Source: an uncultured Alphaproteobacteria bacterium (GTDB lineage Bacteria > Pseudomonadota > Alphaproteobacteria > Micropepsales > Micropepsaceae). Taken from it: a stretch of 64,000 nt of DNA. The notes under the pieces were generated by a model. That model did no database searches. It saw only the letters and a program-made list of their open reading frames with translations, and was not told the origin of the DNA. Shown here piece by piece: positions 1 through 64,000 of the stretch (positions within the stretch are counted from its first letter, which is position 1; each line of letters starts with the position of its first letter). Both the position numbers and the translations under genes were made by a program. The DNA lies in NCBI GenBank assembly GCA_903857685.1, contig CAIOFO010000019.1:289-64288 (forward strand), in the 5' to 3' direction.

Positions 1-747
1 ATGACCGCCCCCGCCGTGATCCTGTCCCATCCCCAAATTGGGGAGAATATCGGCGCCGCGGCCCGGGCGATGAAGAATTTCGGCCTGTCGGAACTGCGCC
101 TGATCGCGCCAGCCTGCCGCTGGCCCAATGAGCGGGCGCTGGCCCTGGCCTCCGGGGCGGGGGACATTCTGGAAGGGGCAAAACTTTATCCCGATGCGGC
201 GGCTGCCGTTTCCGACATCAGGCTGGTGCTGGCGACCACGGCGCGGGGGCGCGATGTGGTGCGGGAAATCCTCACCCCCGAAGCCGCCGCCCGGCGCCTG
301 AGGGCCGCCGCCGGCCAGAATGTCGCCAGCGCCATCCTGTTCGGGGGCGAGCGGGCCGGACTGGACAATGACGAGCTGTCCCTGGCCGATGCGGTGATCA
401 CCATTCCGACGGCCGAGTTTTCCTCCCTCAATCTGGGCCAGGCGGTGCTGCTGCTGGGCTATGAATGGCTGAAGTCGGCCGATGCCACGCCCGCCAGCCG
501 CACCCGCAAAAGCCCCGCCATCCCGGCCACCCGCCAGGAAGTGGTGGACCTGTTCGAGCATCTGGAGCGGGAGCTGGATGCCGGCGGGTTTTTCTTTCCG
601 CCCGCGAAAAAAGACGCCATGGTGCGCAACATACGGGCGATGATCCTGCGCGCGGGCCTGACCGACCAGGAAACGCGCACCATTCGCGGCATGATCGTGG
701 CGCTGGCGAAAAACAAATATCGCGGCCAGAAGGACAACAAAGCGTGA
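1..747 (+). CDS. trmJ: SpoU-family tRNA/rRNA methyltransferase (TrmJ/LasT type)
   Basis: N-terminal ILSHPQIGENIGAAARAMKNFGL, FGGERAGL and SLNLGQA SPOUT motifs. Confidence 0.85.
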   Translation: MTAPAVILSHPQIGENIGAAARAMKNFGLSELRLIAPACRWPNERALALASGAGDILEGAKLYPDAAAAVSDIRLVLATTARGRDVVREILTPEAAARRLRAAAGQNVASAILFGGERAGLDNDELSLADAVITIPTAEFSSLNLGQAVLLLGYEWLKSADATPASRTRKSPAIPATRQEVVDLFEHLERELDAGGFFFPPAKKDAMVRNIRAMILRAGLTDQETRTIRGMIVALAKNKYRGQKDNKA

Positions 748-1622
748 GCCTGGTTCCCGTCATCGGCTTTATCGGCGTCGCATTGCTGGCGATCCTGTTC
801 GCCACCTTTGCGCTGCTGCGCGGCCGGAGCAAAGGCTGGCTGCTGCTGACCGGCGCCATCGCGCTTTTTCTTCTGGGCGTGGGCGGCGGCACCTATTGGA
901 TGACGGGACGCCCGGCGCTGGCGCTGCGCGCATCGCAGGGACTGACCACGCATGAGGTCAACGGGCTGGTGCCCTACCTGATCGCGCGCGTTCGCAAGGA
1001 GCCGGGCGATCTGCAGGCCTGGATCTATCTGGGGGGCGCCTACATGACGGCGAACGATCCCGGCGACGCCGCCAAGGCCTATGGCCGCGCCGTGACGGTG
1101 GCGCGGCTGAAAAAAAGCGAAAGCCCGGACCTGGATGCCGCCTATGGCGAGGCGCTGGTGGCGTCGAACAGCGGCGCGGTCAGCGATGAAGCGGTGAGCG
1201 CCTTTACCGCGGCGCTGGCGCTCAATCCCAAGGACCCGGCGGCGCGATTCTTCCTGGCCCAGTCGCAGGCGGAACATGGCGACAAGCCGGGTGCGATGAC
1301 GCTGTGGCAGGGCCTTCTGGCGGAAACGCCGACCAATTCGCCGCTGCACCAGACATTGGTGGATCGCCTGGCGATGCTGACCGCCCAGGGTGGCGGCGGC
1401 GGCGCGCCCGATCCCAGGGCGATGGTGGCGCAGCTGGCGGCGGAGCTGAAGGCCAATCCGCATGACGCGGCGGGATGGCGGCGGCTGATGCGGGCTTACA
1501 CCGTGCTGGGCCAGCCGGATGAGGCCAAGGCCGCGCTGGCCACGGCGCGCCAGACTTTTGCCGGCGACAAGGATGTGCTGGCGCAACTGGACGGCGATGC
1601 CAAGGATTTGAAGATCAACTAA
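744..1622 (+). CDS. Membrane-anchored TPR protein resembling the C-terminal part of CcmI/CycH
   Basis: GTG at 744 overlaps the trmJ stop; two N-terminal TM segments then TPR helices (AWIYLGGAY, ARFFLAQ, GWRRLMRAYTVLG). Confidence 0.65.
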   Translation: MSLVPVIGFIGVALLAILFATFALLRGRSKGWLLLTGAIALFLLGVGGGTYWMTGRPALALRASQGLTTHEVNGLVPYLIARVRKEPGDLQAWIYLGGAYMTANDPGDAAKAYGRAVTVARLKKSESPDLDAAYGEALVASNSGAVSDEAVSAFTAALALNPKDPAARFFLAQSQAEHGDKPGAMTLWQGLLAETPTNSPLHQTLVDRLAMLTAQGGGGGAPDPRAMVAQLAAELKANPHDAAGWRRLMRAYTVLGQPDEAKAALATARQTFAGDKDVLAQLDGDAKDLKIN

Positions 1623-2368
1623 ACGCGCTGCGGCGTGACGCCGTGGGTCTTCAGCATCGCCTCGATCTCCTGCGCGGCCCGTTCAACGGTGTTGGGATTG
1701 CGGCCGCGCGCGACCAGCTGCGTTCCCGGCCCGCCATCATGGTAGAACGGATAGGAGCCGATCGCGACATCGCCATGGGCTTCCTGGATCGCGGCAAGGC
1801 CGATGGCGATGGAGCCCTCACCAATCGCGGCGGAAATGGTCACGGCCGTCATCTGGGTGCCGCGCGGCAAAGTGGGGGCGATGGCTTCCAGCATGGCGCG
1901 CATCACCATGGGCACGCCCGCCATCACATAGACATTGCCGATATGAAAACCCGGCGCGACGGAGGCGGTATTCTTGATGAGAGCGGCGCCATGGGGAATG
2001 CGGGCCATGCGCTTGCGCATATCGTTGAATTCGCCGGGGGCGTAGCGCGCTTCCAAGAGGGCATAGGCCTCGGGGTGATAGCCGATGCCAACATCGAATG
2101 CCTTGGCCACGGCATCGGCAGTGATGTCGTCATGGGTGGGGCCGATGCCGCCGGTGGTGAAGACCAGGTCATAGCGCCGGCGCAGGGCATTCAGCCCGGC
2201 GACGATTTCGGCCTGGCTATCGGCGACAACCCGGATTTCCTTCAGGTCAATGCCCAGCACCGCCAGGAACCTGGCGATATGGTGGGAATTGCTGTCCTGG
2301 GTGCGGCCGGAGAGGATTTCATCCCCGATCACCAGCACCGCGGCGGTCTTGTTGGCATCGTCCGGCAT
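1619..2368 (-). CDS. CinA-like molybdopterin-binding domain protein (competence/damage-inducible protein A, short form)
   Basis: VIGDEILSGRTQDSN and TTGGIGPTHDDIT motifs. Confidence 0.85.
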   Translation of the reverse strand: MPDDANKTAAVLVIGDEILSGRTQDSNSHHIARFLAVLGIDLKEIRVVADSQAEIVAGLNALRRRYDLVFTTGGIGPTHDDITADAVAKAFDVGIGYHPEAYALLEARYAPGEFNDMRKRMARIPHGAALIKNTASVAPGFHIGNVYVMAGVPMVMRAMLEAIAPTLPRGTQMTAVTISAAIGEGSIAIGLAAIQEAHGDVAIGSYPFYHDGGPGTQLVARGRNPNTVERAAQEIEAMLKTHGVTPQRV

Positions 2369-2430
2369 GGGACTTTGTCTCATATTTTCGGGGGACTGGA
2401 AAACCACCGGATTTTGCTTAAGTTACGGAC

Positions 2431-3264
2431 ATGACAATTGCCCCCGATACCCAGCTTTTCGACGCCGCGCGCCAGGCCCACCTGGCCGTGACGGTGCACG
2501 ACGCCGCCGCCTTCGAGGGCATGCGCAAGGCCGGACGGCTGGCCGCCGAGGTGCTGGACCTGCTGGTGCCGCTGGTGAAGCCGGGCGTCACCACCGAGGC
2601 GCTGGACAAGGTGGCCTATGACTATGTCGTCAGCCATGGCGCCGTTCCCGCCTGCCTGGGCTATCGCGGCTATCGCCACACCGTCTGCACCTCGATCAAC
2701 CATGTCGTCTGCCACGGCATTCCCAACGACAAACCCTTACGCGACGGCGATATCGTGAACATTGACGTCACCGTCATCCTGGACGGCTGGCATGGCGACA
2801 CATCGCGCATGTATCCGGTGGGCGAGGCCAAGCTGAAATCGCAGCGGCTGATCGACATCACCTATGAATCCATGATGCGCGGCATTGCTGCCGTGAAGCC
2901 GGGCGCCACCACCGGCGATATCGGCCATGCCATCCAGTCCTATGCCGAAGGCCAGGAACGTTGCGCCGTGGTGCGTGATTTCTGCGGCCATGGCTTGGGC
3001 AGGATTTTCCATGCCCTGCCCAATGTGGTGCATTACGGCAAGCCGGGGCACGGCATAAAATTGCTGCCGGGAATGTTTTTTACCGTCGAGCCCATGATCA
3101 ATCTGGGCGCCTATGGCGTAAAAGTCTTGAATGACGGCTGGACGGCCGTGACGCGCGACAGGTCGCTGTCGGCGCAGTTCGAACATTCGGTGGGTGTCAC
3201 GGACAATGGCGTCGAAATCTTCACGCTCTCCCCAAAAGGCTGGGACAAGCCCCCTTATCTCTGA
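2431..3264 (+). CDS. map: Methionine aminopeptidase type I
   Basis: [33 protein letters not shown] metal ligands. Confidence 0.95.
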
Positions 3265-3271
3265 CGCCGGG

Positions 3272-3934
3272 ATGGATGCGCCGCATACCGGCCACCGCGG
3301 GCGCTTGCGCGAACGCTTTGTCAAAGGCGGCGCGGAGGCCATGCCCGATTACGAGATGCTGGAGCTGGTGCTGTTCGCAGCATTGCCGCGGCGGGACACC
3401 AAGGCGCTGATCGCCCGCTTCGGTTCTTTCGCCGAAGTGATCGCGGCCAAACGTGAGCGCCTCAAGGAATTTCCCGGCGTCGGCGAGGCGGTGATCAGCC
3501 AGCTCAAGATCGTGGAAGCGGCGGCCCAGCGTTTGGCGCGCGGCATGGTGATGGGGCGGCCGGCGCTGTCGTCCTGGGCGGCGCTGCTGGATTACTGCAT
3601 GGCGGCGATGGCGCGCAGCCAGAACGAGGAATTCCGCGTGCTGTTCCAGGACCGCAAGAATGTGCTAGTGGCCGATGAGGTCCAGTCACGCGGCACGGTG
3701 GACCATGCCCCGGTCTATCCGCGCGAGATCGTGCGCCGGGCGCTGGAGCATGGCGCATCGGCCATCATCCTGGTGCACAATCACCCGTCCGGCGATCCCA
3801 CCCCGTCACGCGCCGATATCGACATGACGCGCGAGATCGCCGCCGCCGCCAAGGCGCTCAAGATCGCGGTGCATGACCATCTGGTGATCGACCGCGGCGG
3901 GCATGCCAGCTTCAAGTCGCTAGGGTTGCTCTGA
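3272..3934 (+). CDS. radC: RadC/JAB-domain protein
   Basis: [11 protein letters not shown]-terminus; JAB motif [14 protein letters not shown]; VHDHLV. Confidence 0.9.
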
Positions 3935-4012
3935 GCGAATAGCCGCCCGTCTCGATTGGCCGTTTCGCCCGCGCCCCGGCCCTGCCAAAATTGCCGCCCA
4001 AGGAGAAACATC

Positions 4013-4618
4013 ATGCGCCTGATCGGAATGCTGGATTCGCCCTATGTGCGCCGGGTGGCGGTGTCGCTGAAATTCATGGGCCTGCCGTTTAGCCATGAAC
4101 CGGTTTCGGTGTTCCGCCATTACGACCATTTCGCCAGCATCAACCCGGTGGTGAAGGCCCCCACACTGGTGACGGATGACGGCGTGGTGCTGATGGATTC
4201 CACCCTGATCCTGGAATATGCCGAGCGCCTGGCGGCGCCGGAGCGACGGCTGTCGCCGACCGGCGCGGCGGAATTTGCGCGCAGCCAGCGGATTGTCGGG
4301 TTGGTGCTGGTGGCCTGCGAAAAGTCGGTGCAGATCGTTTATGAAAACATGCGGCCGGAAGAAAAACGTCACCAGCCCTGGCTGGACCGGGTGAGCAGGC
4401 AGCTGAATACCGCCTGGGGCCTGATCGAGGCGGAAACCGGCAAGGGATGGTATGGCGGCAGCCGTGCGATGGCGGCGGACATCGCGGTGGCGACGGCCTG
4501 GACCTTCGGCCAGCATGTGGTGGCCGACACGGTGCGCGCCAGCGATTACCCCGCCGTCGCGGCGCTGGTGGCGCGCGCCGAAGCGCTGCCCGAATTCCTG
4601 GGCACGCCGCTGGACTAG
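4013..4618 (+). CDS. Glutathione S-transferase family protein
   Basis: MLDSPYVRRV, NPVVKAPTL, DSTLILEY; RBS AAGGAG upstream. Confidence 0.9.
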   Translation: MRLIGMLDSPYVRRVAVSLKFMGLPFSHEPVSVFRHYDHFASINPVVKAPTLVTDDGVVLMDSTLILEYAERLAAPERRLSPTGAAEFARSQRIVGLVLVACEKSVQIVYENMRPEEKRHQPWLDRVSRQLNTAWGLIEAETGKGWYGGSRAMAADIAVATAWTFGQHVVADTVRASDYPAVAALVARAEALPEFLGTPLD

Positions 4619-4640
4619 CCTTTAATGGCATTTTCGGGCG

Positions 4641-4770
4641 CGGGCCGCTCGCTCAAGCTCGCGGCGTTGGCTTAGCTTTTCTTGGCGAACGGCAGAGAGC
4701 CTAGAAAAGCTTGCCCAATCCGAGCGCAGCGAGGATGTGTCGCTCAAAATGGTCCGCCGGACCATTTTGC
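4641..4770. repeat. Multi-hairpin REP-like intergenic element
   Basis: Perfect 11-bp hairpin CAAAATGGTCC-gcc-GGACCATTTTG (4745-4769), AGCTTTTCT...AGAAAAGCT stem, CCGAGCGCAGCGAGG motif. Confidence 0.5.
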
Positions 4771-4825
4771 CCGCTTTGCGGACCGCTCCTCACTTGCTAG
4801 AAGCATCCGCAAAGAAAGGCCTTCC

Positions 4826-6127
4826 ATGATCCCCCGCTATGCCCGCCCGGAAATGACCGAAATCTGGTCGCCCGAGAGCAAGTTCCGCATCTGGTTCGAG
4901 ATCGAGGCGCATTCCACCGATGCCCTGGCGGAACTGGGCGTGGTGCCGAAGGAAGCGGCCAAAAAGCTCTGGGAAAAGGGCAAAGACGCCAAATTCGACG
5001 TGGCGCGGATCGATGAGATCGAGCGCGAGGTCAAGCATGACGTGATAGCCTTCCTCACCCATCTGTCCGAGATCGTGGGCCCGGAAGCGCGCTTTGTGCA
5101 CCAGGGCATGACCAGCTCGGATGTGCTGGACACCTGTTTGAATGTGCAGATGGCGCGGGCGGCGGACCTGTTGATCGCCGATACCGATGCGCTGTTGGCG
5201 GCGCTGAAGAAGCGGGCGATGGAATACAAGATGACGCCCACCATCGGGCGCAGCCACGGCATCCATGCCGAGCCCACCACCTTCGGCGTCAAGCTGGCCG
5301 GATTTTACGCCGAGTTCGCCAGAGCCCGCGCCCGGCTGGTGACGGCCCGCGCCGAGATCGCCACCTGCGCCATTTCCGGCGCGGTCGGCACCTTCGCCAA
5401 TATCGATCCACGCGTGGAAGAGTATGTCGCGCAGAAAATGAATCTGGCGGTCGAGCCGGTGTCCACCCAGATCATTCCGCGCGACCGCCATGCCGCCTAT
5501 TTCGCGGCGCTGGGCGTGGTGGCGTCTTCCCTGGAAAGGCTGGCGGTGGAAATCCGCCATCTGCAGCGCACCGAAGTGCTGGAAGCGGAGGAATATTTTT
5601 CCCCCGGCCAGAAAGGATCCTCCGCCATGCCGCACAAGCGCAACCCGGTGCTGACCGAAAACGTCACCGGCCTGGCGCGCATGGTGCGGGCCTATGTGCT
5701 GCCCGCGATGGAAAATGTGGCGCTGTGGCATGAGCGGGACATCTCGCACTCTTCGGTCGAGCGCTATATCGGCCCGGACGCCACCATCACACTGGACTTT
5801 GCGCTGGCGCGGATGACCGGGGTGATCGACAAGCTGGTGGTTTACCCCAAGCGCATGCAGGAGAATCTGGACAAGACCCAGGGGCTGGTGCACAGCCAGC
5901 GCGTGCTGCTGGCGCTGACACAGGCGGGGATCGCGCGGGAGGATTCCTATCGCCTGGTGCAGCGCAACGCCATGCGCACCTGGAACGGCGAAGGCCCGCT
6001 GCTGGAGCTTCTGAAGGCCGATCCGGAGGTGGCGGGCAAGGTGCCGCCCGAAAAGCTGGATGCTATGTTCGACCTTGGCTATCACCTGAAACAGGTGGAC
6101 ACGATCTTCAAGCGCGTCTTCGGCTGA
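4826..6127 (+). CDS. purB: Adenylosuccinate lyase
   Basis: MIPRYARPEM start, KHDVIAFL, GRSHGIHAEP, GSSAMPHKRNP signature. Confidence 0.97.
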   Translation: MIPRYARPEMTEIWSPESKFRIWFEIEAHSTDALAELGVVPKEAAKKLWEKGKDAKFDVARIDEIEREVKHDVIAFLTHLSEIVGPEARFVHQGMTSSDVLDTCLNVQMARAADLLIADTDALLAALKKRAMEYKMTPTIGRSHGIHAEPTTFGVKLAGFYAEFARARARLVTARAEIATCAISGAVGTFANIDPRVEEYVAQKMNLAVEPVSTQIIPRDRHAAYFAALGVVASSLERLAVEIRHLQRTEVLEAEEYFSPGQKGSSAMPHKRNPVLTENVTGLARMVRAYVLPAMENVALWHERDISHSSVERYIGPDATITLDFALARMTGVIDKLVVYPKRMQENLDKTQGLVHSQRVLLALTQAGIAREDSYRLVQRNAMRTWNGEGPLLELLKADPEVAGKVPPEKLDAMFDLGYHLKQVDTIFKRVFG

Positions 6128-6128
6128 C

Positions 6129-6536
6129 ATGCGGGAGCAGACGCAAAAATTGATCCGCGCCTATTACGCGGCCTTCAACGCCAAGGACATGGACGGCTTT
6201 CTCGCCCTCCTGGCCGAGGATGTGGTCCATGACATAAACCTGGGCGGGCGTGAACACGGCAAGAAGACCTTTGCCGCCTTCCTGACGCGCATGAACCTTT
6301 GCTATGACGAAGAAATCGTGGACCTAGCGGTGATGAGCAATGACGATGGCAGCCGCGCCAGCGCCGAATTCACCGTGCTGGGCAAATATCTTGTCGCCGA
6401 CAGCGGCTTGCCGCCCGCCCATGGCCAGAGCTACCGGTTGCCGGCGGGAGCCTTTTTCGAGATCAGGGGTGGCAGGATCGCGCGCATTTCCAACTATTAT
6501 AACCTGGAAGACTGGCTGAAGCAGGTTGCCGTATGA
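6129..6536 (+). CDS. SnoaL/NTF2-like (ketosteroid isomerase-related) protein
   Basis: YYAAFNAKDMDGFLALLAEDVVHD, LPAGAFFEIRGGRIARISNYYN pattern; starts 1 nt after purB stop. Confidence 0.8.
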   Translation: MREQTQKLIRAYYAAFNAKDMDGFLALLAEDVVHDINLGGREHGKKTFAAFLTRMNLCYDEEIVDLAVMSNDDGSRASAEFTVLGKYLVADSGLPPAHGQSYRLPAGAFFEIRGGRIARISNYYNLEDWLKQVAV

Positions 6537-7120
6537 ACGTCACGGTCACCCGGTTGACCGGCGAGGCGATACGAGCGCGGCTGGATGATCTTGCTAAGCT
6601 GCGCATCGAGGTCTTCCGCGCCTGGCCCTATCTCTACAAGGGCGCCATGGCCTATGAGCGGCAATATCTGCCGCGCTATGCCGAGGCGAAGACCGGCACC
6701 CTGGTCGTGGCGCAGACTGACGGCAAGATCGTCGGCGCCTCAACCGCGCTGGGCCTGGATGAAGAAGACGATTACATCCAGAAGCCTTTTGTCGATGCCG
6801 GCATGGACCTGACAAAGATTTTCTATTTCGGCGAGTCGGTGGTGCTGCCGGAGTATCGCGGCCAAGGCATCGGCATCCGCTTTTTCCAGGAGCGCGAGGC
6901 GGCGGCGCGCGAGCATGGCTATACCCAGACCAGTTTCTGCAGCGTGGTGCGGCCGGACAATCATCCCGCCCGGCCCAAGGATTATTTGCCGCTGAACAAT
7001 TTCTGGAAGCGGCGCGGTTATGTCCAGCGGCCGGACCTGGTGGCAAAATTTTCCTGGCGCGATATCGGCGAGCGCGGCGAGAGCGAAAAGCCCATGATTT
7101 ACTGGATGAAAACGCTTTGA
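6533..7120 (+). CDS. GNAT-family N-acyltransferase
   Basis: Acyl-CoA motif A VVLPEYRGQGIG; FWKRRGY; ATGA overlap with upstream gene. Confidence 0.85.
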   Translation: MNVTVTRLTGEAIRARLDDLAKLRIEVFRAWPYLYKGAMAYERQYLPRYAEAKTGTLVVAQTDGKIVGASTALGLDEEDDYIQKPFVDAGMDLTKIFYFGESVVLPEYRGQGIGIRFFQEREAAAREHGYTQTSFCSVVRPDNHPARPKDYLPLNNFWKRRGYVQRPDLVAKFSWRDIGERGESEKPMIYWMKTL

Positions 7121-8010
7121 AGCTGGCCTTGGCCCAGTATCCGATCAGGCGCTTCGCCAGTCTGGAAGAGTGGCAGTCCGATACCGAAAATTGGGTGGCG
7201 CGGGCCGCGAATGATGGCGCCACGTTTCTGTCCTTTCCCGAATATGGCGGCATGGCGCTGACGTCGCTGCTGCCGGTGGCGCTGCAGCAGGATCTGCGCA
7301 GGCAGATTCCGGCGCTGGAAGAATTTCATGCCGATTATGTCGCCACGTTTGCCGCGCTGGCGGTAAAGCATGGAGTTTATATTCAGGCGCCCAGCCTGCC
7401 GGTGGTGGTGCCCGATTCCACAAACAACAAGGTTCATAACCGCGCCTATCTTCTGTCGCCTTCAGGCAAGCTGGACTTCCAGGACAAGCGTCAGATGACC
7501 CGCTTTGAGAATGAGCAATGGGGCATCAGCGGCGGCAGCGATCTGAAGGTCTTTGACATTGGCGAAACCAGGATCGGCATTGCCGTCTGTTACGACATAG
7601 AATTTCCCCTGATCGCCCATGCCATGGCGGCTGAGGGCGCCGAGCTGATCCTGGCGCCCAGCTGTACCGACACGCTGGCCGGGGCAAACCGCGTTCATGT
7701 CGGGGCGCGGGCGCGGGCGCTGGAGAATCAGGTCTATGTCGCCCTCGCACCCACGGTCGGGGACGCGTCCTGGTCATCGGCGGTGGATGTAAATATCGGC
7801 TGGGCGGCGGTTTACAGCGCGCCGGATCGTCGTTTTCCCGATGACGGCATCCTGGCCAAAGGCGATTTGAACAAGCCGGGCTGGGTGACGGCGGCGCTGG
7901 ATTTTGCCGCCCTGAAAAGCGCGCGGGAGCAGGCCCAGGTGTTTACCGCCCGAGATTGGGACGCGCAGGGTTTGCCGGGTCTTTCTGCCGCGATAGTTCC
8001 ATTGGCGTAA
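7117..8010 (+). CDS. Carbon-nitrogen hydrolase (nitrilase superfamily, RimI-associated class 12-like)
   Basis: Glu-Lys-Cys triad in FPEYG, QDKRQM, VCYDIEF; RARALENQ; TTG start overlaps GNAT stop. Confidence 0.85.
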   Translation: MKLALAQYPIRRFASLEEWQSDTENWVARAANDGATFLSFPEYGGMALTSLLPVALQQDLRRQIPALEEFHADYVATFAALAVKHGVYIQAPSLPVVVPDSTNNKVHNRAYLLSPSGKLDFQDKRQMTRFENEQWGISGGSDLKVFDIGETRIGIAVCYDIEFPLIAHAMAAEGAELILAPSCTDTLAGANRVHVGARARALENQVYVALAPTVGDASWSSAVDVNIGWAAVYSAPDRRFPDDGILAKGDLNKPGWVTAALDFAALKSAREQAQVFTARDWDAQGLPGLSAAIVPLA

Positions 8011-8150
8011 GCCATTGATTTTGCACGATCCTGTGGACGGGAAGCCGCCATGCGCGGCTAACGGTCCCGGCGGCGTTGCTGTTGGCGGCGCGCATCCCTA
8101 AATTCAGTGCTCGCCGGGATACCTTCAGGCGAGCCCAAGGACACATCGCC

Positions 8151-8915
8151 ATGAAACGCCGCCGCGTCATCTACGAAGGCAAAGCCAAGATTCTATACGA
8201 AGGCACCGAGCCGGGCACCGTCATCCAGTATTTCAAGGACGACGCCACCGCCGGAAACGGCGCCAAGAAAGACACCATCGAGGGCAAGGGCGTCCTCAAC
8301 AACCGCATCAGCGAGTACCTGATGACGCAGCTGGCCGCCATCGGCGTGCCCACCCATTTCGTGCGCCGCCTGAACATGCGCGAGCAGCTGATCAAGGAAG
8401 TCGAGATCATTCCGCTGGAAGTGGTGGTGCGCAACATCGCCGCCGGTTCCATGTCCAAGCGGCTGGGGATCGAGGAAGGCACCGCCCTGCCCCGCTCCAT
8501 CATCGAATATTACTACAAGAATGACAGCCTGAACGATCCCTGGGTCAGCGAAGAGCATATTACCGCCTTCGGCTGGGCATCCCCGCAGGACCTGGACGAC
8601 ATGGTGAACCTCACCATCCGCATCAATGATTTTCTCTCGGGCCTGTTCCTGGGCGCCGGCATCAAGCTGGTGGATTTCAAGCTGGAATTCGGCCGGCTGT
8701 GGGAAAATGATTTCATGCGCATCGTGCTGGCCGACGAGATCAGCCCGGACAATTGCCGCTTGTGGGACGCCACCACCTCCGAGAAACTGGACAAGGACCG
8801 GTTCCGCCGCGACCTGGGCGGGGTGATCGAGGCCTATTCCGAAGTGGCCAGGCGCTTGGGAATCATGCCCGAATCGGTGCAAGGCGAGAATAAAGGTCCC
8901 GTTCTGGTCAAGTGA
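8151..8915 (+). CDS. purC: SAICAR synthetase
   Basis: [36 protein letters not shown]. Confidence 0.97.
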
Positions 8916-8923
8916 GCTCTGCC

Positions 8924-9163
8924 GTGAAAGCCCGCGTCTTCGTCACCCTCAAAAACGGCGTTCTTGATCCGCAAGGCAAGGCCATCGGTCATGCCCTGAA
9001 CGGGCTGGGCTTTGCCAGCGTCGGCGAAGTGCGCCAGGGCAAGGTGATCGACCTGGAGCTTTCCGAAACCGATACCGGCAAGGCCAAGGCCGCGCTGAAA
9101 GACATGTGCGAGAAGCTGCTGGCCAATACCGTGATCGAGAAATACGAGATCGAGCTGAAATGA
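8924..9163 (+). CDS. purS: FGAM synthase subunit PurS
   Basis: [22 protein letters not shown]. Confidence 0.95.
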
Positions 9164-9822
9164 AATCTGCGGTGATCGTTTTTCCCGCCTCCAACTGCGA
9201 CCGCGATGCGGCCACCGCGCTGGAGCAGATGACCGGCACGAAAACCCTTATGGTCTGGCACCAGGACAGTGATCTGCCGGAGGTGGACCTGGTGGTGCTG
9301 CCGGGCGGTTTTTCCTATGGCGATTATCTGCGCTGCGGCGCCATGGCCAACCAGTCGAAAATCATGGGCGCGATCAAGGCCCATGCCGGGCGGGGCGGCG
9401 CGGTGCTGGGCATCTGCAACGGGTTCCAGGTGCTGACGGAATCGGGCCTGCTGCCCGGCGCGCTGATGCGCAATGCCGGGCTGAAATTCATCTGCAAACA
9501 GGTTGGCCTGAGCGTGGAAGAAACCCAGAGCGCCTTTACCCGCAAATATGACAAGGGCCAGACCATCAGCCTTCCTGTGGCGCATGGCGAAGGCAATTAT
9601 TACGCCGACGACGCGACGCTCGACCGGCTGGAAGGCGATGGCCGGGTAATGTTCCGCTACCAGGACAATCCCAATGGCTCGGCGCGCAATATCGCCGGCA
9701 TTCTGAATGAAAAGCGCAATGTGCTGGGCCTGATGCCTCATCCCGAGCGGGTGGTGGACCCCCTCACCGGCGGCACGGACGGGCGCGGCCTGTTCCAGAG
9801 CCTGATCGAAACATTATCCTGA
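9160..9822 (+). CDS. purQ: FGAM synthase glutaminase subunit PurQ
   Basis: [27 protein letters not shown] triad. Confidence 0.97.
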
Positions 9823-12038
9823 TGACAACGGGCATGAAGACAGTGACCCCCGAGCTGGTTCGCGAGCATAGCCTCACGCCGGACGAGTATGGCCGCATCA
9901 AGAAGCTCCTGGGCCGCGAGGCCAATTTCGTCGAGCTGGGGGTGTTCTCGGTGATGTGGAGCGAGCATTGCTCGTACAAATCCACCCGCGCCCATCTGAA
10001 GAAACTGCCGACCAAGGCGGCCTGGGTGATCCAGGGACCGGGCGAGAATGCCGGGGTGATCGATATCGGCGATGGCGATGCCTGCATCTTCAAGATGGAA
10101 AGCCACAACCATCCCAGTTTCATCGAGCCTTATCAGGGCGCGGCCACCGGGGTGGGCGGCATCATGCGCGATGTCTTCACCATGGGGGCGCGGCCCATCG
10201 CCATGATGAATGCGCTGCGCTTCGGCGAGCCGTCCCATCCCAAGACAAGGCATCTGGTGTCGGGGGTGGTGTCGGGGATCGGCGGCTATGGCAATTGCAT
10301 GGGCGTGCCCACGGTCGGCGGCGAGGTCAATTTCCACAAAAGCTATAACGGCAACATTCTGGTGAACGCCATGTGCGTCGGCCTGGCGCGGACGGACAAG
10401 ATTTTCCTGTCCGCCGCCAAGGGCGCCGGCAATCCGGTGGTCTATATCGGCTCCAAGACCGGGCGCGACGGCATTCACGGCGCCACCATGGCCAGCGCGG
10501 AATTCGACGACGCCTCGGAAGAAAAGCGCCCCACGGTGCAGGTGGGCGATCCCTTCACCGAAAAGCTGCTGCTGGAAGCCTGCCTGGAATTGATGGCGAC
10601 CGACGCCATCATCGCCATCCAGGACATGGGCGCGGCGGGGCTGACGTCTTCTTCCGCCGAGATGGCGGACAAGGGCGGCAGCGGCATCGAACTTGACCTG
10701 GACAAGGTGCCCCAGCGCGAGACCGGCATGACGGCCTATGAGATGCTGCTGTCGGAAAGCCAGGAACGCATGCTGGCGGTTTTGAAGCCTGGCCGCGAGG
10801 ACCAGGCGCGGGCCATCTTCGAGAAATGGGAGCTGGACTTCGCCGTGATCGGCTTCACCACCGACACCAGCCGCTTTGTCATAAAGCATGGCGGCGCGGT
10901 GGTGGCCGACATTCCCGTCACCGCCCTGTCGGACGAGGCGCCGATCTATGAGCGGCCCTATGCCAAGCGCGCGCCCGTGACCGGCGCGCCCACTTTCGAC
11001 AAGAGCAAGCCGGTGCTGGCATCGCTGGAAAAAATCCTGGCCGCCCCCGACATGGCCTCGCGCCGCTGGGTGTGGGAGCAGTATGACAACAGCGTGATGA
11101 ACGACACGGTGCAGCATCCCGGCGGCGACGCCGCGGTGGTGCGGGTGCATGGCACCAAGAAGGCCCTGGCCATCACCACCGATGTCTCGCCCCGCTATTG
11201 CCGCCCCGATCCCTTTGAGGGCGGCAAGCAGGCGGTGGCCGAGGCCTGGCGCAATTTGACCGCCGTGGGCGCGACGCCTTTGGCCGTCACCGACAATCTC
11301 AATTACGGCAATCCGCAAAAGCCCGAAATCATGTGGGAGATCGTCGCCGGAATTGACGGCATCGGCGAGGCCTGCCGGGCGCTGGATTTTCCCGTGATCG
11401 GGGGCAATTGCTCGCTCTACAACGAGACCAATGGCGAGGGCATCTTGCCCACGCCGGCCATCGGCGCGGTCGGGCTGCTGAAGGACGTCACCAGAATGGC
11501 GACCGTCGCCTTCAAGCGGCAAGGCGATGTGGTGATCCTGATCGGCGAGACCAAGGGCCATCTGGGCCAGTCCATTTACTTGCGCGAGATCGAGGGCCGC
11601 GAAGAAGGCGCCGCGCCCATGGTGGATTTGGCAGTGGAAAAGAAGAACGGCGATTTCGTGCGCGGCCTGATCGCATCGGGCCGGGTGGATACCGTGCATG
11701 ACGTTTCGGACGGCGGCGTGCTGGTGTCGGTGGCGGAAATGGCAATGGCGGGCAGGATCGGCGCCAGCATCGGCATGGCGGCGCTGCCCGAGGCGGCGCC
11801 TTTCTGGTTCGGCGAGGACCAGGCGCGCTATGTGATTGCCGCGCCCTTTGCCGAGGCCGAAAAGATCGTCAAGGAAGCCCGCGCCGCGGAAATCTTTGTG
11901 GCGGAGCTGGGCAAGACCGGCGGCGATGCGCTGGTGCTGGACGACAAGGACCGCGTACCTCTTGCCAGGCTCAGCGCGGCGCATGAAGGCTGGTTTCCCC
12001 GCTTCATGGCGGGCGAAGAAATTCCGGCTACAAACTGA
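9822..12038 (+). CDS. purL: FGAM synthase subunit PurL
   Basis: [31 protein letters not shown]; TGATG overlap with purQ. Confidence 0.97.
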
Positions 12039-12049
12039 AAGATGCGCCC

Positions 12050-12283
12050 ATGGGCATGAAGGCCAGCGAAATCGAGAAATTCATCAAGGACGCTTTTCCC
12101 GACGCCGATGTCGCAATTCGCGACCTGGCGGGCGATGAAAATCATTATGCCGCCGCCATCGCATCCAGCGCCTTCAAGGGCAAAAGCCGGGTGGCGCAGC
12201 ACCAGATGGTCTATGCCGCGCTCAAGGGCAATATGGGCGGGGTGCTGCATGCGCTGCAGCTGCAGACGTCTGCCAAGGAGTAA
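12050..12283 (+). CDS. bolA: BolA/IbaG family protein
   Basis: DLAGDENHY, FKGKSRVAQHQMVY, LHALQL. Confidence 0.92.
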   Translation: MGMKASEIEKFIKDAFPDADVAIRDLAGDENHYAAAIASSAFKGKSRVAQHQMVYAALKGNMGGVLHALQLQTSAKE

Positions 12284-12334
12284 GGAGCGGTTCGCCTCAG
12301 GCGAACGACGAACGCCCGGAGCGCGAGCGAAGGG
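12284..12334. repeat. Short REP-like hairpin element between convergent genes
   Basis: GGAGCG-GTTCGCC-tca-GGCGAAC-GACG followed by GAGCGCGAGCGAAG. Confidence 0.4.
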
Positions 12335-13270
12335 CTAGCGAACCCAGTCACCCCATTCCAGCTTGCGCACGGCGCGATAAGCTTCCTTGTCGCGCCCTGC
12401 GACGAAGGGATTGCGCAGGCCGGTTTCATCGCAAAGCGGAAGCACGATGCCGGGCTTGCTTTCCACCGGCGGCTTGATGATGCGCGCGCCCGAGGAAATT
12501 TTTTCCGGGGTCGCCACGACATAGGAGTAGCGCTCATCCTCGAACGGCACCGATGCGTCCTTGAGGGTCATGTGATCGCGCGAACGCGGCAAGCGCTGGG
12601 AGAAATGGCACCAGTCATCTCCGCTCATCGGACATGCTTTGTCGTGGGTGCAGGGCGCGGCGATGTGGGCGCCGGCTGCGATCAGGGCGGCGCGCGCCGC
12701 GCGGATGCGGGCAAAGCCCTGCGGCGTGCCGGGTTCGACCAGCACCAGCATCTTGCCGGTTATCTTCCACAAATCGCAGGCGATGGCGCCGGCAATGCGC
12801 TCGGGCTGTTCGGCCAATACATAGGCGGCGACCACCAGATCGGCGCCGGTCTTGTCCGCGCCCAGATCGCCGGCGATGATGCTGGCCTGGGGCATGAGCT
12901 TCTGCGCCAGCTCGCGGAAATGGGCATTGGGCTCCAGCATGCTGACGGTTGTGAGGGAGGCCCATGCCGCCATCGCGGCCCAGGCGGCGGTGCCGGGGCC
13001 CGCGCCGATATCGGCAAGGCTTTGGGGTGCAAAATCCGGCGCAATTTCCCTTATGCGGGCAAAGACGGCGGCGCTGGCGGCAAAAGTGGCGGGGGCGCGG
13101 GCCAGCAGATAGGCCAGGGCATCATCCCGGCCGGCGATGCCGCCCGAGTTCTGTCCGGCGCGGTAAGCCGCGGACTGCTTGACCGCGCGCTGGGCAAGGT
13201 CTTTGCGTGAGACGCCTTCCAGCATTTGCGCAATGGAAGCGGCCAAAGCGGGCGGAAAAACGGGGTTCAT
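12335..13270 (-). CDS. Rsm22/METTL17-family SAM-dependent methyltransferase-like protein
   Basis: AYLLARAPATF, DIGAGPGT SAM motif, LVEPGTPQGF, APCTHDKACP...WCHFSQR, EDERYSY. Confidence 0.85.
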   Translation of the reverse strand: MNPVFPPALAASIAQMLEGVSRKDLAQRAVKQSAAYRAGQNSGGIAGRDDALAYLLARAPATFAASAAVFARIREIAPDFAPQSLADIGAGPGTAAWAAMAAWASLTTVSMLEPNAHFRELAQKLMPQASIIAGDLGADKTGADLVVAAYVLAEQPERIAGAIACDLWKITGKMLVLVEPGTPQGFARIRAARAALIAAGAHIAAPCTHDKACPMSGDDWCHFSQRLPRSRDHMTLKDASVPFEDERYSYVVATPEKISSGARIIKPPVESKPGIVLPLCDETGLRNPFVAGRDKEAYRAVRKLEWGDWVR

Positions 13271-13336
13271 GCCTCAACCTTGACCCTGCGCGCCCGCATG
13301 CTTAGATCAGGGCCTGCCATTGAAAGGGATAGTCCC

Positions 13337-13669
13337 ATGTCCGACGTCCAGGCCCGCATTGCCGATGATGTAAAGAATAACGATGTGCTGCTCTATATGA
13401 AGGGCACGCCGGTCTTTCCGCAATGCGGATTCTCAGCCATGGCGGTGCAGATTCTGGGCAAGACGGGCGTCAAGTTCAAAGCCGTGGACGTTCTGGCCGA
13501 CCCGGAAGTGCGCGAAGGCATCAAGGTGTTTTCCAACTGGCCCACCATTCCCCAGCTTTACGTCAAGGGCGAGTTTGTCGGCGGCGCCGACATATTGCGC
13601 GAGATGTTCGAGGGCGAGGAGCTAAAGCCGTTTCTCACCGAAAAGGGCGTGGCGCTGGAAAGCGTCTAG
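13337..13669 (+). CDS. grxD: Monothiol glutaredoxin (Grx4)
   Basis: LYMKGTPVFPQCGFS, WPTIPQLYVKGEFVGGAD. Confidence 0.95.
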   Translation: MSDVQARIADDVKNNDVLLYMKGTPVFPQCGFSAMAVQILGKTGVKFKAVDVLADPEVREGIKVFSNWPTIPQLYVKGEFVGGADILREMFEGEELKPFLTEKGVALESV

Positions 13670-14301
13670 GCCAGGCCGCGGTTGAAGTGCCGCGCCCAGA
13701 CCGGCGCGATGGCCGGACGCCGCGCCACCGTTTCCGCGAGTGCGTTCAGGCGCGGGATGTTCGTCTCGCGCCATTGCCGCCCGATGCTCCAGCGCGTGAA
13801 CATGGCGGCATAGATATCCAGGATTGAAAAACCGCTTTGCAGGATGAAGGGGCCTGCCGCGGCCCGTTCGATCAGAAAGATGCGCTCGCGCACCCGGTCG
13901 CGGGCGGATTCGCGCAATCTGTCCGCCGCCGGCTCCTGGGCAATAAACCGCTCGGGATAATCCACGATCTCGACCATGGGATAGATCTCGCCCGCCATGA
14001 AGGCCAGCCAGCGATAGGCGCGGGCGCGTTCGCTGCCGCCGCCGGGCGGCAAAAGTCGGGCCTGGGGGAAATGATCGGCCAGGGTGAGCAGAATGGCGGC
14101 GGATTCGGTGACGATATCGCCCTCGGGCAGGCGTAGCGCCGGAATCTTGCCGCTGGGATTGATGGCGAGAAAGGCGGGCGCTTTCTGCTCATTTTTTTCC
14201 AGCGAGACCAGTTCGAAATTATACGCCGCGCCGGTCTCGGCCAGCGCCGCTTCGGCGCTGAAGGCGCCCGATCCAAGATCGCCGTAAAGTGTGTAGCTCA
14301 T
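13666..14301 (-). CDS. Glutathione S-transferase family protein
   Basis: FLAINPSGKIPAL, TESAAILLTL, FSILDIY. Confidence 0.9.
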   Translation of the reverse strand: MSYTLYGDLGSGAFSAEAALAETGAAYNFELVSLEKNEQKAPAFLAINPSGKIPALRLPEGDIVTESAAILLTLADHFPQARLLPPGGGSERARAYRWLAFMAGEIYPMVEIVDYPERFIAQEPAADRLRESARDRVRERIFLIERAAAGPFILQSGFSILDIYAAMFTRWSIGRQWRETNIPRLNALAETVARRPAIAPVWARHFNRGLA

Positions 14302-14330
14302 GGCGCCAGCTTAGCGTGATGGGACAAAAG

Positions 14331-14362
14331 AAAAAGCCCGCGAAGCAGCTTCGCGGGCTTTT
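14331..14362 (-). terminator. Rho-independent terminator of rpsD (bidirectional-looking)
   Basis: AAAAGCCCGCGAAG-cag-CTTCGCGGGCTTTT perfect 14-bp stem with A/T tracts on both sides. Confidence 0.85.
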
Positions 14363-14384
14363 GCATTGCCGATATGTCCAAAAT

Positions 14385-15002
14385 CTACCGCGAATAGAAT
14401 TCCACGATCAGATGCGGTTCCATCTGCACGGCATAGGGAACATCCGCCAGCTTGGGGACGCGCAACAGCTTGGTGGTCATCTTGCCATGGTCCACTTCCA
14501 GGAAGTCGGGCGTGTCGCGCTCGCCGCTTTTGCTGGCTTCCAGCACCAGCGCCATGTCCTTGGCCTTGGGGCCCAGTTCGATCGCGTCCTTGGCAGTGAC
14601 ATGATAGGAGGCGATGGTGACCTTGCGGCCATTGACGCGCACATGGCCGTGGCTGACCAGCTGGCGGGCGGCGAAGGGCGTGGGCACGAATTTCGAACGA
14701 TAGACGACGGTGTCGAGGCGGGTCTCGAGCAGGCCGATCATGTTCTCGCCAGTGTCGCCGGGACGGCGCGAGGCGTCGGTGTAATATTTGCGGAATTGCC
14801 GCTCGGTGATGTTGCCGTAATAGCCCTTGAGCTTCTGCTTGGCCTGAAGCTGGGTGCCATAGTCGGAAAGTTTCTTGGCGCGGCGCTGGCCATGCTGGCC
14901 CGGACCATAGGAGCGCTTGTTGACCGGGCTCTTGGGACGGCCCCAGATATTCTCGCCCATGCGGCGATCGAGCTTGTATTTGGAATTGGCGCGCTTGGTC
15001 AT
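14385..15002 (-). CDS. rpsD: 30S ribosomal protein S4
   Basis: [32 protein letters not shown]. Confidence 0.97.
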
Positions 15003-15245
15003 TGGTCCTCGGAAAATTGGCGGCAAATGCCGGAAAGGCCGCGCACAATACCCAGCGCCGGTCCCATGTCAAACGACAACAACCTGCGGTTGAGCATGCC
15101 GTTTCTATGTGTTTGAAATCAATGGCTTATACAAATGGCGGGGGCGCCTAGGCACCGCTGCAGTTTGAAAACGACCTGATCAAGATCAATGCCCGCCGGA
15201 AGGCAAAGTGCTCCCATGTGGGCTTGGGGACCTTTCGAGGGAACC

Positions 15246-15368
15246 GTGCTCGGCTTTTTCAAAGGCTTCATCGATGAGTACCGTGCCGGCAGCTATTGGC
15301 TGAAGGGATTGTATTGGTTTTTGGTCGCGGCAAATGTATTCGGGTTTTACGCAATAGGCTGGAAATGA
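15246..15368 (+). CDS. Unannotated 40-aa aromatic/hydrophobic small protein
   Basis: GAGGGAA RBS then GTG; translates MLGFFKGFIDEYRAGSYWLKGLYWFLVAANVFGFYAIGWK; below the 60-aa cutoff of the ORF track. Confidence 0.55.
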   Translation: MLGFFKGFIDEYRAGSYWLKGLYWFLVAANVFGFYAIGWK

Positions 15369-15432
15369 ATGCCTGAAGCAGCCCGAGGCCCGAAGCGCCC
15401 TATCGACGGGATCGCAATTGCGCGCGCTGGCA

Positions 15433-15783
15433 TCAAATAATTTCCCGCATGCCCCGGATGCGGTGCGCCATCGCCTTCATGATGTAATAGGCGAAATTCG
15501 GCACTTCATCGATCATGAAGCGGAATTTTCGTTCGTCAATGATCGAAAGCTCCGCGGCTTCCCGCACCCGGGCTGTCGCGGTGAGCACCCCGCCGTCGAT
15601 CATGGACATGAAGCCGATCGCATCATTCGGGCCACAAACATCAACCACCTTGTCGTGCGTCACGATCTCGATGACGCCGGATTGCACCACATAGACGTGC
15701 GTTCCGGCATCGCCTTCCCGGAACACGATGCTTCCGGCGGGATAGGTCATGTTGGTGCCGGAGTTGCGGGCAAACATGAGCAT
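15433..15783 (-). CDS. Stand-alone cyclic nucleotide-binding domain protein
   Basis: YPAGSIVFREGDAGTHVYVVQSGVIEI cNMP fold; no HTH; start chosen at MLMFARNS. Confidence 0.8.
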   Translation of the reverse strand: MLMFARNSGTNMTYPAGSIVFREGDAGTHVYVVQSGVIEIVTHDKVVDVCGPNDAIGFMSMIDGGVLTATARVREAAELSIIDERKFRFMIDEVPNFAYYIMKAMAHRIRGMREII

Positions 15784-15921
15784 GTTGATTTCCCTGTTTT
15801 CCAAAATCCCACCCATCCATTTGCAATAAGCCGGCAAAATGCCGCCCGGATATTTCTGCTTTTGTACCAGTTGAGGGGGATGGCTGCATAGCCGCCCGGG
15901 CCGCGCGCTTTCAGCCCGGGG

Positions 15922-16608
15922 TCATTGGTGCGATAGCTTGAACGTGACCGGCACCAGCAAATTGACATGGTCGGCATTCAGGTATGCCGGTATGGGCGGC
16001 ATGGGCTGGGCCTTCTGGATCAATGCCAGCACCTGCGCATCGAGCACCGTGGAGCCGGAGCTTTTGGCGATTTCCGAAAACAGCACGCGGCCCTTGGCGT
16101 CCATGATGAAATGCAGATACACCGTGCCTTCGATGCGGTGAATGACGGCATCGGGCGGATAGGTGTTGTAGCGGGTCAGATGCGCCTGGATCAGCGCCAG
16201 AAAGGCCGCGTCGACCCGGCCCGCAGGCCGCGGCGCCGCACTGGGCGGCGGCGGCGCGGCGGCGGTGGGGCCGGCAACGGGCGCAGGCTCCGGCGCAATA
16301 ACGAATTGCGGTGGCGCTTCCCGGAACACGGGAGCCGGTATCAATTTTGGAACCAGCATCACTTCGACGGGCGGCCGGGGCCTGCTTTTGGAGATGGCAA
16401 CGATGATGGGCGCCTGATTGAAAATCGCAGGCGCCCTTTGCACACCGGATACCAGAGCGGCCACGACCACCAGATGTACCGCCAAGGTCAATAGGCCGCC
16501 AGCAATCCTGCCACGCCGGTCCCGGTTTGAACCCGATTCCCGCGCGAAACAGGCAAGCGAATCGCAATCGCGTAGGGTCTGAATTTGCGGCGGCAGGCTC
16601 GCCCCCAA
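15922..16608 (-). CDS. Energy transducer TonB family protein
   Basis: TM segment, Pro-rich linker, C-terminal YPPDA..IEGTV...SSGSTVLDAQV; start uncertain. Confidence 0.8.
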   Translation of the reverse strand: MGASLPPQIQTLRDCDSLACFARESGSNRDRRGRIAGGLLTLAVHLVVVAALVSGVQRAPAIFNQAPIIVAISKSRPRPPVEVMLVPKLIPAPVFREAPPQFVIAPEPAPVAGPTAAAPPPPSAAPRPAGRVDAAFLALIQAHLTRYNTYPPDAVIHRIEGTVYLHFIMDAKGRVLFSEIAKSSGSTVLDAQVLALIQKAQPMPPIPAYLNADHVNLLVPVTFKLSHQ

Positions 16609-16899
16609 GGAAGATCGCTGCTTCTAGTTACTATCAACGCGCAATCCAGTCGAGTCTTGCGGACATCAGCGCGTGCCCGGCTGCCATTGGTTTTGCAGGT
16701 GTCGGCGATGGCGGCCAGGGATTTTGCAGAACAAGCGCAGATGCTTGGTCTGCCAGATTGGGCATGGTGTTCCCCATCTTTCGCGGAAGGCGCAGTGCCC
16801 GCATGCCGGATCCCGTCAAAATTGAAATTGTTGAACTATTTCCGCCGCTGGATATTTATGGCTTGCGCTGCAGGGCCGGGCGCCTTTAGGAGAGGCGGC

Positions 16900-17349
16900 A
16901 TGCTGTCGCAAAAGGCAAAATACGCGATCAAGGCGCTCCTCACTTTGGCGCGCGCGAAAAACGGCGAATTGTTGCATGCCAACGAGATCGCCCAAAGTCA
17001 GAATATTCCCCGCAAGTTTCTCGATCTTATCCTGTTCGAATTGCGCGGCCGGGGGCTGGTTCACAGCACCCGTGGCCGGGACGGCGGTTACATGCTGGCG
17101 TTGCCGGCGGCCGAGATCTCCATCGCCCGGATTGTTCGCGCGGTTGACGGACCGTTGGCGCCCCTGCCCTGCGCCAGCGTCGCCTTTTACCGTCGCTGCG
17201 ATGATTGCGATAACGAAAAGACCTGCGAAGTGCGCCGGCTGATGCGGGAAGTACGGGATGCCGCCTCCGCCATCCTCGACAACACGTCGCTGGCCGAGGC
17301 GGCGGCGTTGCCCGCGCGCAAGAAGGCCAAGCGGCTCGTCCGCAACTGA
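16900..17349 (+). CDS. Rrf2-family transcriptional regulator with Cys cluster
   Basis: MLSQKAKYAIKAL, IPRKFLDLIL, STRGRDGGY, PLPC...CDDC...C; RBS AGGAGAGG. Confidence 0.9.
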   Translation: MLSQKAKYAIKALLTLARAKNGELLHANEIAQSQNIPRKFLDLILFELRGRGLVHSTRGRDGGYMLALPAAEISIARIVRAVDGPLAPLPCASVAFYRRCDDCDNEKTCEVRRLMREVRDAASAILDNTSLAEAAALPARKKAKRLVRN

Positions 17350-17406
17350 CGCGGCAGGCACGCGCCAGACGGAATCTGCATTCCGGCGCCGCGTGCCCGA
17401 ACCGCC

Positions 17407-17880
17407 TCAGGCGGCTCTCTGTGCTTCTTCAGCGTCGACAATTTTCTTGGCGGCGGCGAGCGGTCCGGGCGCGATGAATTCCGCGATGGAGAAATCCTTC
17501 TTCAGGAAGCCTTCGCGGAAAAGGAAGTTCTTCTGATGCTCAAGGGCCGCCACGAGCGTCGGATCCAGCGACGGCTCCAGCTGGGAGGTGAGCGAGGGTG
17601 AATAGCCCACCGCCGCATCCTCCTCGGTCACCCCGGTGTCGCGCGCGATATAGCGGCGCGCTTCGGCCGGATTGGCCTTGGCCCAGCGCGCCGTGCGGAT
17701 ATTCTGGGCGACATAAGCGGTGACGATCTCCGGATTGCTCTCCAGCAATTCGCCGCGCACCGTAAAGACAACCGGCACGGAGCGATCGCGCGGATCCGAG
17801 GCATTGGCGGTATCGAACACCACATCCCCGCCCAGGATCGCCAGCAGCCCGATATTGGCGCCCGAGACCTGGATGGCGTG
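17407..17880 (-). pseudogene. 5'-truncated ABC substrate-binding protein (SsuA/NitT/TauT-like), C-terminal half only
   Basis: Frame open from 17904 with no start/RBS/signal peptide, in-frame TGA at 17905-17907; SBP-like tail RTARWAKANPAEARRYIARDTG...KNFLFREGFLKKDF. Confidence 0.65.
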
Positions 17881-17915
17881 GGAGCCAAGGGCTCCGCTTT
17901 TGACTCAAAGCGGAC
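17881..17915. repeat. Double palindrome at the pseudogene breakpoint
   Basis: GGAGCC-aag-GGCTCC (17881-17895) overlapping TCCGCTTTTGA-c-TCAAAGCGGA (17893-17914). Confidence 0.7.
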
Positions 17916-18144
17916 AGGCATCGCCAATCGCGCAGGGCAAATGGACCGTGACGAACCCTCTCAAGGCCATCGGTACAACTACCTAGAAGGAACGGCGAAG
18001 CGGTCTTGCAAGGAATTTCGGCCCGGACGGCCGGATACAACCGGCCCATCCAGACTTTCTCTCTGTTCCGGGTTTCGGGGCCACATTTTAACATTTCGAG
18101 CATAGGAAGGGAGACCAAGAGAAAAGCACGAACAAGGAGCAGCT

Positions 18145-18603
18145 GTGCGCCAGCTTTACCGGCTCTACTACCGAAGCAGTCAAACGCCATCGATCGTTTC
18201 CGATCTTGACAGTGTTGTTCAGCAGATCGTGAAAAGCTCAATCCGGAACAACAAGGATGACGGATTGACCGGCCTGCTGCTCACCATCCAGGGCTGCTTT
18301 TTGCAGACGCTTGAGGGCCCGGTGGATTCAGTCCGGAATACATATGCGCGAATTTCCTGCGATCGGCGGCACAGGGACCCTCATATCATTTTCCAGGGTC
18401 CCGTTGAAAAGCGGTTATTCAGCGACTGGAACATGTGCGCCCGTTCTCTGGCTCCAACGGACAAGGCCATTTTGGACGTCATTAACGCGAAGGGGAAATT
18501 CAATCCGGCGTCACTGACCCCGCAAAGCGTCCACGACCTGCTCACCGCCGTCGCGAAAATTCAGCGCCGAACAGCTTTGGATACTCCCCTAACCGCCATC
18601 TAA
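18145..18603 (+). CDS. Stand-alone BLUF blue-light photoreceptor
   Basis: LYYRS (Tyr), SIRNN, LTGLL, FLQTLEG (Gln), DRRH, FSDWNM (Trp/Met); AAGGAG RBS before GTG. Confidence 0.9.
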   Translation: MRQLYRLYYRSSQTPSIVSDLDSVVQQIVKSSIRNNKDDGLTGLLLTIQGCFLQTLEGPVDSVRNTYARISCDRRHRDPHIIFQGPVEKRLFSDWNMCARSLAPTDKAILDVINAKGKFNPASLTPQSVHDLLTAVAKIQRRTALDTPLTAI

Positions 18604-18726
18604 CCTCCCAATCAATTCCAGAGACCGACCTGCCCGATGCGCCCGGGCAGGCTCTTGCCGGCGGTTGGCGGCAAACACAGGTGATTTGCACCTGCCGGCG
18701 ATCCTAAGTATTTGAGTGTGCGCAGG

Positions 18727-18815
18727 GGCCCCGTGGCGGAACTGGTAGACGCACCGGACTTAAAATCCGTTGTTCCGAAAGGGACGTGTCTGTTCGACTC
18801 AGACCGGGGCCACCA
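18727..18815 (+). tRNA. tRNA-Leu (anticodon TAA)
   Basis: Acceptor GGCCCCG/CGGGGCC, D-loop ACTGGTAGAC, anticodon loop CTTAAAA, long variable arm, T-arm GTCTG-TTCGACT-CAGAC, encoded CCA. Confidence 0.95.
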
Positions 18816-18820
18816 TCTCC

Positions 18821-18867
18821 TAAAAAAAGAAAGGCCGGGCCTATCGCAAGCGACAGCCCGGCCTTTC
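18821..18867 (-). terminator. Rho-independent terminator, U-tract on minus strand (could also stop tRNA transcript)
   Basis: GAAAGGCCGGGC...GCCCGGCCTTTC 12-bp stem followed on minus strand by TTTCTTTTTTT. Confidence 0.8.
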
Positions 18868-18888
18868 GCATTGTCGTCGCTAGGACGC

Positions 18889-18957
18889 CTAGGCGTGGAC
18901 CCCGCGAATGTTGGAAATCCAGTTCCGGGCACCCCGGCTGAAATGACAATGAGACAC
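18889..18957 (-). CDS. Putative 22-aa peptide with an extended perfect Shine-Dalgarno
   Basis: AAAAGGAGGTGATCCA immediately before GTG; MSHCHFSRGARNWISNIRGVHA-TAG; terminator follows. Confidence 0.45.
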   Translation of the reverse strand: MSHCHFSRGARNWISNIRGVHA

Positions 18958-19045
18958 TGGATCACCTCCTTTTCAAGATTGTTGCCCCGGCAATATAGGG
19001 CGGGCGGGCGCGCTTGATAAGGGCGGTGCGTGCGGGGATGATGAA

Positions 19046-20269
19046 TTGATGGAAAATCTTTCGACAACCTGCGTGATCGCGGGCGGCGGCCCGGCCGGGA
19101 TGATGCTGGGCTATCTGCTGGCGCGGGCCGGGGTGGATGTCACGGTGCTGGAAAAGCACCAGGATTTCCTGCGCGATTTTCGCGGCGACACGGTACATCC
19201 CTCGACCCTGCAGGTGATGCATGAGCTGGGACTGCTGGAGGAATTCCTGAAGCTGCCCCATTCGCGCATCACCCGCGTGGGCATTGATATCGGCGACCGG
19301 CATTTCCAGTTTGGCGATCTCAGCCACCTGCCGACCGTTTGCAAGTTCATCGCCATGATGCCGCAATGGGATTTTCTGGATTTCCTGGCGGGCAAGGCCC
19401 GGCAATTTCCCAATTTTCACCTGCTGATGCAGACCGAGGCCAAGGACCTGTTGGCGCAGAATGACCGCATCGCCGGCATCGTCGCCACCGGTCCGCAAGG
19501 CCATCTGCAGATCAGGGCGGGGCTGACCGTGGCGGCCGACGGGCGCGGTTCCATCCTGCGCGACAAGTCGGGCCTGAAGGTCAATGACCTGGGGGCGCCG
19601 TTCGACGTGCTGTGGCTGCGCCTGCCGATGCAGCCGGGCGACCCGGTGGATGTGATCGGCCGGCTGCAGGGCGGGCAGATGTTCGTGATGCTGTATCGCG
19701 GCGATTACTGGCAATGCGCCCTGGTCATTCCCAAGGGCGCCCATGATGCGATCAAGGCGGAGGGACTTTCCAAATTCCGCGCCCGGCTGAAAGCCATTGC
19801 CGGTTTTGCCGCGGACCGGGTGGACCAGGCGATCACGGACTTCGACCAGGTCAAGCTCCTGACGGTGGCCGTCAACCGGCTGGAAGAATGGGCGCGGCCG
19901 GGCCTGCTGTGCATCGGCGATGCGGCGCACGCCATGTCGCCGGTGGGCGGCGTGGGCATCAACCTGGCGATCCAGGATGCGGTGGCGACGGCCAATATAT
20001 TGGGGCCGGTGCTGCAAAAGGGCGTGCCGAAATTCAGCGACCTGAAAAAGGTCCAGGCGCGGCGGATGTTTCCCACCCGGATCATCCAGGCATTCCAGCT
20101 TCTGGTGCAGAACCGTTTCCTGGAACCGGCGGTGCTGAAATCGGACCGCACGCCCAATCCGCCCTGGTTCCTGAAGCTGTTCGACCGCTATCCGCTATTG
20201 CGGCGGATTCCGGCGCGCTTCGTTGGCATGGGGCCGCGGCCCGAGCATGTGAAACTGGCTAAGAAATAA
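19046..20269 (+). CDS. FAD-dependent oxidoreductase/monooxygenase (UbiH-like family)
   Basis: GGGPAG, FRGDTVHP, AADGRGS, IGDAAHAMSPVGGVGINLAIQDA. Confidence 0.9.
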   Translation: MMENLSTTCVIAGGGPAGMMLGYLLARAGVDVTVLEKHQDFLRDFRGDTVHPSTLQVMHELGLLEEFLKLPHSRITRVGIDIGDRHFQFGDLSHLPTVCKFIAMMPQWDFLDFLAGKARQFPNFHLLMQTEAKDLLAQNDRIAGIVATGPQGHLQIRAGLTVAADGRGSILRDKSGLKVNDLGAPFDVLWLRLPMQPGDPVDVIGRLQGGQMFVMLYRGDYWQCALVIPKGAHDAIKAEGLSKFRARLKAIAGFAADRVDQAITDFDQVKLLTVAVNRLEEWARPGLLCIGDAAHAMSPVGGVGINLAIQDAVATANILGPVLQKGVPKFSDLKKVQARRMFPTRIIQAFQLLVQNRFLEPAVLKSDRTPNPPWFLKLFDRYPLLRRIPARFVGMGPRPEHVKLAKK

Positions 20270-20284
20270 TACCAGCGCGAGGAA

Positions 20285-20356
20285 TTTTTGTTCCTGAGCA
20301 GGAGCGAGGAGCGAAGTGGGCACTCAGCCCATGAGCGACGCACTCAGGGACAAAAA
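20285..20356. repeat. Bidirectional hairpin with internal REP-like unit between convergent genes
   Basis: TTTTTGTTCCTGAG...CTCAGGGACAAAAA outer stem enclosing GGAGCGAAG-TGGGC-actca-GCCCA-TGAGCGACG. Confidence 0.55.
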
Positions 20357-20375
20357 GGACCGCGCTGGCGCGCTG

Positions 20376-21779
20376 TCACATTTGCATTGTCCAACCTTCA
20401 ACACCCATGGCCGCCTGGCGGACGGCCTCGGTGAGCGTGGGATGGGAATGGCAGGTGCGGGCGATGTCCTCGGACGAAGCGCCAAATTCCATCGCCAGCG
20501 CCACTTCGGCCATCAGGTTTCCGGCTTCCGGCCCGATGATGGCGCAGCCCAGCACCTTGTCGGTCTTGGCATCGGCGAGAATCTTCACAAAGCCGTCGGT
20601 GGCCATGATGGTCTTGGCGCGGGCATTGGCGGTGAAGGGAAACTTGCCGATCTTGTAGAGGGTGCCCGCGGCTTTGAGTTCTTCCTCGTTCTTGCCCACC
20701 GTGGCGACTTCCGGGAAGGTATAGACCACCGAGGGAATCACGTCGTAATTCACATGCCCGGCCTTGCCGGCGATCAGCTCGGCGCAGGCCACCGCTTCAT
20801 CCTCGGCCTTGTGGGCCAGCATCGGGCCTTCGCGGCAATCGCCCACGGCATAAATGCCCGGCACATTGGTGCGGTAATGATGGTCGGTGACGACGCGGCC
20901 GCGCTTGTCCAGCGTCACGCCCACCGCGTCCAGCCCAAGGCCGGCGGTGTAGGCAATGCGGCCGATGGCGACCAGCATCACATCGCACTCGATCACGCTT
21001 TTCTCGCCGCCCGCCGCCGGTTCCACCGTCACAGCCAGGCCATTATTCTTTTTCTCGACGCCGGTGACCTTGGTCGAAAGCTGAAAGGTGAAGCCCTGCT
21101 TGGTGAGAATGCGCTGGAAAGCCTTGGAGACTTCCAGGTCGATGCCCGGCGTGACGCGGTCGAGGAATTCCACCACCGTGACCTCGCTGCCCAGGCGCTT
21201 CCACACCGAGCCCAGTTCCAGCCCGATCACGCCGGCGCCAACCACGAGCAATTTCTTCGGCACCGAAGTGAGCGACAAGGCGCCGGTGGAGGAGACGATC
21301 TGTTTTTCATCCACCGTGACGCCGGGCAGCGGCGCGACATCGGAGCCGGTGGCGATGATGAAGTGCTTGGCGGTCAGTTCGCGGGTCTTGCCATCGGCCA
21401 GCGTGACGGAGATTTTTCCCGGCGCGGTAATGCAGCCGGTGCCGACAATGCCTTCGACCTTGTTCTTCTTGAAGAGAAATTCGACGCCCTTGGTGAGCTC
21501 GCCCACCACCTTGGTTTTCTGCGCCATCATGGCGGGCAGGTCGAGTTCGACCTTGGCCTTGATGCCCAGCTTGGCGAAATCCGTCTGCGCTTCGTGAAAG
21601 CGCTCGCTGGCGTGCAGAAGGGCCTTGGAGGGAATGCAGCCGACATTCAGGCAGGTGCCGCCGAAGCTGCCGCGGCTGTCAATGCAGGCGGCGGTGAGGC
21701 CGAGCTGGCCCAGCCGGATGGCGGCATTGTAGCCGCCCGGGCCGCCGCCAATCACCACCACATCGAAACTGTCCGCCAT
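20376..21779 (-). CDS. lpdA: Dihydrolipoyl dehydrogenase
   Basis: GGGPGGY, GGTCLNVGCIPSK disulfide, GAGVIGLE, HSHPTLTEA. Confidence 0.95.
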   Translation of the reverse strand: MADSFDVVVIGGGPGGYNAAIRLGQLGLTAACIDSRGSFGGTCLNVGCIPSKALLHASERFHEAQTDFAKLGIKAKVELDLPAMMAQKTKVVGELTKGVEFLFKKNKVEGIVGTGCITAPGKISVTLADGKTRELTAKHFIIATGSDVAPLPGVTVDEKQIVSSTGALSLTSVPKKLLVVGAGVIGLELGSVWKRLGSEVTVVEFLDRVTPGIDLEVSKAFQRILTKQGFTFQLSTKVTGVEKKNNGLAVTVEPAAGGEKSVIECDVMLVAIGRIAYTAGLGLDAVGVTLDKRGRVVTDHHYRTNVPGIYAVGDCREGPMLAHKAEDEAVACAELIAGKAGHVNYDVIPSVVYTFPEVATVGKNEEELKAAGTLYKIGKFPFTANARAKTIMATDGFVKILADAKTDKVLGCAIIGPEAGNLMAEVALAMEFGASSEDIARTCHSHPTLTEAVRQAAMGVEGWTMQM

Positions 21780-21886
21780 GCCCATCAACCTTCAAAAATG
21801 CCGAGCGACATATAGGTAAGGCGCGGCCGGAAAGCCATGCATTTTGCGAGGGCCGGGCGCCCAAAAAAGCGGCTTTTTCCCTGGCT

Positions 21887-23635
21887 TTACGCCGGCACGG
21901 CGTCTTCCTTGTGGGTCGGGTCGGGAAAAGTCAGCGCCACCACCGTGCCCCGTCCCGCCTCGGAGGTGACGGAGGCCACGCCGCCCAGCTGGGCGCCGAA
22001 GGTGCGGATCAGGCGGGAGCCGACGCTCTTGCCCGCCTCGTCCATGTGAAAGCCGGTACCGTCATCGGCGATGGCCAGGCGCAGCTTGCCCGGCCCTTCC
22101 GGCTTGAGGCTGACCCGGATCACGCCCCGCGCCCGCAAGGGATAGGCATGCTTGTAGATGTTGGTCAGCGCCTCGACCGTGAACAGCGCCAGCGCCACCG
22201 CCACGCTGCTGGCGACCACCATATGGGGAACATCCACCTCGATCCGGACATGGTCGGTGTCGCCCATGCCCTCGGCGATCTGGCGCGACAATTCCTCAAG
22301 CAGTTGCCGCAGATCCAGGGTGGACTGGTCTTCCAGCTCATTGAGGATGCGGTGCACCAGCGCCAGCGCATTGATGCGGGTCTGGGCCTGCATCAGGGCC
22401 TCGCGGGCGCCGGGGTCCTTGACCTGGTTGGCCTGGATGGACAGCAGGCTCATCACGATCTGCAGATTGTTCTTCACCCGGTGATGGATTTCCTTGATCA
22501 GGGTGGATTTGAGGTTGACGGCGTCGCGCAGGCGCCGGTCGCGATCCTGGATATTGTCGGCCATCTCGCTCATGGCATCGCCCAGAAGCTGGAATTCGGC
22601 CGGCGCGCCCACCAGGTCGGGCCGGATGGCGTAATGGCCGCTGCGATAGGCCGAGGCGATACGGCGCAAATAGGTGATCCAGTGCGTCACCTGGCGGTCG
22701 GTGGCGATCCAGATCGCGCCCCAGGCGAACAGGATCATGAAAATCGGCAGCAGGAAATCTATTCCGACATGCAGATAGGTCTGTCCGAACAGGCGGTTTT
22801 CGCGCATGCCGAAGGCGACAAAGATATTGTTGCCGTTGAGCGAGGCCAGGCCGAAATGCCAGGCATTGCCGCCCGTGTCGCGGGTATCCAGCGACGCGCC
22901 ATCCGGCGCGCCGGCCTTGAGCGCGGCATCGGTCAGGGCGCGCCCCACATTGGCATCGTTGCTGGCCAGCACCACGCCGTTGCGGTCGAACACCGCGATC
23001 ACGGCGCCGGCGGGCACCGGATGCTCGTGCAGCAGATAATCGAACCAGTGCTGGTCGAGCGTGATGGCGAGCGTGCCGTCGAAACTGCCGTCCGGCTTGT
23101 GCAGCGCGATCTGCGATCCGACCACCTTCAGGCCCGTGGCGCGGCTGAGCAGAAGCGGACTGACCACCAGGCCATCGGATTTCCGCGCCTGCTGAAACGT
23201 CACTTGCGTGCTTATGTTGATACCCTTGGCCAACGGCAGCGCCGAGCAGGCCAGCATGCCGGAGGCATCGGCGCGCGACAGGTTGGTGAAATAGCTCACC
23301 CCGATCATGGCGTCGGCCAGGATGGAGTCGCAATTGCCGTTCATCTGGCGCACATCGGCCAGGCTGCCCATGGCCCGCATGATCTGTTCGCCGGAACTGA
23401 AGACGCTTTGATAATTCCCGGCGGAGGTGCGCGCCGACTGGGACAGCTGGACGCGCACATCGTCCACGTCGCGCTGGACGCGCGCGATGCCCTGAAACAG
23501 GCTGACCAGCGCGATCGGCAGCAGCGCAATGGTGACGATCAGCAGCAGCCGCCGCCGCAGCGTCGTCCAGCCGCGTTGCGAGACATCGGATGCTGACAGG
23601 ATATCGGCTGCGCTATTTCGGACGGCGTTTTCCAC
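21887..23635 (-). CDS. HisKA_2-type sensor histidine kinase with periplasmic Cache-like domain (PhyR-activating kinase type)
   Basis: Two TM segments, H-box EIHHRVKNNLQ, EALTNIYKHA, IADDGTG; directly after ecfG. Confidence 0.88.
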   Translation of the reverse strand: MENAVRNSAADILSASDVSQRGWTTLRRRLLLIVTIALLPIALVSLFQGIARVQRDVDDVRVQLSQSARTSAGNYQSVFSSGEQIMRAMGSLADVRQMNGNCDSILADAMIGVSYFTNLSRADASGMLACSALPLAKGINISTQVTFQQARKSDGLVVSPLLLSRATGLKVVGSQIALHKPDGSFDGTLAITLDQHWFDYLLHEHPVPAGAVIAVFDRNGVVLASNDANVGRALTDAALKAGAPDGASLDTRDTGGNAWHFGLASLNGNNIFVAFGMRENRLFGQTYLHVGIDFLLPIFMILFAWGAIWIATDRQVTHWITYLRRIASAYRSGHYAIRPDLVGAPAEFQLLGDAMSEMADNIQDRDRRLRDAVNLKSTLIKEIHHRVKNNLQIVMSLLSIQANQVKDPGAREALMQAQTRINALALVHRILNELEDQSTLDLRQLLEELSRQIAEGMGDTDHVRIEVDVPHMVVASSVAVALALFTVEALTNIYKHAYPLRARGVIRVSLKPEGPGKLRLAIADDGTGFHMDEAGKSVGSRLIRTFGAQLGGVASVTSEAGRGTVVALTFPDPTHKEDAVPA

Positions 23636-24263
23636 CTAGAGCCCCGAATTCGGGCGATGAAAGTCGGTCCAGCTGCGACATGATCTCACGTGCGGCGTCC
23701 CCCTCAGCCGGGCGCGCGACATTGCCCAGCGTATCATCGCCGTCCAGAATTTCCATCAGCGCCTTGCGCGCGCGGGCGACCCGGCTCTTGACGGTGCCGA
23801 TGGCGCATTTGCAGATGCCCGCGGCATCTTCATAGGAAAACCCGCCGGCGCCCACCAGAATCAAGGCTTCGCGCTGCTCGTCGGAAAGGCAACGCAGGGC
23901 GCGCGCCGTGTCGGAAAGCTGGGCCGAGAACAACTGGTCCTCGCCGCCGCCGGGAATCCGTTCGGCCGCTTCCTGGTCCCAGGGCGCCTGACGCCAGGCC
24001 CTGCGGCGGTCGGAATAAAACTGGTTGCGCAGGATGGTGAAAAGCCAGGCCTTGAGATTGGTGCCGGGAATGAAGGTGGCGCGGCTCTGCCAGGCCTTGA
24101 CCAGGGTTTCCTGGGCGAGATCGTCGGCGCCTTCCTGGTTGTCGGTCAGCGAACGGGCAAAGGCGCGCAGGAACGGGATCAAAGCCAGGAGCTCGGTCTT
24201 GAAGTCGCCGTCTTCCGGACGGTCGGCGGTGCGGTTGGGCATGGAGGGTGCGGGAATGGGCAT
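23613..24263 (-). CDS. ecfG: ECF15 general stress sigma factor (EcfG/SigT/RpoE2)
   Basis: LRAFARSL, ADDLAQETLVKAW, GTNLKAWLFTILRN, GTVKSRVARAR; between nepR and kinase. Confidence 0.9.
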   Translation of the reverse strand: MPIPAPSMPNRTADRPEDGDFKTELLALIPFLRAFARSLTDNQEGADDLAQETLVKAWQSRATFIPGTNLKAWLFTILRNQFYSDRRRAWRQAPWDQEAAERIPGGGEDQLFSAQLSDTARALRCLSDEQREALILVGAGGFSYEDAAGICKCAIGTVKSRVARARKALMEILDGDDTLGNVARPAEGDAAREIMSQLDRLSSPEFGALGGKRRPK

Positions 24264-24472
24264 CAGGACACCTTCTTCCCGCCCTTGGACTCTTCGGCTT
24301 CGTCAATCTTGCGAAGCAGGTCCATGAAATCGTCCGGGATCGGCTCCTGGGCGACATCGTCATACATGCGGCGCAGCTCGCGCCCTATGGCGCGCTGGCG
24401 GGCCCGGACAGCGCGGGCCTTTTCTGTCGGCTTTTCTTCGTTAGCCACGGTCGTTTCCCATTGCTGCGTCAT
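24263..24472 (-). CDS. nepR: Anti-sigma factor NepR
   Basis: IGRELRRMYDDVAQEPIPDDFMDLLRKID core. Confidence 0.9.
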   Translation of the reverse strand: MTQQWETTVANEEKPTEKARAVRARQRAIGRELRRMYDDVAQEPIPDDFMDLLRKIDEAEESKGGKKVS

Positions 24473-24561
24473 GCCTGAGGGGCCCTGTCCCGATGCGGTT
24501 TCTGCGGGCACGTCCCGCATTGAAAGGTTCATTCCGCCCCGGTTTCGCCCTTAAAGAGCCA

Positions 24562-24586
24562 AACGCCCCCCTATTCGAAAGGTTCC
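24562..24586 (-). promoter_or_regulatory. EcfG-type promoter for nepR-ecfG-kinase
   Basis: Minus strand GGAAC-N16-CGTT. Confidence 0.85.
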
Positions 24587-24595
24587 GGCCAGTAT

Positions 24596-24620
24596 GGAAC
24601 TTTTTCGGCTGGCGTCAGTT
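24596..24620 (+). promoter_or_regulatory. EcfG-type promoter for phyR
   Basis: GGAAC-N16-AGTT. Confidence 0.75.
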
Positions 24621-24657
24621 GCCATTTCACGCTTTCCTACCTCGAAGGAGCTTTTTC

Positions 24658-25449
24658 ATGAGCATGACGCAGACCCTTGCGCCCCATCTGCCCTATCTGC
24701 GCCGGTACGCCAGGGCCCTGACGGGGTCCCAACAGTCGGGCGACGCCCATGTCCGGGCCGCTTTGCAGGCCCTTTTGGCCGGGGATGAAGCGTTGGCCGA
24801 GGGAGTACCCCCCCGGGTCGGCCTTTACCGCCTGTTCCATGCCATCTGGCAGAGCGGCGCCGAGCATTTCGACGCCGAGGAGGACAGTCCGGGGGCAAAA
24901 ACCCCGGAAAACCGCCTTCGCGCCCTGTCGGCCTCCAAGCGGGCGGCCCTGCTTTTGACCGCCGTGGAAGCCTTCAGCCCGGAAGAGGCCGCTTTCATCA
25001 TTGATGAGAGCCCCGAGGACATCGAAAAGGCCATCCTGGACGCCCAAAAAACCATCGACGCCCAGTTGGCCAGCCGGGTGCTGATCATCGAGGATGAGCC
25101 GATCATCGCCATGGACCTGGAAAACCTGGTCACCGAATTGGGACACAAGGTCGTGGCCGTGGCATCCACCAAAGACGAAGCGGTGGCCAAGGCCCATTCC
25201 GAGCGTCCCGGCCTGGTGCTGGCCGACATCAACCTGGGCGAAGGCGGCTCGGGCATTGATGTGGTGAGCGAAATTCTCTCCGCCTTCGACATTCCGGTGA
25301 TTTTCATCACCGCCTATCCGGAAAAGCTGCTGACCGGCGAGCGGCCGGAGCCGACTTACCTGATCGCCAAGCCGTTCCTGCCCGAAACCGTGCAGGCAAC
25401 GGTGGGTCAGGCCCTGTTCTTCCATCCCGTCGCCAAGCAGGCCGCGTAG
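24658..25449 (+). CDS. phyR: Anti-anti-sigma response regulator PhyR
   Basis: N-terminal sigma-like PYLRRYARALTG, C-terminal receiver IIEDEPIIAMDL...LADINL...FITAYPE. Confidence 0.95.
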   Translation: MSMTQTLAPHLPYLRRYARALTGSQQSGDAHVRAALQALLAGDEALAEGVPPRVGLYRLFHAIWQSGAEHFDAEEDSPGAKTPENRLRALSASKRAALLLTAVEAFSPEEAAFIIDESPEDIEKAILDAQKTIDAQLASRVLIIEDEPIIAMDLENLVTELGHKVVAVASTKDEAVAKAHSERPGLVLADINLGEGGSGIDVVSEILSAFDIPVIFITAYPEKLLTGERPEPTYLIAKPFLPETVQATVGQALFFHPVAKQAA

Positions 25450-25491
25450 GAAGCGAATATATTTTTATCGTGTTTCGTATTGGAGATTGTC

Positions 25492-25854
25492 ATGGCTACC
25501 AGAAAAAAATCCGTGTCCACAGTTGATAACCGGCTGACCGCGCTGCGCCGGGACTTCGAGGCGCTGCAGGAAGACATGAAGGGATTGGCCGGCGATGTCA
25601 GCAGCGCCGCCTCGGAGCGCGCCCGGGCCGCGCTCAAAGGCGCCGAAGATGTCGCAGACCGCGCCATGCGGCTGGCCGAGGAAGCCGCCCGCGAGGCCAA
25701 GCAGGCGGCGGGCGAATTCAAGGAAGACGCCGAGGAATGGGCTGAGGAAAACGCCGAAAATCTGCGCCTGCATGTGCGGGACCAGCCCATCACCTCGCTT
25801 TTGATCGCCGGCGGCATCGGCGCCTTTCTGGGCGCGATTTTTCTTCGGCGTTGA
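25492..25854 (+). CDS. ElaB/YqjD/DUF883 family tail-anchored protein
   Basis: Coiled N-terminus, C-terminal VRDQPITSLLIAGGIGAFLGAIFLRR; GGAG RBS. Confidence 0.85.
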   Translation: MATRKKSVSTVDNRLTALRRDFEALQEDMKGLAGDVSSAASERARAALKGAEDVADRAMRLAEEAAREAKQAAGEFKEDAEEWAEENAENLRLHVRDQPITSLLIAGGIGAFLGAIFLRR

Positions 25855-25912
25855 GAGACGGCAAATCCCCTGTTAAGGCTGATGCCCTAATCTGGCGATA
25901 TTCGGGGGTTTC

Positions 25913-26263
25913 ATGTTCGCGCGGCTAAGCGCAAAGCTGGTTTTTGTGGCGGCGGCCATCGCGCTGGTGTTTTTCGGCATCGGCCTGTTCGGCCTTGCCA
26001 TTGCCGCCGCGCTGACGCCGTATATTGGCGCCGCGTCCGGCTATGCCGTCGCGGGCGCCATCTTCCTGCTGCCGCCGCTGTTGTGGGCGCTGATCGCTTC
26101 CACCAGCCGGCCCAAAAAACCGCCACAGGAAGGCGGCGGCCGCGAGTTGATGAATTCGATTTTCACCGCCCTGGCGCGCGAGACGCCCTGGGCCGCGGTG
26201 GTGGGCGCGGGCCTGCTCGGCGTCACCAACCTGTTTCTCAACCGCAACAAAAACAAAAAATAG
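25913..26263 (+). CDS. Holin-like (YqjE/holin-X type) membrane protein
   Basis: Two to three TM segments directly after ElaB-like gene. Confidence 0.6.
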   Translation: MFARLSAKLVFVAAAIALVFFGIGLFGLAIAAALTPYIGAASGYAVAGAIFLLPPLLWALIASTSRPKKPPQEGGGRELMNSIFTALARETPWAAVVGAGLLGVTNLFLNRNKNKK

Positions 26264-26283
26264 CCGTCCTTGCGGCCGCGAAG

Positions 26284-26308
26284 GGAACTTCGTCCAAGCG
26301 CCATCGTT
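26284..26308 (+). promoter_or_regulatory. EcfG-type promoter for DUF1328 gene
   Basis: GGAAC-N16-CGTT, 24 nt before ATG. Confidence 0.85.
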
Positions 26309-26332
26309 TTCCTCGTGCAACGGAGGAAAATC

Positions 26333-26506
26333 ATGCTTGGTTGGGCACTTACGTTTCTGATCCTGGCGCTGGTCGCCGGCTATATGGGCTTTTTCGGCCT
26401 TGCGGGACTGGCCGCCAGCATCGCCAAACTGCTGTTGATCGTTTTCGTGATCCTGTTGATCGTCAGTGCCTTTTCCGGTGCGCTGCGTGGACGCCCTCCT
26501 GCCTAG
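26333..26506 (+). CDS. DUF1328 (YtjA-like) small membrane protein
   Basis: MLGWALTFLILALVAGYMGFFGLAGLAASIAK; GGAGG RBS. Confidence 0.9.
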   Translation: MLGWALTFLILALVAGYMGFFGLAGLAASIAKLLLIVFVILLIVSAFSGALRGRPPA

Positions 26507-26517
26507 AAGGTGGTGAC

Positions 26518-26667
26518 ATGCGATTACCTGCTCCCATTCTGGAACATCCCATCGAAAGCGCGATCGCCGGCCTGCTGCTGGCGGCATTGCTGTTTGTTTC
26601 CGCCGGTCCCGAGCCGGCCGCCAGCCCAGTTTCCCAGGCTTCTCCGGTCCATGCGCAAAAAATGTGA
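26518..26667 (+). CDS. 49-aa small membrane protein, unknown function
   Basis: AAGGTGGT RBS; MRLPAPILEHPIESAIAGLLLAALLFVSAGPEP...; one hydrophobic segment. Confidence 0.5.
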   Translation: MRLPAPILEHPIESAIAGLLLAALLFVSAGPEPAASPVSQASPVHAQKM

Positions 26668-26685
26668 AATAATTTGAGCGGCCGG

Positions 26686-26710
26686 GGAACGAACAATATG
26701 CCCGGCCATT
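26686..26710 (+). promoter_or_regulatory. EcfG-type promoter with no downstream ORF on +
   Basis: GGAAC-N16-CATT. Confidence 0.55.
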
Positions 26711-26715
26711 ATTAC

Positions 26716-26800
26716 CTGCGAGCGGACGTCCGATGCGGAACGCCCCCAGCCCCTTCGACAGCCCGCTTCGGTTGTCCGCTCACTTCCCACCCCTGAGAAA
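26716..26800 (+). ncRNA. Candidate EcfG-dependent small RNA
   Basis: Follows the promoter motif; GAGCGGAC(26720-27)/GTCCGCTC(26774-81) stem enclosing C-rich CCCCCAGCCCC; no RBS-bearing ORF. Confidence 0.35.
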
Positions 26801-28237
26801 TCAAGGCATCCGGCCCGGAACCGGGCCTCTTGCCGCGTCAACAAGATAGATCTTGTAAAGCGCGATTTCGGAGTCGGCGCGGCCGATGCGCAAGCCCGTC
26901 GCCAGCAATACCGAGGAATAGTATTTGCGCACCTGATCGCTCTGGTCGCGCTTGCGCTCTACGAAATAGAGCAGCGGGCCCCGCATCAGGGCCGCATCCG
27001 GCATCGGCGCGGAGGGATAGCGATAGGTTTCGCCAAGCTGAACCACCTTCAGGCCGGGCTCGTAAAAGCGCAGCCAGGCGGTGGTTTCATAATCGGTGGT
27101 GAGGATCGCCCCGGCATGGGCGATGCGCGCCGCGCCCAGAAGGCTGTCGGCCACCGGCTTGAAGCCGACGCCCAGAAGGCGCGCCAGCGGATCGCGGCCG
27201 CCCAGCGGAATAAAGCCCGTAAGCGCCTGCGCGCAGGTCAGGAGCAGCAAGGCAGCCGCGACCGGCGCTGCTGCCCAGGCGCACCATTTTCGCCAGCCGG
27301 CAGCGCGGAATTGGGAAACGGCCAGGATGGCCAGGTCGGGATAGAGAAATCCCGGCCAGTTGCCCTGCACCCGGTCATGCAGCGCATGGACGAAAAAATA
27401 CGCCACCGCCGGCCAAACCAGCATGGCGGGAAGAAACAGATCGCTGTCTCGCCGCGCCTGCACCAGGCCCGCCACGCCGAGAATGAATATGAAGGGCGAT
27501 GCAAGCCCGAGCTGGGCGCCGAGAAATTCCAGCAGAAAGCGGCCGGTCCACTGATGGCCGACGACGCGCCCGAACTGAAAGGCGAATGTCTCCCAATCGT
27601 GATTTGTCTGCCAATAGAGGTTGGGCAGAAATATCAGCAGCGCCAGCAGCGCCGCGCTCCACGGCCATGGCGTTTTCAGCCAGCCGCGCGCGCGCGGCGA
27701 CAGCACCAGCCACAGAAAGGCGCCGGCGAGCAGGAAAAAAGCGGAATATTTCGACAGCAGCGACAGGCCGGCGGCAACCCCGGCCCACAACCACCATCGG
27801 GCCTGCCCGCTTTGCTGCAGACGGGCGAGGCAGAAAAGCAGCGCCGCGCTGGTGGCGATGGAAGGCGTGTCGGGCGTTGCGGCCAGCATCTCAACCCCGA
27901 TCATCAGCGTCAGGTTGAACAGCAGGGCAGCGGCAAAGGCGCGGGCTTCGTCCTTGAGCAGCGTGCGGGCGGCTTCCCAGACAAAGAACGTGGTCAGCGC
28001 CGACAGAAGGATGCCGCAGGCACGCACCCCGAGCGGGGTATCGCCCAGCAGCATGGTGCCGGCGCGGATCGCCCAGGCGATCGCCGGGGGATGATCGAGA
28101 TAGCCGGCATCCAGATGCTTGGACCACAGCCAGTAATAGGCTTCGTCAGCGGTCAGCGGCACCAGTGCCGACATCAGGGCGCGGGCGGCAAGAACGGAAA
28201 AAAGCGTCAGGCGCGGCGCCAGACTCACCGGGCTCAC
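26801..28237 (-). CDS. GT-C fold glycosyltransferase (ArnT/PMT, GT39/83-like)
   Basis: ADEAYYWLWS, YLDHPP, PDTP, LSKYS; many TM helices; start approximate. Confidence 0.85.
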   Translation of the reverse strand: MSPVSLAPRLTLFSVLAARALMSALVPLTADEAYYWLWSKHLDAGYLDHPPAIAWAIRAGTMLLGDTPLGVRACGILLSALTTFFVWEAARTLLKDEARAFAAALLFNLTLMIGVEMLAATPDTPSIATSAALLFCLARLQQSGQARWWLWAGVAAGLSLLSKYSAFFLLAGAFLWLVLSPRARGWLKTPWPWSAALLALLIFLPNLYWQTNHDWETFAFQFGRVVGHQWTGRFLLEFLGAQLGLASPFIFILGVAGLVQARRDSDLFLPAMLVWPAVAYFFVHALHDRVQGNWPGFLYPDLAILAVSQFRAAGWRKWCAWAAAPVAAALLLLTCAQALTGFIPLGGRDPLARLLGVGFKPVADSLLGAARIAHAGAILTTDYETTAWLRFYEPGLKVVQLGETYRYPSAPMPDAALMRGPLLYFVERKRDQSDQVRKYYSSVLLATGLRIGRADSEIALYKIYLVDAARGPVPGRMP

Positions 28238-28254
28238 GTTCAAGGGGCGGGCGC

Positions 28255-29352
28255 TCAACGCGCGCGCCAGACGAAGAGCGTGGACATGGCGTAATTCCAC
28301 AAGGCGCCCATGATGGCGCCCGCCGCGCCCGCCAGCCACCAGACTTCGCGGTTTGTGTACAGCCAGGACGCCAGGTCGACATTGGCCAGCGCCCCGACCG
28401 AACCGATCAGGCAGAACAGAAAAAATCCGCGCAAGGCGCCGAAGCCCTTGAGGCGGCGGTCGCGATAGGTCAGCTCATTGTTGAGCAGGAAGTTGCTGGT
28501 CATCGCCACAAGGGTGGCGGCGATCTGGGCAATCTGGAAAAGATCGGGCTGGGCGGGCAGGAAGGCCAGGCAAAGTTTCAGCACAATCAGGTGCACCGCC
28601 AGCCCCAGCGTGCCGACAATGGCGAAAAAGATGAAACGCGGATCCACCAGGTCGCCCGTCATCTTGGCCAGCAGCAATCCGAGGAATTCGACGCCGACCT
28701 GGGCGTTGAATTTGGATTCGCCGTCGAAGCGTTCGCCGAATTCATAAGGCTGCTCGGCGATGCGCAGGCGCTCGCCCGACGTGGCGGCAATGTCGAGCAG
28801 GATCTTGAATCCGACCGGCGACAGGCGGGGCGCAATGGCGTCTAGCCGGTCGCGCCGCATCATGAAGAATCCCGACATCGGATCGCTGAGATCGGTGCCC
28901 ACCAGATGATGGGTGAGCCTGGTTGCCAGGCGGGAAATCGCGCCGCGCTTGCCCGAGAAGCTGGCGGCGCTGCCGCCTTCGACATAGCGCGAACCCGTCA
29001 CCAGATCCGCACTCCCGCTTTCGAGCTTCGCCAGCATGGCGGGCAGGACTTTTTCATCATGCTGCAGGTCGGCGTCTATCACCGCGACATAGGGCGCGGA
29101 CGAGGACAGCATGCCCTCGATGCAGGCGCCCGCCAGGCCGCGCCGCCCCACCCGGCGAATGCAGCGCACCCGCATGTCGGCGGCGCCGATGGCCTTTACC
29201 GCATCGCCGGTGCCGTCGGGCGAATTGTCGTCAACAAAAATGGCTTCCCAGGCGATGCCGGCCAGGGCGAGATCGAGCCGCCGCACCAGCTCGGCGACAT
29301 TGCCCCGCTCCTTGTAGGTGGGCACGACGATGGAGAGTTGGGCGCTGCGCAA
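28255..29352 (-). CDS. GT2 polyprenyl-phosphate sugar synthase fused to GtrA-like flippase domain
   Basis: VVPTYKE, VDDNSPDGT, IDADLQHD, DPMSGFF, GESK; C-terminal 4-TM NFLLNNELTY...WNY. Confidence 0.88.
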   Translation of the reverse strand: MRSAQLSIVVPTYKERGNVAELVRRLDLALAGIAWEAIFVDDNSPDGTGDAVKAIGAADMRVRCIRRVGRRGLAGACIEGMLSSSAPYVAVIDADLQHDEKVLPAMLAKLESGSADLVTGSRYVEGGSAASFSGKRGAISRLATRLTHHLVGTDLSDPMSGFFMMRRDRLDAIAPRLSPVGFKILLDIAATSGERLRIAEQPYEFGERFDGESKFNAQVGVEFLGLLLAKMTGDLVDPRFIFFAIVGTLGLAVHLIVLKLCLAFLPAQPDLFQIAQIAATLVAMTSNFLLNNELTYRDRRLKGFGALRGFFLFCLIGSVGALANVDLASWLYTNREVWWLAGAAGAIMGALWNYAMSTLFVWRAR

Positions 29353-29420
29353 CCTGAGGAAACCTCTGCCAGAGGCACCCTAGGTGACGGCCCAACGCTT
29401 CCCCGTCAAGAGGGGGATAC

Positions 29421-29444
29421 TTGATCTCCCCGAGGGGAGATCAA
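29421..29444 (-). terminator. Hairpin at the end of the small-gene operon
   Basis: TTGATCTCCC-cgag-GGGAGATCAA perfect inverted repeat overlapping the stop codon at 29441. Confidence 0.55.
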
Positions 29445-29608
29445 GTGTGGAAGAAATTGGCGTAGCTGAAATAGAGGACGAGGCCCGCCAAAACCGCCAG
29501 ACCCAGGCTGATACGCAAGACCCAGCGCACCGAGCCCAATTCCTTGCCCTGACGCGCCTCCTCGGCGCCCAGATCAACCGGATGGTCGTGATCGTTTACC
29601 GTTGCCAT
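29441..29608 (-). CDS. 55-aa single-TM small protein (not in ORF track)
   Basis: AGGAGA RBS; MATVNDHDHPVDLGAEEARQGKELGSVRWVLRISLGLAVLAGLVLYFSYANFFHT. Confidence 0.7.
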   Translation of the reverse strand: MATVNDHDHPVDLGAEEARQGKELGSVRWVLRISLGLAVLAGLVLYFSYANFFHT

Positions 29609-29617
29609 TGCAGTCTC

Positions 29618-29845
29618 CTATTCCGCAGCATGGTCCGAAGGGACCGGCCTGCGATTTTCCAATTCCCGGATGGCGATTTCGATTTGCGGCGTCAGCGCCG
29701 CCGCCGCCGTGTCGTCCAGCCAGGCCCGCAGAATTTCCAGCCTTTCGAAATCGTCGAAGCGGCGATCCCGCATCACATCGCCCGGCAGCCGGTAAATCCG
29801 GGCCGGCCGGACCTTGATGTCTTCGAGAAGCTTTTTTCTTGCCAT
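29618..29845 (-). CDS. 75-aa hypothetical soluble protein
   Basis: MARKKLLEDIKVRPARIYRLPGDVMRD...ILRAW; sits between two small genes with 9-11 nt gaps. Confidence 0.65.
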   Translation of the reverse strand: MARKKLLEDIKVRPARIYRLPGDVMRDRRFDDFERLEILRAWLDDTAAAALTPQIEIAIRELENRRPVPSDHAAE

Positions 29846-29856
29846 GACCGTCCGGG

Positions 29857-30009
29857 TTAAATGCGTCCCAGCAGCGCCAGCACCAGCACCACAACCAGGA
29901 CCAGGCCCAGGGTGCTGGACGGGTAGTAGCCCCAGCCCCGGCTATAGGGCCAGGACGGCCAGGCGCCCAGGAGCAGCAGAAGCAGGATGACGATTAAAAT
30001 GGTGCCCAT
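29857..30009 (-). CDS. DUF3309 family small membrane protein
   Basis: MGTILIVILLLLLLGAWPSWPYSRGWGYYPS. Confidence 0.88.
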   Translation of the reverse strand: MGTILIVILLLLLLGAWPSWPYSRGWGYYPSSTLGLVLVVVLVLALLGRI

Positions 30010-30042
30010 GGAAATTCCTTTCCCTGAATGACGTGTAGTGGG

Positions 30043-30067
30043 AACTCCCTTACCAAGTCCCGGTTCC
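30043..30067 (-). promoter_or_regulatory. EcfG-type promoter for DUF3309 operon
   Basis: Minus strand GGAAC-N16-AGTT. Confidence 0.7.
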
Positions 30068-30081
30068 GGCCCGTGCGGCGC

Positions 30082-30107
30082 GGAACCGGGGTACCGGCAT
30101 GGCCGTT
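30082..30107 (+). promoter_or_regulatory. EcfG-type promoter for PRC-barrel gene
   Basis: GGAAC-N17-CGTT. Confidence 0.75.
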
Positions 30108-30140
30108 TACGGCTCTGCGGCGGGGGCAAGGAGTAGCACC

Positions 30141-30524
30141 ATGAACGCGATCCGGACAATTGTTTGCGGCGCGGCGATGCTGATGCTGGCGGCGCCCGGT
30201 TTCATTGATCACGCCTTGGCGGATCCCGCGCCGGGCATGAACAGCAGCAGCGGAATGATCGCGCTGAGCAGCCTGCCCAATCCGCCCGTCACGCTCGCTA
30301 CCGCCAGTGTGGCGGACGCCAAGGGCATGGTGGTGGGTTTTGTGCAAAAGGTGGTGATGGACGCCGGCGGCAAACCGCAGACCGTGGATGTCGCGCTGAT
30401 GGGCTCGAACGCCGTGGTGGCGGTGGATGCGTCCAAATTCAACTATGACCAGGGCCGCAATATCCTGACGGCGGCGATGGATGCGCAGCAGATCGCCGAG
30501 CAGCCGCGCGCGCCACAGGGCTGA
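30141..30524 (+). CDS. Exported PRC-barrel domain protein
   Basis: AAGGAG RBS, signal peptide, VADAKGMVVGFVQKVVMDAGGK PRC-like pattern. Confidence 0.65.
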   Translation: MNAIRTIVCGAAMLMLAAPGFIDHALADPAPGMNSSSGMIALSSLPNPPVTLATASVADAKGMVVGFVQKVVMDAGGKPQTVDVALMGSNAVVAVDASKFNYDQGRNILTAAMDAQQIAEQPRAPQG

Positions 30525-30667
30525 ATTGCATCAGGCGCGGCCACGCCAGGGCCCGCCCAAAAAAACGGGCGACGCGGCTCTATAGTGCGATCCGGCCGGG
30601 GCGGGCGCCCGTATAGGTGCTGTCGCGCCCGCCTGCGGCGCGCTATAATTCGCCCTTGGGGAGTGCC

Positions 30668-31834
30668 ATGAGCCTGATACCAGCGTCCTATATTGCCAAA
30701 AAATGGCGCAGCACCGTGTCGCGCATTGATACCGGCACGCTGACCTTTATCGCCCCCGACGGCGAAGTTACCAAGGTGGTGGGGGCCAAGCCCGGCCCGG
30801 TGGCGCTTTTTCAGATCAATGACTGGGACGTGCTGCGCCGGATCCTGGCGCGCGGCGATATCGGATTGGGCGAGGAATTCATCGCCGGATCCTGGCAGAC
30901 CGACAATATCGAAAACCTGATCAGCCTGTTCCTGCTCAATCTGGACCAGCTGGAAAGTTTCTCCGACGGCAATTTCATCAACCGGCTGGGCTTTGTGATT
31001 CACAATGCGCTGGTGCGGCGCAACTCGGTGGCGGGCTCGGCGCGCAACATCAAGGCGCATTACGATGTCGGCAATAATTTCTACCAGCTCTGGCTGGACC
31101 CGAGCATGACCTATTCCTCGGCGCTGTATGCCGGGACGGACGAGCTTTATCGCGCCCAGCAGAACAAATATGAGCGCATCATCTCCAAATTCGAGAAACC
31201 CAATTCTTCCGTGCTGGAAATAGGCTGCGGCTGGGGCGGCTTTGCCGAGCGCGCCAGCGCCGATGCCTATCAGGTGACCGGCCTGACGATTTCACCTGCC
31301 CAGCATGATTTCGCCACAAGGCGGCTGAATGGCGCCGCCGACATAAGGCTGGAGGACTACCGCAAGTCCAAGGGCAGTTTCGACAACATTGTCTCGATCG
31401 AGATGTTCGAGGCGGTGGGTGAACATTACTGGCCGCAATATTTCGCCACTGTGGCGGAGCGGCTGAAACGCGGCGGCCGCGCCGTGATCCAGACCATCAC
31501 GGTGCGCGACGAATTGTTCGACGGCTATCGCACCAGGTCGGACTTCATCCGCCATTATGTCTTTCCCGGCGGCATGCTGCCGTCCCTGGCGCGATTCCGC
31601 GAGGAAGCGGACAAGGCGGGGCTGAAATTTTGCGAAGCCTTCTCGTTCGGCAAGGATTACGCCCGAACCTTGCGCGAATGGTCGGTCCGCATGCAGGCCA
31701 AGAGCGGCGAGATCATGGCGCTGGGCCATGACGAGCAGTTCCTGCGCAACTGGCAATTCTATCTGGGCATTTGCGCGGCGGCGTTCAATGTTTCGCGCAC
31801 CGATGTCGTGCAGGTCGAACTGATCAACGCGTAA
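30668..31834 (+). CDS. cfa: Cyclopropane-fatty-acyl-phospholipid synthase family methyltransferase
   Basis: HYDVGNNFY, MTYSSA, LEIGCGWGG, SIEMFEAVG, FIRHYVFPGG. Confidence 0.88.
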   Translation: MSLIPASYIAKKWRSTVSRIDTGTLTFIAPDGEVTKVVGAKPGPVALFQINDWDVLRRILARGDIGLGEEFIAGSWQTDNIENLISLFLLNLDQLESFSDGNFINRLGFVIHNALVRRNSVAGSARNIKAHYDVGNNFYQLWLDPSMTYSSALYAGTDELYRAQQNKYERIISKFEKPNSSVLEIGCGWGGFAERASADAYQVTGLTISPAQHDFATRRLNGAADIRLEDYRKSKGSFDNIVSIEMFEAVGEHYWPQYFATVAERLKRGGRAVIQTITVRDELFDGYRTRSDFIRHYVFPGGMLPSLARFREEADKAGLKFCEAFSFGKDYARTLREWSVRMQAKSGEIMALGHDEQFLRNWQFYLGICAAAFNVSRTDVVQVELINA

Positions 31835-33338
31835 CGGTCCGGCTCCGGATCAGGGGCACCATCACCAGCGCCAGCGCAAACAGCGCCGCCACCATCAGCC
31901 AGCCCTCGTTGAGCGACTGCGTAAGCGCCGCACGCTCCACCATGGGCGCAATGATCGCCTTGGTCATGGGATCCACCGGTCCCATGGCGTGGCCGCGAAA
32001 CAGGGCGGTGGGCAGGCCCACCAGACGGGCGGCGGCGGTGTCGCCCGCCTGAAGCCGCGCCACCAGCGCATCGGCATGGCCGGGGCTGCGGGTCTCCACC
32101 AGGGTATCAATCAGCGCGATGCCGATGGCGCCACCGAGATTGCGTGTTAGGTTGAACAACCCGCTGGCATCGGGAACGTCCTTTGCCGCCCAGCCGTCCA
32201 GCGCCATGCGGGTGGTGGGCAGAATGCACAGCATCACGGCCAGGCCGCGCAATATCTGCGGCCAGAACAGGTCCCAGAAATCGCTTTGCGGCGTGACGAA
32301 GCCGTTGAGCAGCAAGCCGGCCCCGAACAGGACAAAGCCTATGGCGGTGAGCAAGCGCGGGTTCATGCGTGTTTCCAGCAGCGCCGCCACGGGCGCCATC
32401 ACCAGTTGGGCCGCGCCCGAGACCATCATGATCTCGCCGATCATCAGCGGCGTGTGGCCGCGCACCAGTCCCAGGAACAACGCCAGCATATAGACCGAAC
32501 CATAAAGTCCCATGCCGAAGACAAAGCTGAGGCCGCAGCCCAGGGCGAAGCTGCGGTGGCGGAACCGCCGCAGATCCACGAATGGCGTGGCATGGGTCAG
32601 GGCGCGCCACACGCCGGCCGTTCCGGCGATCACGCAAACCGCCAGGGTGCTGAACACAAATGCACCGTGCCAGTTGCGCGCCGGCGCCTCGTTCAGCAGA
32701 AGTTCGAGCGTCGCCAGGAAAATCGCGGCCAGAATGAGCGTGGCATAATCGATCTTCTTGAGGGCGCCGACATCGGCCGTGCCCACCCGCACGCAGGCGC
32801 CCACCACAAGACAGACAACCGCGCCGGGCAGGATGTTGATCAGGAAAATCCAGTTCCAGGAATAATTCGTGGTCAGGTAACCGCCCACCAGCGGGCCAAT
32901 GGTGGGGGCGATCATCGCGAAAAGGCCGGCCAGGGTGGTGGCGAGAATGCGCCGCTCTTCCGGGATCATGATGAAGATCGAGGTAAAGACGGCGGGGATC
33001 AGCATGCCGCCGCAAAAGCCCTGCACCACCCGGATCGCGATCAGGATCCCGATGGTGGGCGAAAGCGCGCAGCCCAGGCTGGCCAGGGTGAAGCCCAGCG
33101 TCGCCGCCACGAACATCCAGCGCAGCGACAGCGCCCTTGTCAGAATTCCGGTCAGGGGAATGGCGATCACTTCAGCCATCAGATAGCCGGTTTGAATCCA
33201 GCCCAGCCGGGCGGGCGCCACATGCAGCGCGGCGCCGATGGTGGTCAGCGCGCTGGCCACCACCTGAATGTCGAGAATCGCCATGAACAGGCCGATGCAC
33301 ATGGCCAGGAAGCCGAGCCAGAGCATGAGCTTGCTCAT
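31824..33338 (-). CDS. DHA2 (EmrB/QacA) MFS efflux permease
   Basis: MAILDIQVVAS, WIQTGYLMAEVIAIP, GPLVGG, NLGGAIG; ATGA overlap with upstream gene. Confidence 0.9.
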   Translation of the reverse strand: MSKLMLWLGFLAMCIGLFMAILDIQVVASALTTIGAALHVAPARLGWIQTGYLMAEVIAIPLTGILTRALSLRWMFVAATLGFTLASLGCALSPTIGILIAIRVVQGFCGGMLIPAVFTSIFIMIPEERRILATTLAGLFAMIAPTIGPLVGGYLTTNYSWNWIFLINILPGAVVCLVVGACVRVGTADVGALKKIDYATLILAAIFLATLELLLNEAPARNWHGAFVFSTLAVCVIAGTAGVWRALTHATPFVDLRRFRHRSFALGCGLSFVFGMGLYGSVYMLALFLGLVRGHTPLMIGEIMMVSGAAQLVMAPVAALLETRMNPRLLTAIGFVLFGAGLLLNGFVTPQSDFWDLFWPQILRGLAVMLCILPTTRMALDGWAAKDVPDASGLFNLTRNLGGAIGIALIDTLVETRSPGHADALVARLQAGDTAAARLVGLPTALFRGHAMGPVDPMTKAIIAPMVERAALTQSLNEGWLMVAALFALALVMVPLIRSRTVTR

Positions 33339-33850
33339 GCCGCGCCCTCGCGGCGCGGCGCCAGCCCGGTTTCTTCCAGATGAATCCGCCAGGCCAGAAG
33401 CGCCGCGTTGGCCAGCGAAAAGCCGATGGCGACCCAGATTTCGCCGAACACCAGCGGCAGCATCGCTATTTCCCCCACCACCGCCAGGTAATTGGGATGC
33501 CGCAGGATGCGGTAGGGCCCGCGCCGCACCAGCGGCGCGCCGGGCAGGGAAATGATGCGGGTGGTCCAGTAGATTCCCAGCGTCGCCACCACCCACAGGC
33601 GCAGGCCCTGAAGCACCATGAATATGGCCATCATCGCCCAGTTGATGGTTACGGGATCGGGCAATTGCCAGAGGATCGCCAGCAGCCAGAGCGCGTGCAG
33701 GATGACGATCAGCGGATAATGTCCCGCCCCGATCTCAATCGCGCCGCGCGCCAGCAGCGCCCTGGTGTTGCGCCGGGCCAGCGGCAGTTCGCTCAGGCGC
33801 TGCAGCGCTACTAGCGCCAGGATAATCCAGGCGATGGCTTTGCCACTCAT
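33335..33850 (-). CDS. Isoprenylcysteine carboxyl methyltransferase family (BpsB/SrsB-like)
   Basis: GAIEIGAGHY, LGIYWTTRII, GPYRILRHPNY. Confidence 0.88.
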   Translation of the reverse strand: MSGKAIAWIILALVALQRLSELPLARRNTRALLARGAIEIGAGHYPLIVILHALWLLAILWQLPDPVTINWAMMAIFMVLQGLRLWVVATLGIYWTTRIISLPGAPLVRRGPYRILRHPNYLAVVGEIAMLPLVFGEIWVAIGFSLANAALLAWRIHLEETGLAPRREGAA

Positions 33851-34878
33851 CGCCCATCCAGCATCAGGAAGGTGGCGGTGAAGCCGGGTCCCAACGCGGT
33901 GAGCAGGGTTTGCTGGCCCATAAGTTTCATGCGCTCGGCGACGAACAAGGCCGTGACCGCCGACATATTGCCGAAATCCTTGAGTACGCCGCGGCTCTCC
34001 TTGAGATCGCCGCGCTGCATGTCCATCGAGTCTTCCAGCGCGTCGAGAACCTTGGCGCCGCCGGGATGGCAGGCAAAGCCGCCAATGTCGGACAAGGCGA
34101 TGTCATGGCGGTCCAGAAAGCCGTCGAGCAGCCTGCGGAAATCGGTGGCCACCAGAGTTGGAATGCTCTGGGCGAAGCGCGCTTTCAGGCCGTCTTCCGC
34201 CATTTCCCAGCCCATCACATCCAGGGAATTGGGCCAGGTATATTCGCCCGCCGCGCCAACTTGCGGGCCTTCGCCCTCGGTGGACAGGATCGCGCCCGCC
34301 GCGCCGTCGCCGAACAGCGCCGTCGCCACAACATTGCTCTTGGAAATGTCATTCTTGCGGAACGTCAGGGCGCAGAGTTCGACCGCCAGGAAGAGAACCT
34401 TGCTGCCGGGTTCGGCCCGCGCGATCTGGGCGGCGCGCGACAGCCCGATCACGCCGCCGGCGCAGCCCAGGCCGAAGATCGGCAGGCGCTGAACATCGCG
34501 GCGCAGATTCATCCGTTCAATCAGCAGCGCATCCAGGCTGGGGGTGGCGACGCCGGTGGTGGAAACCAGCACCACGGCGTCAATCTCGTCCTTGTTGAGG
34601 CCGGTTTCGGCCAGCAGCTTGCGCGTCACATTTTCCAGAAGGTCGACGGCGCTCGACACATACAGTTCGGTGCGGTCCATCCAGCCGTGATCGCCCAGAT
34701 ACCAGTCGATCGGAACGCAGGAATAGCGCCGCTCAATGCCGGTATTCTGGAAGACCGTGATCAGGCGGGAAATGTCGCGCACTTCCGCGAACAGCTGGCG
34801 CGCATATTGCGCCGCGTCGGCCTGGGCTATGACAAAGGGCGGCACGGCCGATTTGATGCCGAGGAGCCGGGAACGCAT
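33847..34878 (-). CDS. Type III polyketide synthase (BpsA/SrsA-like)
   Basis: Cys-His-Asn triad in FGLGCAGG, CHPGG, FGNMSA; ALFGDGA; LGPGF. Confidence 0.92.
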   Translation of the reverse strand: MRSRLLGIKSAVPPFVIAQADAAQYARQLFAEVRDISRLITVFQNTGIERRYSCVPIDWYLGDHGWMDRTELYVSSAVDLLENVTRKLLAETGLNKDEIDAVVLVSTTGVATPSLDALLIERMNLRRDVQRLPIFGLGCAGGVIGLSRAAQIARAEPGSKVLFLAVELCALTFRKNDISKSNVVATALFGDGAAGAILSTEGEGPQVGAAGEYTWPNSLDVMGWEMAEDGLKARFAQSIPTLVATDFRRLLDGFLDRHDIALSDIGGFACHPGGAKVLDALEDSMDMQRGDLKESRGVLKDFGNMSAVTALFVAERMKLMGQQTLLTALGPGFTATFLMLDGR

Positions 34879-35193
34879 TGAGCCTCGCGTTTGTTGTTTG
34901 TTGTGTATGGTGTCGGACACACCGAAGCGGCGTCACTATGCATGCTTCGCGTTTGTGTGCCAGCCCTCCGAAACACCGGTGTGTCGGTGCAAAATCGCAC
35001 GATGATTTCCGCAAAATAGGGCGCGTAAAATTTGACGGGCGGGACCAGTGGCCAGCGAAAAAGCGCGGTTGCCGGGCTCCGCCCTCGGGCCGAAAATGTG
35101 GTGATTTTACGGCATCGGATGCTGTTGCGAAGCCGGGGCGGCTCGTGCAAATGTGCGCCGGTTCAGGGGCCAAACACAAAACGGAATTCCAAT

Positions 35194-35577
35194 ATGCGTT
35201 ATCCTGTCTTCGCGGCTGCCGCGCTGTTTGCGTGCAGTGCGGTTTCCAACTTCGCCTATGCCCAGGAAGCCGGCGACCCGGTGGCCGGCAAGGCCGTGTT
35301 CGCGCGCTGCGCCATCTGCCACAAAGTGGCCAAGGATGCGGGCAACGGCCTGGGTCCAAATCTGTTCGGGGTGGTGGGCCGCAAATCGGGGTCGCTGGCG
35401 GGCTTTGAATATTCGGGCCCCATGAAAGCCCTGAACATCACCTGGAACGACGAAAAGCTGTCGGAATGGGTCGCTGGCCCCGCCAAGATGGTGCCCGGCA
35501 CCAAGATGGCGTTCCCCGGCATCACCAGCAAAGGCGATATCCGCAATGTCGTCGCCTATCTGGACAGCCTGAAATAG
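35194..35577 (+). CDS. Class I cytochrome c (c2/cycA-like)
   Basis: Signal peptide, CAICH heme motif, LGPNLFGVVGR, GTKMAF Met ligand. Confidence 0.92.
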   Translation: MRYPVFAAAALFACSAVSNFAYAQEAGDPVAGKAVFARCAICHKVAKDAGNGLGPNLFGVVGRKSGSLAGFEYSGPMKALNITWNDEKLSEWVAGPAKMVPGTKMAFPGITSKGDIRNVVAYLDSLK

Positions 35578-35773
35578 CCTTGTGGCAGAATGACGCATAC
35601 GAACTTTTGCTGCGCCGCAGCAGAAGTGGCGCGGGTTTGCGAGCTGGCGCCAGCCGCTTTCGTTGACAGGCGGCGACGGCCACGCCTAGTTTTTGCGCCG
35701 CACAACAGAGGGATGGCCACATTCGCCGGCCTGCCGGTGATGAGAGGCCACCCATTTGGGATCCGATAACGCC

Positions 35774-36520
35774 ATGAAGGTTCTGGTGCCCGTGAAGCGG
35801 GTGATCGACTACAACGTCAAGGTTCGGGTGAAGGCGGACCAGACCGGCGTTGACTTGGCCAATGTCAAAATGTCCATGAACCCCTTCGACGAAATCGCCG
35901 TCGAGGAAGCTGTCCGGCTGAAGGAAAAGGGCAAGGCCGGCGAAATCATCGCCGTCTCCATCGGGCCGGCCCAGGCCGCCGAAACCATCCGCACGGCGCT
36001 GGCCATGGGGGCCGACCGCGGCATCCTGGTGAAGACCGGAGGCGAGGTCGAACCGCTGGCCGTGGCCAAGATTCTCAAGGCCATCTGCGAAGAAGAAAAA
36101 CCCATGCTGGTGATCGCCGGCAAGCAGGCGATTGACGATGATGCGAGCCAGACCGGCCAGATGCTGGCGGCCCTTCTGGGCTGGGGCCAGGGCACCTTCG
36201 CCCACAGCCTGGAGCTTTCGGACGGCACCGCCAGGATCGCCCGCGAAATTGACGGCGGCCTTCAGACCGTGGCGGTGAAACTGCCGGCGGTGATGACCAC
36301 CGATCTGCGTCTGAATGAGCCGCGCTATGCCTCGCTGCCCAACATCATGAAAGCCAAGAAAAAGCCCATCACGGAAAAAACCCCCGCCGATTATGGCGTG
36401 GACGCGGCGCCGCAGCTGAAGGTCCTGAAAGTCACCGAGCCTGCCAAGCGCGTCGCGGGCATCAAGGTCAAGAGCGTGGCGGAGCTGCTGGACAAGCTCA
36501 AAGAGGCGGGAGCGATCTGA
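35774..36520 (+). CDS. etfB: Electron transfer flavoprotein beta subunit
   Basis: [40 protein letters not shown]. Confidence 0.95.
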
Positions 36521-37461
36521 TGGCAACGCTCGTCATCGCCGAACATGACAACAAGGCGCTGAATGACGCCACCGCCAAGACGGTGACGGCGGCGAGCCAG
36601 GTCGGCGGCCCGGTGCATGTGCTGGTGGCGGGCGAAAGCTGCAAAGCCGTGGCGGACGCGGCCGCGAAAATCGCCGGCGTGGAAAAAGTGCTGCTGGCCG
36701 ACAATGCGCTCTATGCCAGGATGATCGCCGAAGCGATGGAGACGCTGATCCTGTCCCTGGCGGACAGGTATGACGCCATTCTGGCCCCCGCCACCACCAG
36801 CGGCAAAAACTATCTGCCGCGCGTCGCCGCAAAACTAGACGTGCCGCAAATTTCCGAAATCGTGAAAGTCGTCGGCGCCGATATTTTCGAGCGGCCGATC
36901 TATGCCGGCAATGCCATCCAGACTGTCCAGGCGGCGGCGGGCAAGAAAATCATCACGGTGCGGGCCACCGCCTTTGCCAAGGCGGCGGAGGGCGGTAACG
37001 CCGCGATCGAGATCCTGCCGGCGGCGGCCGATCCGGGTTTGAGCAAATTCGAAAGCGAAGCCTTGTCCAAGTCGGAACGGCCGGAGCTGACCTCGGCCAA
37101 GATCGTGATTTCCGGCGGCCGCGGCCTGGGCTCGGGCGAAAATTTCAAGCTGATCGACAAGATCGCCGATCGCCTGCATGCGGCGGTGGGGGCATCGCGC
37201 GCCGCGGTGGATGCGGGTTATGTGCCCAATGATTACCAGGTGGGACAGACCGGCAAGGTCGTGGCGCCGGAGCTTTATCTGGCCGTCGGTATTTCTGGTG
37301 CCATCCAGCACCTGGCCGGGATGAAGGATTCCAAGGTGATTGCCGCGATCAACAAGGATGAAGAGGCGCCGATTTTCCAGGTCGCCGATTACGGTCTGGT
37401 GGCCGACCTGTTCCAGGCGCTGCCGGAAATGGATCAGGAACTGGCCAAGCGCGGCTATTGA
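36520..37461 (+). CDS. etfA: Electron transfer flavoprotein alpha subunit
   Basis: [36 protein letters not shown]. Confidence 0.95.
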
Positions 37462-37488
37462 AAATTCAGGATGAGCAAAGGGTAAGTC

Positions 37489-38364
37489 ATGGCACTTGAA
37501 CGTATTGGCATTATCGGGGCGGGACAGATGGGGACCGGTATTGCCCATGTGCTGGCGCTGGCCGGCTACGATGTCGTGCTCGATGATGTGAACAAGGATG
37601 CCTTGGGCAAGGCGCTGGATCGCATCGAAAAGAACATGCAGCGCCAGGCCGCCAAGGGCGCCATCGCCGAGGACGCGATCAAGCCGGCGCTGGCCCGCAT
37701 CCGCACCACCCAGTCGCTGGATGACTTGAAGGACCGCGAGCTGGTGATCGAGGCGGCGACCGAAGACGAAGCGGTCAAGAAGAAGATCTTCCATGAGCTT
37801 TCGCCGCGCCTGAACGACAAGGCGATGATCGCCACCAACACATCATCCATTTCGGTGACGCGCCTTGCCGCCGCCACCGACCGGCCGGAGCGTTTCATCG
37901 GGCTGCATTTCATGAATCCGGTGCCGCTGATGCAGCTGGTGGAAGTGATCCGCGGCATTGCCACCGACGACACCACTTTCCAGGCGGCGCTGGAGATTGT
38001 CCGCCGGGTCGGCAAGACCGCCGCCTATGCCGAGGATTTTCCCGCCTTCATCGTCAACCGCATCATCATGCCGATGATCAATGAGGCGGTTTACACGCTG
38101 TATGAAGGCGTGGGCAATGTGGACGCGATTGATACCGCGATGCGGCTGGGCGCCAATCATCCCATGGGGCCGCTGCAGCTTGCCGATTTTATCGGCCTCG
38201 ATACCTGCCTTGCGGTGATGCAGGTGCTTTATGAAGGCCTGGCGGACTCAAAATACCGCCCTTGCCCGCTGATGGTGAAATATGTCGAGGCTGGATGGCT
38301 GGGCAAGAAAACCGGCCGCGGATTCTACGACTATCGCGGGGAACATCCTGTTCCGACGCGCTAG
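37489..38364 (+). CDS. hbd: 3-hydroxybutyryl-CoA dehydrogenase
   Basis: GAGQMGTGIA, IEAATE, TNTSSIS, GLHFMNP, HPMGPLQLAD. Confidence 0.9.
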   Translation: MALERIGIIGAGQMGTGIAHVLALAGYDVVLDDVNKDALGKALDRIEKNMQRQAAKGAIAEDAIKPALARIRTTQSLDDLKDRELVIEAATEDEAVKKKIFHELSPRLNDKAMIATNTSSISVTRLAAATDRPERFIGLHFMNPVPLMQLVEVIRGIATDDTTFQAALEIVRRVGKTAAYAEDFPAFIVNRIIMPMINEAVYTLYEGVGNVDAIDTAMRLGANHPMGPLQLADFIGLDTCLAVMQVLYEGLADSKYRPCPLMVKYVEAGWLGKKTGRGFYDYRGEHPVPTR

Positions 38365-38903
38365 CTCAGGCTTTTAAAATAAGCGATTGAATCCGGCGAA
38401 TCCCAGGTGGCGGGGCCCTCAGCACGGCCTACGACATTGCCCTTCGGGTCGATGAGAACCGTGGTCGGCAGGCCGAAAGCGCCGAAGGCGCGCATCAGGG
38501 TGATGTCGGTATCCCGGAGCGAACCCAGCACGGCGGCATTATGGGCCTTGAGGAAGCCGGGGGCGTCCACCTGGCCCCGGTCCATGTCCACTGCCAGGAC
38601 GGTCAGGCCGGGGGCGGCCGCTTTCAGCCTTGTCAGCGCGGGCAGCTCGGCGACGCAGGGCGCGCACCAGGTCGCCCACATGTTCAAAAGCACATAATGG
38701 CCCTTGTAGCTGGCCAGGGCGTGGCGCGCCCCGCCGGCGTCGGTAAATGACACTGCCGGCGCTGCTTTGGCGGGTTTCTGCACCGCCATCGGCTTTGGCA
38801 TGGCAGGCCCCGCGTGGACAGGCGGCGCCCCGATCCCATATAGAACCCCCAGTGCCAGCACGGTCAGGACGATAGGGCTGGTTTTTCGGATTTTGCGGTT
38901 CAT
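38361..38903 (-). CDS. tlpA: TlpA-family thiol-disulfide oxidoreductase
   Basis: [26 protein letters not shown]; divergent from argH. Confidence 0.88.
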
Positions 38904-38927
38904 GCTCTGGTTTTCCGGGCGGTCAAG

Positions 38928-40310
38928 ATGAGTTCAAACAAGATGTGGGGCGGGCGGTTTGAATCCGGCCCCGCGGCGATCATGGGGGAGATTACCCCCT
39001 CCATTGATTTCGACAAGCGCCTGGCAGGCGAGGACCTGGCGGGATCAAAGGCGCATGCGCGCATGCTGGCCAGCGAAGGCATTATTTCCAAGGATGACGG
39101 GCAGGCAATATTGAAAGGCCTGGACCAGATTGAAAAGGAAATCGCCGAGGGCGCTTTCAGCTTTAAGCGCGAGCTGGAAGACATTCACCTGAACATCGAG
39201 GCGCGTCTGGCCGAGATCATCGGTCCCGCCGCCGGCAAGCTGCACACCGCGCGGTCGCGCAACGACCAGGTGGTGACGGATTTCCGCCTCTGGGTCCGGG
39301 CCGCCTGCGAGCGTACCGATCACGGCCTTCTGGCGCTGCAGCGGGCGCTGCTGGCGCAGGCGGAAATGCATAGCGGCACCATCATGCCGGGCTTTACCCA
39401 CATGCAGCCGGCCCAGCCGGTCACTTTCGGCCACCACCTGCTGGCCTATGTCGAGATGTTCGGCCGTGACCGGGGCCGCTTCGAGGATGCCCGCAAGCGG
39501 ATGAATGAATCGCCGCTGGGCGCCGCCGCCCTGGCCGGCACCAGCTTTGCGATTGACCGTGACACCACCGCCATGGCGCTGGGCTTCGCCCGGCCGATGC
39601 GCAATTCCATGGATGCGATCTCGGCGCGGGATTTCGCGCTGGAGTATCTGGCGGCGGCAACCATCCTGGCCACCAACCTGTCGCGGATTGCGGGCGAGCT
39701 AGTGCAATGGTCCACGCCCGCTTTCGGATTCGTGAAATTGTCGGACGCCTTCACGACGGGGTCCTCCATCATGCCGCAAAAGCGCAATCCCGATGCCGCC
39801 GAATTGATCCGGGGCAAGACCGGCCGGGTGCTGGGCGATTTCGTGGCGCTGGCGACGGTGGTCAAGGGGCTGGTGCTGGCCTATGGCACCGACCTGCAGG
39901 AAGACAAGGAGCGGGTGTTCGACGCCGCCGACACGATTGAAATTTCGCTGGCGGCGATGGCGGCGATGATCGCCGACCTGACGGCGCAGCCGGACAGGAT
40001 GCGGGCGGCGGCCGAACCGGGCTATCCCACCGCCACCGACCTGGCGGACTGGCTGGTGCGGGTGCTGAAAAAACCCTTCCGCGAGGCGCATCACATCGCC
40101 GGCAGCATCGTCAAGCTGGCCGAGGGCAAGGGCGTCACCCTGGAGCAATTGCCCGTCGCCGACATGCAGACCGTCGAGCCCGCCATTACAAAGGATGTGC
40201 TGGCGGTGCTGTCGCTCGACTCCTCCGTCCATTCGCGCATGAGCCTGGGCGGCACGGCGCCGGCGCGGGTCAAGGAACAGATTGCCTTCTGGAAGGGGCA
40301 GCTGAAATGA
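38928..40310 (+). CDS. argH: Argininosuccinate lyase
   Basis: [34 protein letters not shown]. Confidence 0.97.
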
Positions 40311-40456
40311 AAACCAGAAGCCTCCTGCTGGTCATCGCGCTTGGCCTCGGTGTTGCCGCCTGCGGCGTGAAAAGCGAACTCACCCGGCCCGACGGCACGC
40401 CGACGCCCAAGGACACGCCCGATCCGTCCAAGCCGCCCTATCCCGTAGGCCGCTAG
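40307..40456 (+). CDS. lptM: Small lipoprotein LptM/YifL (not in ORF track)
   Basis: [19 protein letters not shown]|GVKSELTRP lipobox; conserved position between argH and lysA. Confidence 0.75.
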
Positions 40457-40459
40457 GCG

Positions 40460-41734
40460 ATGAATTATTTTTCCTATCATGACGGCATTCTCAGCGCCGA
40501 AGGGGTATCGCTGGCGGCATTGGCGCGCGAGGTGGGCACGCCCTTCTATTGCTATTCCAGCGCCACCCTGGCGCGGCATTACAAGGTCTTTGCCGAGGCT
40601 CTGCCGCCGGATTCGCTGGTGGCTTTTTCCGTCAAGGCCAACGGCAATCTGGGTGTGCTGAAAACGCTGGCGAAGCTGGGTGCCGGCGCCGATGTGGTGT
40701 CGGGCGGCGAGTTGAAGAAGGCGCGCGCCGCAGGCATCGCCGCGGACAGAATTGTCTTCTCCGGCGTCGGCAAGACCAAGGCCGAGATGCGGCTGGCGTT
40801 GAGCGAGGGAATTTACCAGTTCAATGTCGAAAGCGAACCGGAGCTGGAAGCCCTGAACCAGGTCGCGCTGGAGATGGGCAAGCGCGCGCCGGTGACGCTA
40901 CGCATCAATCCGGATGTGGACGCCAGGACCCATGCCAAGATCACCACCGGCACGGCGGAAACCAAGTTCGGCATTCCCTTCGACCATGCCCGCGAGATTT
41001 ACAAGAAAGCCGCGATGCTGAAAGGCATCGAGATTGTCGGCGTGGACGTGCATATCGGCAGCCAGATCACCGATCTGGAACCGTTTGCCGACGCCTTCGC
41101 TGTCGTGGCGGCTTTGGTGAAAGAATTGCGCGCCGACGGCCACAGCATCAGCCGCCTGGATCTGGGCGGCGGATTGGGCGTGCCTTATGAACAGAATAAT
41201 GTCCCGCCGCCCGACCCCGCCGCATACGGCCAGGTGGTGGCGCGCGCGACGCAAGGCCTGGGCTGCCGCCTGATCTTCGAGCCGGGCCGGCTGATTGCCG
41301 CCAATGCCGGGGTGCTGGTGTCGGAAGTGATTTATGTCAAGCAAGGCGACGCCAAGACCTTTGCGATTATTGACGCCGGGATGAACGACCTGATCCGCCC
41401 GGCCCTGTACGATTCCCATCATGAAATCGTGCCGGTGCGGGAACCCAAGGTCGGCGCTGCGCGAATCCAGTACGATGTGGTGGGGCCGGTGTGCGAAACC
41501 TCCGACCTTTTCGCGGCAAACCGGGCCTTGCCGGAACTGAAAGCCGGCGATTTGGTGGCGATCCTCAGCGCCGGCGCCTATGGCGCGGTGATGGCCTCGG
41601 CCTACAATGCCCGCCCCCCCGCCCCGGAGGTCTTGGTCGCGGGCGATGACTGGGGCATTGTAAGGGCGAGACAGACCCATGACGACCTTATCGCCCAGGA
41701 CAGCATCCCCGGTTGGCTCCGCGACGGATCGTGA
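40460..41734 (+). CDS. lysA: Diaminopimelate decarboxylase
   Basis: FSVKAN (PLP Lys), HIGSQ, LGGG, EPGR, GPVCETSD, GAYG. Confidence 0.96.
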   Translation: MNYFSYHDGILSAEGVSLAALAREVGTPFYCYSSATLARHYKVFAEALPPDSLVAFSVKANGNLGVLKTLAKLGAGADVVSGGELKKARAAGIAADRIVFSGVGKTKAEMRLALSEGIYQFNVESEPELEALNQVALEMGKRAPVTLRINPDVDARTHAKITTGTAETKFGIPFDHAREIYKKAAMLKGIEIVGVDVHIGSQITDLEPFADAFAVVAALVKELRADGHSISRLDLGGGLGVPYEQNNVPPPDPAAYGQVVARATQGLGCRLIFEPGRLIAANAGVLVSEVIYVKQGDAKTFAIIDAGMNDLIRPALYDSHHEIVPVREPKVGAARIQYDVVGPVCETSDLFAANRALPELKAGDLVAILSAGAYGAVMASAYNARPPAPEVLVAGDDWGIVRARQTHDDLIAQDSIPGWLRDGS

Positions 41735-44051
41735 GGCCCGGCTTTCGCGCCTGATCCTGCTGGCGCGGGCCAGCCTGGCCGCCGAGCGCGTGCTGCCTGC
41801 CCTGTGGCCGGCGCTGGGCTTTGCCGGACTTTATTTCGCCGCCGCCCTGTCCGGGCTTTACACCTTTATTCCGTGGACGCTGCAGGCGCTGCTGCTGGCC
41901 GCGGCCATCACCGCCATCGGCCTGTCGCTGGATAGCGGCTTTGCCGGATTCGCCTGGCCCTATTGGAAAGACGGCGCACGGCGGCTGGAGGAACAGAGCG
42001 GCCTCAAGCACCGGCCGATCTCCGAAGGCAAGGACCGGCTGATCGGCGAGGACCCGTTTGCCCGCGAATTGTGGCGGTTGCACCAGGCGCGCAATCTGGC
42101 GCTCGAGAAATTGCAGGTCGGCTTTCCCGCGCCTGATTTGGCCAGTCGTGATCCGCGCCATCTGCGCTATGGCGTGCTTTTGTTGCTGGCGGCTTCGCTG
42201 GTGATTGCGGGCGCGCAGTGGCGGACGCGGCTGCTGCGCGCCTTCGACAGCGGCGCGGGCCTGGCCGTCACCCTGGATGCCTGGGTGGACCCGCCGGCCT
42301 ATACCGGCGTGCCACCGCTTTACCTGGCACCCGGCGACAGCAATGTGATCGCGGTGCCGGCCGGCTCGATCCTCAATCTGCGCGCCCATAACGCGACGCA
42401 CGCGCCGGGCCTGTCGCTGGGCGGAGCGCTGGGATTGAGCACACCGCCGCGTTTCGCCGGCGACAATGGCGAATATGCCGATACTGCGCGCATCGTCGCC
42501 GATGCGCGGGCGCGGGTGCGGGCCGGCGGCCATGTCATCGGCGACTGGCGCCTTCGCGCCATCCCCGACCTGGCACCGGTGATCAGTTTCGACAGCGTGC
42601 CCAGCGCCACCGAGCGCCAGGCGATGAAAATCTCGATCCGCGCCAGCGACGATTATGGCGTGGTGGGCGCCAAGCTGGTGCTGACGCCACATGGCCGCAC
42701 CGGGCCGCCGCTGTCGGTGGACCTGCCGATTCCGGCCGGCAAAAGCGTGACGCAGACAAATTTCGTGGATCTCACCGCCCATCCCTATGCCGGACTGATG
42801 GTGGACGGTCACCTGGAAGCGCGCGACGCCACCGGCCAGGTCGGCAAAAGCCGCGCCATCACCTTTCGCCTGCCGGCGCGGGTGTTCACCGATCCCTTGG
42901 CCCGCGCCCTGATCGAGCAGCGCCAGAACCTGGCGACCAGCGTTGACGCGGCGGGCCGCAAGCTGGTGGCGACCGCGCTGGACGCTTTCGCCATCGCCCC
43001 GGACCAGTTCTATGCCGACAAGCCGGGCCTTTATATGGGCCTGCGCGCCGCCTATTGGGGCACGCGCGGCGCCCGCTCGGCGGAAGACATCGCCCATGTC
43101 GAGGACCTGCTGTGGCAGATGGCGGTGAGCCTGGAGCAGAACGGCCTGCTGGACGCCGCCGCCGAGCTGCGCCGCCTGCAACAGGCCATCACCCAGGCTT
43201 TGGCGCAGCACGCGCCGCAGGACGTGATTGACCAGCTGCTCAAGAAATACGGCGACGCGATGCAGAAGTATGAGCAGGCGCTGGCGAATAATCCTGATCA
43301 GAAAAAACAGCAGCAGATGCAGGATCAGAATTCCAAGACCATCACCCAGAAGGACATTGACGACCTGCTCAAGGAAATCCAGCGTCTGTCGCAGGCAGGC
43401 CAGCGCGAACAGGCGGCGCAGATGATGGCGATGCTGCAGAACATGATGGAAAATCTCCGCATGTCCCAGGGCGGACAAGGCGGCCAGGGCGGCCAGAGCC
43501 AGCAGGGCAAGGCGCTCAACGACGCCATCCAGAAATTCAGCGACATGATGGGCAAGGAGCGCAGCCTGCTCGACAAGACCATGCGGCAGAAGAACGGCAA
43601 CGGCGATCCCAAGGATGGCGGGACGCAAGGGCTGCAGGGGCAGCAAAAGTCCCTGCGCGACCAGCTCAATGCCACGCTGCAGGGGATGGACCCCAAGCTG
43701 CGCGACAAGATGGGCGCCGCCGGTTCGGCAATGGATCAGGCGCAGCAGGCGCTGGGCCAGAAGAATCTGGACAATGCCGGCAACGCGGAAAAGAACGCGC
43801 TCGCCGCCTTGCGCCAGGGCGCTGATGCGCTGGCGAAAGAAGCGCAGGGCCAGAACGGCACCGAGCAGAAGAAAGATGCCGATCCCCTGGGCCGCAACCG
43901 GATCGGCACCGGCGAGAGCACCAAGGTGCCCGCGCTCAGCGACCTGGCGCGGGCGCGCGAGATCCTGCAGGAACTGCGCAAGCGGGCGGGAGAACGCGGC
44001 CGGCCGCAGCAGGAACTGGATTATTACGACAGGCTGTTGAAAGAGTTCTGA
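41679..44051 (+). CDS. TIGR02302/DUF4175 family membrane-anchored coiled-coil protein
   Basis: ERVLPALWP, DPRHLRY, AWVDPPAYTG, Gln-rich tail, DPLGR, RAREILQELRKR...YYDRLL; start uncertain. Confidence 0.85.
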   Translation: MTTLSPRTASPVGSATDREARLSRLILLARASLAAERVLPALWPALGFAGLYFAAALSGLYTFIPWTLQALLLAAAITAIGLSLDSGFAGFAWPYWKDGARRLEEQSGLKHRPISEGKDRLIGEDPFARELWRLHQARNLALEKLQVGFPAPDLASRDPRHLRYGVLLLLAASLVIAGAQWRTRLLRAFDSGAGLAVTLDAWVDPPAYTGVPPLYLAPGDSNVIAVPAGSILNLRAHNATHAPGLSLGGALGLSTPPRFAGDNGEYADTARIVADARARVRAGGHVIGDWRLRAIPDLAPVISFDSVPSATERQAMKISIRASDDYGVVGAKLVLTPHGRTGPPLSVDLPIPAGKSVTQTNFVDLTAHPYAGLMVDGHLEARDATGQVGKSRAITFRLPARVFTDPLARALIEQRQNLATSVDAAGRKLVATALDAFAIAPDQFYADKPGLYMGLRAAYWGTRGARSAEDIAHVEDLLWQMAVSLEQNGLLDAAAELRRLQQAITQALAQHAPQDVIDQLLKKYGDAMQKYEQALANNPDQKKQQQMQDQNSKTITQKDIDDLLKEIQRLSQAGQREQAAQMMAMLQNMMENLRMSQGGQGGQGGQSQQGKALNDAIQKFSDMMGKERSLLDKTMRQKNGNGDPKDGGTQGLQGQQKSLRDQLNATLQGMDPKLRDKMGAAGSAMDQAQQALGQKNLDNAGNAEKNALAALRQGADALAKEAQGQNGTEQKKDADPLGRNRIGTGESTKVPALSDLARAREILQELRKRAGERGRPQQELDYYDRLLKEF

Positions 44052-44095
44052 AGAGTGAGCGGGTGCTCTGCTACGATTTGAGTTATAGTTCCCGC

Positions 44096-45109
44096 ATGCG
44101 CAGACTCTCCAGAACCGCCATCGCAGTCGGACTTGTTGCCGCGCTTGGGGGGCCCGCCGCATCGCAAAGCCTGCCGGATTTCGATTCCTTCATGATATTG
44201 CGGGCAAATGGCGGCGGCGCGGCGGCGGCAAGCGCCGAACAGGCCGCCAATGCGCTCAAGGATTATGACGTCGTCTTCCTCGGCGAATTGCACGATCACA
44301 TCGCCGGTCATCTGGCCGAAATGGCCCTGCTGCGGGCGCTCCACGCGCGCGTTCCCAGGATCGCGCTGTCCATGGAACAGTTCGAGCGCGACGTGCAACC
44401 GGTCGTTGACGATTATCTTGCCGGCAAGATCGGCGAGGAGACGCTGAAGACCAAGGGCCGGGCCTGGAGCAATTACGCCGAGGCTTACCGCCCGCTCGTT
44501 GAATATGCCAAGGATCACGCGCTTCCCGTGATCGCGGCGAACGCGCCTGAAAGCGTGGTGCGCTGTGTCGCCCAGGAAGGCGCCGGCTTTTTGTCAACGC
44601 TTTCGCCCGACAAGCGCGGCTGGGCTGCGGCCGAACTTCACGCCGAAGATGGCCCTTACAAGAAAAAATTCCTGGCGTTCCTGAGCGACGATACGGCGCA
44701 TGGCGAAACGCGCGACACCGAAACCGCAACGGATGCCGGCGAAAGAAGTTTCGCGGCGCAGGTGACGCGGGACGACACCATGGCCGAATCGATCGCCAAT
44801 TACTTGCGCGCCAACCCGGGGCACATGGTTGTGCATGTGACCGGGGCCTTTCATGTCGAGGCGCGGCTGGGCACCATCGAACGCCTGAAAATGCGTGCGC
44901 CGAACTTGAAGGTGGCGCTCATTCTGCCCGCCCTGGCGGACAATCCGCAGGCCCCCGCCATGACAATGGACAAGGCGATGCGCGCCGACTTTGCGATCTT
45001 GCTCAGGCCGGAGCCCGAATCCTATGTCACCGATGAGGAGCGCAAGACCGCAGAAGCCGGCGAAGCGCTGCGCATTCGTGCCGCAACCAGCGGCGGCTGC
45101 AAATCATAG
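44096..45109 (+). CDS. ChaN/EreA-fold exported protein
   Basis: FLGELHD, LSMEQF, WSNYAEAYRP, RDDTMAESI, GAFHV; signal peptide without lipobox Cys. Confidence 0.8.
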   Translation: MRRLSRTAIAVGLVAALGGPAASQSLPDFDSFMILRANGGGAAAASAEQAANALKDYDVVFLGELHDHIAGHLAEMALLRALHARVPRIALSMEQFERDVQPVVDDYLAGKIGEETLKTKGRAWSNYAEAYRPLVEYAKDHALPVIAANAPESVVRCVAQEGAGFLSTLSPDKRGWAAAELHAEDGPYKKKFLAFLSDDTAHGETRDTETATDAGERSFAAQVTRDDTMAESIANYLRANPGHMVVHVTGAFHVEARLGTIERLKMRAPNLKVALILPALADNPQAPAMTMDKAMRADFAILLRPEPESYVTDEERKTAEAGEALRIRAATSGGCKS

Positions 45110-45260
45110 CCGCCAAAGACCCGTATTCGCTGGCATTCCCCGGCGGTTCTGCCGCAACTTAACGCTCTGAAAAGACCCGGTATTCCGTTCGACGCGGCGC
45201 CCATGTTGCCAGTGGCACTACCGTCTGTCTAAGCTAAAAAAAACTAAGGCTGGGGGCCGC

Positions 45261-47342
45261 GTGTCCAGGAAAATCGAAGAAATGCGCGTCCGCGCCAACG
45301 CGGTGCGCCGCCGGCTTGCGCCCCTGCTGCTGGCCTGCGCTTTCGCGGCGCTGCCGGTGGAGCAGGCTTTCGCCCAGGAAGGCATAGACACCTATCCCGC
45401 GGCCTATTTTGCCGGCAACCAGCCTGCCACGGCCTATGACATGGTGGCATTGCTGCCGGGATTCCACCTTCAGATTGGCGATTCCACCGTGCGCGGCTTT
45501 TCCGGCACGGTGGGCAATGTCCTGATCGACGGCCAGCTTCCCACCAGCAAGGATGAGAGCGTCGATCTTCTCCTGCAGCGCATCGCGCCGTCCTCGGTGG
45601 AGCGCATCGAATTGATCCGCGGCGCCGCGGACATGCACGGCTATGCCGTGCTGGCCAATGTCGTGCGCAACAAGGGCGCCGTGCTGCGGGCGCGCGCCGA
45701 ATTGGAAGGCGGCATCACCCATTACGGCACCACCGAGGACAAGGTGGCGATGCATGTGACCCGGCAGGGCGAAAGCTCGACGATAGAGCTGTCGGGAAAT
45801 TGGGGCCGGGATATCGGCGCGCAGAACCAGAACGGATTTGGCACCCGCGTGCGCGTTCTCCCCAACGGCGCGCCGATGCAATTGTCGAATTACAGCTATC
45901 CCCTGCTCACCAACAATTCCGCGGCCAGCGCCTCCTACCGCCAGCCCTTGTGGATCGGCGATCTTTCCCTGGGCGCGGCGTTCAAGCAGAGCCGCGCCTA
46001 TTCCAATGTCAGCGAATCCATCTATTTTCCCGCGGTTTCGCTGGTGACCGGATATGAAAGCAAGCTGGCGCGCAATGGCGAATTGCAGCTGGATTACCAG
46101 CTCCCGCTGGGTGATTTCGGTCAGGTGCAGTTGTTCGGCGTGCACCGCGTCACGGCACAGGACGAGATCAGCCGGACAGCCAATGCGACAAGCGCAAGCG
46201 CGTCGCGCGGGCTGTTCAACCAGCGCGAAGATGTGACGCGGCTGGCCTGGCATTTTTCGCCCGGGTCCTTGAAGCTGGAAGCGGGCGCGGAAGGCTCCAT
46301 CAATGTGCTGAGCAGCCGCAGCACCCTGACGCAGAGCGGCGTATTGGTGATCCTGCCTGCCGCCAATATCCGGTTGGAAGAAAAGCGTCTCGAACTTTTC
46401 TCGACCGCCACCTGGCGCATCAATCCCGCGCTGATGTCGGAGCTGGGCGCGCATTATGAGACCTCGACCCTGACCCAGAGCGGCGACAGCACCCTGACCA
46501 AGGACCTCGGCTATTTCAAACCGCACTGGTTGACGACATGGGATTTCGCACCGGGCCAGGAATTGCGCCTGCTGATGGAGCGCCAGGTCGGGCAGCTGAA
46601 TTTCCGGGATTTTGCCGCCTCAACTTCGCTCAACGGCAATACGATCAATGGCGGCAACAAGAATCTCGAGCCGACCCGCAGCTGGATCGTCTCCCTGGAC
46701 TGGGAACAGCATTTCTGGAAACGCGGCTCGCTGGTGGTGGAAGCCAGGCGTGAAATGATCTCCGACGTCTACGATCATGTGCCGGTATTCGCCGGCACGC
46801 AGGTTTTCAACGCGGCGGGCAATATCGGCTATGGTACCCGCGACGGAGTGCAGGCCAACCTGATCTTGCCGCTGGACGAGGTGGGGCTGGAGGGCGTGAC
46901 GATGACCGCCACGGTGGACGGACATCACAGCCGCGTGCGCGACCCCGCCACCGGTCTCTATCGCCAAATCGGCGGCGGCCAGACATACAGCGCCGCGCAA
47001 TTCGTTTTCGATACAACGGACCAGATTACTTACGATATGCCGTCGAGAAATCTGCGGTTGGGCCTCGACATGCACAGTCATGGCGGCAGTCTGGAAAGCG
47101 ATTCCCGGATCGACGAGATCGATCACAATACCCATGGCGTCAAGGTGGGCGTCTTTGCCGAATACAAACCGACGCGGGACTGGACGATACGCGTGTTCGA
47201 CCGGGACATGCTCCAGACCGCCGGCTACCGGGACCGTTACGTCTTTTCCGGCCTGCGCGGTGTCGCGCCGCTGAGCTATATCGAGTATCGCAACCTGAGC
47301 AATGGCGCCGTGATTGGCCTGGACCTCCAGCACGACTTCTGA
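45261..47342 (+). CDS. TonB-dependent receptor-like outer membrane beta-barrel
   Basis: Signal peptide, plug-like GNVLIDG...VERIELIRG, amphipathic strands, GNKNLEP, terminal Phe. Confidence 0.8.
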   Translation: MSRKIEEMRVRANAVRRRLAPLLLACAFAALPVEQAFAQEGIDTYPAAYFAGNQPATAYDMVALLPGFHLQIGDSTVRGFSGTVGNVLIDGQLPTSKDESVDLLLQRIAPSSVERIELIRGAADMHGYAVLANVVRNKGAVLRARAELEGGITHYGTTEDKVAMHVTRQGESSTIELSGNWGRDIGAQNQNGFGTRVRVLPNGAPMQLSNYSYPLLTNNSAASASYRQPLWIGDLSLGAAFKQSRAYSNVSESIYFPAVSLVTGYESKLARNGELQLDYQLPLGDFGQVQLFGVHRVTAQDEISRTANATSASASRGLFNQREDVTRLAWHFSPGSLKLEAGAEGSINVLSSRSTLTQSGVLVILPAANIRLEEKRLELFSTATWRINPALMSELGAHYETSTLTQSGDSTLTKDLGYFKPHWLTTWDFAPGQELRLLMERQVGQLNFRDFAASTSLNGNTINGGNKNLEPTRSWIVSLDWEQHFWKRGSLVVEARREMISDVYDHVPVFAGTQVFNAAGNIGYGTRDGVQANLILPLDEVGLEGVTMTATVDGHHSRVRDPATGLYRQIGGGQTYSAAQFVFDTTDQITYDMPSRNLRLGLDMHSHGGSLESDSRIDEIDHNTHGVKVGVFAEYKPTRDWTIRVFDRDMLQTAGYRDRYVFSGLRGVAPLSYIEYRNLSNGAVIGLDLQHDF

Positions 47343-47518
47343 TGTGAGGAGCGGCGCGCGAGTTGCCGGGCGCCCGGGCAAGGCGACCGCGAGCAGGCCC
47401 CGTGGATCAGCTTTCGACCCAAAGCGAAAATCCCCGATTGCCTAAGGTCAATGACTGTGAGATTTTTCGGCGGCAGCAGCTCGGCATTTTTTTGCTGAGG
47501 CCGGAGCGCAATTGGCGC

Positions 47519-48982
47519 ATGAAATGCAGACTCATGTGGCTGGGGCTTTGCCTGAGGCTGCTATCCTTGCTTGCGCCAGTCCCGGCCATCGCCTCGCCCT
47601 GGGCCGAAGTGGGCGACAACCAGCTTCGCTCCGATATTGAAATCCTGGCAGCCTCCGGCGTCATTGACGGCGACACCATCGCCTGGCCGCTGCCGTGGAA
47701 ATCCATCCTGGCTAGGCTCGGGGGCAAAACGCTCGCGAGCAAACCCGCCTGGGTGCAGGCGGCCGCCATGCGGGTTCTTGCCGAGGCCGAGGCGCAAACC
47801 GCGCCCGGCGGTTCGGCGTCGCTGTATGTGGACGCCACCAACAAACCCGGCGTCGTTTACGGATTCGACGGCATGGGCCGGGGCGATGGCCAGGGCCAAC
47901 TCTCGCTGGGCGTGAACCGCGGCTTTTTCGCAGGCAGGATTTCGCTGGGCGACATCACCCAGGCCTTCGGCGGCAAGCCCAACAAACTGATGCTGGACGG
48001 CACCTACCTGTCCGCCCGGCTTGGCGGCTTTCTGGTTTATGCCGGTTATCTCGACCATTGGTGGGGTCCGGGCGAGATTTCGTCGCTGCAGCTTTCCAAC
48101 AATGCCCGTCCGATGCCGCAGGTCGGAATCGAGCGCGCCTCCACGGCGGCATGGTCCTGGCCGATATTCAACCTGCTGGGGCCCTGGCAGTGGGAGTTCA
48201 TTCTGGGAAAATTCGACGGGCCGCAGATCCAGTCCAATGTCTATTACAATGCCATGCACCTGACGGTGAACCCCCTGCCGGGCCTGGAGCTGGGCGTGGC
48301 GCGCACCGAGGAGTTTTGCGGCAAGGGCCATGCCTGCAAGCCCATCGTGGATTATTTCCACTTTTCCAACTATCCCAACCATCCCGACAATGTGAATGAC
48401 GAGGCGTCGTGGGAGATCAAATACAGCCGCACGCTGGGCGGGGTGCCGTTCCAGGTCTACATGCAGCTGATGAACGAGGATTATTCCTGGTTCAACCATT
48501 CCGGCACCAGCCATCTTTTCGGCGCCAGTGTATTCCTGCCGACGCGGGACAATCCGGTAAAGCTGACGGCGGAATTCACCGACAGCATCTCGACCCTGCA
48601 TCCCTTCAGCTTTGGCGACGACATTTACGGCTTTTCCTATACCAATGCCCAATATCCCGACGGCATGCATTACCGGGGCCGCACGCTGGGCTTCAGTCTG
48701 GACGACGATTCCCAGCTTCTGGCCTTGCAGGCGAACTGGTCCGATGAGGCCGCCCGTTTCTATGAACTCAGCCTTTACCGCGCCAATATCGGCAGCAGCC
48801 ATTCCCTGGGCGCCAACATCCTCAGCGCCACGCCGGTGCTTCTGAACATGGGCGAAGCGCGCATGACGCTGCCCTGGCGTGATTTCAAATTGGACCTTGC
48901 GGGACGGCTGCAGGACGATCAGCCCTGGCCGGCCCGCGGCTTTCTGGCGTCGGTCGAGGCGTCCTTGCGCATGACCTTATGA
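47519..48982 (+). CDS. wzi: Capsule assembly Wzi family outer membrane protein
   Basis: SPW..GD..LRSDI..LA..GVI....WP.PW N-terminus; DHWWGPG...LSNNARP. Confidence 0.82.
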   Translation: MKCRLMWLGLCLRLLSLLAPVPAIASPWAEVGDNQLRSDIEILAASGVIDGDTIAWPLPWKSILARLGGKTLASKPAWVQAAAMRVLAEAEAQTAPGGSASLYVDATNKPGVVYGFDGMGRGDGQGQLSLGVNRGFFAGRISLGDITQAFGGKPNKLMLDGTYLSARLGGFLVYAGYLDHWWGPGEISSLQLSNNARPMPQVGIERASTAAWSWPIFNLLGPWQWEFILGKFDGPQIQSNVYYNAMHLTVNPLPGLELGVARTEEFCGKGHACKPIVDYFHFSNYPNHPDNVNDEASWEIKYSRTLGGVPFQVYMQLMNEDYSWFNHSGTSHLFGASVFLPTRDNPVKLTAEFTDSISTLHPFSFGDDIYGFSYTNAQYPDGMHYRGRTLGFSLDDDSQLLALQANWSDEAARFYELSLYRANIGSSHSLGANILSATPVLLNMGEARMTLPWRDFKLDLAGRLQDDQPWPARGFLASVEASLRMTL

Positions 48983-48991
48983 GCCGGGCGT

Positions 48992-49504
48992 TCAGGTCAC
49001 TTTGCTGATGTATGGCAGGGCGCGGTGCTTGCCCGCGTCATCCATGCCATAGCCGATGACAAAATCGTTGCCGGTCTCAAACGCGACATAATCGGCCTTC
49101 GCCACGGCATCGGGCCGTTTCTTGTCCAGCGCCACCGCCACCTGGACGGAGGCCGCGCCAGCCGCCTCGATCAGCGACACCGCCTTGCGGATTGTGCGGC
49201 CGAAATCCAGCACCCCGTCAATCACCAGCACATGCCGGCCGGCAATCTGTTCCGAAGGGCCGGCGATCATCGAGATGGCGCTGGCCACCCGCTTGTCGCC
49301 ATAGGAACGCAGCCACAGCATTTCGATTTCAAGCTCGACGCCCTCGCGCGCCAGGGCCCGCACCAAATCGGCGGCGAATATGAACCCACCCACCAGGATG
49401 GGCATGGCGATATCGGGCAAGAGCGGCGCGCGGGCTATTTTCCTGGCGAGTTCGCTCACCCGCGCCGCGATTTCCTGTTCGCTGTGCAGGACGCTGTTTG
49501 TCAC
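48992..49504 (-). CDS. hpt: Hypoxanthine phosphoribosyltransferase family
   Basis: ILVGGFIFAADL, RSYG, FVIGYGMD, RALPYI; PRPP loop atypical. Confidence 0.8.
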   Translation of the reverse strand: MTNSVLHSEQEIAARVSELARKIARAPLLPDIAMPILVGGFIFAADLVRALAREGVELEIEMLWLRSYGDKRVASAISMIAGPSEQIAGRHVLVIDGVLDFGRTIRKAVSLIEAAGAASVQVAVALDKKRPDAVAKADYVAFETGNDFVIGYGMDDAGKHRALPYISKVT

Positions 49505-50244
49505 TTCTCGTCCTTGGCGAAACGCACTTCCAGGTGCCGCGCCGTGGCGGGCGGATTGGACAGGCGGGTGTGGAAGGCGCTCGACTGGCCCGCCTTCAGG
49601 GTTTGAATTCCAGGCGCAAAATTCCAGTGATAGAGTTCATGGTTGCTGGCGTCGCTGAGCGTCACGCGTACACTCTGCGGCACAGGCAATTCCCGCGCCC
49701 CCTTGTTGACGATGCGGCCGGTGACGGCCAGAACCACCTGTCCATCCTCGCTCTCGCGGTGGTAATCCACGTCGGTGAAGTCAATGCCGTGGGCGTTCAC
49801 ATTCATGCCCAGGCTGGAATAGACCCCGGCCGATTGCGGCCAGATCACCGTGATCTCCTGGCGATAGCGTACCGCCGACAGCCCGATCAGCAGTACCACC
49901 GCGATCAGACCGATCCAGCCCAGCGCCACGCCCAGCATCGGCAGCAGGGCCCGCCGGGCCCGAGGGGGGCCATGCGCCGGAGCCGGTGCGCCCTGTTGCG
50001 GCCGCAGAGCGCGCAGCATGGGCTCCGGCTGCTCCGGCTGCTCGGACTGCTCCAGCGCCGGCTTTGCTTCAACCGGCGCGGGTTCTTCCGGCGGCGGCGT
50101 TTCGGGCACCGGCGCCTCGGCCACCGGCGTATCCTGATGCCAGACATGACCGCATTTGGCGCAGCGCACCTGCCGTCCCGCGGGCGGAAATTTCGCCTCG
50201 TCGATCTGGTAGCGCGTGGCGCAGGAGGGACAGGTGAGAATCAT
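49501..50244 (-). CDS. MJ0042 zinc-ribbon / DUF3426 protein
   Basis: CPSCATRY...VRCAKCGHVW, Pro/Glu linker, TM, C-terminal beta domain. Confidence 0.85.
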   Translation of the reverse strand: MILTCPSCATRYQIDEAKFPPAGRQVRCAKCGHVWHQDTPVAEAPVPETPPPEEPAPVEAKPALEQSEQPEQPEPMLRALRPQQGAPAPAHGPPRARRALLPMLGVALGWIGLIAVVLLIGLSAVRYRQEITVIWPQSAGVYSSLGMNVNAHGIDFTDVDYHRESEDGQVVLAVTGRIVNKGARELPVPQSVRVTLSDASNHELYHWNFAPGIQTLKAGQSSAFHTRLSNPPATARHLEVRFAKDEK

Positions 50245-50430
50245 GCGGGGATATCGGGGTTTCCCAGCGAAAATAGGGGTCAATACCGATGACCGCAAGG
50301 CGGCAGGGGAAGCGGCCTGCCAGGATGGCAGACCGCCTTCTCCAATTGCCGCATTTTCGACGGGAAACCGGACCGAGGGATCGCTTGGCGATTACCTCGC
50401 CACTTTCCCTGAAAATGCTTATGTTCGGTC

Positions 50431-51102
50431 ATGGTTCGCTTTGAAAGCGTCGGCATGCGCTATGGCTCCGGCCCGGAAGTGCTGCGCGACGTCACCTTTG
50501 TGCTGGAGGCCGGGTCCTTCACCTTCCTCACCGGCCTGTCCGGCGCTGGCAAGACCACGCTGCTGAAACTGATCTACCTGGCCGAACCGCCCTCGCGCGG
50601 CCTGATCACCCTGTTCGGCCGCGATCTTGCCACGGCCCGGCGCGCGGCGCTGCCGGCCCTGCGCCGCCGCATTGGCGTGGTGTTTCAGGACTTCCGGCTC
50701 TTGGACCATCTTTCGGCCTTCGACAATGTGGCGCTGCCGCTGCGGCTGGCGGGCAAGCGCGTCTCCGATTACGCCCATGACGTGGAGGAACTTCTGTCCT
50801 GGGTGGGACTTGGCGACCGCATGAACGCGGTGCCCCCGACCCTGTCGGGCGGCGAGCAGCAGCGTGTCGCCATCGCGCGGGCGGTGGTGGCGCGGCCCGA
50901 TCTTCTGATCGCCGATGAGCCCACCGGCAATGTCGACCCGGAAATGGGCGCGCGCCTGATTCGGCTGTTCGGTGAGCTGAACCGGCTGGGCACCACGGTC
51001 CTGATCGCCACCCATGACCGGGCGCTGATCGAGACCGCCCGCGCCCGCGAGATGCGCCTGGTGGATGGGCGGCTGGTCGAACTTCGGGCGAGCGCGGCAT
51101 GA
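50431..51102 (+). CDS. ftsE: Cell division ATP-binding protein FtsE
   Basis: GLSGAGKTT, VFQDFRLL, LSGGEQQRVAIARA, DEPTGN. Confidence 0.93.
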   Translation: MVRFESVGMRYGSGPEVLRDVTFVLEAGSFTFLTGLSGAGKTTLLKLIYLAEPPSRGLITLFGRDLATARRAALPALRRRIGVVFQDFRLLDHLSAFDNVALPLRLAGKRVSDYAHDVEELLSWVGLGDRMNAVPPTLSGGEQQRVAIARAVVARPDLLIADEPTGNVDPEMGARLIRLFGELNRLGTTVLIATHDRALIETARAREMRLVDGRLVELRASAA

Positions 51103-51989
51103 GCACTGCCTCGCATGTCCTGCCGCGCGACAAGGGCGCCGCCCCGCTGGAATTCGTCATCGCGGTGATGGCCTTCCTGGCCGCGCTGGCGCTGGGCGCT
51201 TCGCTGATTGCCGACCGCGCCGCGCAGGGCTGGCAGAGCGGCCTGGCGGCGAAATTGACGGTGCAGATATTGCCGCCGGACAGCGGCGATGCGCGCGCCG
51301 GGCTGGACGCGCAGATCCAGTCGGCGCTCGATATCCTCAACGCGGCGCCTGGCGTCGCCCATGCCGCGCTGATTTCAGACACCGACACCGAGGCGCTGGT
51401 CGAACCCTGGATCGGAAAGAACAATCTGGTGGCCGAGATTCCCCTGCCCCGCCTGATAGACGTCACCATCATTCCCGGCGAGCAGGTGGATATTCCGGCG
51501 CTGACCCAAAAACTCAAACAGGCCGCGCCGCAGGCGCTGCTTGACGATCATCGCGGCTGGATCGCGCGCTTAAGCGCACTTGCCGATACGGTGCGCTATT
51601 CCGCCTATGGCATTCTTCTGCTGATTGCGGGCGCAACCGCCGCCGCCGTTTCCTTCGCCACGCGTGCCGGCCTGTCGGCGCATCACGAGATGGTGGAATT
51701 GCTGCACCAGATGGGGGCGCTGCCGTCCTTCATCGCCCGCATGGTGGAATGGCATTATTTCACCTCAGCCCTCATTGCGGCCCTGACCGGGACAATGTTC
51801 GCGGCAGTGCTGTTCCTGGGCGCGGGCGGGCTGGAAAGCATCGGCGTCGAGGCGGTGCCGTTCCTGCCGCCTTTGGCGCTGAAATGGACCGAGATTCCCT
51901 GGCTTCTGGCGGTGCCTGCGGCAACCTCGCTGATCGCCTGGGCCACCGCGCGCATATCGGTGCTTTCGGTGGTGCGGGCCATCTATTAG
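51099..51989 (+). CDS. ftsX: Cell division permease FtsX
   Basis: 1+3 TM layout, LVEPW, LPRLID, VELLHQMGA; coupled to ftsE. Confidence 0.9.
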   Translation: MSTASHVLPRDKGAAPLEFVIAVMAFLAALALGASLIADRAAQGWQSGLAAKLTVQILPPDSGDARAGLDAQIQSALDILNAAPGVAHAALISDTDTEALVEPWIGKNNLVAEIPLPRLIDVTIIPGEQVDIPALTQKLKQAAPQALLDDHRGWIARLSALADTVRYSAYGILLLIAGATAAAVSFATRAGLSAHHEMVELLHQMGALPSFIARMVEWHYFTSALIAALTGTMFAAVLFLGAGGLESIGVEAVPFLPPLALKWTEIPWLLAVPAATSLIAWATARISVLSVVRAIY

Positions 51990-51998
51990 GCTGGACCA

Positions 51999-52568
51999 AT
52001 GATGCGTTTTCTCACGACCGTTATTCTGGTGGCGCTGGCTTATGCGCTGGCCTTTGGGCTGTGGGTTTCGCTGTTGCCGGCAACGCCCGACATCACGCCC
52101 CAGGCGGACGGCATTGTCGCCCTGACCGGCGGCGGTCCGCGGCTGGACATAGCGGTGGCGCTGTTTGAAAAAGGCGTCGGCCAGCGGCTGCTGATTTCCG
52201 GCGCCGGCCTGGCCACCACCCGCGACACGCTGAAAAACGTGACGCATGGCGGGGCGCGTTTCGATTGCTGCGCCGATATCGGCTATGCGGCGGAAGATAC
52301 CCATGGCAATGCGGTGGAAGCGGCGGGCTGGGTGCATGGCCACCAGTACCGCAGCATCGTTGTGGTCACGGCGCGTTATCACATGCCGCGCGCCATGCGC
52401 GAATTCGCCAGCGTGATGCCGGATGTGACGCTTCTGCCCTATCCGGTGGATCAGGACAATATTGACCTGTCGGGCTGGTGGCAGCACCCGCGAACCGTGC
52501 TGCTGCTGCACCGGGAATTCGCAAAATATCTGGCGAGCCTGATGGTGACGACACTGGGCCTGAAATGA
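51999..52568 (+). CDS. YdcF/DUF218 (ElyC/SanA-like) protein
   Basis: GIVALTGG, LLISG, EDTHGNAVE, VTARYHMPRA. Confidence 0.88.
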   Translation: MMRFLTTVILVALAYALAFGLWVSLLPATPDITPQADGIVALTGGGPRLDIAVALFEKGVGQRLLISGAGLATTRDTLKNVTHGGARFDCCADIGYAAEDTHGNAVEAAGWVHGHQYRSIVVVTARYHMPRAMREFASVMPDVTLLPYPVDQDNIDLSGWWQHPRTVLLLHREFAKYLASLMVTTLGLK

Positions 52569-53266
52569 CTTTCCTGCGTTCGGGTTTGTTCATGGCCTGG
52601 TTCCTGGCTCTGACCCTGGTGATGGCGATCATTTTCCTGCCGCTGCTGGCGGGGCCGCGCAAGACCGCCGCATGGATGGCGCGGCAATGGGCGCGCGCCA
52701 CCCTGTGGGGACTTGAAGTTTTCTGCGGCATCGGCATGCGGGTGAAGGGCGCGGCGCCGAAGGGCGGCGTGCTGGTGGCGTCCAAGCATATGAGCATGTG
52801 GGATACGCTGGCGCTTTACATCGTGCTCGATGACCCCGCCATCGTGCTGAAGCGGGGGCTGCTCTATATTCCCTTTTACGGCTGGTATCTGTGGAAGGCG
52901 ACGGCGATCGCCATTGACCGCAGTGCCGGCGCCGAGGCGCTGCGGCAGATGACCCGCCGGGCCTCCGCCGTGCTGGCCGAGGGCCGGCCGATCCTGATTT
53001 TTCCGGAAGGCACACGCAAGAAGCCGGGGAGCGCGCCCGATTACAAACCCGGCGTGGCGGGGCTGTACGGAATTTTCAAAGTGCCTTGCGTGCCGGTGGC
53101 GCTGGATTCGGGGCGTTACTGGCAAGGCTTCACCAAATTGCCGGGCACCATCACCCTGGAATTCCTGGAGGCGGTCCCGCCCGGCCTCAAGCGTGATGCC
53201 TTCATGCCGCTTTTGCAGGAGCGCATCGAAACCGCGACCGCCGCGCTGCTGCGCCCCCAAGGGTGA
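52565..53266 (+). CDS. plsC: 1-acyl-sn-glycerol-3-phosphate acyltransferase
   Basis: SKHMSMWD, IAIDR, IFPEGTR. Confidence 0.9.
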   Translation: MTFLRSGLFMAWFLALTLVMAIIFLPLLAGPRKTAAWMARQWARATLWGLEVFCGIGMRVKGAAPKGGVLVASKHMSMWDTLALYIVLDDPAIVLKRGLLYIPFYGWYLWKATAIAIDRSAGAEALRQMTRRASAVLAEGRPILIFPEGTRKKPGSAPDYKPGVAGLYGIFKVPCVPVALDSGRYWQGFTKLPGTITLEFLEAVPPGLKRDAFMPLLQERIETATAALLRPQG

Positions 53267-53383
53267 GGCGTTAAGCCTGATTCTGGCGGATTTCTCCGCT
53301 GGAACATTAAGGGAACAAATGCCATATTAAAGGCCATGCGCCAAGGTGGCGGAACCTGGCGTGATGTGGTTGGTAGAAGAGTG

Positions 53384-55696
53384 ATGAGCGAAATTTCCCG
53401 CCAGATCTGGGACATGAAATACCGCTTCCGGGCCCCGGACGGCACGGGCGACCGCGACGTGGCGGGCAGCTGGGCGCGGGTCGCCTATGCCCTGAGCCTG
53501 GCCGAATCGCCGGCAACAAGACTGGCGCATGCGGGGAGCTTTGCCTCCGCCCTGGCGGGGCACAAATTCCTTCCCGCCGGGCGCATTTTGGCGGGCGCCG
53601 GCACCGGCCGCGCCGTGACGCTGTTCAACTGTTTCGTGATGGGAACCATCCCCGACTCCATGGACGGGATTTTCAGCGCCCTGCGCGAGGCGGCGTTGAC
53701 CCTGCAGCAGGGCGGCGGCATCGGTTATGATTTTTCCACCCTGCGGCCCAAGGGCGCCACCGTCGAAGGCGTGGGCGCGGATGCCTCGGGCCCCGTCTCC
53801 TTCATGGAAGTGTGGGATGCGATGTGCCGCACCATCATGAGCGCGGGATCGCGGCGCGGCGCCATGATGGCGACTTTGGCTATCGATCATCCCGACATCG
53901 AGAAATTCATTGATGCCAAGCGCAGCAGCGGGCGGCTTTCCAATTTCAACCTGTCGGTGCTGGTGTCGGACGCCTTCATGGCGGCGGTTAAGGCGGATGG
54001 CGACTGGACCCTGAAATTCGGCGGCCGGGATTACCGCCCCCTGAAAGCGCGGGCGCTGTGGGACCGCATCATGCGCTCGACCTATGAGTATGCCGAACCG
54101 GGCGTGATTTTCATCGACCGCATCAACAGCCAGAACAATCTTTCCTATTGCGAGACCATCAGCGCCACCAATCCCTGCGGCGAACAGCCTTTGCCGCCCT
54201 ATGGCGCCTGCCTGCTCGGCTCGATCAACCTGGCCAAGCTGGTGCGCCATCCGTTCGAGGATGATGCGTGGCTGGACAGGACCGAGCTGGAACGGCTGAC
54301 CGGCATCGCCGTGCGCATGCTGGACGATGCGATTGATGTCTCGCGTTTTCCCCTGGAAGCGCAGCGTCACGAAGCCGTCGCCAAACGGCGTATCGGGCTG
54401 GGCGTCACGGGTCTGGCGGATGCGCTGATCTTCTGCAAGGCGCGCTATGGCTCGGCGCAAAGCGTTGAACTGATCCAGAGCTGGCTGGGCGCGATGAGCC
54501 AGGCCGCCTATCGCGCCTCGGCGGCGCTGGCGCGCGAGAAAGGGGCCTTTGCGCTGTTCGACCGCGATGCCTATCTGGCGCGGCCCCATATCCAGGCGCT
54601 GCCAGCTGATATCCGCGATGCCATTGCGCAAGCCGGCATCCGCAATGCGCTGCTGACTTCCATCGCCCCCACCGGCACGATTTCACTGTTCGCCGACAAT
54701 GTCTCCAGCGGCGTCGAGCCTGTCTTTGCCCTCAGCTACAACCGCAAGGTGCTGCAGCCCGACGGCAGCAAGAGCGAAGAGATTGTTGAAGATTACGCCT
54801 TGCGCAAATTCCGCGTCCGCTTCGGCGCCGGCGCGCCCCTGCCGGATTATTTCGTCACCGCCCAGACGCTGACGCCCGCCGATCACCTGGCGGTGCAGGC
54901 CGCCGCCCAGCCCTTTATCGATTCGGCGATTTCCAAGACCATCAATGTCCCGGCGGCGATATCCTTTGCCGAATTCGAAAATATCTATCGCGCCGCCTAC
55001 GAACAGGGCTGCAAGGGCTGCACCACCTATCGCCCCAACGCGGTGACGGGATCGGTGCTGTCCGCCGCGCCCGAGTTCGAAGAGCCGAAAGACGCGATGC
55101 CCGCCGAAGCCGCCATTGCCGCCACGGATGAACCGGAATTGCCCTTGCCGCTGCCGCTGCCCCGCGAGCAGCGCGGCGATGTGGTGTACATGACAAAGCC
55201 GCTGGACCGGCCCGATGCGCTGCTGGGCCGCACCTACAAGATCAAATGGCTGGAAAGCGATCACGCCTTCTACATCACCATCAATGATATCGAGAAGGAC
55301 GGCCGGCGCCGCCCCTTCGAGGTTTTCATCAATTCCAAGAACATGGAAGCCTATGCCTGGGCCCTGGCGCTGACCCGCATGATCTCGGCGGTGTTCCGGC
55401 GCGGCGGCGATGTCTCTTTTGTGGTGGATGAACTCAAGGCGATCTTCGATCCGCGCGGCGGCCAATGGATGGGCGGCCGTTATGTGCCCTCGCTGCTGGC
55501 GGCCATCGGCGAGGTGATCGAGCGCCACATGATCGAGATCGGGTTCATGGGACTGCGGGCGCCGGCACCCGCGCCGGCTGCAATGCCGCGGGAGGGGGCG
55601 CCTGCGCATTTCTGCCCCCGCTGCGGCGAGGCCAGTTTTGTGCATATTGAAGGCTGCGATTCCTGCCTGTCCTGCGGCTATTCCAAGTGCGGTTGA
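53384..55696 (+). CDS. nrdJ: Class II (adenosylcobalamin-dependent) ribonucleotide reductase with TSCPD and zinc-ribbon tail
   Basis: [35 protein letters not shown]-terminal CPRC...CLSCGYSKC. Confidence 0.92.
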
Positions 55697-56526
55697 GCTT
55701 TTCCTCCCGATTCTGGCTGTTCGCGCCGCTGGCGATGTTTTTCGCCCTGGCGGGCTGGGCGATGGCGCATTGGTGGGCCATGGCCAAGGTCCTCGACAAC
55801 AAGCTGACCGACCTGAACGGCCATGAAGCATTGCCCGGCATCACCGTGTCGTATGCCGGCAAGACCATTTCCGGCTTTCCCTTCAACATCGATGTTGTGT
55901 TCACCGGCTTTGTGGTCGAAGGCCAGGGGGCGCATGGCCCCTTCCGCTGGACAACCGAGAATTTCGCCCTGCATCGGCTCACCTATGGCCGCGCCCAGGA
56001 TATCTATGAAGCGGCGGGCCACCAGACGCTCAGCTGGACCGATGGCGGCGGCAAAAACCATCAGTTGAAGTTCCTTCCCGGCTCGCTCAGGGCCAGCGCC
56101 ATCACCGACGGGCGCGGCCTTCTGCGTTTCGATCTCGATACGGTTGCGGCAGCCGGCAGCGCTGGTGACGGCACCCCCTTCACCGCGGCGCGAACCCAGC
56201 TGCATCTGCGCCGCGATCCCAAGGCCAATGCCCTGGACCTGATGGCCAGCGGCGACGACATCAAGACCAGCGGCAGCATCGCCGGCCTGTTCGGCGACCA
56301 CATCAAGAGCCTGAAACTGTATGCCACCCTGACGCAAGGACAAGCCTTTGCGCCGCTGCTGGCTGGGCACGCGTCCTGGGCAGCGGCATCGGCGGATTGG
56401 CGGGGCAAAGGCGGCCAGGTGGCGATCGGGCCGGTGGCGATTGCCTCCAGCGGCTTCAACCTCACCGCCAATGCCTTCAGCGACAGCGGCAATGACCTGC
56501 GTGGCGTATTGGATCCGTTTTACTGA
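55687..56526 (+). CDS. DUF2125-like membrane-anchored protein
   Basis: N-terminal TM with [15 protein letters not shown]; position next to tyrA. Confidence 0.7.
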
Positions 56527-57434
56527 TCTTTCTTGTCGCGGCCGAAATTCGGCGCGGCGCTATCCTGGCCGGTATCGACGATGCCGCGGCGGATGGCGCG
56601 GGTCTGGGTGAATAGATCGAACAAGGCCGAACCGTTGCCGTCGCGCACCCAGCGCTGCAACCGGCTCAAATCCTCATTGAAGCGTCCCAGCACTTCCAGC
56701 ACCGCTTCGCGGTTGTTGAGAAAGACATCGCGCCACATCACCGGATCGGAGGCGGCGATGCGGGTGAAATCGCGAAAGCCGCCGGCGGAGAACTTGATCA
56801 CCTCGCCTTCGGTCACCGCTTCCAGGTCATGGGCGGTGCCGACAATATTGTAGGCGATCAGATGCGGCACATGGCTGGTCATGGCCAGCACCAGGTCATG
56901 ATGCGCGACTTCCATGGTCTCGACCTGGGCGCCGCAGCCTTCCCAGAATTTCTTCAAGGCGCTGACGGCTTTTTCGTCCGCGCCCGGCAGCGGCGTCAGG
57001 ATGGTCCAGCGCCCGTCGAACAGGCTTGCAAAGCCCGCTTCCGGCCCGGAAAATTCGGTGCCGGCGATGGGGTGGGCGGGAATGAAATGCACGCCTGCCG
57101 GAACCAGGGGGCCGACATCGCGCACCACCGCGCCCTTGACCGAACCGACATCGGAGAGGATGGCGCCCGCTTTCAGATGCGGTGCGATGGCCCGCGCCAC
57201 GGACTTGTAAGCGCCCACCGGGGTGCAGAGGATCACCAGGTCGGCGTCCGCAACCGCCGCTTCCACAGTGGCGGCGATGGCATCGGTAAAGCCCAGCCCC
57301 CCGGCGCGGGCGCGCACATCGCCATCGGCGTCGAACCCGATAACGCTCCCGGCCAACTTGCCGCGCTTTATCGCATGGCCCAGCGAGGAGCCGATCAGGC
57401 CGAGACCGATCAGGGTGACTTTGTTGAACATCAT
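56520..57434 (-). CDS. tyrA: Prephenate/arogenate (cyclohexadienyl) dehydrogenase
   Basis: GLGLIGSS, DVGSVK, HPIAGTE, SHVPH, GFRDFTRIA. Confidence 0.93.
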   Translation of the reverse strand: MMFNKVTLIGLGLIGSSLGHAIKRGKLAGSVIGFDADGDVRARAGGLGFTDAIAATVEAAVADADLVILCTPVGAYKSVARAIAPHLKAGAILSDVGSVKGAVVRDVGPLVPAGVHFIPAHPIAGTEFSGPEAGFASLFDGRWTILTPLPGADEKAVSALKKFWEGCGAQVETMEVAHHDLVLAMTSHVPHLIAYNIVGTAHDLEAVTEGEVIKFSAGGFRDFTRIAASDPVMWRDVFLNNREAVLEVLGRFNEDLSRLQRWVRDGNGSALFDLFTQTRAIRRGIVDTGQDSAAPNFGRDKKDQ

Positions 57435-58531
57435 CGGCCCATGAATTCCCTCAGCGCCGCCACCACCAGAGTATTGGCCTCGTTTGGCCCGACGGTGAGG
57501 CGCAGGGCATCCGGCAGGCCGTAATTGGCGACGCCGCGCAGGATCAGGCCCTTGCTGCCGAGAAACTTGTCGGCGTTGGCGGCGCTTTTTTCGCCGGGCT
57601 TGAAATGGATCAGCACAAAATTCGCCGCACTGTCATCCACCCGAAGGCCGAGCCCGCGGATTTCCCGGGTGAGGAATTCGCGCCATTTTTGATTATAGGC
57701 CACCGCATCTTCCAGATGCGCCTGGTCGCGTATCGCCGCGGCGCCGGCAAGCTGCTGCATCAGCGCGGTATTGAACGGCCCCCGGATACGGTTGATGGCA
57801 TCGCACACGGCGGCAGGCGCATACATCCAGCCGATGCGCAGCCCCGCCAAACCGTGGATCTTGGAGAAGGTGCGCGTCATCACCACATTGTCATGTTGCA
57901 AGACCAGCGCGGCGCCGTCTTCATAGTCATCCGCCCGCACATACTCGCTATAGGCCGCGTCAATCACCAGCAGGACATTGTCCGGAAGCCCGGCATGCAG
58001 GCGGCGCAGCTCGTCCTTGGTCAGGTAGGAGCCGGTGGGGTTGTTGGGATTGGCGATATAAAGCATGCGCGTTTTTGGCGTCACCGCCTTCAGCATCGCC
58101 TCCACATCAACCTTGATGGCGCTGTTGGTGGTTTTTTCCGGAACGATCACCGGATGGCCGCTATTGGCCAGGGTGGCGATCTTGTAGACCAGAAAAGCAT
58201 GCTCGGAAAAAATCACCTCGTCGCCCGGCTGCACATAGGCATTGGCCAGCATGGTGAGAAGCGCGTCCGAGCCGTCGCCCGACGCCACGATGCGGTCGGC
58301 GGGCAGGCCGCAGACTTCGCCGATGGCGTCGCGCAGCAACTGGGCCGAGCCTTCCGGATAAAGTGACAGGCTGTCCTTGGCCTGGTCGATTGCCGCCAGC
58401 GCCCCGGGCGAGGGTCCCAGCGGGCTTTCGTTGGAGGACAGTTTCCAGATTTTCGCCACGCCGGGCACGCCGGCGCGACCGCCGACATAGGGCGAGATGT
58501 CCGAAATGCCGGGCTTGGGGGCAAGCGTCAT
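57431..58531 (-). CDS. hisC: Histidinol-phosphate aminotransferase
   Basis: KLSSNESP, NPNNPTG, DAAYSEY, RTFSKIHGLAGLRIG. Confidence 0.95.
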   Translation of the reverse strand: MTLAPKPGISDISPYVGGRAGVPGVAKIWKLSSNESPLGPSPGALAAIDQAKDSLSLYPEGSAQLLRDAIGEVCGLPADRIVASGDGSDALLTMLANAYVQPGDEVIFSEHAFLVYKIATLANSGHPVIVPEKTTNSAIKVDVEAMLKAVTPKTRMLYIANPNNPTGSYLTKDELRRLHAGLPDNVLLVIDAAYSEYVRADDYEDGAALVLQHDNVVMTRTFSKIHGLAGLRIGWMYAPAAVCDAINRIRGPFNTALMQQLAGAAAIRDQAHLEDAVAYNQKWREFLTREIRGLGLRVDDSAANFVLIHFKPGEKSAANADKFLGSKGLILRGVANYGLPDALRLTVGPNEANTLVVAALREFMGR

Positions 58532-58650
58532 GGCGGCTCCAAAAAGGCCGGTATTGATAGTGGCAGGACTGGTTAAATGCAAAGCAGAGCCGCCATTCGT
58601 TGACAGGGGGGCTGAGCCGCCTTAGCTACGGTTTCCCAAGGATTTACCGC

Positions 58651-59808
58651 ATGTCCGAAGCGCCGAAATTCCTGCGTCCCGTCACCGCGCCCGGCGCGGA
58701 TGTGGGTCATGCCGTGCATTTCGGACCGGACCGGCCGCTGGCGCTGGACTGCGGCAGGAGCCTTTCGCACTTCACCATCGCCTACATGACCTATGGCGCC
58801 CTCAATGCCGACAAAAGCAACGCGGTCCTGATCTGCCATGCCCTGACCGGCGATCAGTTCGTGGCCTCGGACAATCCCGTCACCGGCAAGCCGGGCTGGT
58901 GGACGATCATGGTGGGACCCGGCAAGCCGATTGATACCGACCGCTTCTTTGTGATCTGCGCCAATGTCGTTGGCGGCTGCATGGGCAGCACCGGGCCGGC
59001 GGAAAATGATCCGGCGACGGGCGATCCCTACGGCCTGTCCTTTCCGCTGGTGACGGTGCGCGACATGGTGCGGGCGCAGGCCATGCTGGTCGAGCAGCTG
59101 GGGATTGCGAAATTGCTGGCGGTGGTTGGCGGCTCGATGGGCGGCATGCAGGCGCTGCAATGGGCGGCGTCCTATCCGGGCCGGGTGCGCGGGGTGATGC
59201 CGATTGCCTGTGCCGCGCGCCATTCCGCCCAGAACATCGCCTTCCACGAAGTGGGACGGCAGGCGATCATGGCCGATCCCGACTGGCAGGGCGGCGAGTA
59301 TCAACTGCGCGGCACCACGCCGTCCAAGGGCCTGGCGGTGGCGCGGATGGCGGCGCACATCACCTATCTGTCCGAGGCGGCGCTGCAGCGCAAATTCGGC
59401 CGCACCTTGCAGAACCGCGAGGCCCTGTCGTTCAAGTTCGCGCCGGATTTCCAGATCGAATCCTATCTGCATCACCAGGGCGCCAGTTTCGTGGACCGCT
59501 TCGACGCCAATTCGTATCTCTACATCACCCGCGCCATGGATTATTTCGACCTGGCGGCGGACCATGACGGCCATCTCGCCGCCGCCTTCGGCGCCAACGC
59601 GCCGCGCTTCTGCATTATCTCGTTCACCTCGGACTGGCTGTTTCCCACCGCCGAGAGCAAATCCATCGCCCATGCCCTCAATGCCGTGGCCGCCAATGTC
59701 AGCTTTGTCGAGATCAAGACCGACAAGGGCCATGATGCCTTCCTGCTGGACGAGCCGGAAATGTTCGGCACGGTGCGCGGCTTCCTCAATGCCCTGGCGG
59801 GCGCATGA
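58651..59808 (+). CDS. metX: Homoserine O-acyltransferase (MetX)
   Basis: HALTG, GGSMGG nucleophile elbow, DWLFP, GHDAFL. Confidence 0.93.
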
Positions 59809-60446
59809 GCGCGCCCCAGCTTCAGGGCCTGAGGCCCGACCTGGCCGCCATCGCGGCGATGATCCGCCCCGGCACGCGGGTGCTGGATATCGGCTGCGGC
59901 GACGGCGCCCTGCTGGAACATCTGGTGCGAACCAAGGGCGTGGATGGACGCGGCATTGAATTGTCGCAGCAGAATGTCAACGCCTGCGTGGCGCGCGGAC
60001 TTTCGGTGATGCAGGGCGATGCCGACACCGATCTCAGCGAATATCCCAGCGGCGCCTTTGATGCGGTGATCCTGTCCAACACCATCCAGGCGACGGAACG
60101 GCCGCGCCTGGTGCTGGAGCATCTCTTGCGCATCGGACGGCGCACGGCGGTGTCGCTGCCCAATTTCGGCTACTGGAAAGTACGCCTCGCCCTGCTCGCC
60201 ACCGGCCATATGCCGCGCACCAGGAACCTGGATTATTCCTGGTTCGATACCCCCAACATCCATCTGTGCACCCTGTCGGATTTTCTCGACCTGACGCGGC
60301 TGTGCCATGCGTCGGTGGTGGAAGCCCATGCGCTGAATGAAAAAGGCGAGACGCGGGCAATGCGTCCCGGCACGTTCAAGGCGGGGCGGCTGGGCGGGCC
60401 GAACCTGCTGGCGCCGGGCGCAATCTTCCTGCTGAAAAAGGCTTGA
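59805..60446 (+). CDS. metW: Methionine biosynthesis protein MetW
   Basis: [25 protein letters not shown]; coupled to metX. Confidence 0.92.
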
Positions 60447-60503
60447 TTTTGGTCGCGCGGCCGACGCAAACCCACGAGGCCGCACTTTTGCTGGCCGACG
60501 CTC

Positions 60504-61223
60504 TTATTCCGACCCAAGCGGATTGAGCTGCACCGGTCGCGCGCCCGTGGGCGCGGGCGCCCCGCCCACCGGGGCGTACAGCGATTTTGTCGCCTCAACC
60601 AGGTGCACGCCGCCCAGCGCGGGAAAGAACCGCTGGCCCAAGCGCTCCCAGCCCGCGCCGGTGCCGATCAGCGCCCGCGAATTGAATGGCGGCACATAAA
60701 GAGCGCGGTCCCAGGCGGTGGGAACGAACAGCACATCGCGCAGCACCGCTTCCAGTTCCCGGCGGGAGAAAGGCCGGCCCTGGCCGAAAGGCGACCAATC
60801 CACCTGGGCCCAGAGGCTGGCGCGGTTGGGCGCCACCAGCAGCAGCTTTCCTTCCGGCGCCAGCACCCGCCAGAGCTGGCGCAGCAGCGGCCGCAGGCTC
60901 TCGGCTCCCTCGACGCAATGCACCACCAGAACCCGGTCGAAAAACGCATCGGCAAACGGGAGGGCGTCTTCCTCGACCAGGGTGGAGAGGTTTTTTTTCT
61001 CGGGCCAAGCCATGACGCCCAGATGCGCCGGCATGGCGGCCACGCCGCGTTCGGCCTCGAACAGGAAGGGGCGCAGGAACGGCGTGGCATAGCCAAAGCC
61101 CAGCAGGCGCATATTTTCGACATTCGGCCAGATCAGCCGCAGCTGCCGCAGCAGAATGCGCCGCGCCACCGCCCCCAGATGGCTGTCATAGAATTCGGCA
61201 AGCTCGCGAACATCCAGCTGCAT
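60504..61223 (-). CDS. Class I SAM-dependent methyltransferase (YafS-like), divergent from gloB
   Basis: FYDSHLG, LGFGYATP, LPFADAFFDRVLVVH, PFGQGRPFS. Confidence 0.85.
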   Translation of the reverse strand: MQLDVRELAEFYDSHLGAVARRILLRQLRLIWPNVENMRLLGFGYATPFLRPFLFEAERGVAAMPAHLGVMAWPEKKNLSTLVEEDALPFADAFFDRVLVVHCVEGAESLRPLLRQLWRVLAPEGKLLLVAPNRASLWAQVDWSPFGQGRPFSRRELEAVLRDVLFVPTAWDRALYVPPFNSRALIGTGAGWERLGQRFFPALGGVHLVEATKSLYAPVGGAPAPTGARPVQLNPLGSE

Positions 61224-61299
61224 GAAACATGCGTAGCGCGCTGGCGGTTTGCGTTCAACGCATCTGCTGTTAGCGTCCTCCGGCAAAAAGGAGTTCCCA

Positions 61300-62055
61300 G
61301 TGCCGCTGGAGATCGAAATTGTCCGCTGCCTGACCGACAATTACGCCTATCTGGTCAGGATCGGGGAATTGTGCGCGGTGGTGGACCCGTCTGAACCGGG
61401 GCCGGTCAAGGCGGCGCTGGCGGCAAAGGGCTGGCGCCTCAGCCATATTCTCAACACCCATCATCACCTGGACCATACCGGCGGCAATATCGCGCTGCGC
61501 CAGGAATTCGGCGCCCAGGTGGTGGGGCCGGCAAAAGACGCGAGCCGCATTCCGGGCCTTGATATCGGGGTGGATGAGAAATCGGGCTGGGCGTTCGGCG
61601 GCCTGAAAGTGGATATTCTGGAAGTGCCGGCCCATACGCGCGGGGCGATCGCCTTTGTGATGGAGGGATGCGCCTTTACCGGCGATACGCTGTTCGCCAT
61701 GGGCTGCGGGCGGCTGTTCGAAGGCGATGCCGCCATGATGTGGGCCAGCCTTTCAAAACTGATGGCCCTGCCCGACGCCACGAAAATCTATTGCGGCCAT
61801 GAATATACCGAGAATAACGGCCGCTTTGCGTGCACGCTCGAGCCGGGCAACAGCGCGCTTGTTGCGCGAATGGGCGAAGTCCGTGCCCTGCGGGCCAAGG
61901 GCGGCACCACCATGGCGTCCAGCATGGGGCTGGAGAAAGCCACCAATCCGTTCCTGCGGGTGGGTGAGGCGGAGATCCGAAAGAATCTGGGGATGGAGAA
62001 GGCCGGCGATGTCGCCGTGTTCGGCGAAATCCGAAAGCGCAAGGACAGCTTCTAG
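61300..62055 (+). CDS. gloB: Hydroxyacylglutathione hydrolase (glyoxalase II)
   Basis: DNYAYL, THHHLDH, AHTRG, TGDTLF, CGHEYT, TNPFLR. Confidence 0.95.
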   Translation: MPLEIEIVRCLTDNYAYLVRIGELCAVVDPSEPGPVKAALAAKGWRLSHILNTHHHLDHTGGNIALRQEFGAQVVGPAKDASRIPGLDIGVDEKSGWAFGGLKVDILEVPAHTRGAIAFVMEGCAFTGDTLFAMGCGRLFEGDAAMMWASLSKLMALPDATKIYCGHEYTENNGRFACTLEPGNSALVARMGEVRALRAKGGTTMASSMGLEKATNPFLRVGEAEIRKNLGMEKAGDVAVFGEIRKRKDSF

Positions 62056-62237
62056 TCCTTGGACTTTTTCGAGTCGCTGGAGCCGAAGGGGGCGCTGATC
62101 ACATCGCCGGCAACATCGGCGGCAGTGCCGACCACCGAGCTGGTGACGTCAACCGCCGTGGAAGCGACGTCGTAGGCGACGCAGCCGGAAAGACCCAATC
62201 CCAGGATGATGAAGGCGGAAACAAGAGCGGCGCGCAT
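62052..62237 (-). CDS. 61-aa small lipoprotein
   Basis: Lipobox LSG|C after a hydrophobic signal; Ala/Val/Thr/Asp-rich mature part. Confidence 0.7.
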   Translation of the reverse strand: MRAALVSAFIILGLGLSGCVAYDVASTAVDVTSSVVGTAADVAGDVISAPFGSSDSKKSKD

Positions 62238-62312
62238 GAATATTCCCCTTTGACAGCGCGCGATAATGACTTCCAATTGGTCAAATAAGCGTAACTGCGA
62301 GGCGCCCGCCCG

Positions 62313-62909
62313 ATGGCCGGATTTGAGAGTCTTTTCCCCACCTGGCTGTACAGCGCCCGGATTTCAGCGCCGCGCGGGCTGGCGGAAACCTGCCTTGCCA
62401 TTGCCGCCGAGGACAAGGCCGGGCAGCGCTGGGCCCGTGAGCATAGCTATGGCGGCTATACCTCTTATGCCTCGCTGAACGACCTGACGCAGCGGGCTTC
62501 GATCATTGCCGAGCTGGAACGCGCCATCGCCAAACATGTGGCGGCATTCGCGCGCAAGTCCGAGTTCGAGCTGGGAGGGCGCAAGCTGACGCTGGACAGC
62601 CTGTGGATCAACGTGATGAAGAAAGGCGCCATTCATGCGCCGCATATCCATCCCCATTCGGTGATCAGCGGCACTTATTATGTGACAGTTCCGCCGGGGT
62701 CGGGCGCCATCCGCTTTGAAGACCCGCGGCTGGGGCTGATGATGGCGGCGCCGGTGAAAAAGAAGAATGCGCAGCGGCAAAACCGCGCCTTTGTGGATGT
62801 GCAGCCCAGGCCGGGCCTGCTGCTGTTGTGGGAAAGCTGGCTGCGCCATGGGGTTGAGGCCAACGCCGCCAAGACGCCCCGCATATCGGTGAGCTTCAAT
62901 TACGGTTAG
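62313..62909 (+). CDS. TIGR02466-like 2OG-Fe(II) oxygenase
   Basis: LWINVM, HIHPHS..SGTYY, WESWLRHGV, RISVSFN. Confidence 0.85.
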   Translation: MAGFESLFPTWLYSARISAPRGLAETCLAIAAEDKAGQRWAREHSYGGYTSYASLNDLTQRASIIAELERAIAKHVAAFARKSEFELGGRKLTLDSLWINVMKKGAIHAPHIHPHSVISGTYYVTVPPGSGAIRFEDPRLGLMMAAPVKKKNAQRQNRAFVDVQPRPGLLLLWESWLRHGVEANAAKTPRISVSFNYG

Positions 62910-63002
62910 CGACAGCGTAACCGCGCGTAGTGGTTTGTAGCGTCAGCGTACAAGCGCGATAGCGGGTGGTAAGATATCAACACCAACAACAGGGAGGACG
63001 TC

Positions 63003-63410
63003 ATGAACATCTTCACCGGTTCAACGGATATTCAGATGCTGTGCTGGAGCGTGGTGCTGGGCCTGGCCCAGCTCATCATCGCCACGGCGATGGCGACCAA
63101 GGACCAGGGCCTGGCCTACAATATCAGCCCACGCGACCTGCCGCCGCCGCCGGTGAGCCTGTTGACCGGCCGGTTTCAGCGCGCCTTCGGCAATTTCCGC
63201 GAGACCTTTGTCTATTTCGCGGTTGCAGTGCTGGTGGTCACGGTGACGGGCCGGAATAACACTGTCTCGGCGCTGGGCACGCAAATCTATTTCTGGGCGC
63301 GGCTGATTTATGTGCCGGTCTATGCCGCCGGAATACCGGTGCTGCGCACCGTGACCTGGGGCGCGTCCATTGCCGGGCTGATCATGATTCTGCTGGCGGC
63401 GTTGGCTTGA
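63003..63410 (+). CDS. MAPEG family membrane protein
   Basis: RAFGNFRETF, WARLIYVPVY; GGAGG RBS. Confidence 0.85.
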   Translation: MNIFTGSTDIQMLCWSVVLGLAQLIIATAMATKDQGLAYNISPRDLPPPPVSLLTGRFQRAFGNFRETFVYFAVAVLVVTVTGRNNTVSALGTQIYFWARLIYVPVYAAGIPVLRTVTWGASIAGLIMILLAALA

Positions 63411-63414
63411 GCGC

Positions 63415-63804
63415 CTAACGCTTCTTTTTTCCGCGTTCCTTGCGCGCCGCGTACTTGGCATCGCGGGCGGCCTTCTGGTCGGCTTCGGCTTGGGCTTTCT
63501 TCAGCTTGGCTTCCTCGGCGGCCCTGGCGGCGGCGATCTTCGCTTCTTCCTCGGCCTTCTTGCGGGCGGCTTCGAGGGCAACCTTGTTCTTTTCCGCCTC
63601 GATGGCGGCGAGGCGTTTTTCCTCGGCGCGCAGCTTGTGGCGTTCGTCGCGGGCGGCGGCCACGGCCAGGCGTTCCTTGCTGCGGTCGGGGGCGGCCGCC
63701 TTGGCGGCTTCGGCGCGGGCCTTGGCCTTGGCCAGCATTTCGGCGCGGGCCTTGGCGGCATCTTCCAGCCGGGTTGAGAATTTGGAGTCGTCGCGGCGGG
63801 CCAT
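63415..63804 (-). CDS. Ala/Lys/Glu-rich coiled-coil protein (DUF6481-like)
   Basis: FSTRLEDAAKARAEML, C-terminal QKAARDAKYAARK. Confidence 0.7.
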   Translation of the reverse strand: MARRDDSKFSTRLEDAAKARAEMLAKAKARAEAAKAAAPDRSKERLAVAAARDERHKLRAEEKRLAAIEAEKNKVALEAARKKAEEEAKIAAARAAEEAKLKKAQAEADQKAARDAKYAARKERGKKKR

Positions 63805-63813
63805 GGAGATCTT

Positions 63814-64000
63814 CTAGTTGTCGAGGAAGCTGCGGAGTTTGCGGGAACGGCTGGGATGCTTGAGCTTGCGCAGCGCCTTGGCTTCGATCTGGCGGATACG
63901 CTCGCGGGTGACGCTGAACTGCTGGCCGACTTCTTCCAGCGTATGATCGGTGTTCATGCCGATGCCGAAGCGCATGCGAAGCACGCGTTCCTCGCGCGGC
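63814..64000 (-). CDS. rpoD: Primary sigma factor, 3' end (region 4; partial, runs off window)
   Basis: [60 protein letters not shown]. Confidence 0.95.

Follow-up and report, generated by a model that had tools for sequence, protein, structure and literature searches.

Enzymes of the nitrilase (carbon–nitrogen hydrolase) superfamily can hydrolyse secondary amides, as is the case for Nit1 and biotinidase. The superfamily also includes the N-terminal amidase Nta1, and relatives of the Nit1 and Nit2 type serve in metabolite repair. Among enzymes with the NTF2 fold are cyclases and dehydratases, for example SnoaL and scytalone dehydratase. A GNAT acetyltransferase and a carbon–nitrogen hydrolase are joined in bifunctional proteins of ~520 amino acids, which include Bacillus YhcX and which we take to be branch 12 of the nitrilase superfamily (Pace and Brenner 2001). 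In these fusions, the GNAT is always attached, at the N-terminus, and there is no NTF2-like partner. Their function is also undefined; the sole published hint is that indole-acetic acid is down by 24–50% in Bacillus yhcX mutants (PMC4558970).

The locus described here brings together a GNAT, a hydrolase and an NTF2/SnoaL-like protein as three separate genes. It lies in a window of 64,000 nucleotides from an uncultured alphaproteobacterium, and purB, the three genes and purC are all on the plus strand. Upstream is the host gene purB (adenylosuccinate lyase, positions 4823–6127; TIGR00928, 504 bits), which is outside the function of the cassette. Its start is probably the ATG at 4823, rather than the TTG at 4682, because the reading frame from the latter exceeds the homologues (433–434 aa) by 47 aa. 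The purB stop codon TGA (6125–6127) is followed, after one base, by the ATG of the NTF2/SnoaL-like gene (6129–6536; 135 aa; TIGR02096), a partner of the GNAT. The GNAT N-acetyltransferase gene (6533–7120; 195 aa; Acetyltransf_1), the hub of the cassette, begins with an ATG at 6533 that overlaps the TGA of the SnoaL-like gene (ATGA). The carbon–nitrogen hydrolase gene (7117–8010; 297 aa; CN_hydrolase, Nit2/amidase-like) starts with a TTG at 7117 that overlaps the GNAT stop codon TGA at 7118–7120 (TTGA). A spacer (8011–8150) then leads to the second host gene, purC (8151–8915; TIGR00081, 227 bits), which is likewise outside the cassette and opens a purC-purS-purQ-purL run. The order purB-SnoaL-GNAT-nitrilase before purC, with both overlaps, had been described in the original prediction, and all of its coordinates were reproduced. 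Similarity of the spacer to the purC leader of relatives is confined to its last ~45 nt; at this position, relatives have a minus-strand zeta-subunit gene.

A promoter and terminator scan of 4400–8400 gave nothing above shuffled expectation, and no site scored in 8011–8150. The GC content of the cassette (0.59–0.61 versus 0.60–0.65 in the flanks) gives no clear foreign signature. Among the RNA runs searched, none contained RNA from the source organism, only low-depth contigs of relatives; one soil metatranscriptome contig, 88% identical, covers 5992–6461 and thus runs from the end of purB into the SnoaL-like gene, but this contig belongs to a relative, its depth is low, and it may stem from DNA carried over.

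The position between two purine genes suggested a tie to purine metabolism in the original prediction, and this tie did not survive comparison with other genomes. Genomes of the same genus, 29 of which have a purC that is 85–96% identical, show purB, a gap of ~500 bp and purC, with no cassette in between; most species of the genus have this purB-purC cluster but are without the cassette. Across 33 evenly sampled loci, no purB, purC, purS, purQ or purL lies within 8 kb of the cassette. Among 80 loci, pur linkage is confined to the clade of the window and its sister Ferrovibrio, and these two make up a single clade of the GNAT tree; the exception among other lineages is one Novosphingobium locus, in which purC is 4 kb away and on the opposite strand. 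Membership in a purine biosynthesis or repair operon was rejected, as there is no conserved pur linkage across lineages. The cassette is not a purine system; its purine neighbours mark a lineage-specific site of insertion, and a false lead has thereby been removed. In carriers whose GNAT is 68–75% identical, the cassette occupies the same purB site, with a 4-nt overlap between purB and the SnoaL-like gene, and throughout the window-plus-Ferrovibrio clade the cassette stays beside pur genes. A lineage-specific functional tie to purine genes may exist in this clade.

That the three genes belong together was examined in 401 evenly drawn Pseudomonadota genomes. The GNAT is present in 35, TIGR02096 in 27 and the cassette-type hydrolase in 29; all three are present in 22. 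GNAT and TIGR02096 are found together in 25 genomes, with 10 having the GNAT only, two the SnoaL-like protein only and 364 neither; for GNAT and cassette-type hydrolase the corresponding numbers are 26, 9, 3 and 363. The p-values for these co-occurrences treat phylogenetically related genomes as independent. Adjacency gives a similar picture: among 65 GNAT loci with full flanks, 48 have the SnoaL-like gene upstream, 45 the hydrolase downstream and 40 both, and at the 33 evenly sampled loci these arrangements number 18, 24 and 17, respectively. The genes are adjacent and in the same order in Alphaproteobacteria, Gammaproteobacteria and Bacteroidota, and the arrangement recurs, with its order mostly kept, in dozens of unrelated genomes. 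This is far beyond chance. As a rule, neighbouring genes of the unit abut and overlap.

Natural fusions occur in three arrangements, namely SnoaL-GNAT (P0254, P0261), GNAT-SnoaL (P0305, P0311) and hydrolase-GNAT (P0266, P0273), whose domains are homologues of the proteins in the window; at one locus (L119), the hydrolase gene comes directly after, and overlaps, a GNAT-SnoaL fusion at 5001–6002. The three proteins thus form a genuine functional unit; the neighbourhood survey that had been set in advance to expose a lack of co-occurrence returned joint presence, adjacency and fusions instead. The association has its limits: roughly one GNAT locus in four is without either partner close by, and TIGR02096 is absent altogether from 10 of the 35 genomes with the GNAT, and therefore the GNAT can work without the SnoaL-like protein. 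In the other direction, TIGR02096 is all but exclusively the partner of a single GNAT family. Further conserved partners (transporters, regulators, aminotransferases) were sought by de novo clustering of the open reading frames of 80 loci, and none was recurrent. A Pfam tally of 146 flanking reading frames at the 33 evenly sampled loci likewise gave nothing recurrent beyond lineage-specific synteny, such as the order hisD/UPF0262/LMW-phosphatase-[cassette]-infA-maf-rng in Rhodobacterales.

The 195-aa protein is assigned to the GNAT superfamily by its Acetyltransf_1 match (5.8e-9, 36.7 bits versus a cut-off of 20.7) and by its AF2 model (pLDDT 95.7), which is matched by 733 GNAT structures at E<=0.001. 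The CoA-binding motif R109-G-Q-G-I-G114 (6857–6874), which conforms to the acetyl-CoA pyrophosphate-binding motif A (R/Q-x-x-G-x-G/A), is invariant in the family, which comprises 661 cluster representatives at E<=1e-30. The best fold matches (TM 0.55–0.66) are PaiA, TTR, PAT/BAR, RimI and Naa60; the protein acetyltransferase HP0935 is also among the matches. PaiA (polyamines), the tabtoxin resistance protein TTR and the phosphinothricin acetyltransferase PAT/BAR share the core and the CoA-binding motif with the window protein, at an identity of 13–16%. The window family is set apart from them by an invariant helix of its own at the N-terminus, L23-R24-x3-F28-x3-P32-Y33-x-Y35, and by a conserved insertion that forms a loop at residues 139–163. 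This family-specific loop contains many invariant Arg, His and Tyr residues; invariant positions of the family include L23, R24, F28, P32, Y33, Y35, E42, E101, S102, C136, R140, H144 and W158. The N-terminus had been likened to that of N-acyl amide synthases. The L23-R24-x3-F28 motif is real and family-invariant, but the likeness ends with this short motif: there is no such Pfam match (E<=0.01) and no such protein among the top 50 Foldseek matches. A synthase of the LuxI, FeeM/NasY or OlsB type was likewise rejected, with no Autoind_synth or Acetyltransf_5 match and absence from the top 50 folds. Going by the model, the protein looks like the small-molecule N-acetyltransferases PaiA, TTR and PAT, not like N-acyl amide synthases.

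The 135-aa protein can be classed as a full-length member of TIGR02096 (ketosteroid isomerase-related), with 127.3 bits versus a cut-off of 97.1 and residues 6–134 aligned to profile positions 1–129; Pfam gives a SnoaL_2 match at 1.3e-18. Its true relatives in this family include three JCSG crystal structures, 3F7X (Pseudomonas putida), 3I0Y (Xanthomonas campestris) and 3F8H (Silicibacter sp. TM1040), with full-length E values of 7e-53 to 1.5e-42. They were deposited as 'putative polyketide cyclase', which is a fold label, and are structures without assigned function; the sole citing paper found lists them for their structural similarity to another protein (PMC3955178). Invariant residues of the family are Y12, H34, Y59, E61, E80, Y87, Q100, Y102, R119, Y124, N125 and W129, and the conserved pocket candidates (H34, E61, R76, E80, Q100, R119) are polar or charged. 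A functional SnoaL polyketide cyclase, judged by association with PKS/anthracycline genes and a hydrophobic pocket with a catalytic Asp, was rejected: more than 110 loci are without neighbouring PKS or tailoring genes, the pocket candidates are polar, and the Pfam match is at fold level only.

The 297-aa protein falls, by its CN_hydrolase match (7e-28, 98 bits) and its AF2 model (pLDDT 95.7), in the nitrilase superfamily, which is defined by an alpha-beta-beta-alpha fold and catalytic Glu-Lys-(Glu)-Cys. The catalytic residues are Glu42 (7240–7242), Lys124 (7486–7488), Glu131 (7507–7509) and Cys158 (TGT, 7588–7590); all four are invariant across 37 orthologues, in agreement with the intact Glu-Lys-Cys triad noted earlier. 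The best fold matches (TM about 0.7) are mouse Nit2 (2w1v), a Nesterenkonia amidase, yeast Nit3/Nit2 and PH0642. The Nit2/omega-amidases and short-chain aliphatic amidases (2w1v, yeast Nit3 1f89, Nesterenkonia NitN, Pyrococcus PH0642) are also the best PDB sequence matches (E about 1e-11) and have the same fold, size and Glu-Lys-Glu-Cys residues; however, their identity to the window hydrolase is only 21–23%, and none of them, unlike the latter, partners with a GNAT and an NTF2 protein. None of the NCBIfam equivalog cut-offs is reached, whether for omega-amidase/Nit2, deaminated-glutathione amidase/Nit1 or N-carbamoylputrescine amidase. The best scores are 54.5 versus 500 (deaminated glutathione amidase) and 48.9 versus 249 (amidohydrolase PRK10438), followed by 40.7 versus 355 and 40.5 versus 410. 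These scores place the hydrolase on a branch separate from the omega-amidase, Nit1 and N-carbamoylputrescine amidase equivalogs.

Its nearest paralogues are the hydrolase domains of the ~520-aa GNAT-hydrolase fusions (33% identity, E 1e-48), which have the same catalytic tetrad; their GNAT belongs to another family (22% identity, motif A only). Hydrolase scores across genomes fall into two well-separated populations, at >=275 bits and at 217–258 bits. Of the earlier link to the GNAT-fused branch 12, the close relationship stands, but not the membership: on sequence comparison the window hydrolase, a separate 297-aa protein, is the sister group of that branch. The two hydrolase types are apparently interchangeable. 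In P0273, the hydrolase type of the ~520-aa fusions is joined to a window-type GNAT, and of the nine genomes with a window-type GNAT and no cassette hydrolase, seven have a ~520-aa fusion, compared with 46 of 392 elsewhere.

These relationships bear on the class of substrate. Protein modification would have the GNAT acetylate N-termini or lysines and the hydrolase deamidate N-terminal Asn or Gln or side chains, in the manner of the Nt-amidase and Nt-acetyltransferase of N-degron pathways. RimI, Naa60 and HP0935 among the GNAT matches, Nta1 in the nitrilase superfamily, and housekeeping neighbours such as infA, lepA, gltX and rng in several lineages are all compatible with this. It is nevertheless very unlikely: the best folds for the hydrolase are small-molecule amidases, with no N-terminal amidase in the top 50, the best-matching GNATs, PaiA and TTR, have small-molecule substrates, and a small ligand is also suggested by the polar pocket of the dedicated NTF2-like partner.

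Counted by its GNAT, the cassette occurs in ~9% of sampled Pseudomonadota (35/401), and also in Bacteroidota. Carriers include the model organisms Ruegeria pomeroyi DSS-3, at SPO_RS20145-20155, and Agrobacterium and, judging from the JCSG structures of the SnoaL-like protein, also Pseudomonas putida and Xanthomonas. In the GNAT tree, Bacteroidota and Gammaproteobacteria nest among Alphaproteobacteria, and the cassette also lies within a detoxification island of an Aeromonas conjugative IncP plasmid, accompanied by a divergent LysR regulator. Tree and plasmid point to a widespread, horizontally moving cassette. Such patchy, transferred occurrence would also suit antimetabolite resistance, in which the GNAT inactivates an amino-acid-like toxin from plants, algae or microbes in the manner of TTR or PAT, and the other two proteins finish its breakdown; TTR, PAT and BAR are among the best GNAT fold matches. 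Most loci, however, are free of transporters and dedicated regulators and lie among housekeeping genes, and no toxin candidate is known. This scheme overlaps the best explanation (below), differing only in the origin of the substrate, and as a distinct reading it is decidedly improbable.

The best reading, with a probability of roughly 0.6, is a self-contained, horizontally moving accessory cassette whose proteins carry out sequential steps on one substrate, in detoxification, metabolite clean-up or salvage, with purB as the insertion site. Its target would be one polar amine/amide metabolite of a small-molecule pathway. The chemical steps are inferred from fold and conserved residues. The GNAT would use acetyl-CoA, as proposed because of the R-G-x-G-x-G motif, to N-acetylate the primary amine of a small polar, probably anionic, metabolite; this substrate is proposed because loop 139–163 is rich in invariant Arg, His and Tyr. 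The NTF2/SnoaL-like protein is predicted to work physically with the GNAT, and may isomerise, cyclise or dehydrate the same molecule, or present it to the GNAT. The Nit2-like hydrolase would cut a terminal amide, carbamoyl or nitrile C–N bond, again in the same molecule, via a thioacyl intermediate on Cys158. The steps would be sequential, with no futile cycle of addition and removal, and the placement behind purB would supply only expression, by read-through and translational coupling.

Since nitrilase-superfamily enzymes can act on secondary amides, the hydrolase may instead remove the acyl group added by the GNAT. The original prediction of a make/break system followed this line: the GNAT would attach an N-acyl group to a metabolite or protein and the hydrolase would take it off again, the SnoaL-like protein would bind the same ligand, and the system would possibly repair intermediates of the purine pathway. 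The tight translational coupling to purB, in the window as in relatives, the persistence near pur genes across the window-plus-Ferrovibrio clade, the usual setting among housekeeping genes without transporters or dedicated regulators, and Nit2, with its metabolite-repair relatives, as the top fold match for the hydrolase are in keeping with it. Against it stand the want of pur neighbours at all 33 evenly sampled loci and, but for the one Novosphingobium locus, in other lineages among the 80, the same-genus purB-purC clusters that lack the cassette, and the waste of acetyl-CoA in a futile cycle if enzymes of addition and removal were co-expressed from one operon. Make/break is less likely than sequential steps on one substrate, and as a system for purine repair it is a poor prospect.

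Sequential chemistry could also run in the direction of biosynthesis, with the hydrolase readying a precursor, the GNAT acetylating its amine and the NTF2-like protein cyclising or dehydrating the product to a new cyclic metabolite (solute or signal). Fusions of SnoaL-like protein and GNAT in both orders fit a direct hand-over of the GNAT product, cyclases and dehydratases are known in the NTF2 fold, and many carriers are marine or halophilic (Methylophaga, Marinomonas, Ruegeria, Alteromonas). The cassette is common too in freshwater and soil bacteria, however, the halophiles Marinobacter and Halomonas mostly have the GNAT alone, and no transporter, regulator or precursor-supply gene is associated, which leaves this route improbable. 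The ectoine pathway (EctB-EctA-EctC) offers an analogy only. It shares the logic of an aminated small molecule, N-acetylation by a GNAT and cyclisation by a small partner, but beyond the GNAT fold the sequences are unrelated, EctC belongs to the cupins rather than to the NTF2 proteins, and ectoine synthesis involves no hydrolase. An aminotransferase-GNAT fusion (P0310) was considered as an ectoine-like clue and rejected; its aminotransferase is HemL, and the single representative is probably a read-through gene call.

A bolder version of the preferred reading, sequential handling of one metabolite, takes the NTF2-like protein and the GNAT as an obligate two-subunit enzyme which, with the GNAT-associated amidase clade, would form an unrecognised, widespread metabolite-handling system sharing its chemistry with the ~520-aa fusions. 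This is rather unlikely; if true, the system would either repair or detoxify a common reactive amine/amide by a new route, or synthesise a small cyclic N-acetylated molecule that is itself new.

The earlier statement that no function is assigned agrees with the present searches: RefSeq names are generic, and a literature search for the cassette, its domains, TIGR02096 and the PDB entries found no paper on the cassette. Three crystal structures of the SnoaL-like component exist, yet annotation of the cassette is generic only, and it is a solid 'conserved unknown'. Solving either the cassette or the ~520-aa GNAT-hydrolase fusions would probably explain both, and Rosetta-stone fusions in three arrangements are now available to experimenters. 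Two further candidate fusions, GDPD-GNAT (P0270) and GNAT-kinase (P0264), have one representative each.

purB, the cassette and purC all lie on the forward strand, and the cassette genes are tightly packed. The ATG of the SnoaL-like gene (6129–6536, 135 codons) comes one base after the TGA stop of purB (6125–6127). Its own stop shares an ATGA overlap (6533–6536) with the GNAT gene (from 6533, 195 codons), which in turn ends within a TTGA overlap (7117–7120) with the TTG-initiated hydrolase gene (7117–8010, 297 codons). purC starts at 8151, and purS, purQ and purL follow. Reading of the open frames returns the coordinates and overlaps of the original prediction throughout. The junctions, a 1-nt gap and two 4-nt overlaps, would fit co-translation with purB; in a scan of 4400–8400, no candidate promoter or terminator scored higher than in shuffled sequence. 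The start of purB itself is most likely ATG 4823 (MIPRYARPEM...) because homologues have 433–434 aa. Its longest open frame begins at TTG 4682, and the 47 extra residues (4682–4822) have no counterpart in homologues, a form that could appear in automatic annotation.

In profile searches, the SnoaL-like protein passes the curated TIGR02096 cut-off (127 bits against 97). The GNAT matches Acetyltransf_1 (5.8e-9) and no NCBIfam family, and the hydrolase matches CN_hydrolase (7e-28), scoring below every equivalog cut-off. The catalytic residues of the hydrolase, predicted to be intact, are all present (Glu42, Lys124, Glu131 and Cys158) and are invariant among 37 orthologues.

The three genes were expected to form a unit, and they do. 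A pattern scan with one genome per species gave at least 597 loci with a GNAT relative, of which the best 80 were examined with 8-kb flanks. Within these 80, the order SnoaL–GNAT–hydrolase recurs in Alphaproteobacteria, Gammaproteobacteria (Methylophaga, Marinomonas, Alteromonas, Metapseudomonas, Rhodanobacter) and Bacteroidota (Emticicia, Siphonobacter, Saprospiraceae, a flavobacterium). Among the 65 with full flanks, SnoaL lies just upstream of the GNAT in 48, the hydrolase just downstream in 45, both in 40 and neither in 12. To counter best-match bias, profiles of all three proteins were run against 401 evenly drawn Pseudomonadota genomes. The GNAT occurs in 35 of the 401, always as a single copy; it accompanies TIGR02096 in 25 of 27 genomes and the cassette-type hydrolase (E≤1e-82) in 26 of 29, and 22 genomes hold all three. 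The Fisher p of ~1e-29 for this co-occurrence is overstated, the genomes being related; the pattern is kept across many families and genera. Of the 33 evenly sampled loci retrieved around these GNATs, 24 have the hydrolase next to the GNAT and 18 have SnoaL there, with 17 having both. In several genomes where the genes are not adjacent, the partner lies elsewhere in the genome (SnoaL in, for example, G309, G089, G181 and G287; the hydrolase in G138).

The SnoaL gene is inverted, diverging from GNAT–hydrolase, in Rhizobiaceae, Mesorhizobium, Metapseudomonas and three genomes of the Pseudomonadota sample (L120, L121, L127); the other such loci are L012, L014, L023, L034, L036, L040, L046, L049, L018 and L073. 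In Agrobacterium, a small XRE/cupin-type regulator adjoins the inverted gene, and lepA follows the hydrolase.

Natural fusions add a physical dimension. Searching 1.84 billion cluster representatives with a profile yielded 661 GNAT family members at E≤1e-30, several of them longer proteins, which were read by domain scans and pairwise alignments. SnoaL–GNAT fusions (P0254, with a SnoaL part 53% identical to that of the window, and P0261) occur alongside the reverse order (P0305, 41%, and P0311), and there are hydrolase–GNAT fusions (P0266, P0273). On the 52-kb source contig of P0305, an overlapping hydrolase gene follows the fusion gene, so that the triad is complete. SnoaL and GNAT are thus physically coupled in some species, and their fusion in either order is strong evidence that the two proteins work together physically. 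Three single cluster representatives join a window-type GNAT to HemL (glutamate-1-semialdehyde aminomutase; P0310, 633 aa), a glycerophosphodiester phosphodiesterase (P0270, 495 aa) or a Ser/Thr kinase with TPR (P0264, 660 aa); these may be read-through gene calls.

The proposed purine link, the most striking element of the original prediction, is removed by the comparative data. At the 33 evenly sampled loci, purB, purC, purS, purQ and purL are all missing within 8 kb of the cassette, and the pur cluster of the window's own genus is found without it. The GNAT is absent, one weak match apart, from 24 other species of this GTDB genus. In 29 same-genus genomes, purC is 85–96% identical to that of the window and, where the contig permits, the next gene upstream is purB. 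The ~500 bp between them carry a small opposite-strand gene that encodes the zeta subunit ATPase inhibitor (PF07345, ~105 aa; L086–L093). Metagenomic relatives (GNAT 68–75% identical) have the order RadC–purB–SnoaL–GNAT–hydrolase–(zeta, minus strand)–purC–purS–purQ–purL–bolA, with a 4-nt purB/SnoaL overlap; the zeta gene lies on the minus strand at 7457–7771 in L158 and 7457–7777 in L160. By this gene order, the cassette lies between purB and zeta. The window (8011–8150) and L157 lack zeta between cassette and purC, having additionally lost it at this site; the only copy detected in the window's genome is on another contig (G000:C10:34250–34537). The cassette behind purB is a lineage-specific insertion. 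Its GC content (0.59–0.61) is hardly unlike that of the flanks.

In Ferrovibrio, the nearest named relative, the cassette follows purC–purS–purQ–purL. Since Ferrovibrio and the window clade group together with good support in the GNAT tree (100/99), their pur association is a single historical event, not two. Outside this clade, the only locus among the 80 with a purC inside 8 kb is from Novosphingobium, and that purC is on the opposite strand. In the same tree, Bacteroidota occupy three or more positions and gammaproteobacteria fall within a rhizobial clade, a pattern that indicates horizontal transfer of the cassette GNAT. The three cassette proteins form a conserved, mobile unit whose catalytic sites are intact.

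No recurrent fourth partner beyond lineage-specific synteny emerged from clustering of all open frames at the 80 loci or from a Pfam tally of 146 flanking frames at the 33 evenly sampled loci. The sole repeated context is in Rhodobacterales (among L120–L152, plus L115), where the housekeeping genes (hisD)–UPF0262–low-molecular-weight phosphatase precede the cassette and infA–maf–RNase G–yacG follow it; in Ruegeria pomeroyi DSS-3 (L115, 71744–73649) this context is on a megaplasmid. Transporters and dedicated regulators are mostly absent beside the cassette at the loci examined. Among the few loci with an adjacent regulator (a small XRE-type in Agrobacterium) is the conjugative IncP plasmid NZ_CP068231.1 of Aeromonas caviae from sewer water (L116, complete cassette at 23834–25738), with a divergent upstream LysR gene. 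Here the cassette sits inside a formaldehyde-detoxification island (frmR, frmA-like, fghA and a glutathione-independent formaldehyde dehydrogenase), and this locus may point to the inducer.

Solved members of the SnoaL-like family (3F7X, 3I0Y, 3F8H; E 7e-53 to 1.5e-42) are structural-genomics entries labelled 'putative polyketide cyclase'; the sole citing paper found gives them as structural neighbours for a different protein (PMC3955178). No polyketide genes lie beside the cassette at any locus examined. The invariant residues (Y12, H34, Y59, E61, E80, Y87, Q100, Y102, R119, Y124, N125, W129; R76 nearly so) are mostly polar or aromatic, as would be expected if the ligand is small and polar and not a steroid or polyketide.

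The AlphaFold models of GNAT and hydrolase both have a pLDDT of 95.7. No solved structure is close to the GNAT in sequence; its nearest folds are PaiA, the tabtoxin-resistance protein, phosphinothricin acetyltransferases, RimI and Naa60 (TM 0.55–0.66, 13–18% identity). The suggested likeness to N-acyl amide synthases finds no backing: LuxI-type and N-acyl amino acid synthases are absent from the top 50 fold matches, and their Pfam models do not match. The motif that prompted the idea, L23-R24-x3-F28 ... P32-Y33-x-Y35, is invariant within the GNAT family. This motif and a family-specific loop (139–163; R140, H144, P145, F157, W158, R161 and G162 invariant, Y151 nearly) are likely to be acceptor-site elements. 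The hydrolase model is nearest to mouse Nit2, the Nesterenkonia short-chain amidase, yeast Nit3/Nit2 and Pyrococcus PH0642 (TM ~0.7, 21–23% identity), which belong with the small-molecule amidases and not with filament-forming nitrilases, Lnt or N-terminal amidase. A protein-modification role for the cassette is possible but unlikely.

Across the 401 genomes, hydrolase scores fall into two separate groups: the cassette type (≥275 bits) and a second type (217–258 bits, ~53 genomes) in open frames of 515–580 codons. Two examples of the latter, of 517 and 533 aa, have an N-terminal GNAT and a C-terminal hydrolase. We take this ~520-aa fusion family to be that of Bacillus YhcX and 'branch 12' of the nitrilase superfamily. 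Its hydrolase domain is 33% identical to that of the window (E 1e-48), whereas its GNAT has only remote similarity. In P0273, a hydrolase of the fusion type (49% identical to L154, a fusion-protein locus) is joined to a window-type GNAT. Genomes with a window-type GNAT and no cassette hydrolase encode the fusion protein in 7 of 9 cases (G125, G173, G182, G308, G309, G338, G446; gene unlinked to the GNAT), against 46 of 392 others. This mixture and distribution tie the two systems together, and the distribution suggests that either hydrolase type can stand in for the other. The link to GNAT-fused nitrilases was thus right in spirit, these being the nearest relatives, but the window hydrolase is the unfused sister of that branch and not a member. 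We rate the cassette among the GNAT-associated amidases. The sole functional report found describes a modest drop in indole-acetic acid in yhcX mutants (PMC4558970).

We infer that the cassette handles one small polar molecule with an amine and a hydrolysable C–N group in sequence: the GNAT would acetylate the amine, the hydrolase would cleave the C–N group, and the NTF2-like protein would transform the molecule or present it. It is possible that GNAT and hydrolase instead add and remove the same group, the cycle originally proposed, but with both enzymes co-expressed this would be futile. Because the cassette usually sits among housekeeping genes and lacks transporters, nutrient catabolism is a less likely purpose than clean-up, detoxification or salvage; a biosynthetic, ectoine-like cassette is possible but unlikely. 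All three folds are already known, TIGR02096 is years old, and family members are generically annotated in RefSeq; the three-gene system and its relation to GNAT–hydrolase fusions are apparently undescribed. What results is a well-supported, widespread conserved system with ready model organisms.

The window organism occurs in metagenomes from lakes and other freshwater, and in none of the RNA runs searched. Metatranscriptome contigs of relatives (soil, peat, permafrost; 85–95% identity) cover parts of all three cassette genes at low depth. One 487-nt soil contig (run X23, record 12; 88% identical) covers 5992–6461 and bridges the purB 3' end and SnoaL, which hints at co-transcription in a relative, with DNA carry-over as an alternative. 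The same contig places relatives with this purB–cassette junction in soil as well as lakes, where they are apparently transcribed.

What the first reader, a model, noticed from the sequence alone, without database searches (positions are those of the whole stretch)
12050..13669. Rsm22/METTL17-like protein with a full 4-Cys Fe-S motif inserted between bolA and grxD
Seen: Cys codons at 12650-52, 12632-34, 12608-10 and 12431-33 give C-x5-C-x7-C-x58-C, plus a DIGAGPGT SAM motif. The gene is convergent with bolA and divergent from grxD (CGFS) across a 66-bp spacer. Known: mitochondrial METTL17/Rsm22 binds a [4Fe-4S] cluster through a C-x5-C-x7-C plus distal Cys motif and acts in small-subunit assembly; BolA-Grx4 heterocomplexes traffic Fe-S clusters; purL-bolA-grxD is normally contiguous in Alphaproteobacteria. 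Inference: a bacterial Fe-S-dependent 30S assembly factor or checkpoint physically linked to its likely cluster donors, a possible ancestral form of the mitochondrial checkpoint. rpsD is also 1.1 kb away.
Basis: partly seen in the sequence, partly recalled or inferred. Interest (0 to 1): 0.78.

Follow-up and report, generated by a model that had tools for sequence, protein, structure and literature searches.

The report
Bacterial METTL17/Rsm22 homologue beside grxD
A freshwater alphaproteobacterium carries a true bacterial relative of the mitochondrial iron-sulfur ribosome-assembly factor METTL17, placed back-to-back with the glutaredoxin gene grxD by one ancient insertion; the protein family and its cysteine motif are already known, and the new part is its gene neighbourhood.

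Summary
Gene 12335-13270 (-) encodes a 311-aa Rsm22/METTL17-family protein (PF09243, E 2.6e-65). Its SAM motif is intact. Its C207-x5-C213-x7-C221-x58-C280 set aligns with the [4Fe-4S] ligands of human METTL17, and the predicted fold matches METTL17 over its whole length (TM 0.81).

The four cysteines are conserved across the family, and their conservation in bacteria is already published (Ast 2024).

The bolA-rsm22-grxD arrangement is not unique to this genome. I found it in about 27 further genomes of one Rhizomicrobium-like clade. It traces to a single insertion into an intergenic site that also collects unrelated genes, and it is absent from 40 other Rsm22-bearing alphaproteobacteria from other families and from 58 Bradyrhizobium, Afipia or Phenylobacterium-type loci. 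The arrangement is therefore derived, not ancestral. The nearby rpsD was there before the insertion.

Independent support for a tie to Fe-S supply comes from elsewhere. In 13 of those 40 other alphaproteobacterial genomes (Holosporales and Paracaedibacteraceae types), rsm22 follows fdx/iscX directly; where flanks allowed (seven genomes) it is the last gene of a complete isc operon.

Most likely this is an Fe-S-dependent factor or methyltransferase acting on the 30S subunit. Specific coupling to GrxD/BolA remains unproven.

The parts
9822..12038 (+). purL (FGAM synthase II), the upstream member of the ancestral purL-bolA-grxD run
   Evidence: ORF; 65-88% identical over long matches in most related loci and always found next to bolA
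12050..12283 (+). bolA-family gene (77 aa), convergent with rsm22
   Evidence: PF01722 BolA, E 5e-15, 56 bits against a cut-off of 25.7
12290..12306 (.). Perfect 7-bp hairpin (GTTCGCC-TCA-GGCGAAC) in the 51-bp gap between the two convergent stop codons. It has no T-run, so it is only a possible two-way transcript end.
   Evidence: Read directly from the sequence; the terminator scan did not call it
12335..13270 (-). rsm22: Rsm22/METTL17-family protein, 311 aa, made of a class I SAM-methyltransferase domain plus a C-terminal beta domain that carries the 4-Cys site
   Evidence: PF09243 E 2.6e-65; human METTL17 E 4e-21; AF2 model pLDDT 94.7; Foldseek top hits are METTL17 chains, TMq 0.81
12989..13012 (-). 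SAM motif I, D87-I-G-A-G-P-G-T94
   Evidence: D87, G89 and G91 are invariant and G93 is conserved in at least 90% of 46 homologues; the motif aligns to human DFGSGTGS
12608..12652 (-). C207-THDKA-C213-PMSGDDW-C221-H: three of the four putative [4Fe-4S] ligands, plus conserved H209, W220 and H222
   Evidence: Invariant; aligned to human APCPHELPCPQLTNLACSF
12431..12433 (-). C280, the distal fourth ligand (PLCDETG)
   Evidence: Invariant in A3 and at least 90% conserved in A1; aligned to human HLCCPDG, yeast DLCAPSG and T. brucei DFCTPEG
13271..13336 (.). 66-bp divergent spacer. It holds a conserved sigma-70-like grxD promoter, CTTGACCC-N16-TGCTTAGATCA (13279-13309). The rsm22 start lies 8 nt from the -35 box, so the two promoters must overlap.
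   Evidence: Alignment of 28 loci; the same box occurs in rsm22-less L057 and L066; the strict consensus scan found nothing
13337..13669 (+). grxD: Grx4-type monothiol (CGFS) glutaredoxin, 110 aa
   Evidence: TIGR00365, 145.5 bits against a cut-off of 117.1; PQCGFS is visible in the translation
13666..14301 (-). Glutathione S-transferase, convergent with grxD and overlapping its stop codon by 4 nt
   Evidence: GST_N domains; present in many relatives whether or not they have rsm22
14385..15026 (-). rpsD (ribosomal protein S4); its position is ancestral to the locus and independent of rsm22

Best explanation
The gene encodes a true bacterial member of the Rsm22/METTL17 family, in its minimal form. 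It has a SAM-binding class I methyltransferase domain joined to a small beta domain. The four conserved cysteines of that domain most likely hold a [4Fe-4S] cluster, which stabilises the fold and its RNA-binding surface.

By homology with METTL17, Rsm22 and mt-SAF1, it most likely binds the small ribosomal subunit late in assembly, near the head/decoding-centre region of 16S rRNA, and possibly methylates it. It would do so only when it carries its cluster.

Its position is the result of one insertion into the permissive bolA-grxD intergenic site in the ancestor of a Rhizomicrobium-like subclade. This host uses the SUF system and has no isc operon. The gene has since been kept back-to-back with grxD, with overlapping divergent promoters, which may give co-regulation with the Fe-S trafficking glutaredoxin.

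At family level the tie to Fe-S supply is real. In Holosporales and Paracaedibacteraceae-type alphaproteobacteria the same gene is the last gene of the isc operon.

Shown here: family membership, ligand equivalence, fold, synteny and its history. Inferred: cluster binding (about 0.8), action on the 30S subunit (about 0.55), functional coupling to GrxD/BolA in particular (about 0.3).
For: Family and fold: PF09243 E 2.6e-65. phmmer to human METTL17 gives E 4e-21 with all four Cys aligned. A profile of 46 alphaproteobacterial homologues hits METTL17 at 1.2e-45, T. brucei mt-SAF1 at 2.8e-31 and yeast Rsm22 at 1.8e-24, with the Cys columns matched. The AF2 model has pLDDT 94.7 and pTM 0.92. The Foldseek top hits are METTL17 chains in mtSSU intermediates, E 7.6e-22 and TMq 0.81.

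Conservation: C207, C213, C221, H209, W220, H222, D87, G89 and G91 are invariant or nearly so.

History of the locus: rsm22-bearing genomes form a 100/100-supported subclade, with one secondary loss. The 28 grxD-linked Rsm22 sequences form one clade. The grxD junction is tight in 28 of 28 loci.

Tie to Fe-S supply: fdx-(iscX)-rsm22 on one strand occurs in 13 of 40 other alphaproteobacterial genomes spanning at least 8 GTDB families. Complete iscR-nifS-iscS-iscU-iscA-hscB-hscA-fdx-(iscX)-rsm22 operons occur in 7 of them. The window's own genome has SUF-type genes and no hscB, iscX or a close IscU homologue.

Published work: METTL17 and Rsm22 bind [4Fe-4S] through these cysteines, and the cluster stabilises binding to the small subunit (PMC11046306, PMC9892005, PMC12375894).
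Against: No experiment exists on any bacterial Rsm22. The grxD/bolA adjacency arose once, so it counts as a single observation. The same interval has taken up unrelated genes in sister species, and the rsm22-bolA side is repeatedly broken (8 to 1030 bp). About 10% of sampled alphaproteobacteria have the gene (42 of 401), and one subclade member lost it cleanly, so it is dispensable. In Nitrobacteraceae and Caulobacterales the context is smc-rsm22-lemA, with no Fe-S genes. In mitochondria the proposed direct donors are ISCA1-NFU1, not GLRX5-BOLA3 (PMC10681725). Cys-Cys distances in the model could not be measured.
Confidence: 0.6

Rival explanations
1. The adjacency is a historical accident. 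rsm22 landed in a permissive intergenic hot spot between bolA and grxD and stays there only because nothing can insert into the short grxD promoter region without harm. The protein receives its cluster from the general SUF system and A-type or Nfu carriers, with no special relation to GrxD or BolA.
For: The arrangement has a single origin. Unrelated genes sit in the same interval in L058, L059, L062 and L064, and between rsm22 and bolA in L003, L071, L073, L090 and L093. The grxD promoter box is also found in two rsm22-less relatives (L057, L066), consistent with it predating the insertion. None of 40 genomes from other families and none of 58 Hyphomicrobiales/Caulobacterales loci show bolA or grxD nearby. 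METTL17 is proposed to be served by ISCA1-NFU1 (PMC10681725).
Against: The gene has been retained next to grxD in about 28 genomes while Rsm22 itself diverged to about 50% identity. The family independently sits in isc operons elsewhere, so landing beside an Fe-S trafficking gene in a SUF-type host is a notable coincidence.
Confidence: 0.4
2. The protein is a SAM-dependent methyltransferase whose substrate is not the 30S subunit (for example a tRNA, a protein or a small molecule). Its Fe-S domain would serve only as a structural or redox-sensing module.
For: The SAM motif I is invariant in bacteria, whereas it has decayed in yeast Rsm22 (PMC11046306). mnmA, a tRNA thiolase gene, lies directly downstream in several isc-linked and other loci. 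The family is patchy and dispensable. No ribosomal gene is a conserved neighbour.
Against: The fold matches METTL17 as it sits on the mtSSU over its whole length, including the C-terminal domain. All three characterised eukaryotic members act on the small subunit (PMC9892005, PMC11046306). The protein is mildly basic, pI 8.6.
Confidence: 0.2
3. In bacteria the Cys4 site binds Zn2+ as a structural zinc ribbon-like site, not an Fe-S cluster.
For: The T. brucei mt-SAF1 density was first modelled as Zn2+ (PMC11046306, PMC9892005). Sequence alone cannot tell Zn from Fe-S.
Against: The same ligand set binds [4Fe-4S] in human and yeast proteins, and the trypanosome density was later reinterpreted (PMC9892005). 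The cluster-proximal His (H209) is conserved. The gene is repeatedly placed in isc operons or beside grxD.
Confidence: 0.1

Closest known systems
Human METTL17 (PDB 8csp, 8csr, 8css and others), a [4Fe-4S] assembly factor of the mitoribosomal small subunit
   Same: Same Pfam family. The SAM motif I is present. The C-x5-C-x7-C plus distal Cys align residue for residue, and the Tyr-Arg of the 'LYR' motif is kept as AYR. The whole-length fold matches, TMq 0.81.
   Different: The window protein is 311 aa against 456 aa and lacks the mitochondrial targeting sequence and extensions. It is bacterial and uncharacterised. Its host uses SUF rather than ISC. Sequence identity is about 25%.
Yeast Rsm22 (PDB 8d8j, 8om2) and T. 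brucei mt-SAF1 (6sg9, 6sgb)
   Same: The four Cys columns are shared, and all are small-subunit assembly factors.
   Different: The eukaryotic proteins are much larger (628 and 1041 aa) and carry insertions. The yeast SAM motif is degenerate (PMC11046306), whereas the bacterial one is invariant.
isc-operon-terminal Rsm22 of Holosporales, Paracaedibacteraceae and Ca. Bealeia
   Same: Same family, and the same Cys set with variable C2-C3 spacing of x7 to x12. These genes are also physically linked to Fe-S biogenesis genes.
   Different: They are co-directional, operonic and often overlap iscX in ISC-type hosts. Here the gene is divergent from grxD in a SUF-type host. Identity to the window protein is only 30-40%. 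The window clade is instead nested with Hyphomicrobiales and Caulobacterales sequences.
E. coli RumA (RlmD), a [4Fe-4S]-bearing 23S rRNA methyltransferase (functional analogy only)
   Same: It is an rRNA-directed SAM methyltransferase with a non-catalytic, oxidant-sensitive [4Fe-4S] cluster (as summarised in PMC11452305).
   Different: It belongs to a different family, has a different cluster domain and acts on the large subunit. It did not appear among the top 50 Foldseek PDB hits.

Membership tests
Rsm22/METTL17 (PF09243) | Matches the family HMM above the curated cut-off over its full length | tested here: met
   221 bits against a cut-off of 23; residues 49-309 match profile positions 2-273 of 275
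Rsm22/METTL17 (PF09243) | Class I SAM-methyltransferase domain with motif I (D/E-x-G-x-G-x-G) | tested here: met
   D87-I-G-A-G-P-G93, invariant across homologues; the model shows a Rossmann-like alternation of strands and helices
Rsm22/METTL17 (PF09243) | Four cysteines equivalent to the [4Fe-4S] ligands (human C333/C339/C347/C404; yeast C373/C379/C400/C513) | tested here: met
   C207, C213, C221 and C280 occupy the same alignment columns; ligand numbers from PMC11046306
Rsm22/METTL17 (PF09243) | Whole-protein fold like METTL17 as seen on the mtSSU | tested here: met
   Foldseek hit 8css_7, E 7.6e-22, TMq 0.81, on a model with pLDDT 94.7
Rsm22/METTL17 (PF09243) | Conserved Tyr of the C-terminal 'LYR' hand-off motif | tested here: met
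   A-Y298-R aligns with human L-Y-R; Y298 is at least 90% conserved in the 12-sequence alignment A2. The Leu is not conserved.
Rsm22/METTL17 (PF09243) | Actually binds a [4Fe-4S] cluster | not testable with these tools
   Needs anaerobic biochemistry.
Rsm22/METTL17 (PF09243) | Associates with small-subunit assembly intermediates | not testable with these tools
   No RNA or ribosome-profiling data exist; only DNA metagenome runs hold this sequence
Grx4/GrxD monothiol glutaredoxin (neighbour) | Matches the TIGR00365 equivalog above its cut-off and has a CGFS active site | tested here: met
   145.5 bits against 117.1; PQCGFS in the translation
BolA family (neighbour) | PF01722 above its cut-off | tested here: met
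   56 bits against 25.7. It is not the E. coli BolA equivalog (30 bits against 137).
Radical SAM enzymes | CxxxCxxC cluster motif next to the SAM site | tested here: not met
   The only Cys cluster is C-x5-C-x7-C, and no radical-SAM Pfam hit was found. The same conclusion was reached for METTL17 in PMC11046306.

The most novel reading that the evidence does not exclude
The 'Fe-S checkpoint on small-subunit assembly' described for mitochondrial METTL17 already operates in free-living and endosymbiotic Alphaproteobacteria. On this reading, selection has at least twice placed the gene under the control of Fe-S supply genes. One placement is as the last gene of the isc operon in ISC-type lineages. 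The other is back-to-back with the grxD promoter in a SUF-type Rhizomicrobium-like clade. Ribosome production would then be gated by Fe-S availability, and the mitochondrial checkpoint would be inherited rather than invented.
Probability: 0.3. Interest if true: 0.75.

Novelty: new member of a known kind. Interest (0 to 1): 0.5.

Why it matters
METTL17 links Fe-S supply to mitochondrial translation and is relevant to Friedreich's ataxia, yet no bacterial homologue has been studied. If the bacterial protein is an Fe-S-dependent 30S factor, the checkpoint predates mitochondria and could be dissected in tractable bacteria such as Rhodopseudomonas palustris, Bradyrhizobium or Afipia, which carry 45-47% identical homologues.

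The survey here gives two independent genomic ties of the family to Fe-S biogenesis: the tail of the isc operon, and grxD. That turns a speculation into a testable hypothesis. If instead the adjacency is accidental, the gene is simply one more annotated 'Rsm22 family protein'.

Tried and rejected
1. The 46-sequence alignment A1 was too diverse for the search for related loci, so I used the 12-sequence alignment A2.
2. I looked for rsm22 remnants in the enlarged bolA-grxD gaps of rsm22-less relatives. There were none, only unrelated ORFs.
3. The strict sigma-70 and terminator scan of 11900-14500 found no promoter and no terminator at the junctions. Comparative alignment did find the grxD promoter.
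4. I tried to check whether Andreini et al. 2016 ('Exploiting bacterial operons...') had already flagged METTL17 through operon context. The paper is not held, so prior publication of the isc linkage cannot be excluded.
5. I looked for transcript evidence. Only freshwater and lake DNA metagenome runs hold the locus.
6. Model coordinates are not exposed, so Cys-Cys distances were not measured.
7. An Rrf2-family regulator with a Cys cluster lies 3.3 kb away in the window, but it is not syntenic in relatives, so I rejected it as part of the system.
8. A radical-SAM reading was rejected because there is no CxxxCxxC motif.
9. rpsD proximity was rejected as evidence because it predates the insertion.
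10. The phylum-level sample gave hits only in the same class, but the class make-up of the sample is not shown, so I make no strong claim from it.
Full report
**1. What is in the window**

The region 9822-15026 reads purL (+), bolA (12050-12283, +), a 311-aa ORF on the minus strand (12335-13270), grxD (13337-13669, +), a GST (13666-14301, -) and rpsD (14385-15026, -).
- Pfam assigns the minus-strand ORF to PF09243 Rsm22 (E 2.6e-65, 221 bits, almost full profile length).
- The 77-aa ORF is assigned to BolA and the 110-aa ORF to Glutaredoxin.
- NCBIfam puts the 110-aa ORF above the cut-off of the Grx4 monothiol equivalog TIGR00365. No NCBIfam model matches the Rsm22-like protein.
- DIGAGPGT is residues 87-94.
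- The spacer to grxD is 66 bp, and the gap between the convergent stops of bolA and rsm22 is 51 bp. That gap holds a 7-bp hairpin without a T-run.

**2. Is it a METTL17/Rsm22 protein, and do the cysteines correspond?**

- phmmer against PDB sequences finds human METTL17 (8csp_7, E 4e-21) over residues 51-309. Here APCTHDKACPMSGDDWCHFSQ aligns to APCPHELPCPQLTNLACSFSQ, and PLCDETG aligns to HLCCPDG.
- Ast et al. give the human ligands as C333, C339, C347 and C404, and the yeast ligands as C373, C379, C400 and C513 (PMC11046306).
- A profile of 46 alphaproteobacterial homologues hits METTL17 (1.2e-45), T. brucei mt-SAF1 (2.8e-31) and yeast Rsm22 (1.8e-24), with the same Cys columns matched.
- An AlphaFold2 model built on 56 homologues is confident (pLDDT 94.7, pTM 0.92).
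- Its best structural matches are the METTL17 chains of human mtSSU assembly intermediates (8css_7, E 7.6e-22, TMq 0.81), then trypanosome mt-SAF1. Generic methyltransferases match only the N-terminal half.
- Across 46 homologues, C207, C213, C221, W220, H222, D87, G89 and G91 are invariant. C280 and H209 are conserved in at least 90%.
- The Tyr-Arg of the human 'LYR' motif is kept as A-Y298-R.

Membership in the family is therefore established on every feature that sequence and fold can test. Cluster binding and ribosome binding cannot be tested here.

**3. How special are the cysteines?**

They are not special to this gene. All 45 full-length alphaproteobacterial homologues examined carry the set, with the second spacing varying from x3 to x18. 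[quoted passage not shown] The motif is a known family trait.

**4. History of the bolA-rsm22-grxD arrangement**

- Record titles identify the lineage as Rhizomicrobium-like (Micropepsaceae), and the window sequence itself occurs in freshwater/lake metagenome runs.
- In the GTDB genus of the window, only 7 of 25 genomes have a full Rsm22 match. All of those have purL-bolA-rsm22(reverse)-grxD.
- Fourteen rsm22-less genomes of the genus or family have purL-bolA-grxD directly contiguous in most cases. They have the same grxD-(gst)-rpsD continuation, so rpsD proximity predates rsm22.
- A tree of grxD + bolA + the purL C-terminus puts the seven rsm22-bearing genomes, plus one rsm22-less genome (G016), in a 100/100-supported subclade. 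That means one gain and one clean loss.
- A scan of one genome per species found 22 more loci with the same arrangement. All are Rhizomicrobium or unclassified alphaproteobacterial MAGs, and two duplicate genus genomes already counted. Rsm22 identity in them falls as low as about 50%.
- The 28 grxD-linked Rsm22 proteins form a single clade (SH-aLRT 84). That clade is nested in a well-supported group with Hyphomicrobiales and Caulobacterales sequences.
- The rsm22-grxD junction is tight in 28 of 28 loci. The rsm22-bolA junction varies from 8 to 1030 bp and has taken up unrelated genes: a hydrolase-like ORF, a shared 213-237-aa ORF of unknown family (L090, L093), and others.
- Sister species without rsm22 carry yet other genes between bolA and grxD, with no rsm22 remnants.
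- Alignment of the spacer shows a conserved grxD promoter, CTTGACCC-N16-TGCTTAGATCA (13279-13309). It is also present in two rsm22-less relatives. The rsm22 start codon lies 8 nt from its -35 box, so the rsm22 promoter must overlap the grxD promoter.

The adjacency is therefore real and long retained, and it is not unique to this genome. It is also one evolutionary event at an insertion-prone site.

**5. Context of the family elsewhere**

- Rsm22 occurs in 42 of 401 sampled genomes of the class. None of the 40 from other families whose loci could be fully examined has bolA or grxD within 1.5-3 kb.
- Clustering of their flanking ORFs gave an unexpected result. In 13 of 40, a [2Fe-2S] ferredoxin lies directly upstream on the same strand, and in 8 an IscX follows it (10 by the later tblastn on wider flanks). 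IscX often overlaps the rsm22 start. HscA lies further upstream, and mnmA lies directly downstream in several. Pfam confirms Fer2, PF04384 (IscX), HSP70 and MnmA.
- In Ca. Bealeia paramacronuclearis the whole order is iscR-nifS-iscS-iscU-iscA-hscB-hscA-orf284-fdx-rsm22, with NCBIfam support for each. Six further genomes show the complete operon.
- The carriers are of Holosporales and Paracaedibacteraceae type and span at least 8 GTDB families on deep, long branches of the Rsm22 tree.
- By contrast, Bradyrhizobium, Afipia, Rhodopseudomonas, Tardiphaga, Nitrobacter and Phenylobacterium homologues (45-50% identity) sit in smc-rsm22-lemA-M48 protease. Twelve further large-genome alphaproteobacteria show no Fe-S neighbours.
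- The window's own genome has a SUF-type cluster (contig C27) and no hscB, iscX or a close IscU homologue.

The family is thus linked to Fe-S supply genes in two unrelated ways: in the isc operon in ISC-type hosts, and beside grxD in this SUF-type clade.

**6. Most likely mechanism**

Shown: the protein is a minimal Rsm22/METTL17 with an intact SAM site and the complete ligand set.

Inferred from the eukaryotic members (PMC11046306, PMC9892005, PMC12375894): the Cys4 site holds a [4Fe-4S] cluster that stabilises the protein and its docking on small-subunit rRNA near the head and decoding centre. The holo-protein would then act late in 30S assembly. Because motif I is invariant in bacteria, real methyl transfer is plausible. 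The protein is mildly basic, pI 8.6.

Coupling to GrxD/BolA is the weakest step. In mitochondria the GLRX5-BOLA3 node serves the mitoribosomal [2Fe-2S] sites, and METTL17 is proposed to be loaded by ISCA1-NFU1 downstream of it (PMC10681725). The divergent, overlapping promoters make co-regulation possible, but it has not been shown.

**7. Novelty and verdict**

The protein is a new member of a known family and its motif is published. What is not in the literature I could search is the genomic linkage of bacterial Rsm22 to grxD (this clade) and to isc operons. I could not read Andreini et al. 2016, so prior mention cannot be excluded.

Earlier notes of this scan had independently recorded isc-terminal Rsm22 genes. 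I had already reproduced that pattern, before looking those notes up.

The isc-linked forms are the better candidates for an old arrangement.

Overall this is a sound, moderately interesting lead. It yields a concrete and testable hypothesis, that an Fe-S-gated 30S assembly factor exists in bacteria, rather than a new kind of system.

Noticed in passing
L155, L158-L163 (for example L158:2047-10420): In Holosporales and Paracaedibacteraceae-type genomes rsm22 is the last gene of a complete isc operon, iscR-nifS-iscS-iscU-iscA-hscB-hscA-(orf284)-fdx-(iscX)-rsm22. It often overlaps iscX and is sometimes followed by mnmA.
   Followed up: yes
L158:8086-8940, also L155 and L157: A conserved ORF of about 284 aa lies between hscA and fdx in three isc operons. 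It has no NCBIfam match and its function is unknown.
   Followed up: partly
L058, L059, L062, L064; L003, L071, L073, L090, L093: The bolA-grxD interval in this genus is a recurrent insertion site. Different species carry unrelated genes there: a small membrane-like ORF, a 131-aa ORF, a 480-aa multi-pass membrane ORF (unscanned), a hydrolase-like ORF and a shared 213-237-aa ORF of unknown family (L090, L093).
   Followed up: partly
window 13279-13309: The grxD promoter box CTTGACCC-N16-TGCTTAGATCA is strongly conserved in 28 genomes. The strict consensus scan missed it.
   Followed up: yes
L094-L150: In Nitrobacteraceae and Phenylobacterium the Rsm22 gene sits in a conserved run of smc, rsm22, lemA and an M48-type protease. 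No Fe-S genes lie within 4 kb of the gene.
   Followed up: partly
L009/L012 (G012:C1:689542-690340): The rsm22 of one genus member is split, with 2 in-frame TGA codons, and purL and gst nearby are also fragmented. This is either a decaying locus or a low-quality assembly (52% complete).
   Followed up: no
window 16903-17349 (+): An Rrf2-family regulator (TIGR00738, 118 bits) with a C-x9-C-x2-C-x5-C cluster lies 3.3 kb from rsm22. It is not syntenic with the locus in relatives.
   Followed up: yes
genome contig C27:17796-25207: The window's genome has a SUF-type Fe-S assembly cluster (Rrf2 regulator, NifS-like, SufS-like, SufA) and no hscB, iscX or a close IscU homologue, so it is a SUF-only host.
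   Followed up: partly
window 13666-13669: The convergent GST gene overlaps the grxD stop codon by 4 nt. The GST is present or absent among close relatives.
   Followed up: no

What the first reader, a model, noticed from the sequence alone, without database searches (positions are those of the whole stretch)
18821..18973. Tiny transcription unit with a 16-nt perfect match to the 16S rRNA 3' end
Seen: plus strand CTGGATCACCTCCTTT (18957-18972) equals the canonical 16S 3' terminus. On the minus strand this is AAAAGGAGGTGATCCA, placing GGAGG 7 nt before a GTG that opens a 22-codon ORF (MSHCHFSRGARNWISNIRGVHA), followed by a 12-bp terminator with a minus-strand U-tract that abuts the tRNA-Leu 3' end. 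No other gene in the window has an SD nearly this long. Inference, three options: (a) a highly translated micropeptide; (b) an RNA that traps 30S subunits through extreme SD pairing; (c) plus-strand read-through from the tRNA yielding an anti-SD decoy. I recall similar SD-plus-short-ORF units in other Alphaproteobacteria but cannot name a described family.
Basis: partly seen in the sequence, partly recalled or inferred. Interest (0 to 1): 0.68.

Follow-up and report, generated by a model that had tools for sequence, protein, structure and literature searches.

The report
Known ribosome-docking small mRNA (rre/CC2171)
This is a real, self-contained gene of about 160 bases whose RNA matches the whole free tail of the ribosome's 16S rRNA in front of a 22-codon reading frame. 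It belongs to a family already published in alphaproteobacteria (Rfam CC2171, the "rre" small mRNAs) whose function is still unknown.

Summary
Plus-strand 18957-18972 is CTGGATCACCTCCTTT. This 16-mer occurs once in the 3.0-Mb genome and equals the 16S 3' end of two same-genus genomes.

On the minus strand it is the ribosome-binding site of a stand-alone unit:
- an RpoD-type promoter (19021-18992)
- a 16-nt tail complement
- a GTG start codon and a 22-codon ORF
- a long terminator (18866-18822)

The unit gives a full-length match to Rfam RF01867, the Caulobacter sRNA CC2171 (53.7 bits, E 2e-10). That is below the curated cut-off of 75, but same-genus orthologues score up to 86. It also has the sequence hallmarks of the "rre" small mRNAs of Hahn et al. 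(PMC5711450). For rreB those authors showed strong 30S binding, weak translation and start-codon-dependent decay; the function is unknown.

In 89 homologues the start codon is always kept, and ORFs are mostly 18-35 codons. In the 40 closest, the stop codon sits at a fixed alignment position. An internal imperfect copy of the 16S tail can mask the binding site.

The conserved amino acids coincide with RNA helices, so I think the act of translation is selected and not the peptide.

The tRNA neighbour is not conserved, so the read-through decoy idea is unsupported.

Verdict: new member of a known kind.

The parts
19016..19021 (-). Predicted -35 box CTTATC. The scan reports TTATCA at 19020-19015.
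   Evidence: One search found TTATCA-N17-TATATT. The same-genus alignment A1 shows a conserved CTTnnCAA block at this distance. Coordinates. The match to the alphaproteobacterial RpoD consensus CTTGAC-N17-CTATAT is from my memory.
18992..18998 (-). Predicted -10 box CTATATT
   Evidence: CTAnAtT is conserved in most same-genus homologues.
18822..18985 (-). Predicted transcript of about 164 nt. The start (about 18985, give or take 2) is inferred from the -10 box. The 3' end is the U-tract.
   Evidence: The Rfam RF01867 match covers 18981-18832. The fold has MFE -67.7 kcal/mol with z -3.5 against shuffles. No transcript data could be obtained.
18957..18972 (-). 16-nt complement of the 16S rRNA 3' tail, AAAGGAGGUGAUCCAG. 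It contains the SD core GGAGG (18965-18969), and its last G is the first base of the start codon.
   Evidence: The computed duplex energy is -28 to -29 kcal/mol.
18889..18957 (-). Small ORF: GTG start, 22 codons, TAG stop at 18889-18891. Peptide MSHCHFSRGARNWISNIRGVHA.
   Evidence: Start and ORF are conserved in 89 homologues. The stop column is conserved in 40 aligned homologues.
18945..18951 (-). 5' strand CAUUGUC of the closing helix P1 (codons 3-5)
   Evidence: Rfam consensus structure. 91.4% of cells pair in alignment A2.
18925..18937 (-). Small hairpin CCGGG-GUG-CCCGG inside the ORF
   Evidence: The equivalent helix in relatives pairs in 74% of cells, with changes on both sides at 3 pairs.
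18913..18923 (-). Internal imperfect copy of the 16S tail, ACUGGAUUUCC (compare 16S CUGGAUCACCUCC). It can pair with GG-U-GAUCCAGU of the ribosome-binding site and start codon, masking them.
   Evidence: The MFE structure uses this pairing. Helix columns 22-28 with 72-78 of A2 pair in 96.8% of cells, with compensatory AU/CG/UA changes at one pair and CG/UA at another. A partner sits at a fixed distance in 87 homologues.
18896..18903 (-). SD-like segment GGGGUCCA (GGAGGUCC in relatives). It can pair with the internal tail copy instead, which frees the real SD (the open form).
   Evidence: 75.5% of cells pair.
18869..18875 (-). 3' strand GACAAUG of the closing helix P1
18822..18866 (-). Intrinsic terminator: a long GC-rich hairpin (18866-18830) followed by CUUUCUUUUUUU. 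It lies tail-to-tail with tRNA-Leu.

Best explanation
The finding is the ribosome-binding site of a stand-alone small mRNA on the minus strand. It is a member of the alphaproteobacterial family catalogued as Rfam RF01867 (Caulobacter sRNA CC2171) and described functionally as rre ('ribosome-regulated expression') small mRNAs.

Shown here by sequence and comparison:
- It has its own RpoD-type promoter and a transcript of about 164 nt that ends at a strong terminator.
- Its leader complements the whole single-stranded 3' tail of the lineage's 16S rRNA over 16 nt. The last of these bases is the first base of a GTG start codon.
- A 22-codon frame follows. Its start and stop positions are conserved across relatives.
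- An internal imperfect copy of the 16S tail can pair with the 3' two-thirds of the binding site and the start codon. The 5' AAAAGGA is left over as a possible seed, though the fold of the full transcript pairs it with the 3' U-tail.

Inferred from the published rreB work (Hahn et al., PMC5711450):
- A free 30S subunit seeds on the exposed 5' bases and displaces the internal mask.
- It forms a 13-16 bp duplex, computed at -20 to -29 kcal/mol, which holds the RNA on the 30S subunit.
- The over-long duplex and the GTG start make initiation and escape inefficient, so translation is weak.
- Ribosome engagement at the start codon promotes decay of the RNA.

My own inference is that the act of translating through the regulatory helices to a fixed stop is what is selected, not the peptide. 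The conserved residues (MSHCH, WI) are the codons of RNA helices.

The physiological role is unknown. I think a read-out or minor buffer of free 30S subunits is the most likely role.
For: Family match:
- full-length RF01867 match (model positions 1-159, 53.7 bits, E 2e-10). The Rfam consensus itself contains AAAGGAGGUGAUCCAGUGUCUCAUuGuCaU.
- 19 same-genus genomes carry collinear homologues scoring 63-86 bits, 6 of them above the cut-off of 75.
- the family is found in 76 of 401 genomes of the class, in 56 of 294 genera.
- the 28-nt 5' block is identical in more than 120 species, including Methylobacterium, Brevundimonas and Bosea.

The 16S tail:
- same-genus 16S genes end in exactly this 16-mer.

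The reading frame:
- in 89 homologues the start is GTG in 46, ATG in 37 and TTG in 6, and is never absent. Codon 2 is Ser in 86, using four synonymous codons. ORFs are 18-35 codons in 88 of them.
- the first in-frame stop falls at one alignment column (or 3 columns away) in 36 of 40 sequences. TGA is used 19 times, TAA 12 and TAG 9. Stops in the other two frames are scattered.

The mask:
- the masking helix pairs in 96.8% of cells, with compensatory changes, and the partner sits at a fixed distance.
- the masked fold is -67.7 kcal/mol and the open fold -61.9, against -28 for the duplex with 16S.

Literature:
- (PMC5711450): rreB binds 30S, is weakly translated, and is stabilised when its start codon is replaced by a stop. 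[quoted passage not shown]
- CC2171 expression was shown by Northern blot in Caulobacter and Methylorubrum.
Against: - The Infernal score of this copy (53.7 bits) is below Rfam's curated gathering score of 75.
- No transcript, ribosome-binding or translation data exist for this organism.
- The promoter and transcription start are predictions.
- All mechanistic steps beyond sequence are borrowed from one study of rreB. That RNA encodes a different, 14-aa peptide, and I did not test whether it falls under RF01867.
- In this copy the mask lacks the CCUCC half that most relatives have (UUUCC instead). Part of the masked MFE comes from pairing of the leader with the 3' U-tail, which may not exist in the cell.
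- The masking helix and the closing helix P1 cross each other. Whether they alternate or form a pseudoknot is unknown.
- Overexpression of rreB had no growth effect, so a ribosome-buffering role is unproven.
Confidence: 0.8

Rival explanations
1. It is a true micropeptide gene. The 22-aa peptide is the functional product, and the giant SD only sets its expression level.
For: - The start codon is kept in all 89 homologues, interchanging among GTG, ATG and TTG.
- Ser at codon 2 uses four synonymous codons.
- The stop position is conserved, with all three stop codons used.
- Hahn et al. report that the peptides are conserved within clades.
Against: - The conserved residues map onto RNA helices. 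MSHCH is the P1 strand, LR and A are the small hairpin, and WI is the 16S-tail copy. In the other subfamily, EQP is GAGCAGCCU, again the tail copy.
- The positions between these residues vary freely.
- Peptides of different subfamilies are unrelated.
- There is no Pfam or NCBIfam match.
- Synthetic RreB and RreR are unstructured, and presumed overproduction of RreB gave no phenotype.
Confidence: 0.15
2. It is a trans-acting base-pairing sRNA. Its internal anti-SD-like segment (the 16S-tail copy) targets ribosome-binding sites of other mRNAs. The ORF and the SD complement would then be only parts of its fold.
For: - Rfam files the family as an sRNA.
- It has a structured body and a terminator with a U-tail.
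- Most relatives carry an exposed-looking CCUCC or CCUCU segment.
Against: - This reading does not explain the invariant start codon, the fixed stop position or the 15-17 nt match to the 16S tail.
- In this copy the CCUCC half of the mimic is missing.
- The only experimental data place the related RNA on 30S subunits.
Confidence: 0.05
3. The functional molecule is the plus strand. Read-through from tRNA-Leu would yield an RNA that carries a copy of the 16S tail and acts as an anti-SD decoy.
For: - The plus strand does carry the 16S 3' end sequence, 140 nt after the tRNA.
- The shared hairpin has only a weak U-run in the plus direction.
Against: - A convergent tRNA-Leu neighbour is present in only 3 of 52 homologous loci, all of the same genus; a fourth locus holds only a distant tRNA-Arg.
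- The promoter, start codon, ORF, helices and U-tract are all conserved on the minus strand.
- The family sits in unrelated genomic contexts.
Confidence: 0.02
4. It is a chance match or a relic fragment of an rRNA operon.
For: None beyond the 16-nt identity.
Against: - About 3e-5 such matches are expected per window, and the match is unique in the genome.
- The flanks do not continue the 16S sequence. The 16S gene has GGGGAACCTGCGG before the 16-mer, whereas here it is CAATGAGACA.
- The element is conserved across the class.
Confidence: 0.01

Closest known systems
Rfam RF01867, 'caulobacter sRNA CC2171'
   Same: - Full-length covariance-model match.
- Identical 5' block AAAGGAGGUGAUCCAGUGUCUCAUUGUCA.
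- Same closing helix CAUUGUC/GACAAUG.
- Same terminator position.
- Same-genus orthologues exceed the family cut-off.

Expression of family members was shown by Northern blot in Caulobacter and Methylorubrum extorquens. The function and the inducing condition are unknown.
   Different: - This copy scores 53.7 bits, below the cut-off of 75. It is a compact variant that lacks the sub-hairpin between the stop codon and the closing helix.
- Rfam files the family as a non-coding sRNA, and its consensus structure does not include the masking helix. The comparison here shows a conserved reading frame.
rre small mRNAs: rreB (Bradyrhizobiaceae) and rreR (Rhodobacterales), Hahn et al., RNA Biol 2017;14:1353 (PMC5711450)
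   Same: - Stand-alone RNA of about 165 nt.
- 16-17 nt perfect complement of the 16S 3' end whose last base is the first base of a GTG start.
- Very short ORF.
- The 3' part of the complement is buried in a conserved hairpin, leaving a few 5' bases free.
- rreB also lies next to a tRNA gene.
[quoted passage not shown]
   Different: - The peptides are unrelated and of different length: 14 aa for RreB and 18 aa for RreR, against 22 aa here.
- The complement is 16 nt here, not 17. An A replaces the G opposite the next 16S base.
- I did not test whether rreB itself is homologous to RF01867 or only analogous.
- The paper mentions neither Rfam nor CC2171.
- 30S binding, weak translation and start-codon-dependent decay are shown only for rreB.
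Leader-peptide attenuators (for example trpL)
   Same: A tiny ORF overlaps alternative RNA helices, and the position of the ribosome matters more than the peptide.
   Different: No gene lies downstream. The terminator ends the unit, and the next gene is a convergent tRNA. No regulatory codons are evident. The resemblance is conceptual only.

Membership tests
Rfam RF01867 (CC2171) | Significant, full-length match to the covariance model | tested here: met
   model positions 1-159 of 159, 53.7 bits, E 2e-10 to 2.8e-10. It is the only match in the genome.
Rfam RF01867 (CC2171) | Score at or above the curated gathering score (75 bits) | tested here: not met
   This copy scores 53.7 bits. The cut-off is a curation threshold, not a biological feature. 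Same-genus orthologues that align end to end with this copy score 63-86 bits, and 6 of them exceed 75.
Rfam RF01867 (CC2171) | Conserved 5' block and closing helix CAUUGUC/GACAAUG followed by a terminator | tested here: met
   (91.4% of cells paired). The 28-nt block is identical in more than 120 species.
rre small mRNAs (Hahn et al.) | [quoted passage not shown] | tested here: met
   One search gives the 16 nt. This assembly has no rRNA gene of its own.
rre small mRNAs (Hahn et al.) | Short ORF directly behind the complement, starting with GTG (rarely ATG) | tested here: met
   22 codons with a GTG start. Conserved in 89 homologues with a fixed stop column.
rre small mRNAs (Hahn et al.) | Stand-alone transcript of about 165 nt with its own promoter and terminator | tested here: inconclusive
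   The sequence predicts a conserved promoter, a terminator and about 164 nt.
rre small mRNAs (Hahn et al.) | The 3' part of the complement lies in a conserved hairpin, with a few 5' bases left single-stranded as a seed | tested here: inconclusive
   GG-U-GAUCCAGU pairs with ACUGGAUU-U-CC, so the hairpin half is met. The seed half is not shown: in the fold of the full transcript AAAAGGA pairs with the 3' U-tail (unpaired probability 0.03-0.20), a pairing that may not exist in the cell.
rre small mRNAs (Hahn et al.) | Strong binding to 30S subunits, weak translation, and start-codon-dependent turnover | not testable with these tools
   Shown only for rreB of Bradyrhizobium.

The most novel reading that the evidence does not exclude
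The family may be a ribosome-availability sensor, not a peptide gene or a classical sRNA. It would be a bistable RNA in which an internal copy of the 16S tail competes with the real tail of free 30S subunits. Selection would act only on the act of initiating and of terminating at a fixed point, so that the RNA's lifetime reports the pool of idle 30S subunits, or the RNA parks a fraction of that pool.

- the fixed stop column
- the coincidence of every conserved residue with an RNA helix
- the three-part arrangement of SD, tail copy and SD-like segment
- the link between RF01867 and the rre class
Probability: 0.2. Interest if true: 0.65.

Novelty: new member of a known kind. Interest (0 to 1): 0.3.

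Why it matters
For this window the finding matters little. It is one more copy, in an uncultured freshwater alphaproteobacterium, of an RNA that is already in Rfam and already characterised biochemically in Bradyrhizobium.

The class itself remains an open problem:
- It is widespread: about a fifth of sampled alphaproteobacterial genomes, and more than 120 species share an identical 28-nt block.
- It is strongly conserved.
- It pairs with the entire free tail of 16S rRNA.
- It still has no known function.

The comparative results here narrow the hypotheses to test: an invariant start, a fixed stop, peptide conservation explained by RNA helices, and an internal tail copy with compensatory changes. 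They also link the Rfam entry to the rre literature.

Tried and rejected
- Rfam at gathering threshold found only the tRNA. The family appeared only in E-value mode.
- The peptide and three relatives gave no Pfam or NCBIfam match even at E 10.
- This genome has no rRNA genes, so relatives were used for the 16S end.
- The tRNA neighbourhood was tested as a conserved feature and rejected. A convergent tRNA-Leu lies near the element in 3 of 52 loci, and one other locus holds a tRNA-Arg about 1.2 kb away.
- No second rre-like gene is in this genome. The two other sites that match 12 nt of the tail complement are not followed by a short ORF at the right spacing.
- A sequence look-up in earlier scan notes found nothing.
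- Literature searches for follow-up work on rreB found only the original paper and citations without new function.
- The hairpin between the tail copy and the downstream SD-like segment has weaker support (75.5% paired, covariation not above the controls). I present it as an alternative form, not an established one.
- I did not run the large protein searches on the 22-aa peptide, because the answer would not change the verdict.

Full report
**1. The observation**

The plus strand reads CTGGATCACCTCCTTT at 18957-18972. On the minus strand this is AAAGGAGGTGATCCAG. GGAGG lies at 18969-18965, a GTG lies 7 nt later at 18957-18955, and a 22-codon ORF (MSHCHFSRGARNWISNIRGVHA) ends at a TAG at 18891-18889. 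tRNA-Leu(taa) lies at 18727-18815 on the plus strand.

A given 16-mer is expected about 3e-5 times in 64 kb. This one occurs once in the whole 2,995,451-base assembly. The next-longest complement of the 16S tail in the window is 9 nt.

The assembly contains no rRNA genes, so its own 16S end cannot be read. Two same-genus genomes have complete 16S genes (RF00177, model positions 1-1533). Both end ...GGGGAACCTGCGGCTGGATCACCTCCTTT and are followed by CTAAGGA.

There are small corrections:
- The terminator stem is about 17 pairs with one bulge, not 12.
- Six bases separate the U-tract from the annotated tRNA end (18815).
- The unit extends upstream of the stated coordinates.

**2. What it is**

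At Rfam's gathering thresholds only the tRNA is found. In E-value mode the minus strand at 18981-18832 matches RF01867, 'caulobacter sRNA CC2171', over the whole model (positions 1-159, 53.7 bits, cut-off 75, E 2e-10). The family consensus itself reads AAAGGAGGUGAUCCAGUGUCUCAUuGuCaU. This is the only copy in the genome.

Homologues are common among relatives:
- 19 of the 25 same-genus genomes searched (this one included) carry one collinear homologue each, scoring 63-86 bits in the relatives. Six of these are above the cut-off.
- Across the class, 76 of 401 genomes in 56 of 294 genera have a match at E 1e-3 or better, under strict filters.
- The 28-nt block AAGGAGGTGATCCAGTGTCTCATTGTCA is identical in more than 120 species genomes. 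These include Methylobacterium, Methylorubrum, Bosea, Microvirga, Brevundimonas, Phenylobacterium, Rhizomicrobium, Roseiarcus, Rhodoblastus and Acetobacteraceae MAGs.

The copy here is a compact variant. It lacks a sub-hairpin between the stop codon and the closing helix, which explains the lower score.

**3. Literature**

CC2171 was found in a Caulobacter sRNA screen and confirmed by Northern blot in Methylorubrum extorquens. No function or inducing condition is known (bioRxiv 10.1101/2022.01.24.477521). It is also listed for Mesorhizobium (PMC5596092).

Notes from earlier agents of this scan pointed to Hahn et al., RNA Biol 2017;14:1353 (PMC5711450). I read that paper myself. It describes the following:
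- rreB of Bradyrhizobiaceae is a 165-nt stand-alone mRNA next to a tRNA-Gly gene.
- It has a 17-nt perfect complement of the 16S 3' end that includes the first base of its GTG start, and a 14-codon ORF.
- It sits mainly in the ribosomal P100 fraction and co-sediments with 30S subunits.
- It is stabilised when the start codon is replaced by a stop.
- Overexpression has no growth effect, and the function is unknown.
- Only the five 5' nucleotides of the complement are predicted to be single-stranded. The rest lie in a conserved hairpin.
- Analogues with 16-17 nt of complementarity exist in Caulobacterales, Rhizobiales, Rhodobacterales (rreR, 18 aa) and Rhodospirillales. Their genomic context is not conserved.

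The paper mentions neither Rfam nor CC2171. Searches for later functional work found none.

**4. Anatomy of this copy** (coordinates)

- Promoter: CTTATC (19021-19016), 17 nt, CTATAT (18998-18993). The scan reports it as TTATCA-N17-TATATT, and both boxes are conserved in the genus alignment.
- Predicted transcription start: near 18985.
- Tail complement: 18972-18957.
- Start codon GTG: 18957-18955.
- Closing helix P1: CAUUGUC (18951-18945) with GACAAUG (18875-18869).
- Small hairpin: 18937-18925.
- Internal tail copy ACUGGAUUUCC: 18923-18913.
- SD-like GGGGUCCA: 18903-18896.
- Stop codon TAG: 18891-18889.
- Terminator: 18866-18830, with the U-tract running to 18822.

The 164-nt RNA folds to -67.7 kcal/mol, with z -3.5 against dinucleotide shuffles.

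**5. Is the frame real?**

In 89 homologues from across the class:
- The codon 7 nt after GGAGG is GTG in 46, ATG in 37 and TTG in 6. It is never absent.
- The first base changes among G, A and T but is never C.
- Codon 2 is Ser in 86, spelled TCT in 71, TCC in 7, TCG in 5 and TCA in 3.
- ORF length is 18-35 codons in 88, with a median of 25.
- In the other two frames the first stop is scattered from 0 to 52 codons, or absent.

In a MAFFT alignment of the 40 closest RNAs (A2):
- The first in-frame stop falls at column 109 in 28 sequences and column 106 in 8.
- TGA is used 19 times, TAA 12 and TAG 9, and TGG never occurs there.
- In the shifted frames the stops spread over the whole alignment.

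The start and the stop are therefore under selection. These counts do not correct for shared ancestry.

**6. Peptide or RNA?**

The conserved residues coincide with RNA elements:
- MSHCH is the codons UCU CAU UGU CAU, which form the 5' strand of P1.
- 'LR' and 'A' are the two strands of the small hairpin.
- 'WI' is UGG AUC, part of the internal copy of the 16S tail.
- In a second subfamily (MSSE...EQP...), 'EQP' is GAG CAG CCU, part of GGAGCAGCCUCC. This is again an imperfect copy of the tail GGAUCACCUCC.

The residues between these blocks vary freely, and the peptides of the two subfamilies are unrelated. No Pfam or NCBIfam family matches. I infer that translation of the frame matters more than the peptide. 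This is an inference, not a demonstration.

**7. The mask**

For 87 homologues I computed the best duplex between the 18 nt around the SD and start and the downstream body:
- The duplex is more stable than with dinucleotide-shuffled bodies (mean z -1.57; 36% are below -2).
- In most homologues its partner sits about 34-44 nt after the start codon (CUGGAUCnnnGCCUCC type) or about 46-56 nt after it (GGAGCAGCCUCC type).

On A2:
- The helix GAUCCAG/CUGGAUC (columns 22-28 with 72-78) pairs in 96.8% of cells.
- Pair 27-73 is AU in 35 sequences, CG in 2 and UA in 1. Pair 26-74 is CG in 39 and UA in 1.
- P1 pairs in 91.4% of cells.
- The mask and P1 cross each other. They either alternate or form a pseudoknot.

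The alternative hairpin between the tail copy and the SD-like segment pairs in 75.5% of cells and has weak covariation support.

For this copy:
- The masked fold is -67.7 kcal/mol. Part of this comes from pairing between the leader and the 3' U-tail, which may not exist in the cell.
- The open fold with a free SD is -61.9 kcal/mol.
- The duplex with the 16S tail is -28 to -29 kcal/mol over 16 bp, and -19.8 kcal/mol over 12 nt.

30S binding would therefore easily open the mask. In this copy the mask lacks the CCUCC half present in most relatives.

**8. Neighbourhood**

A convergent tRNA-Leu(taa) lies near the element in only 3 of the 52 loci held with about 1.5 kb of flank, all in the same genus. 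One other locus has a tRNA-Arg about 1.2 kb away. Context is thus not conserved, as Hahn et al. also found. This removes support for a plus-strand read-through decoy.

No gene follows the unit on the minus strand, so it is not a leader of another gene.

**9. Verdict**

The unit is a member of RF01867 by homology. It also meets the sequence-level hallmarks of the rre small mRNAs that I could test, apart from the free 5' seed, which the fold of the full transcript does not show. Ribosome binding, weak translation and start-dependent decay are inferred from rreB and were not testable here.

The finding is real and correctly described, but it is a new member of a known kind whose function remains unknown.

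Noticed in passing
window 19014-19052: The divergent FAD-dependent monooxygenase gene (ORF 19046-20269) has a promoter-like site, TTGATA-N17-GATGAT. Its -35 box overlaps the -35 box of the small mRNA on the opposite strand, within the near-palindrome CTTGATAAG. The -10 box ends 7 nt before the ATG at 19049, so the mRNA may be leaderless.
   Followed up: no
window 18145-18603 (+): A 152-aa ORF just upstream of tRNA-Leu looks like a BLUF blue-light sensor domain protein. This is from my memory of the YRLIY...LEG signature. Another first-stage note also calls it a BLUF gene.
   Followed up: no
L109 and L142: The exact 28-nt alphaproteobacterial block also occurs in MAGs labelled Hydrogenophaga intermedia (a betaproteobacterium) and Mycobacteriaceae. 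These are probably binning contamination and not true occurrences outside the class.
   Followed up: no
window 18822-18866 and family consensus (A2 columns about 172-219): The 3' arm and tail of the terminator (CCCUUCUUU in relatives, CCUUUCUUUUUUU here) resemble the 3' end of 16S rRNA (CCUCCUUU). In the computed MFE they pair with the AAAAGGAGG leader. This may be only the usual A-tract/U-tract of a terminator.
   Followed up: partly
L009 compared with L015: One same-genus homologue has a frameshift at the CUGGAUC block that is restored further on, so its peptide again ends ...GVHAA at the usual stop. This anecdote favours selection on the frame and the stop.
   Followed up: partly
L050, L055, L059, L077: Some distant RF01867 hits have 18-codon ORFs. 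One of them (L050) has a GTG start and a 16-nt complement, so it may correspond to rreR of Rhodobacterales. The organisms' names are not available for these handles.
   Followed up: no
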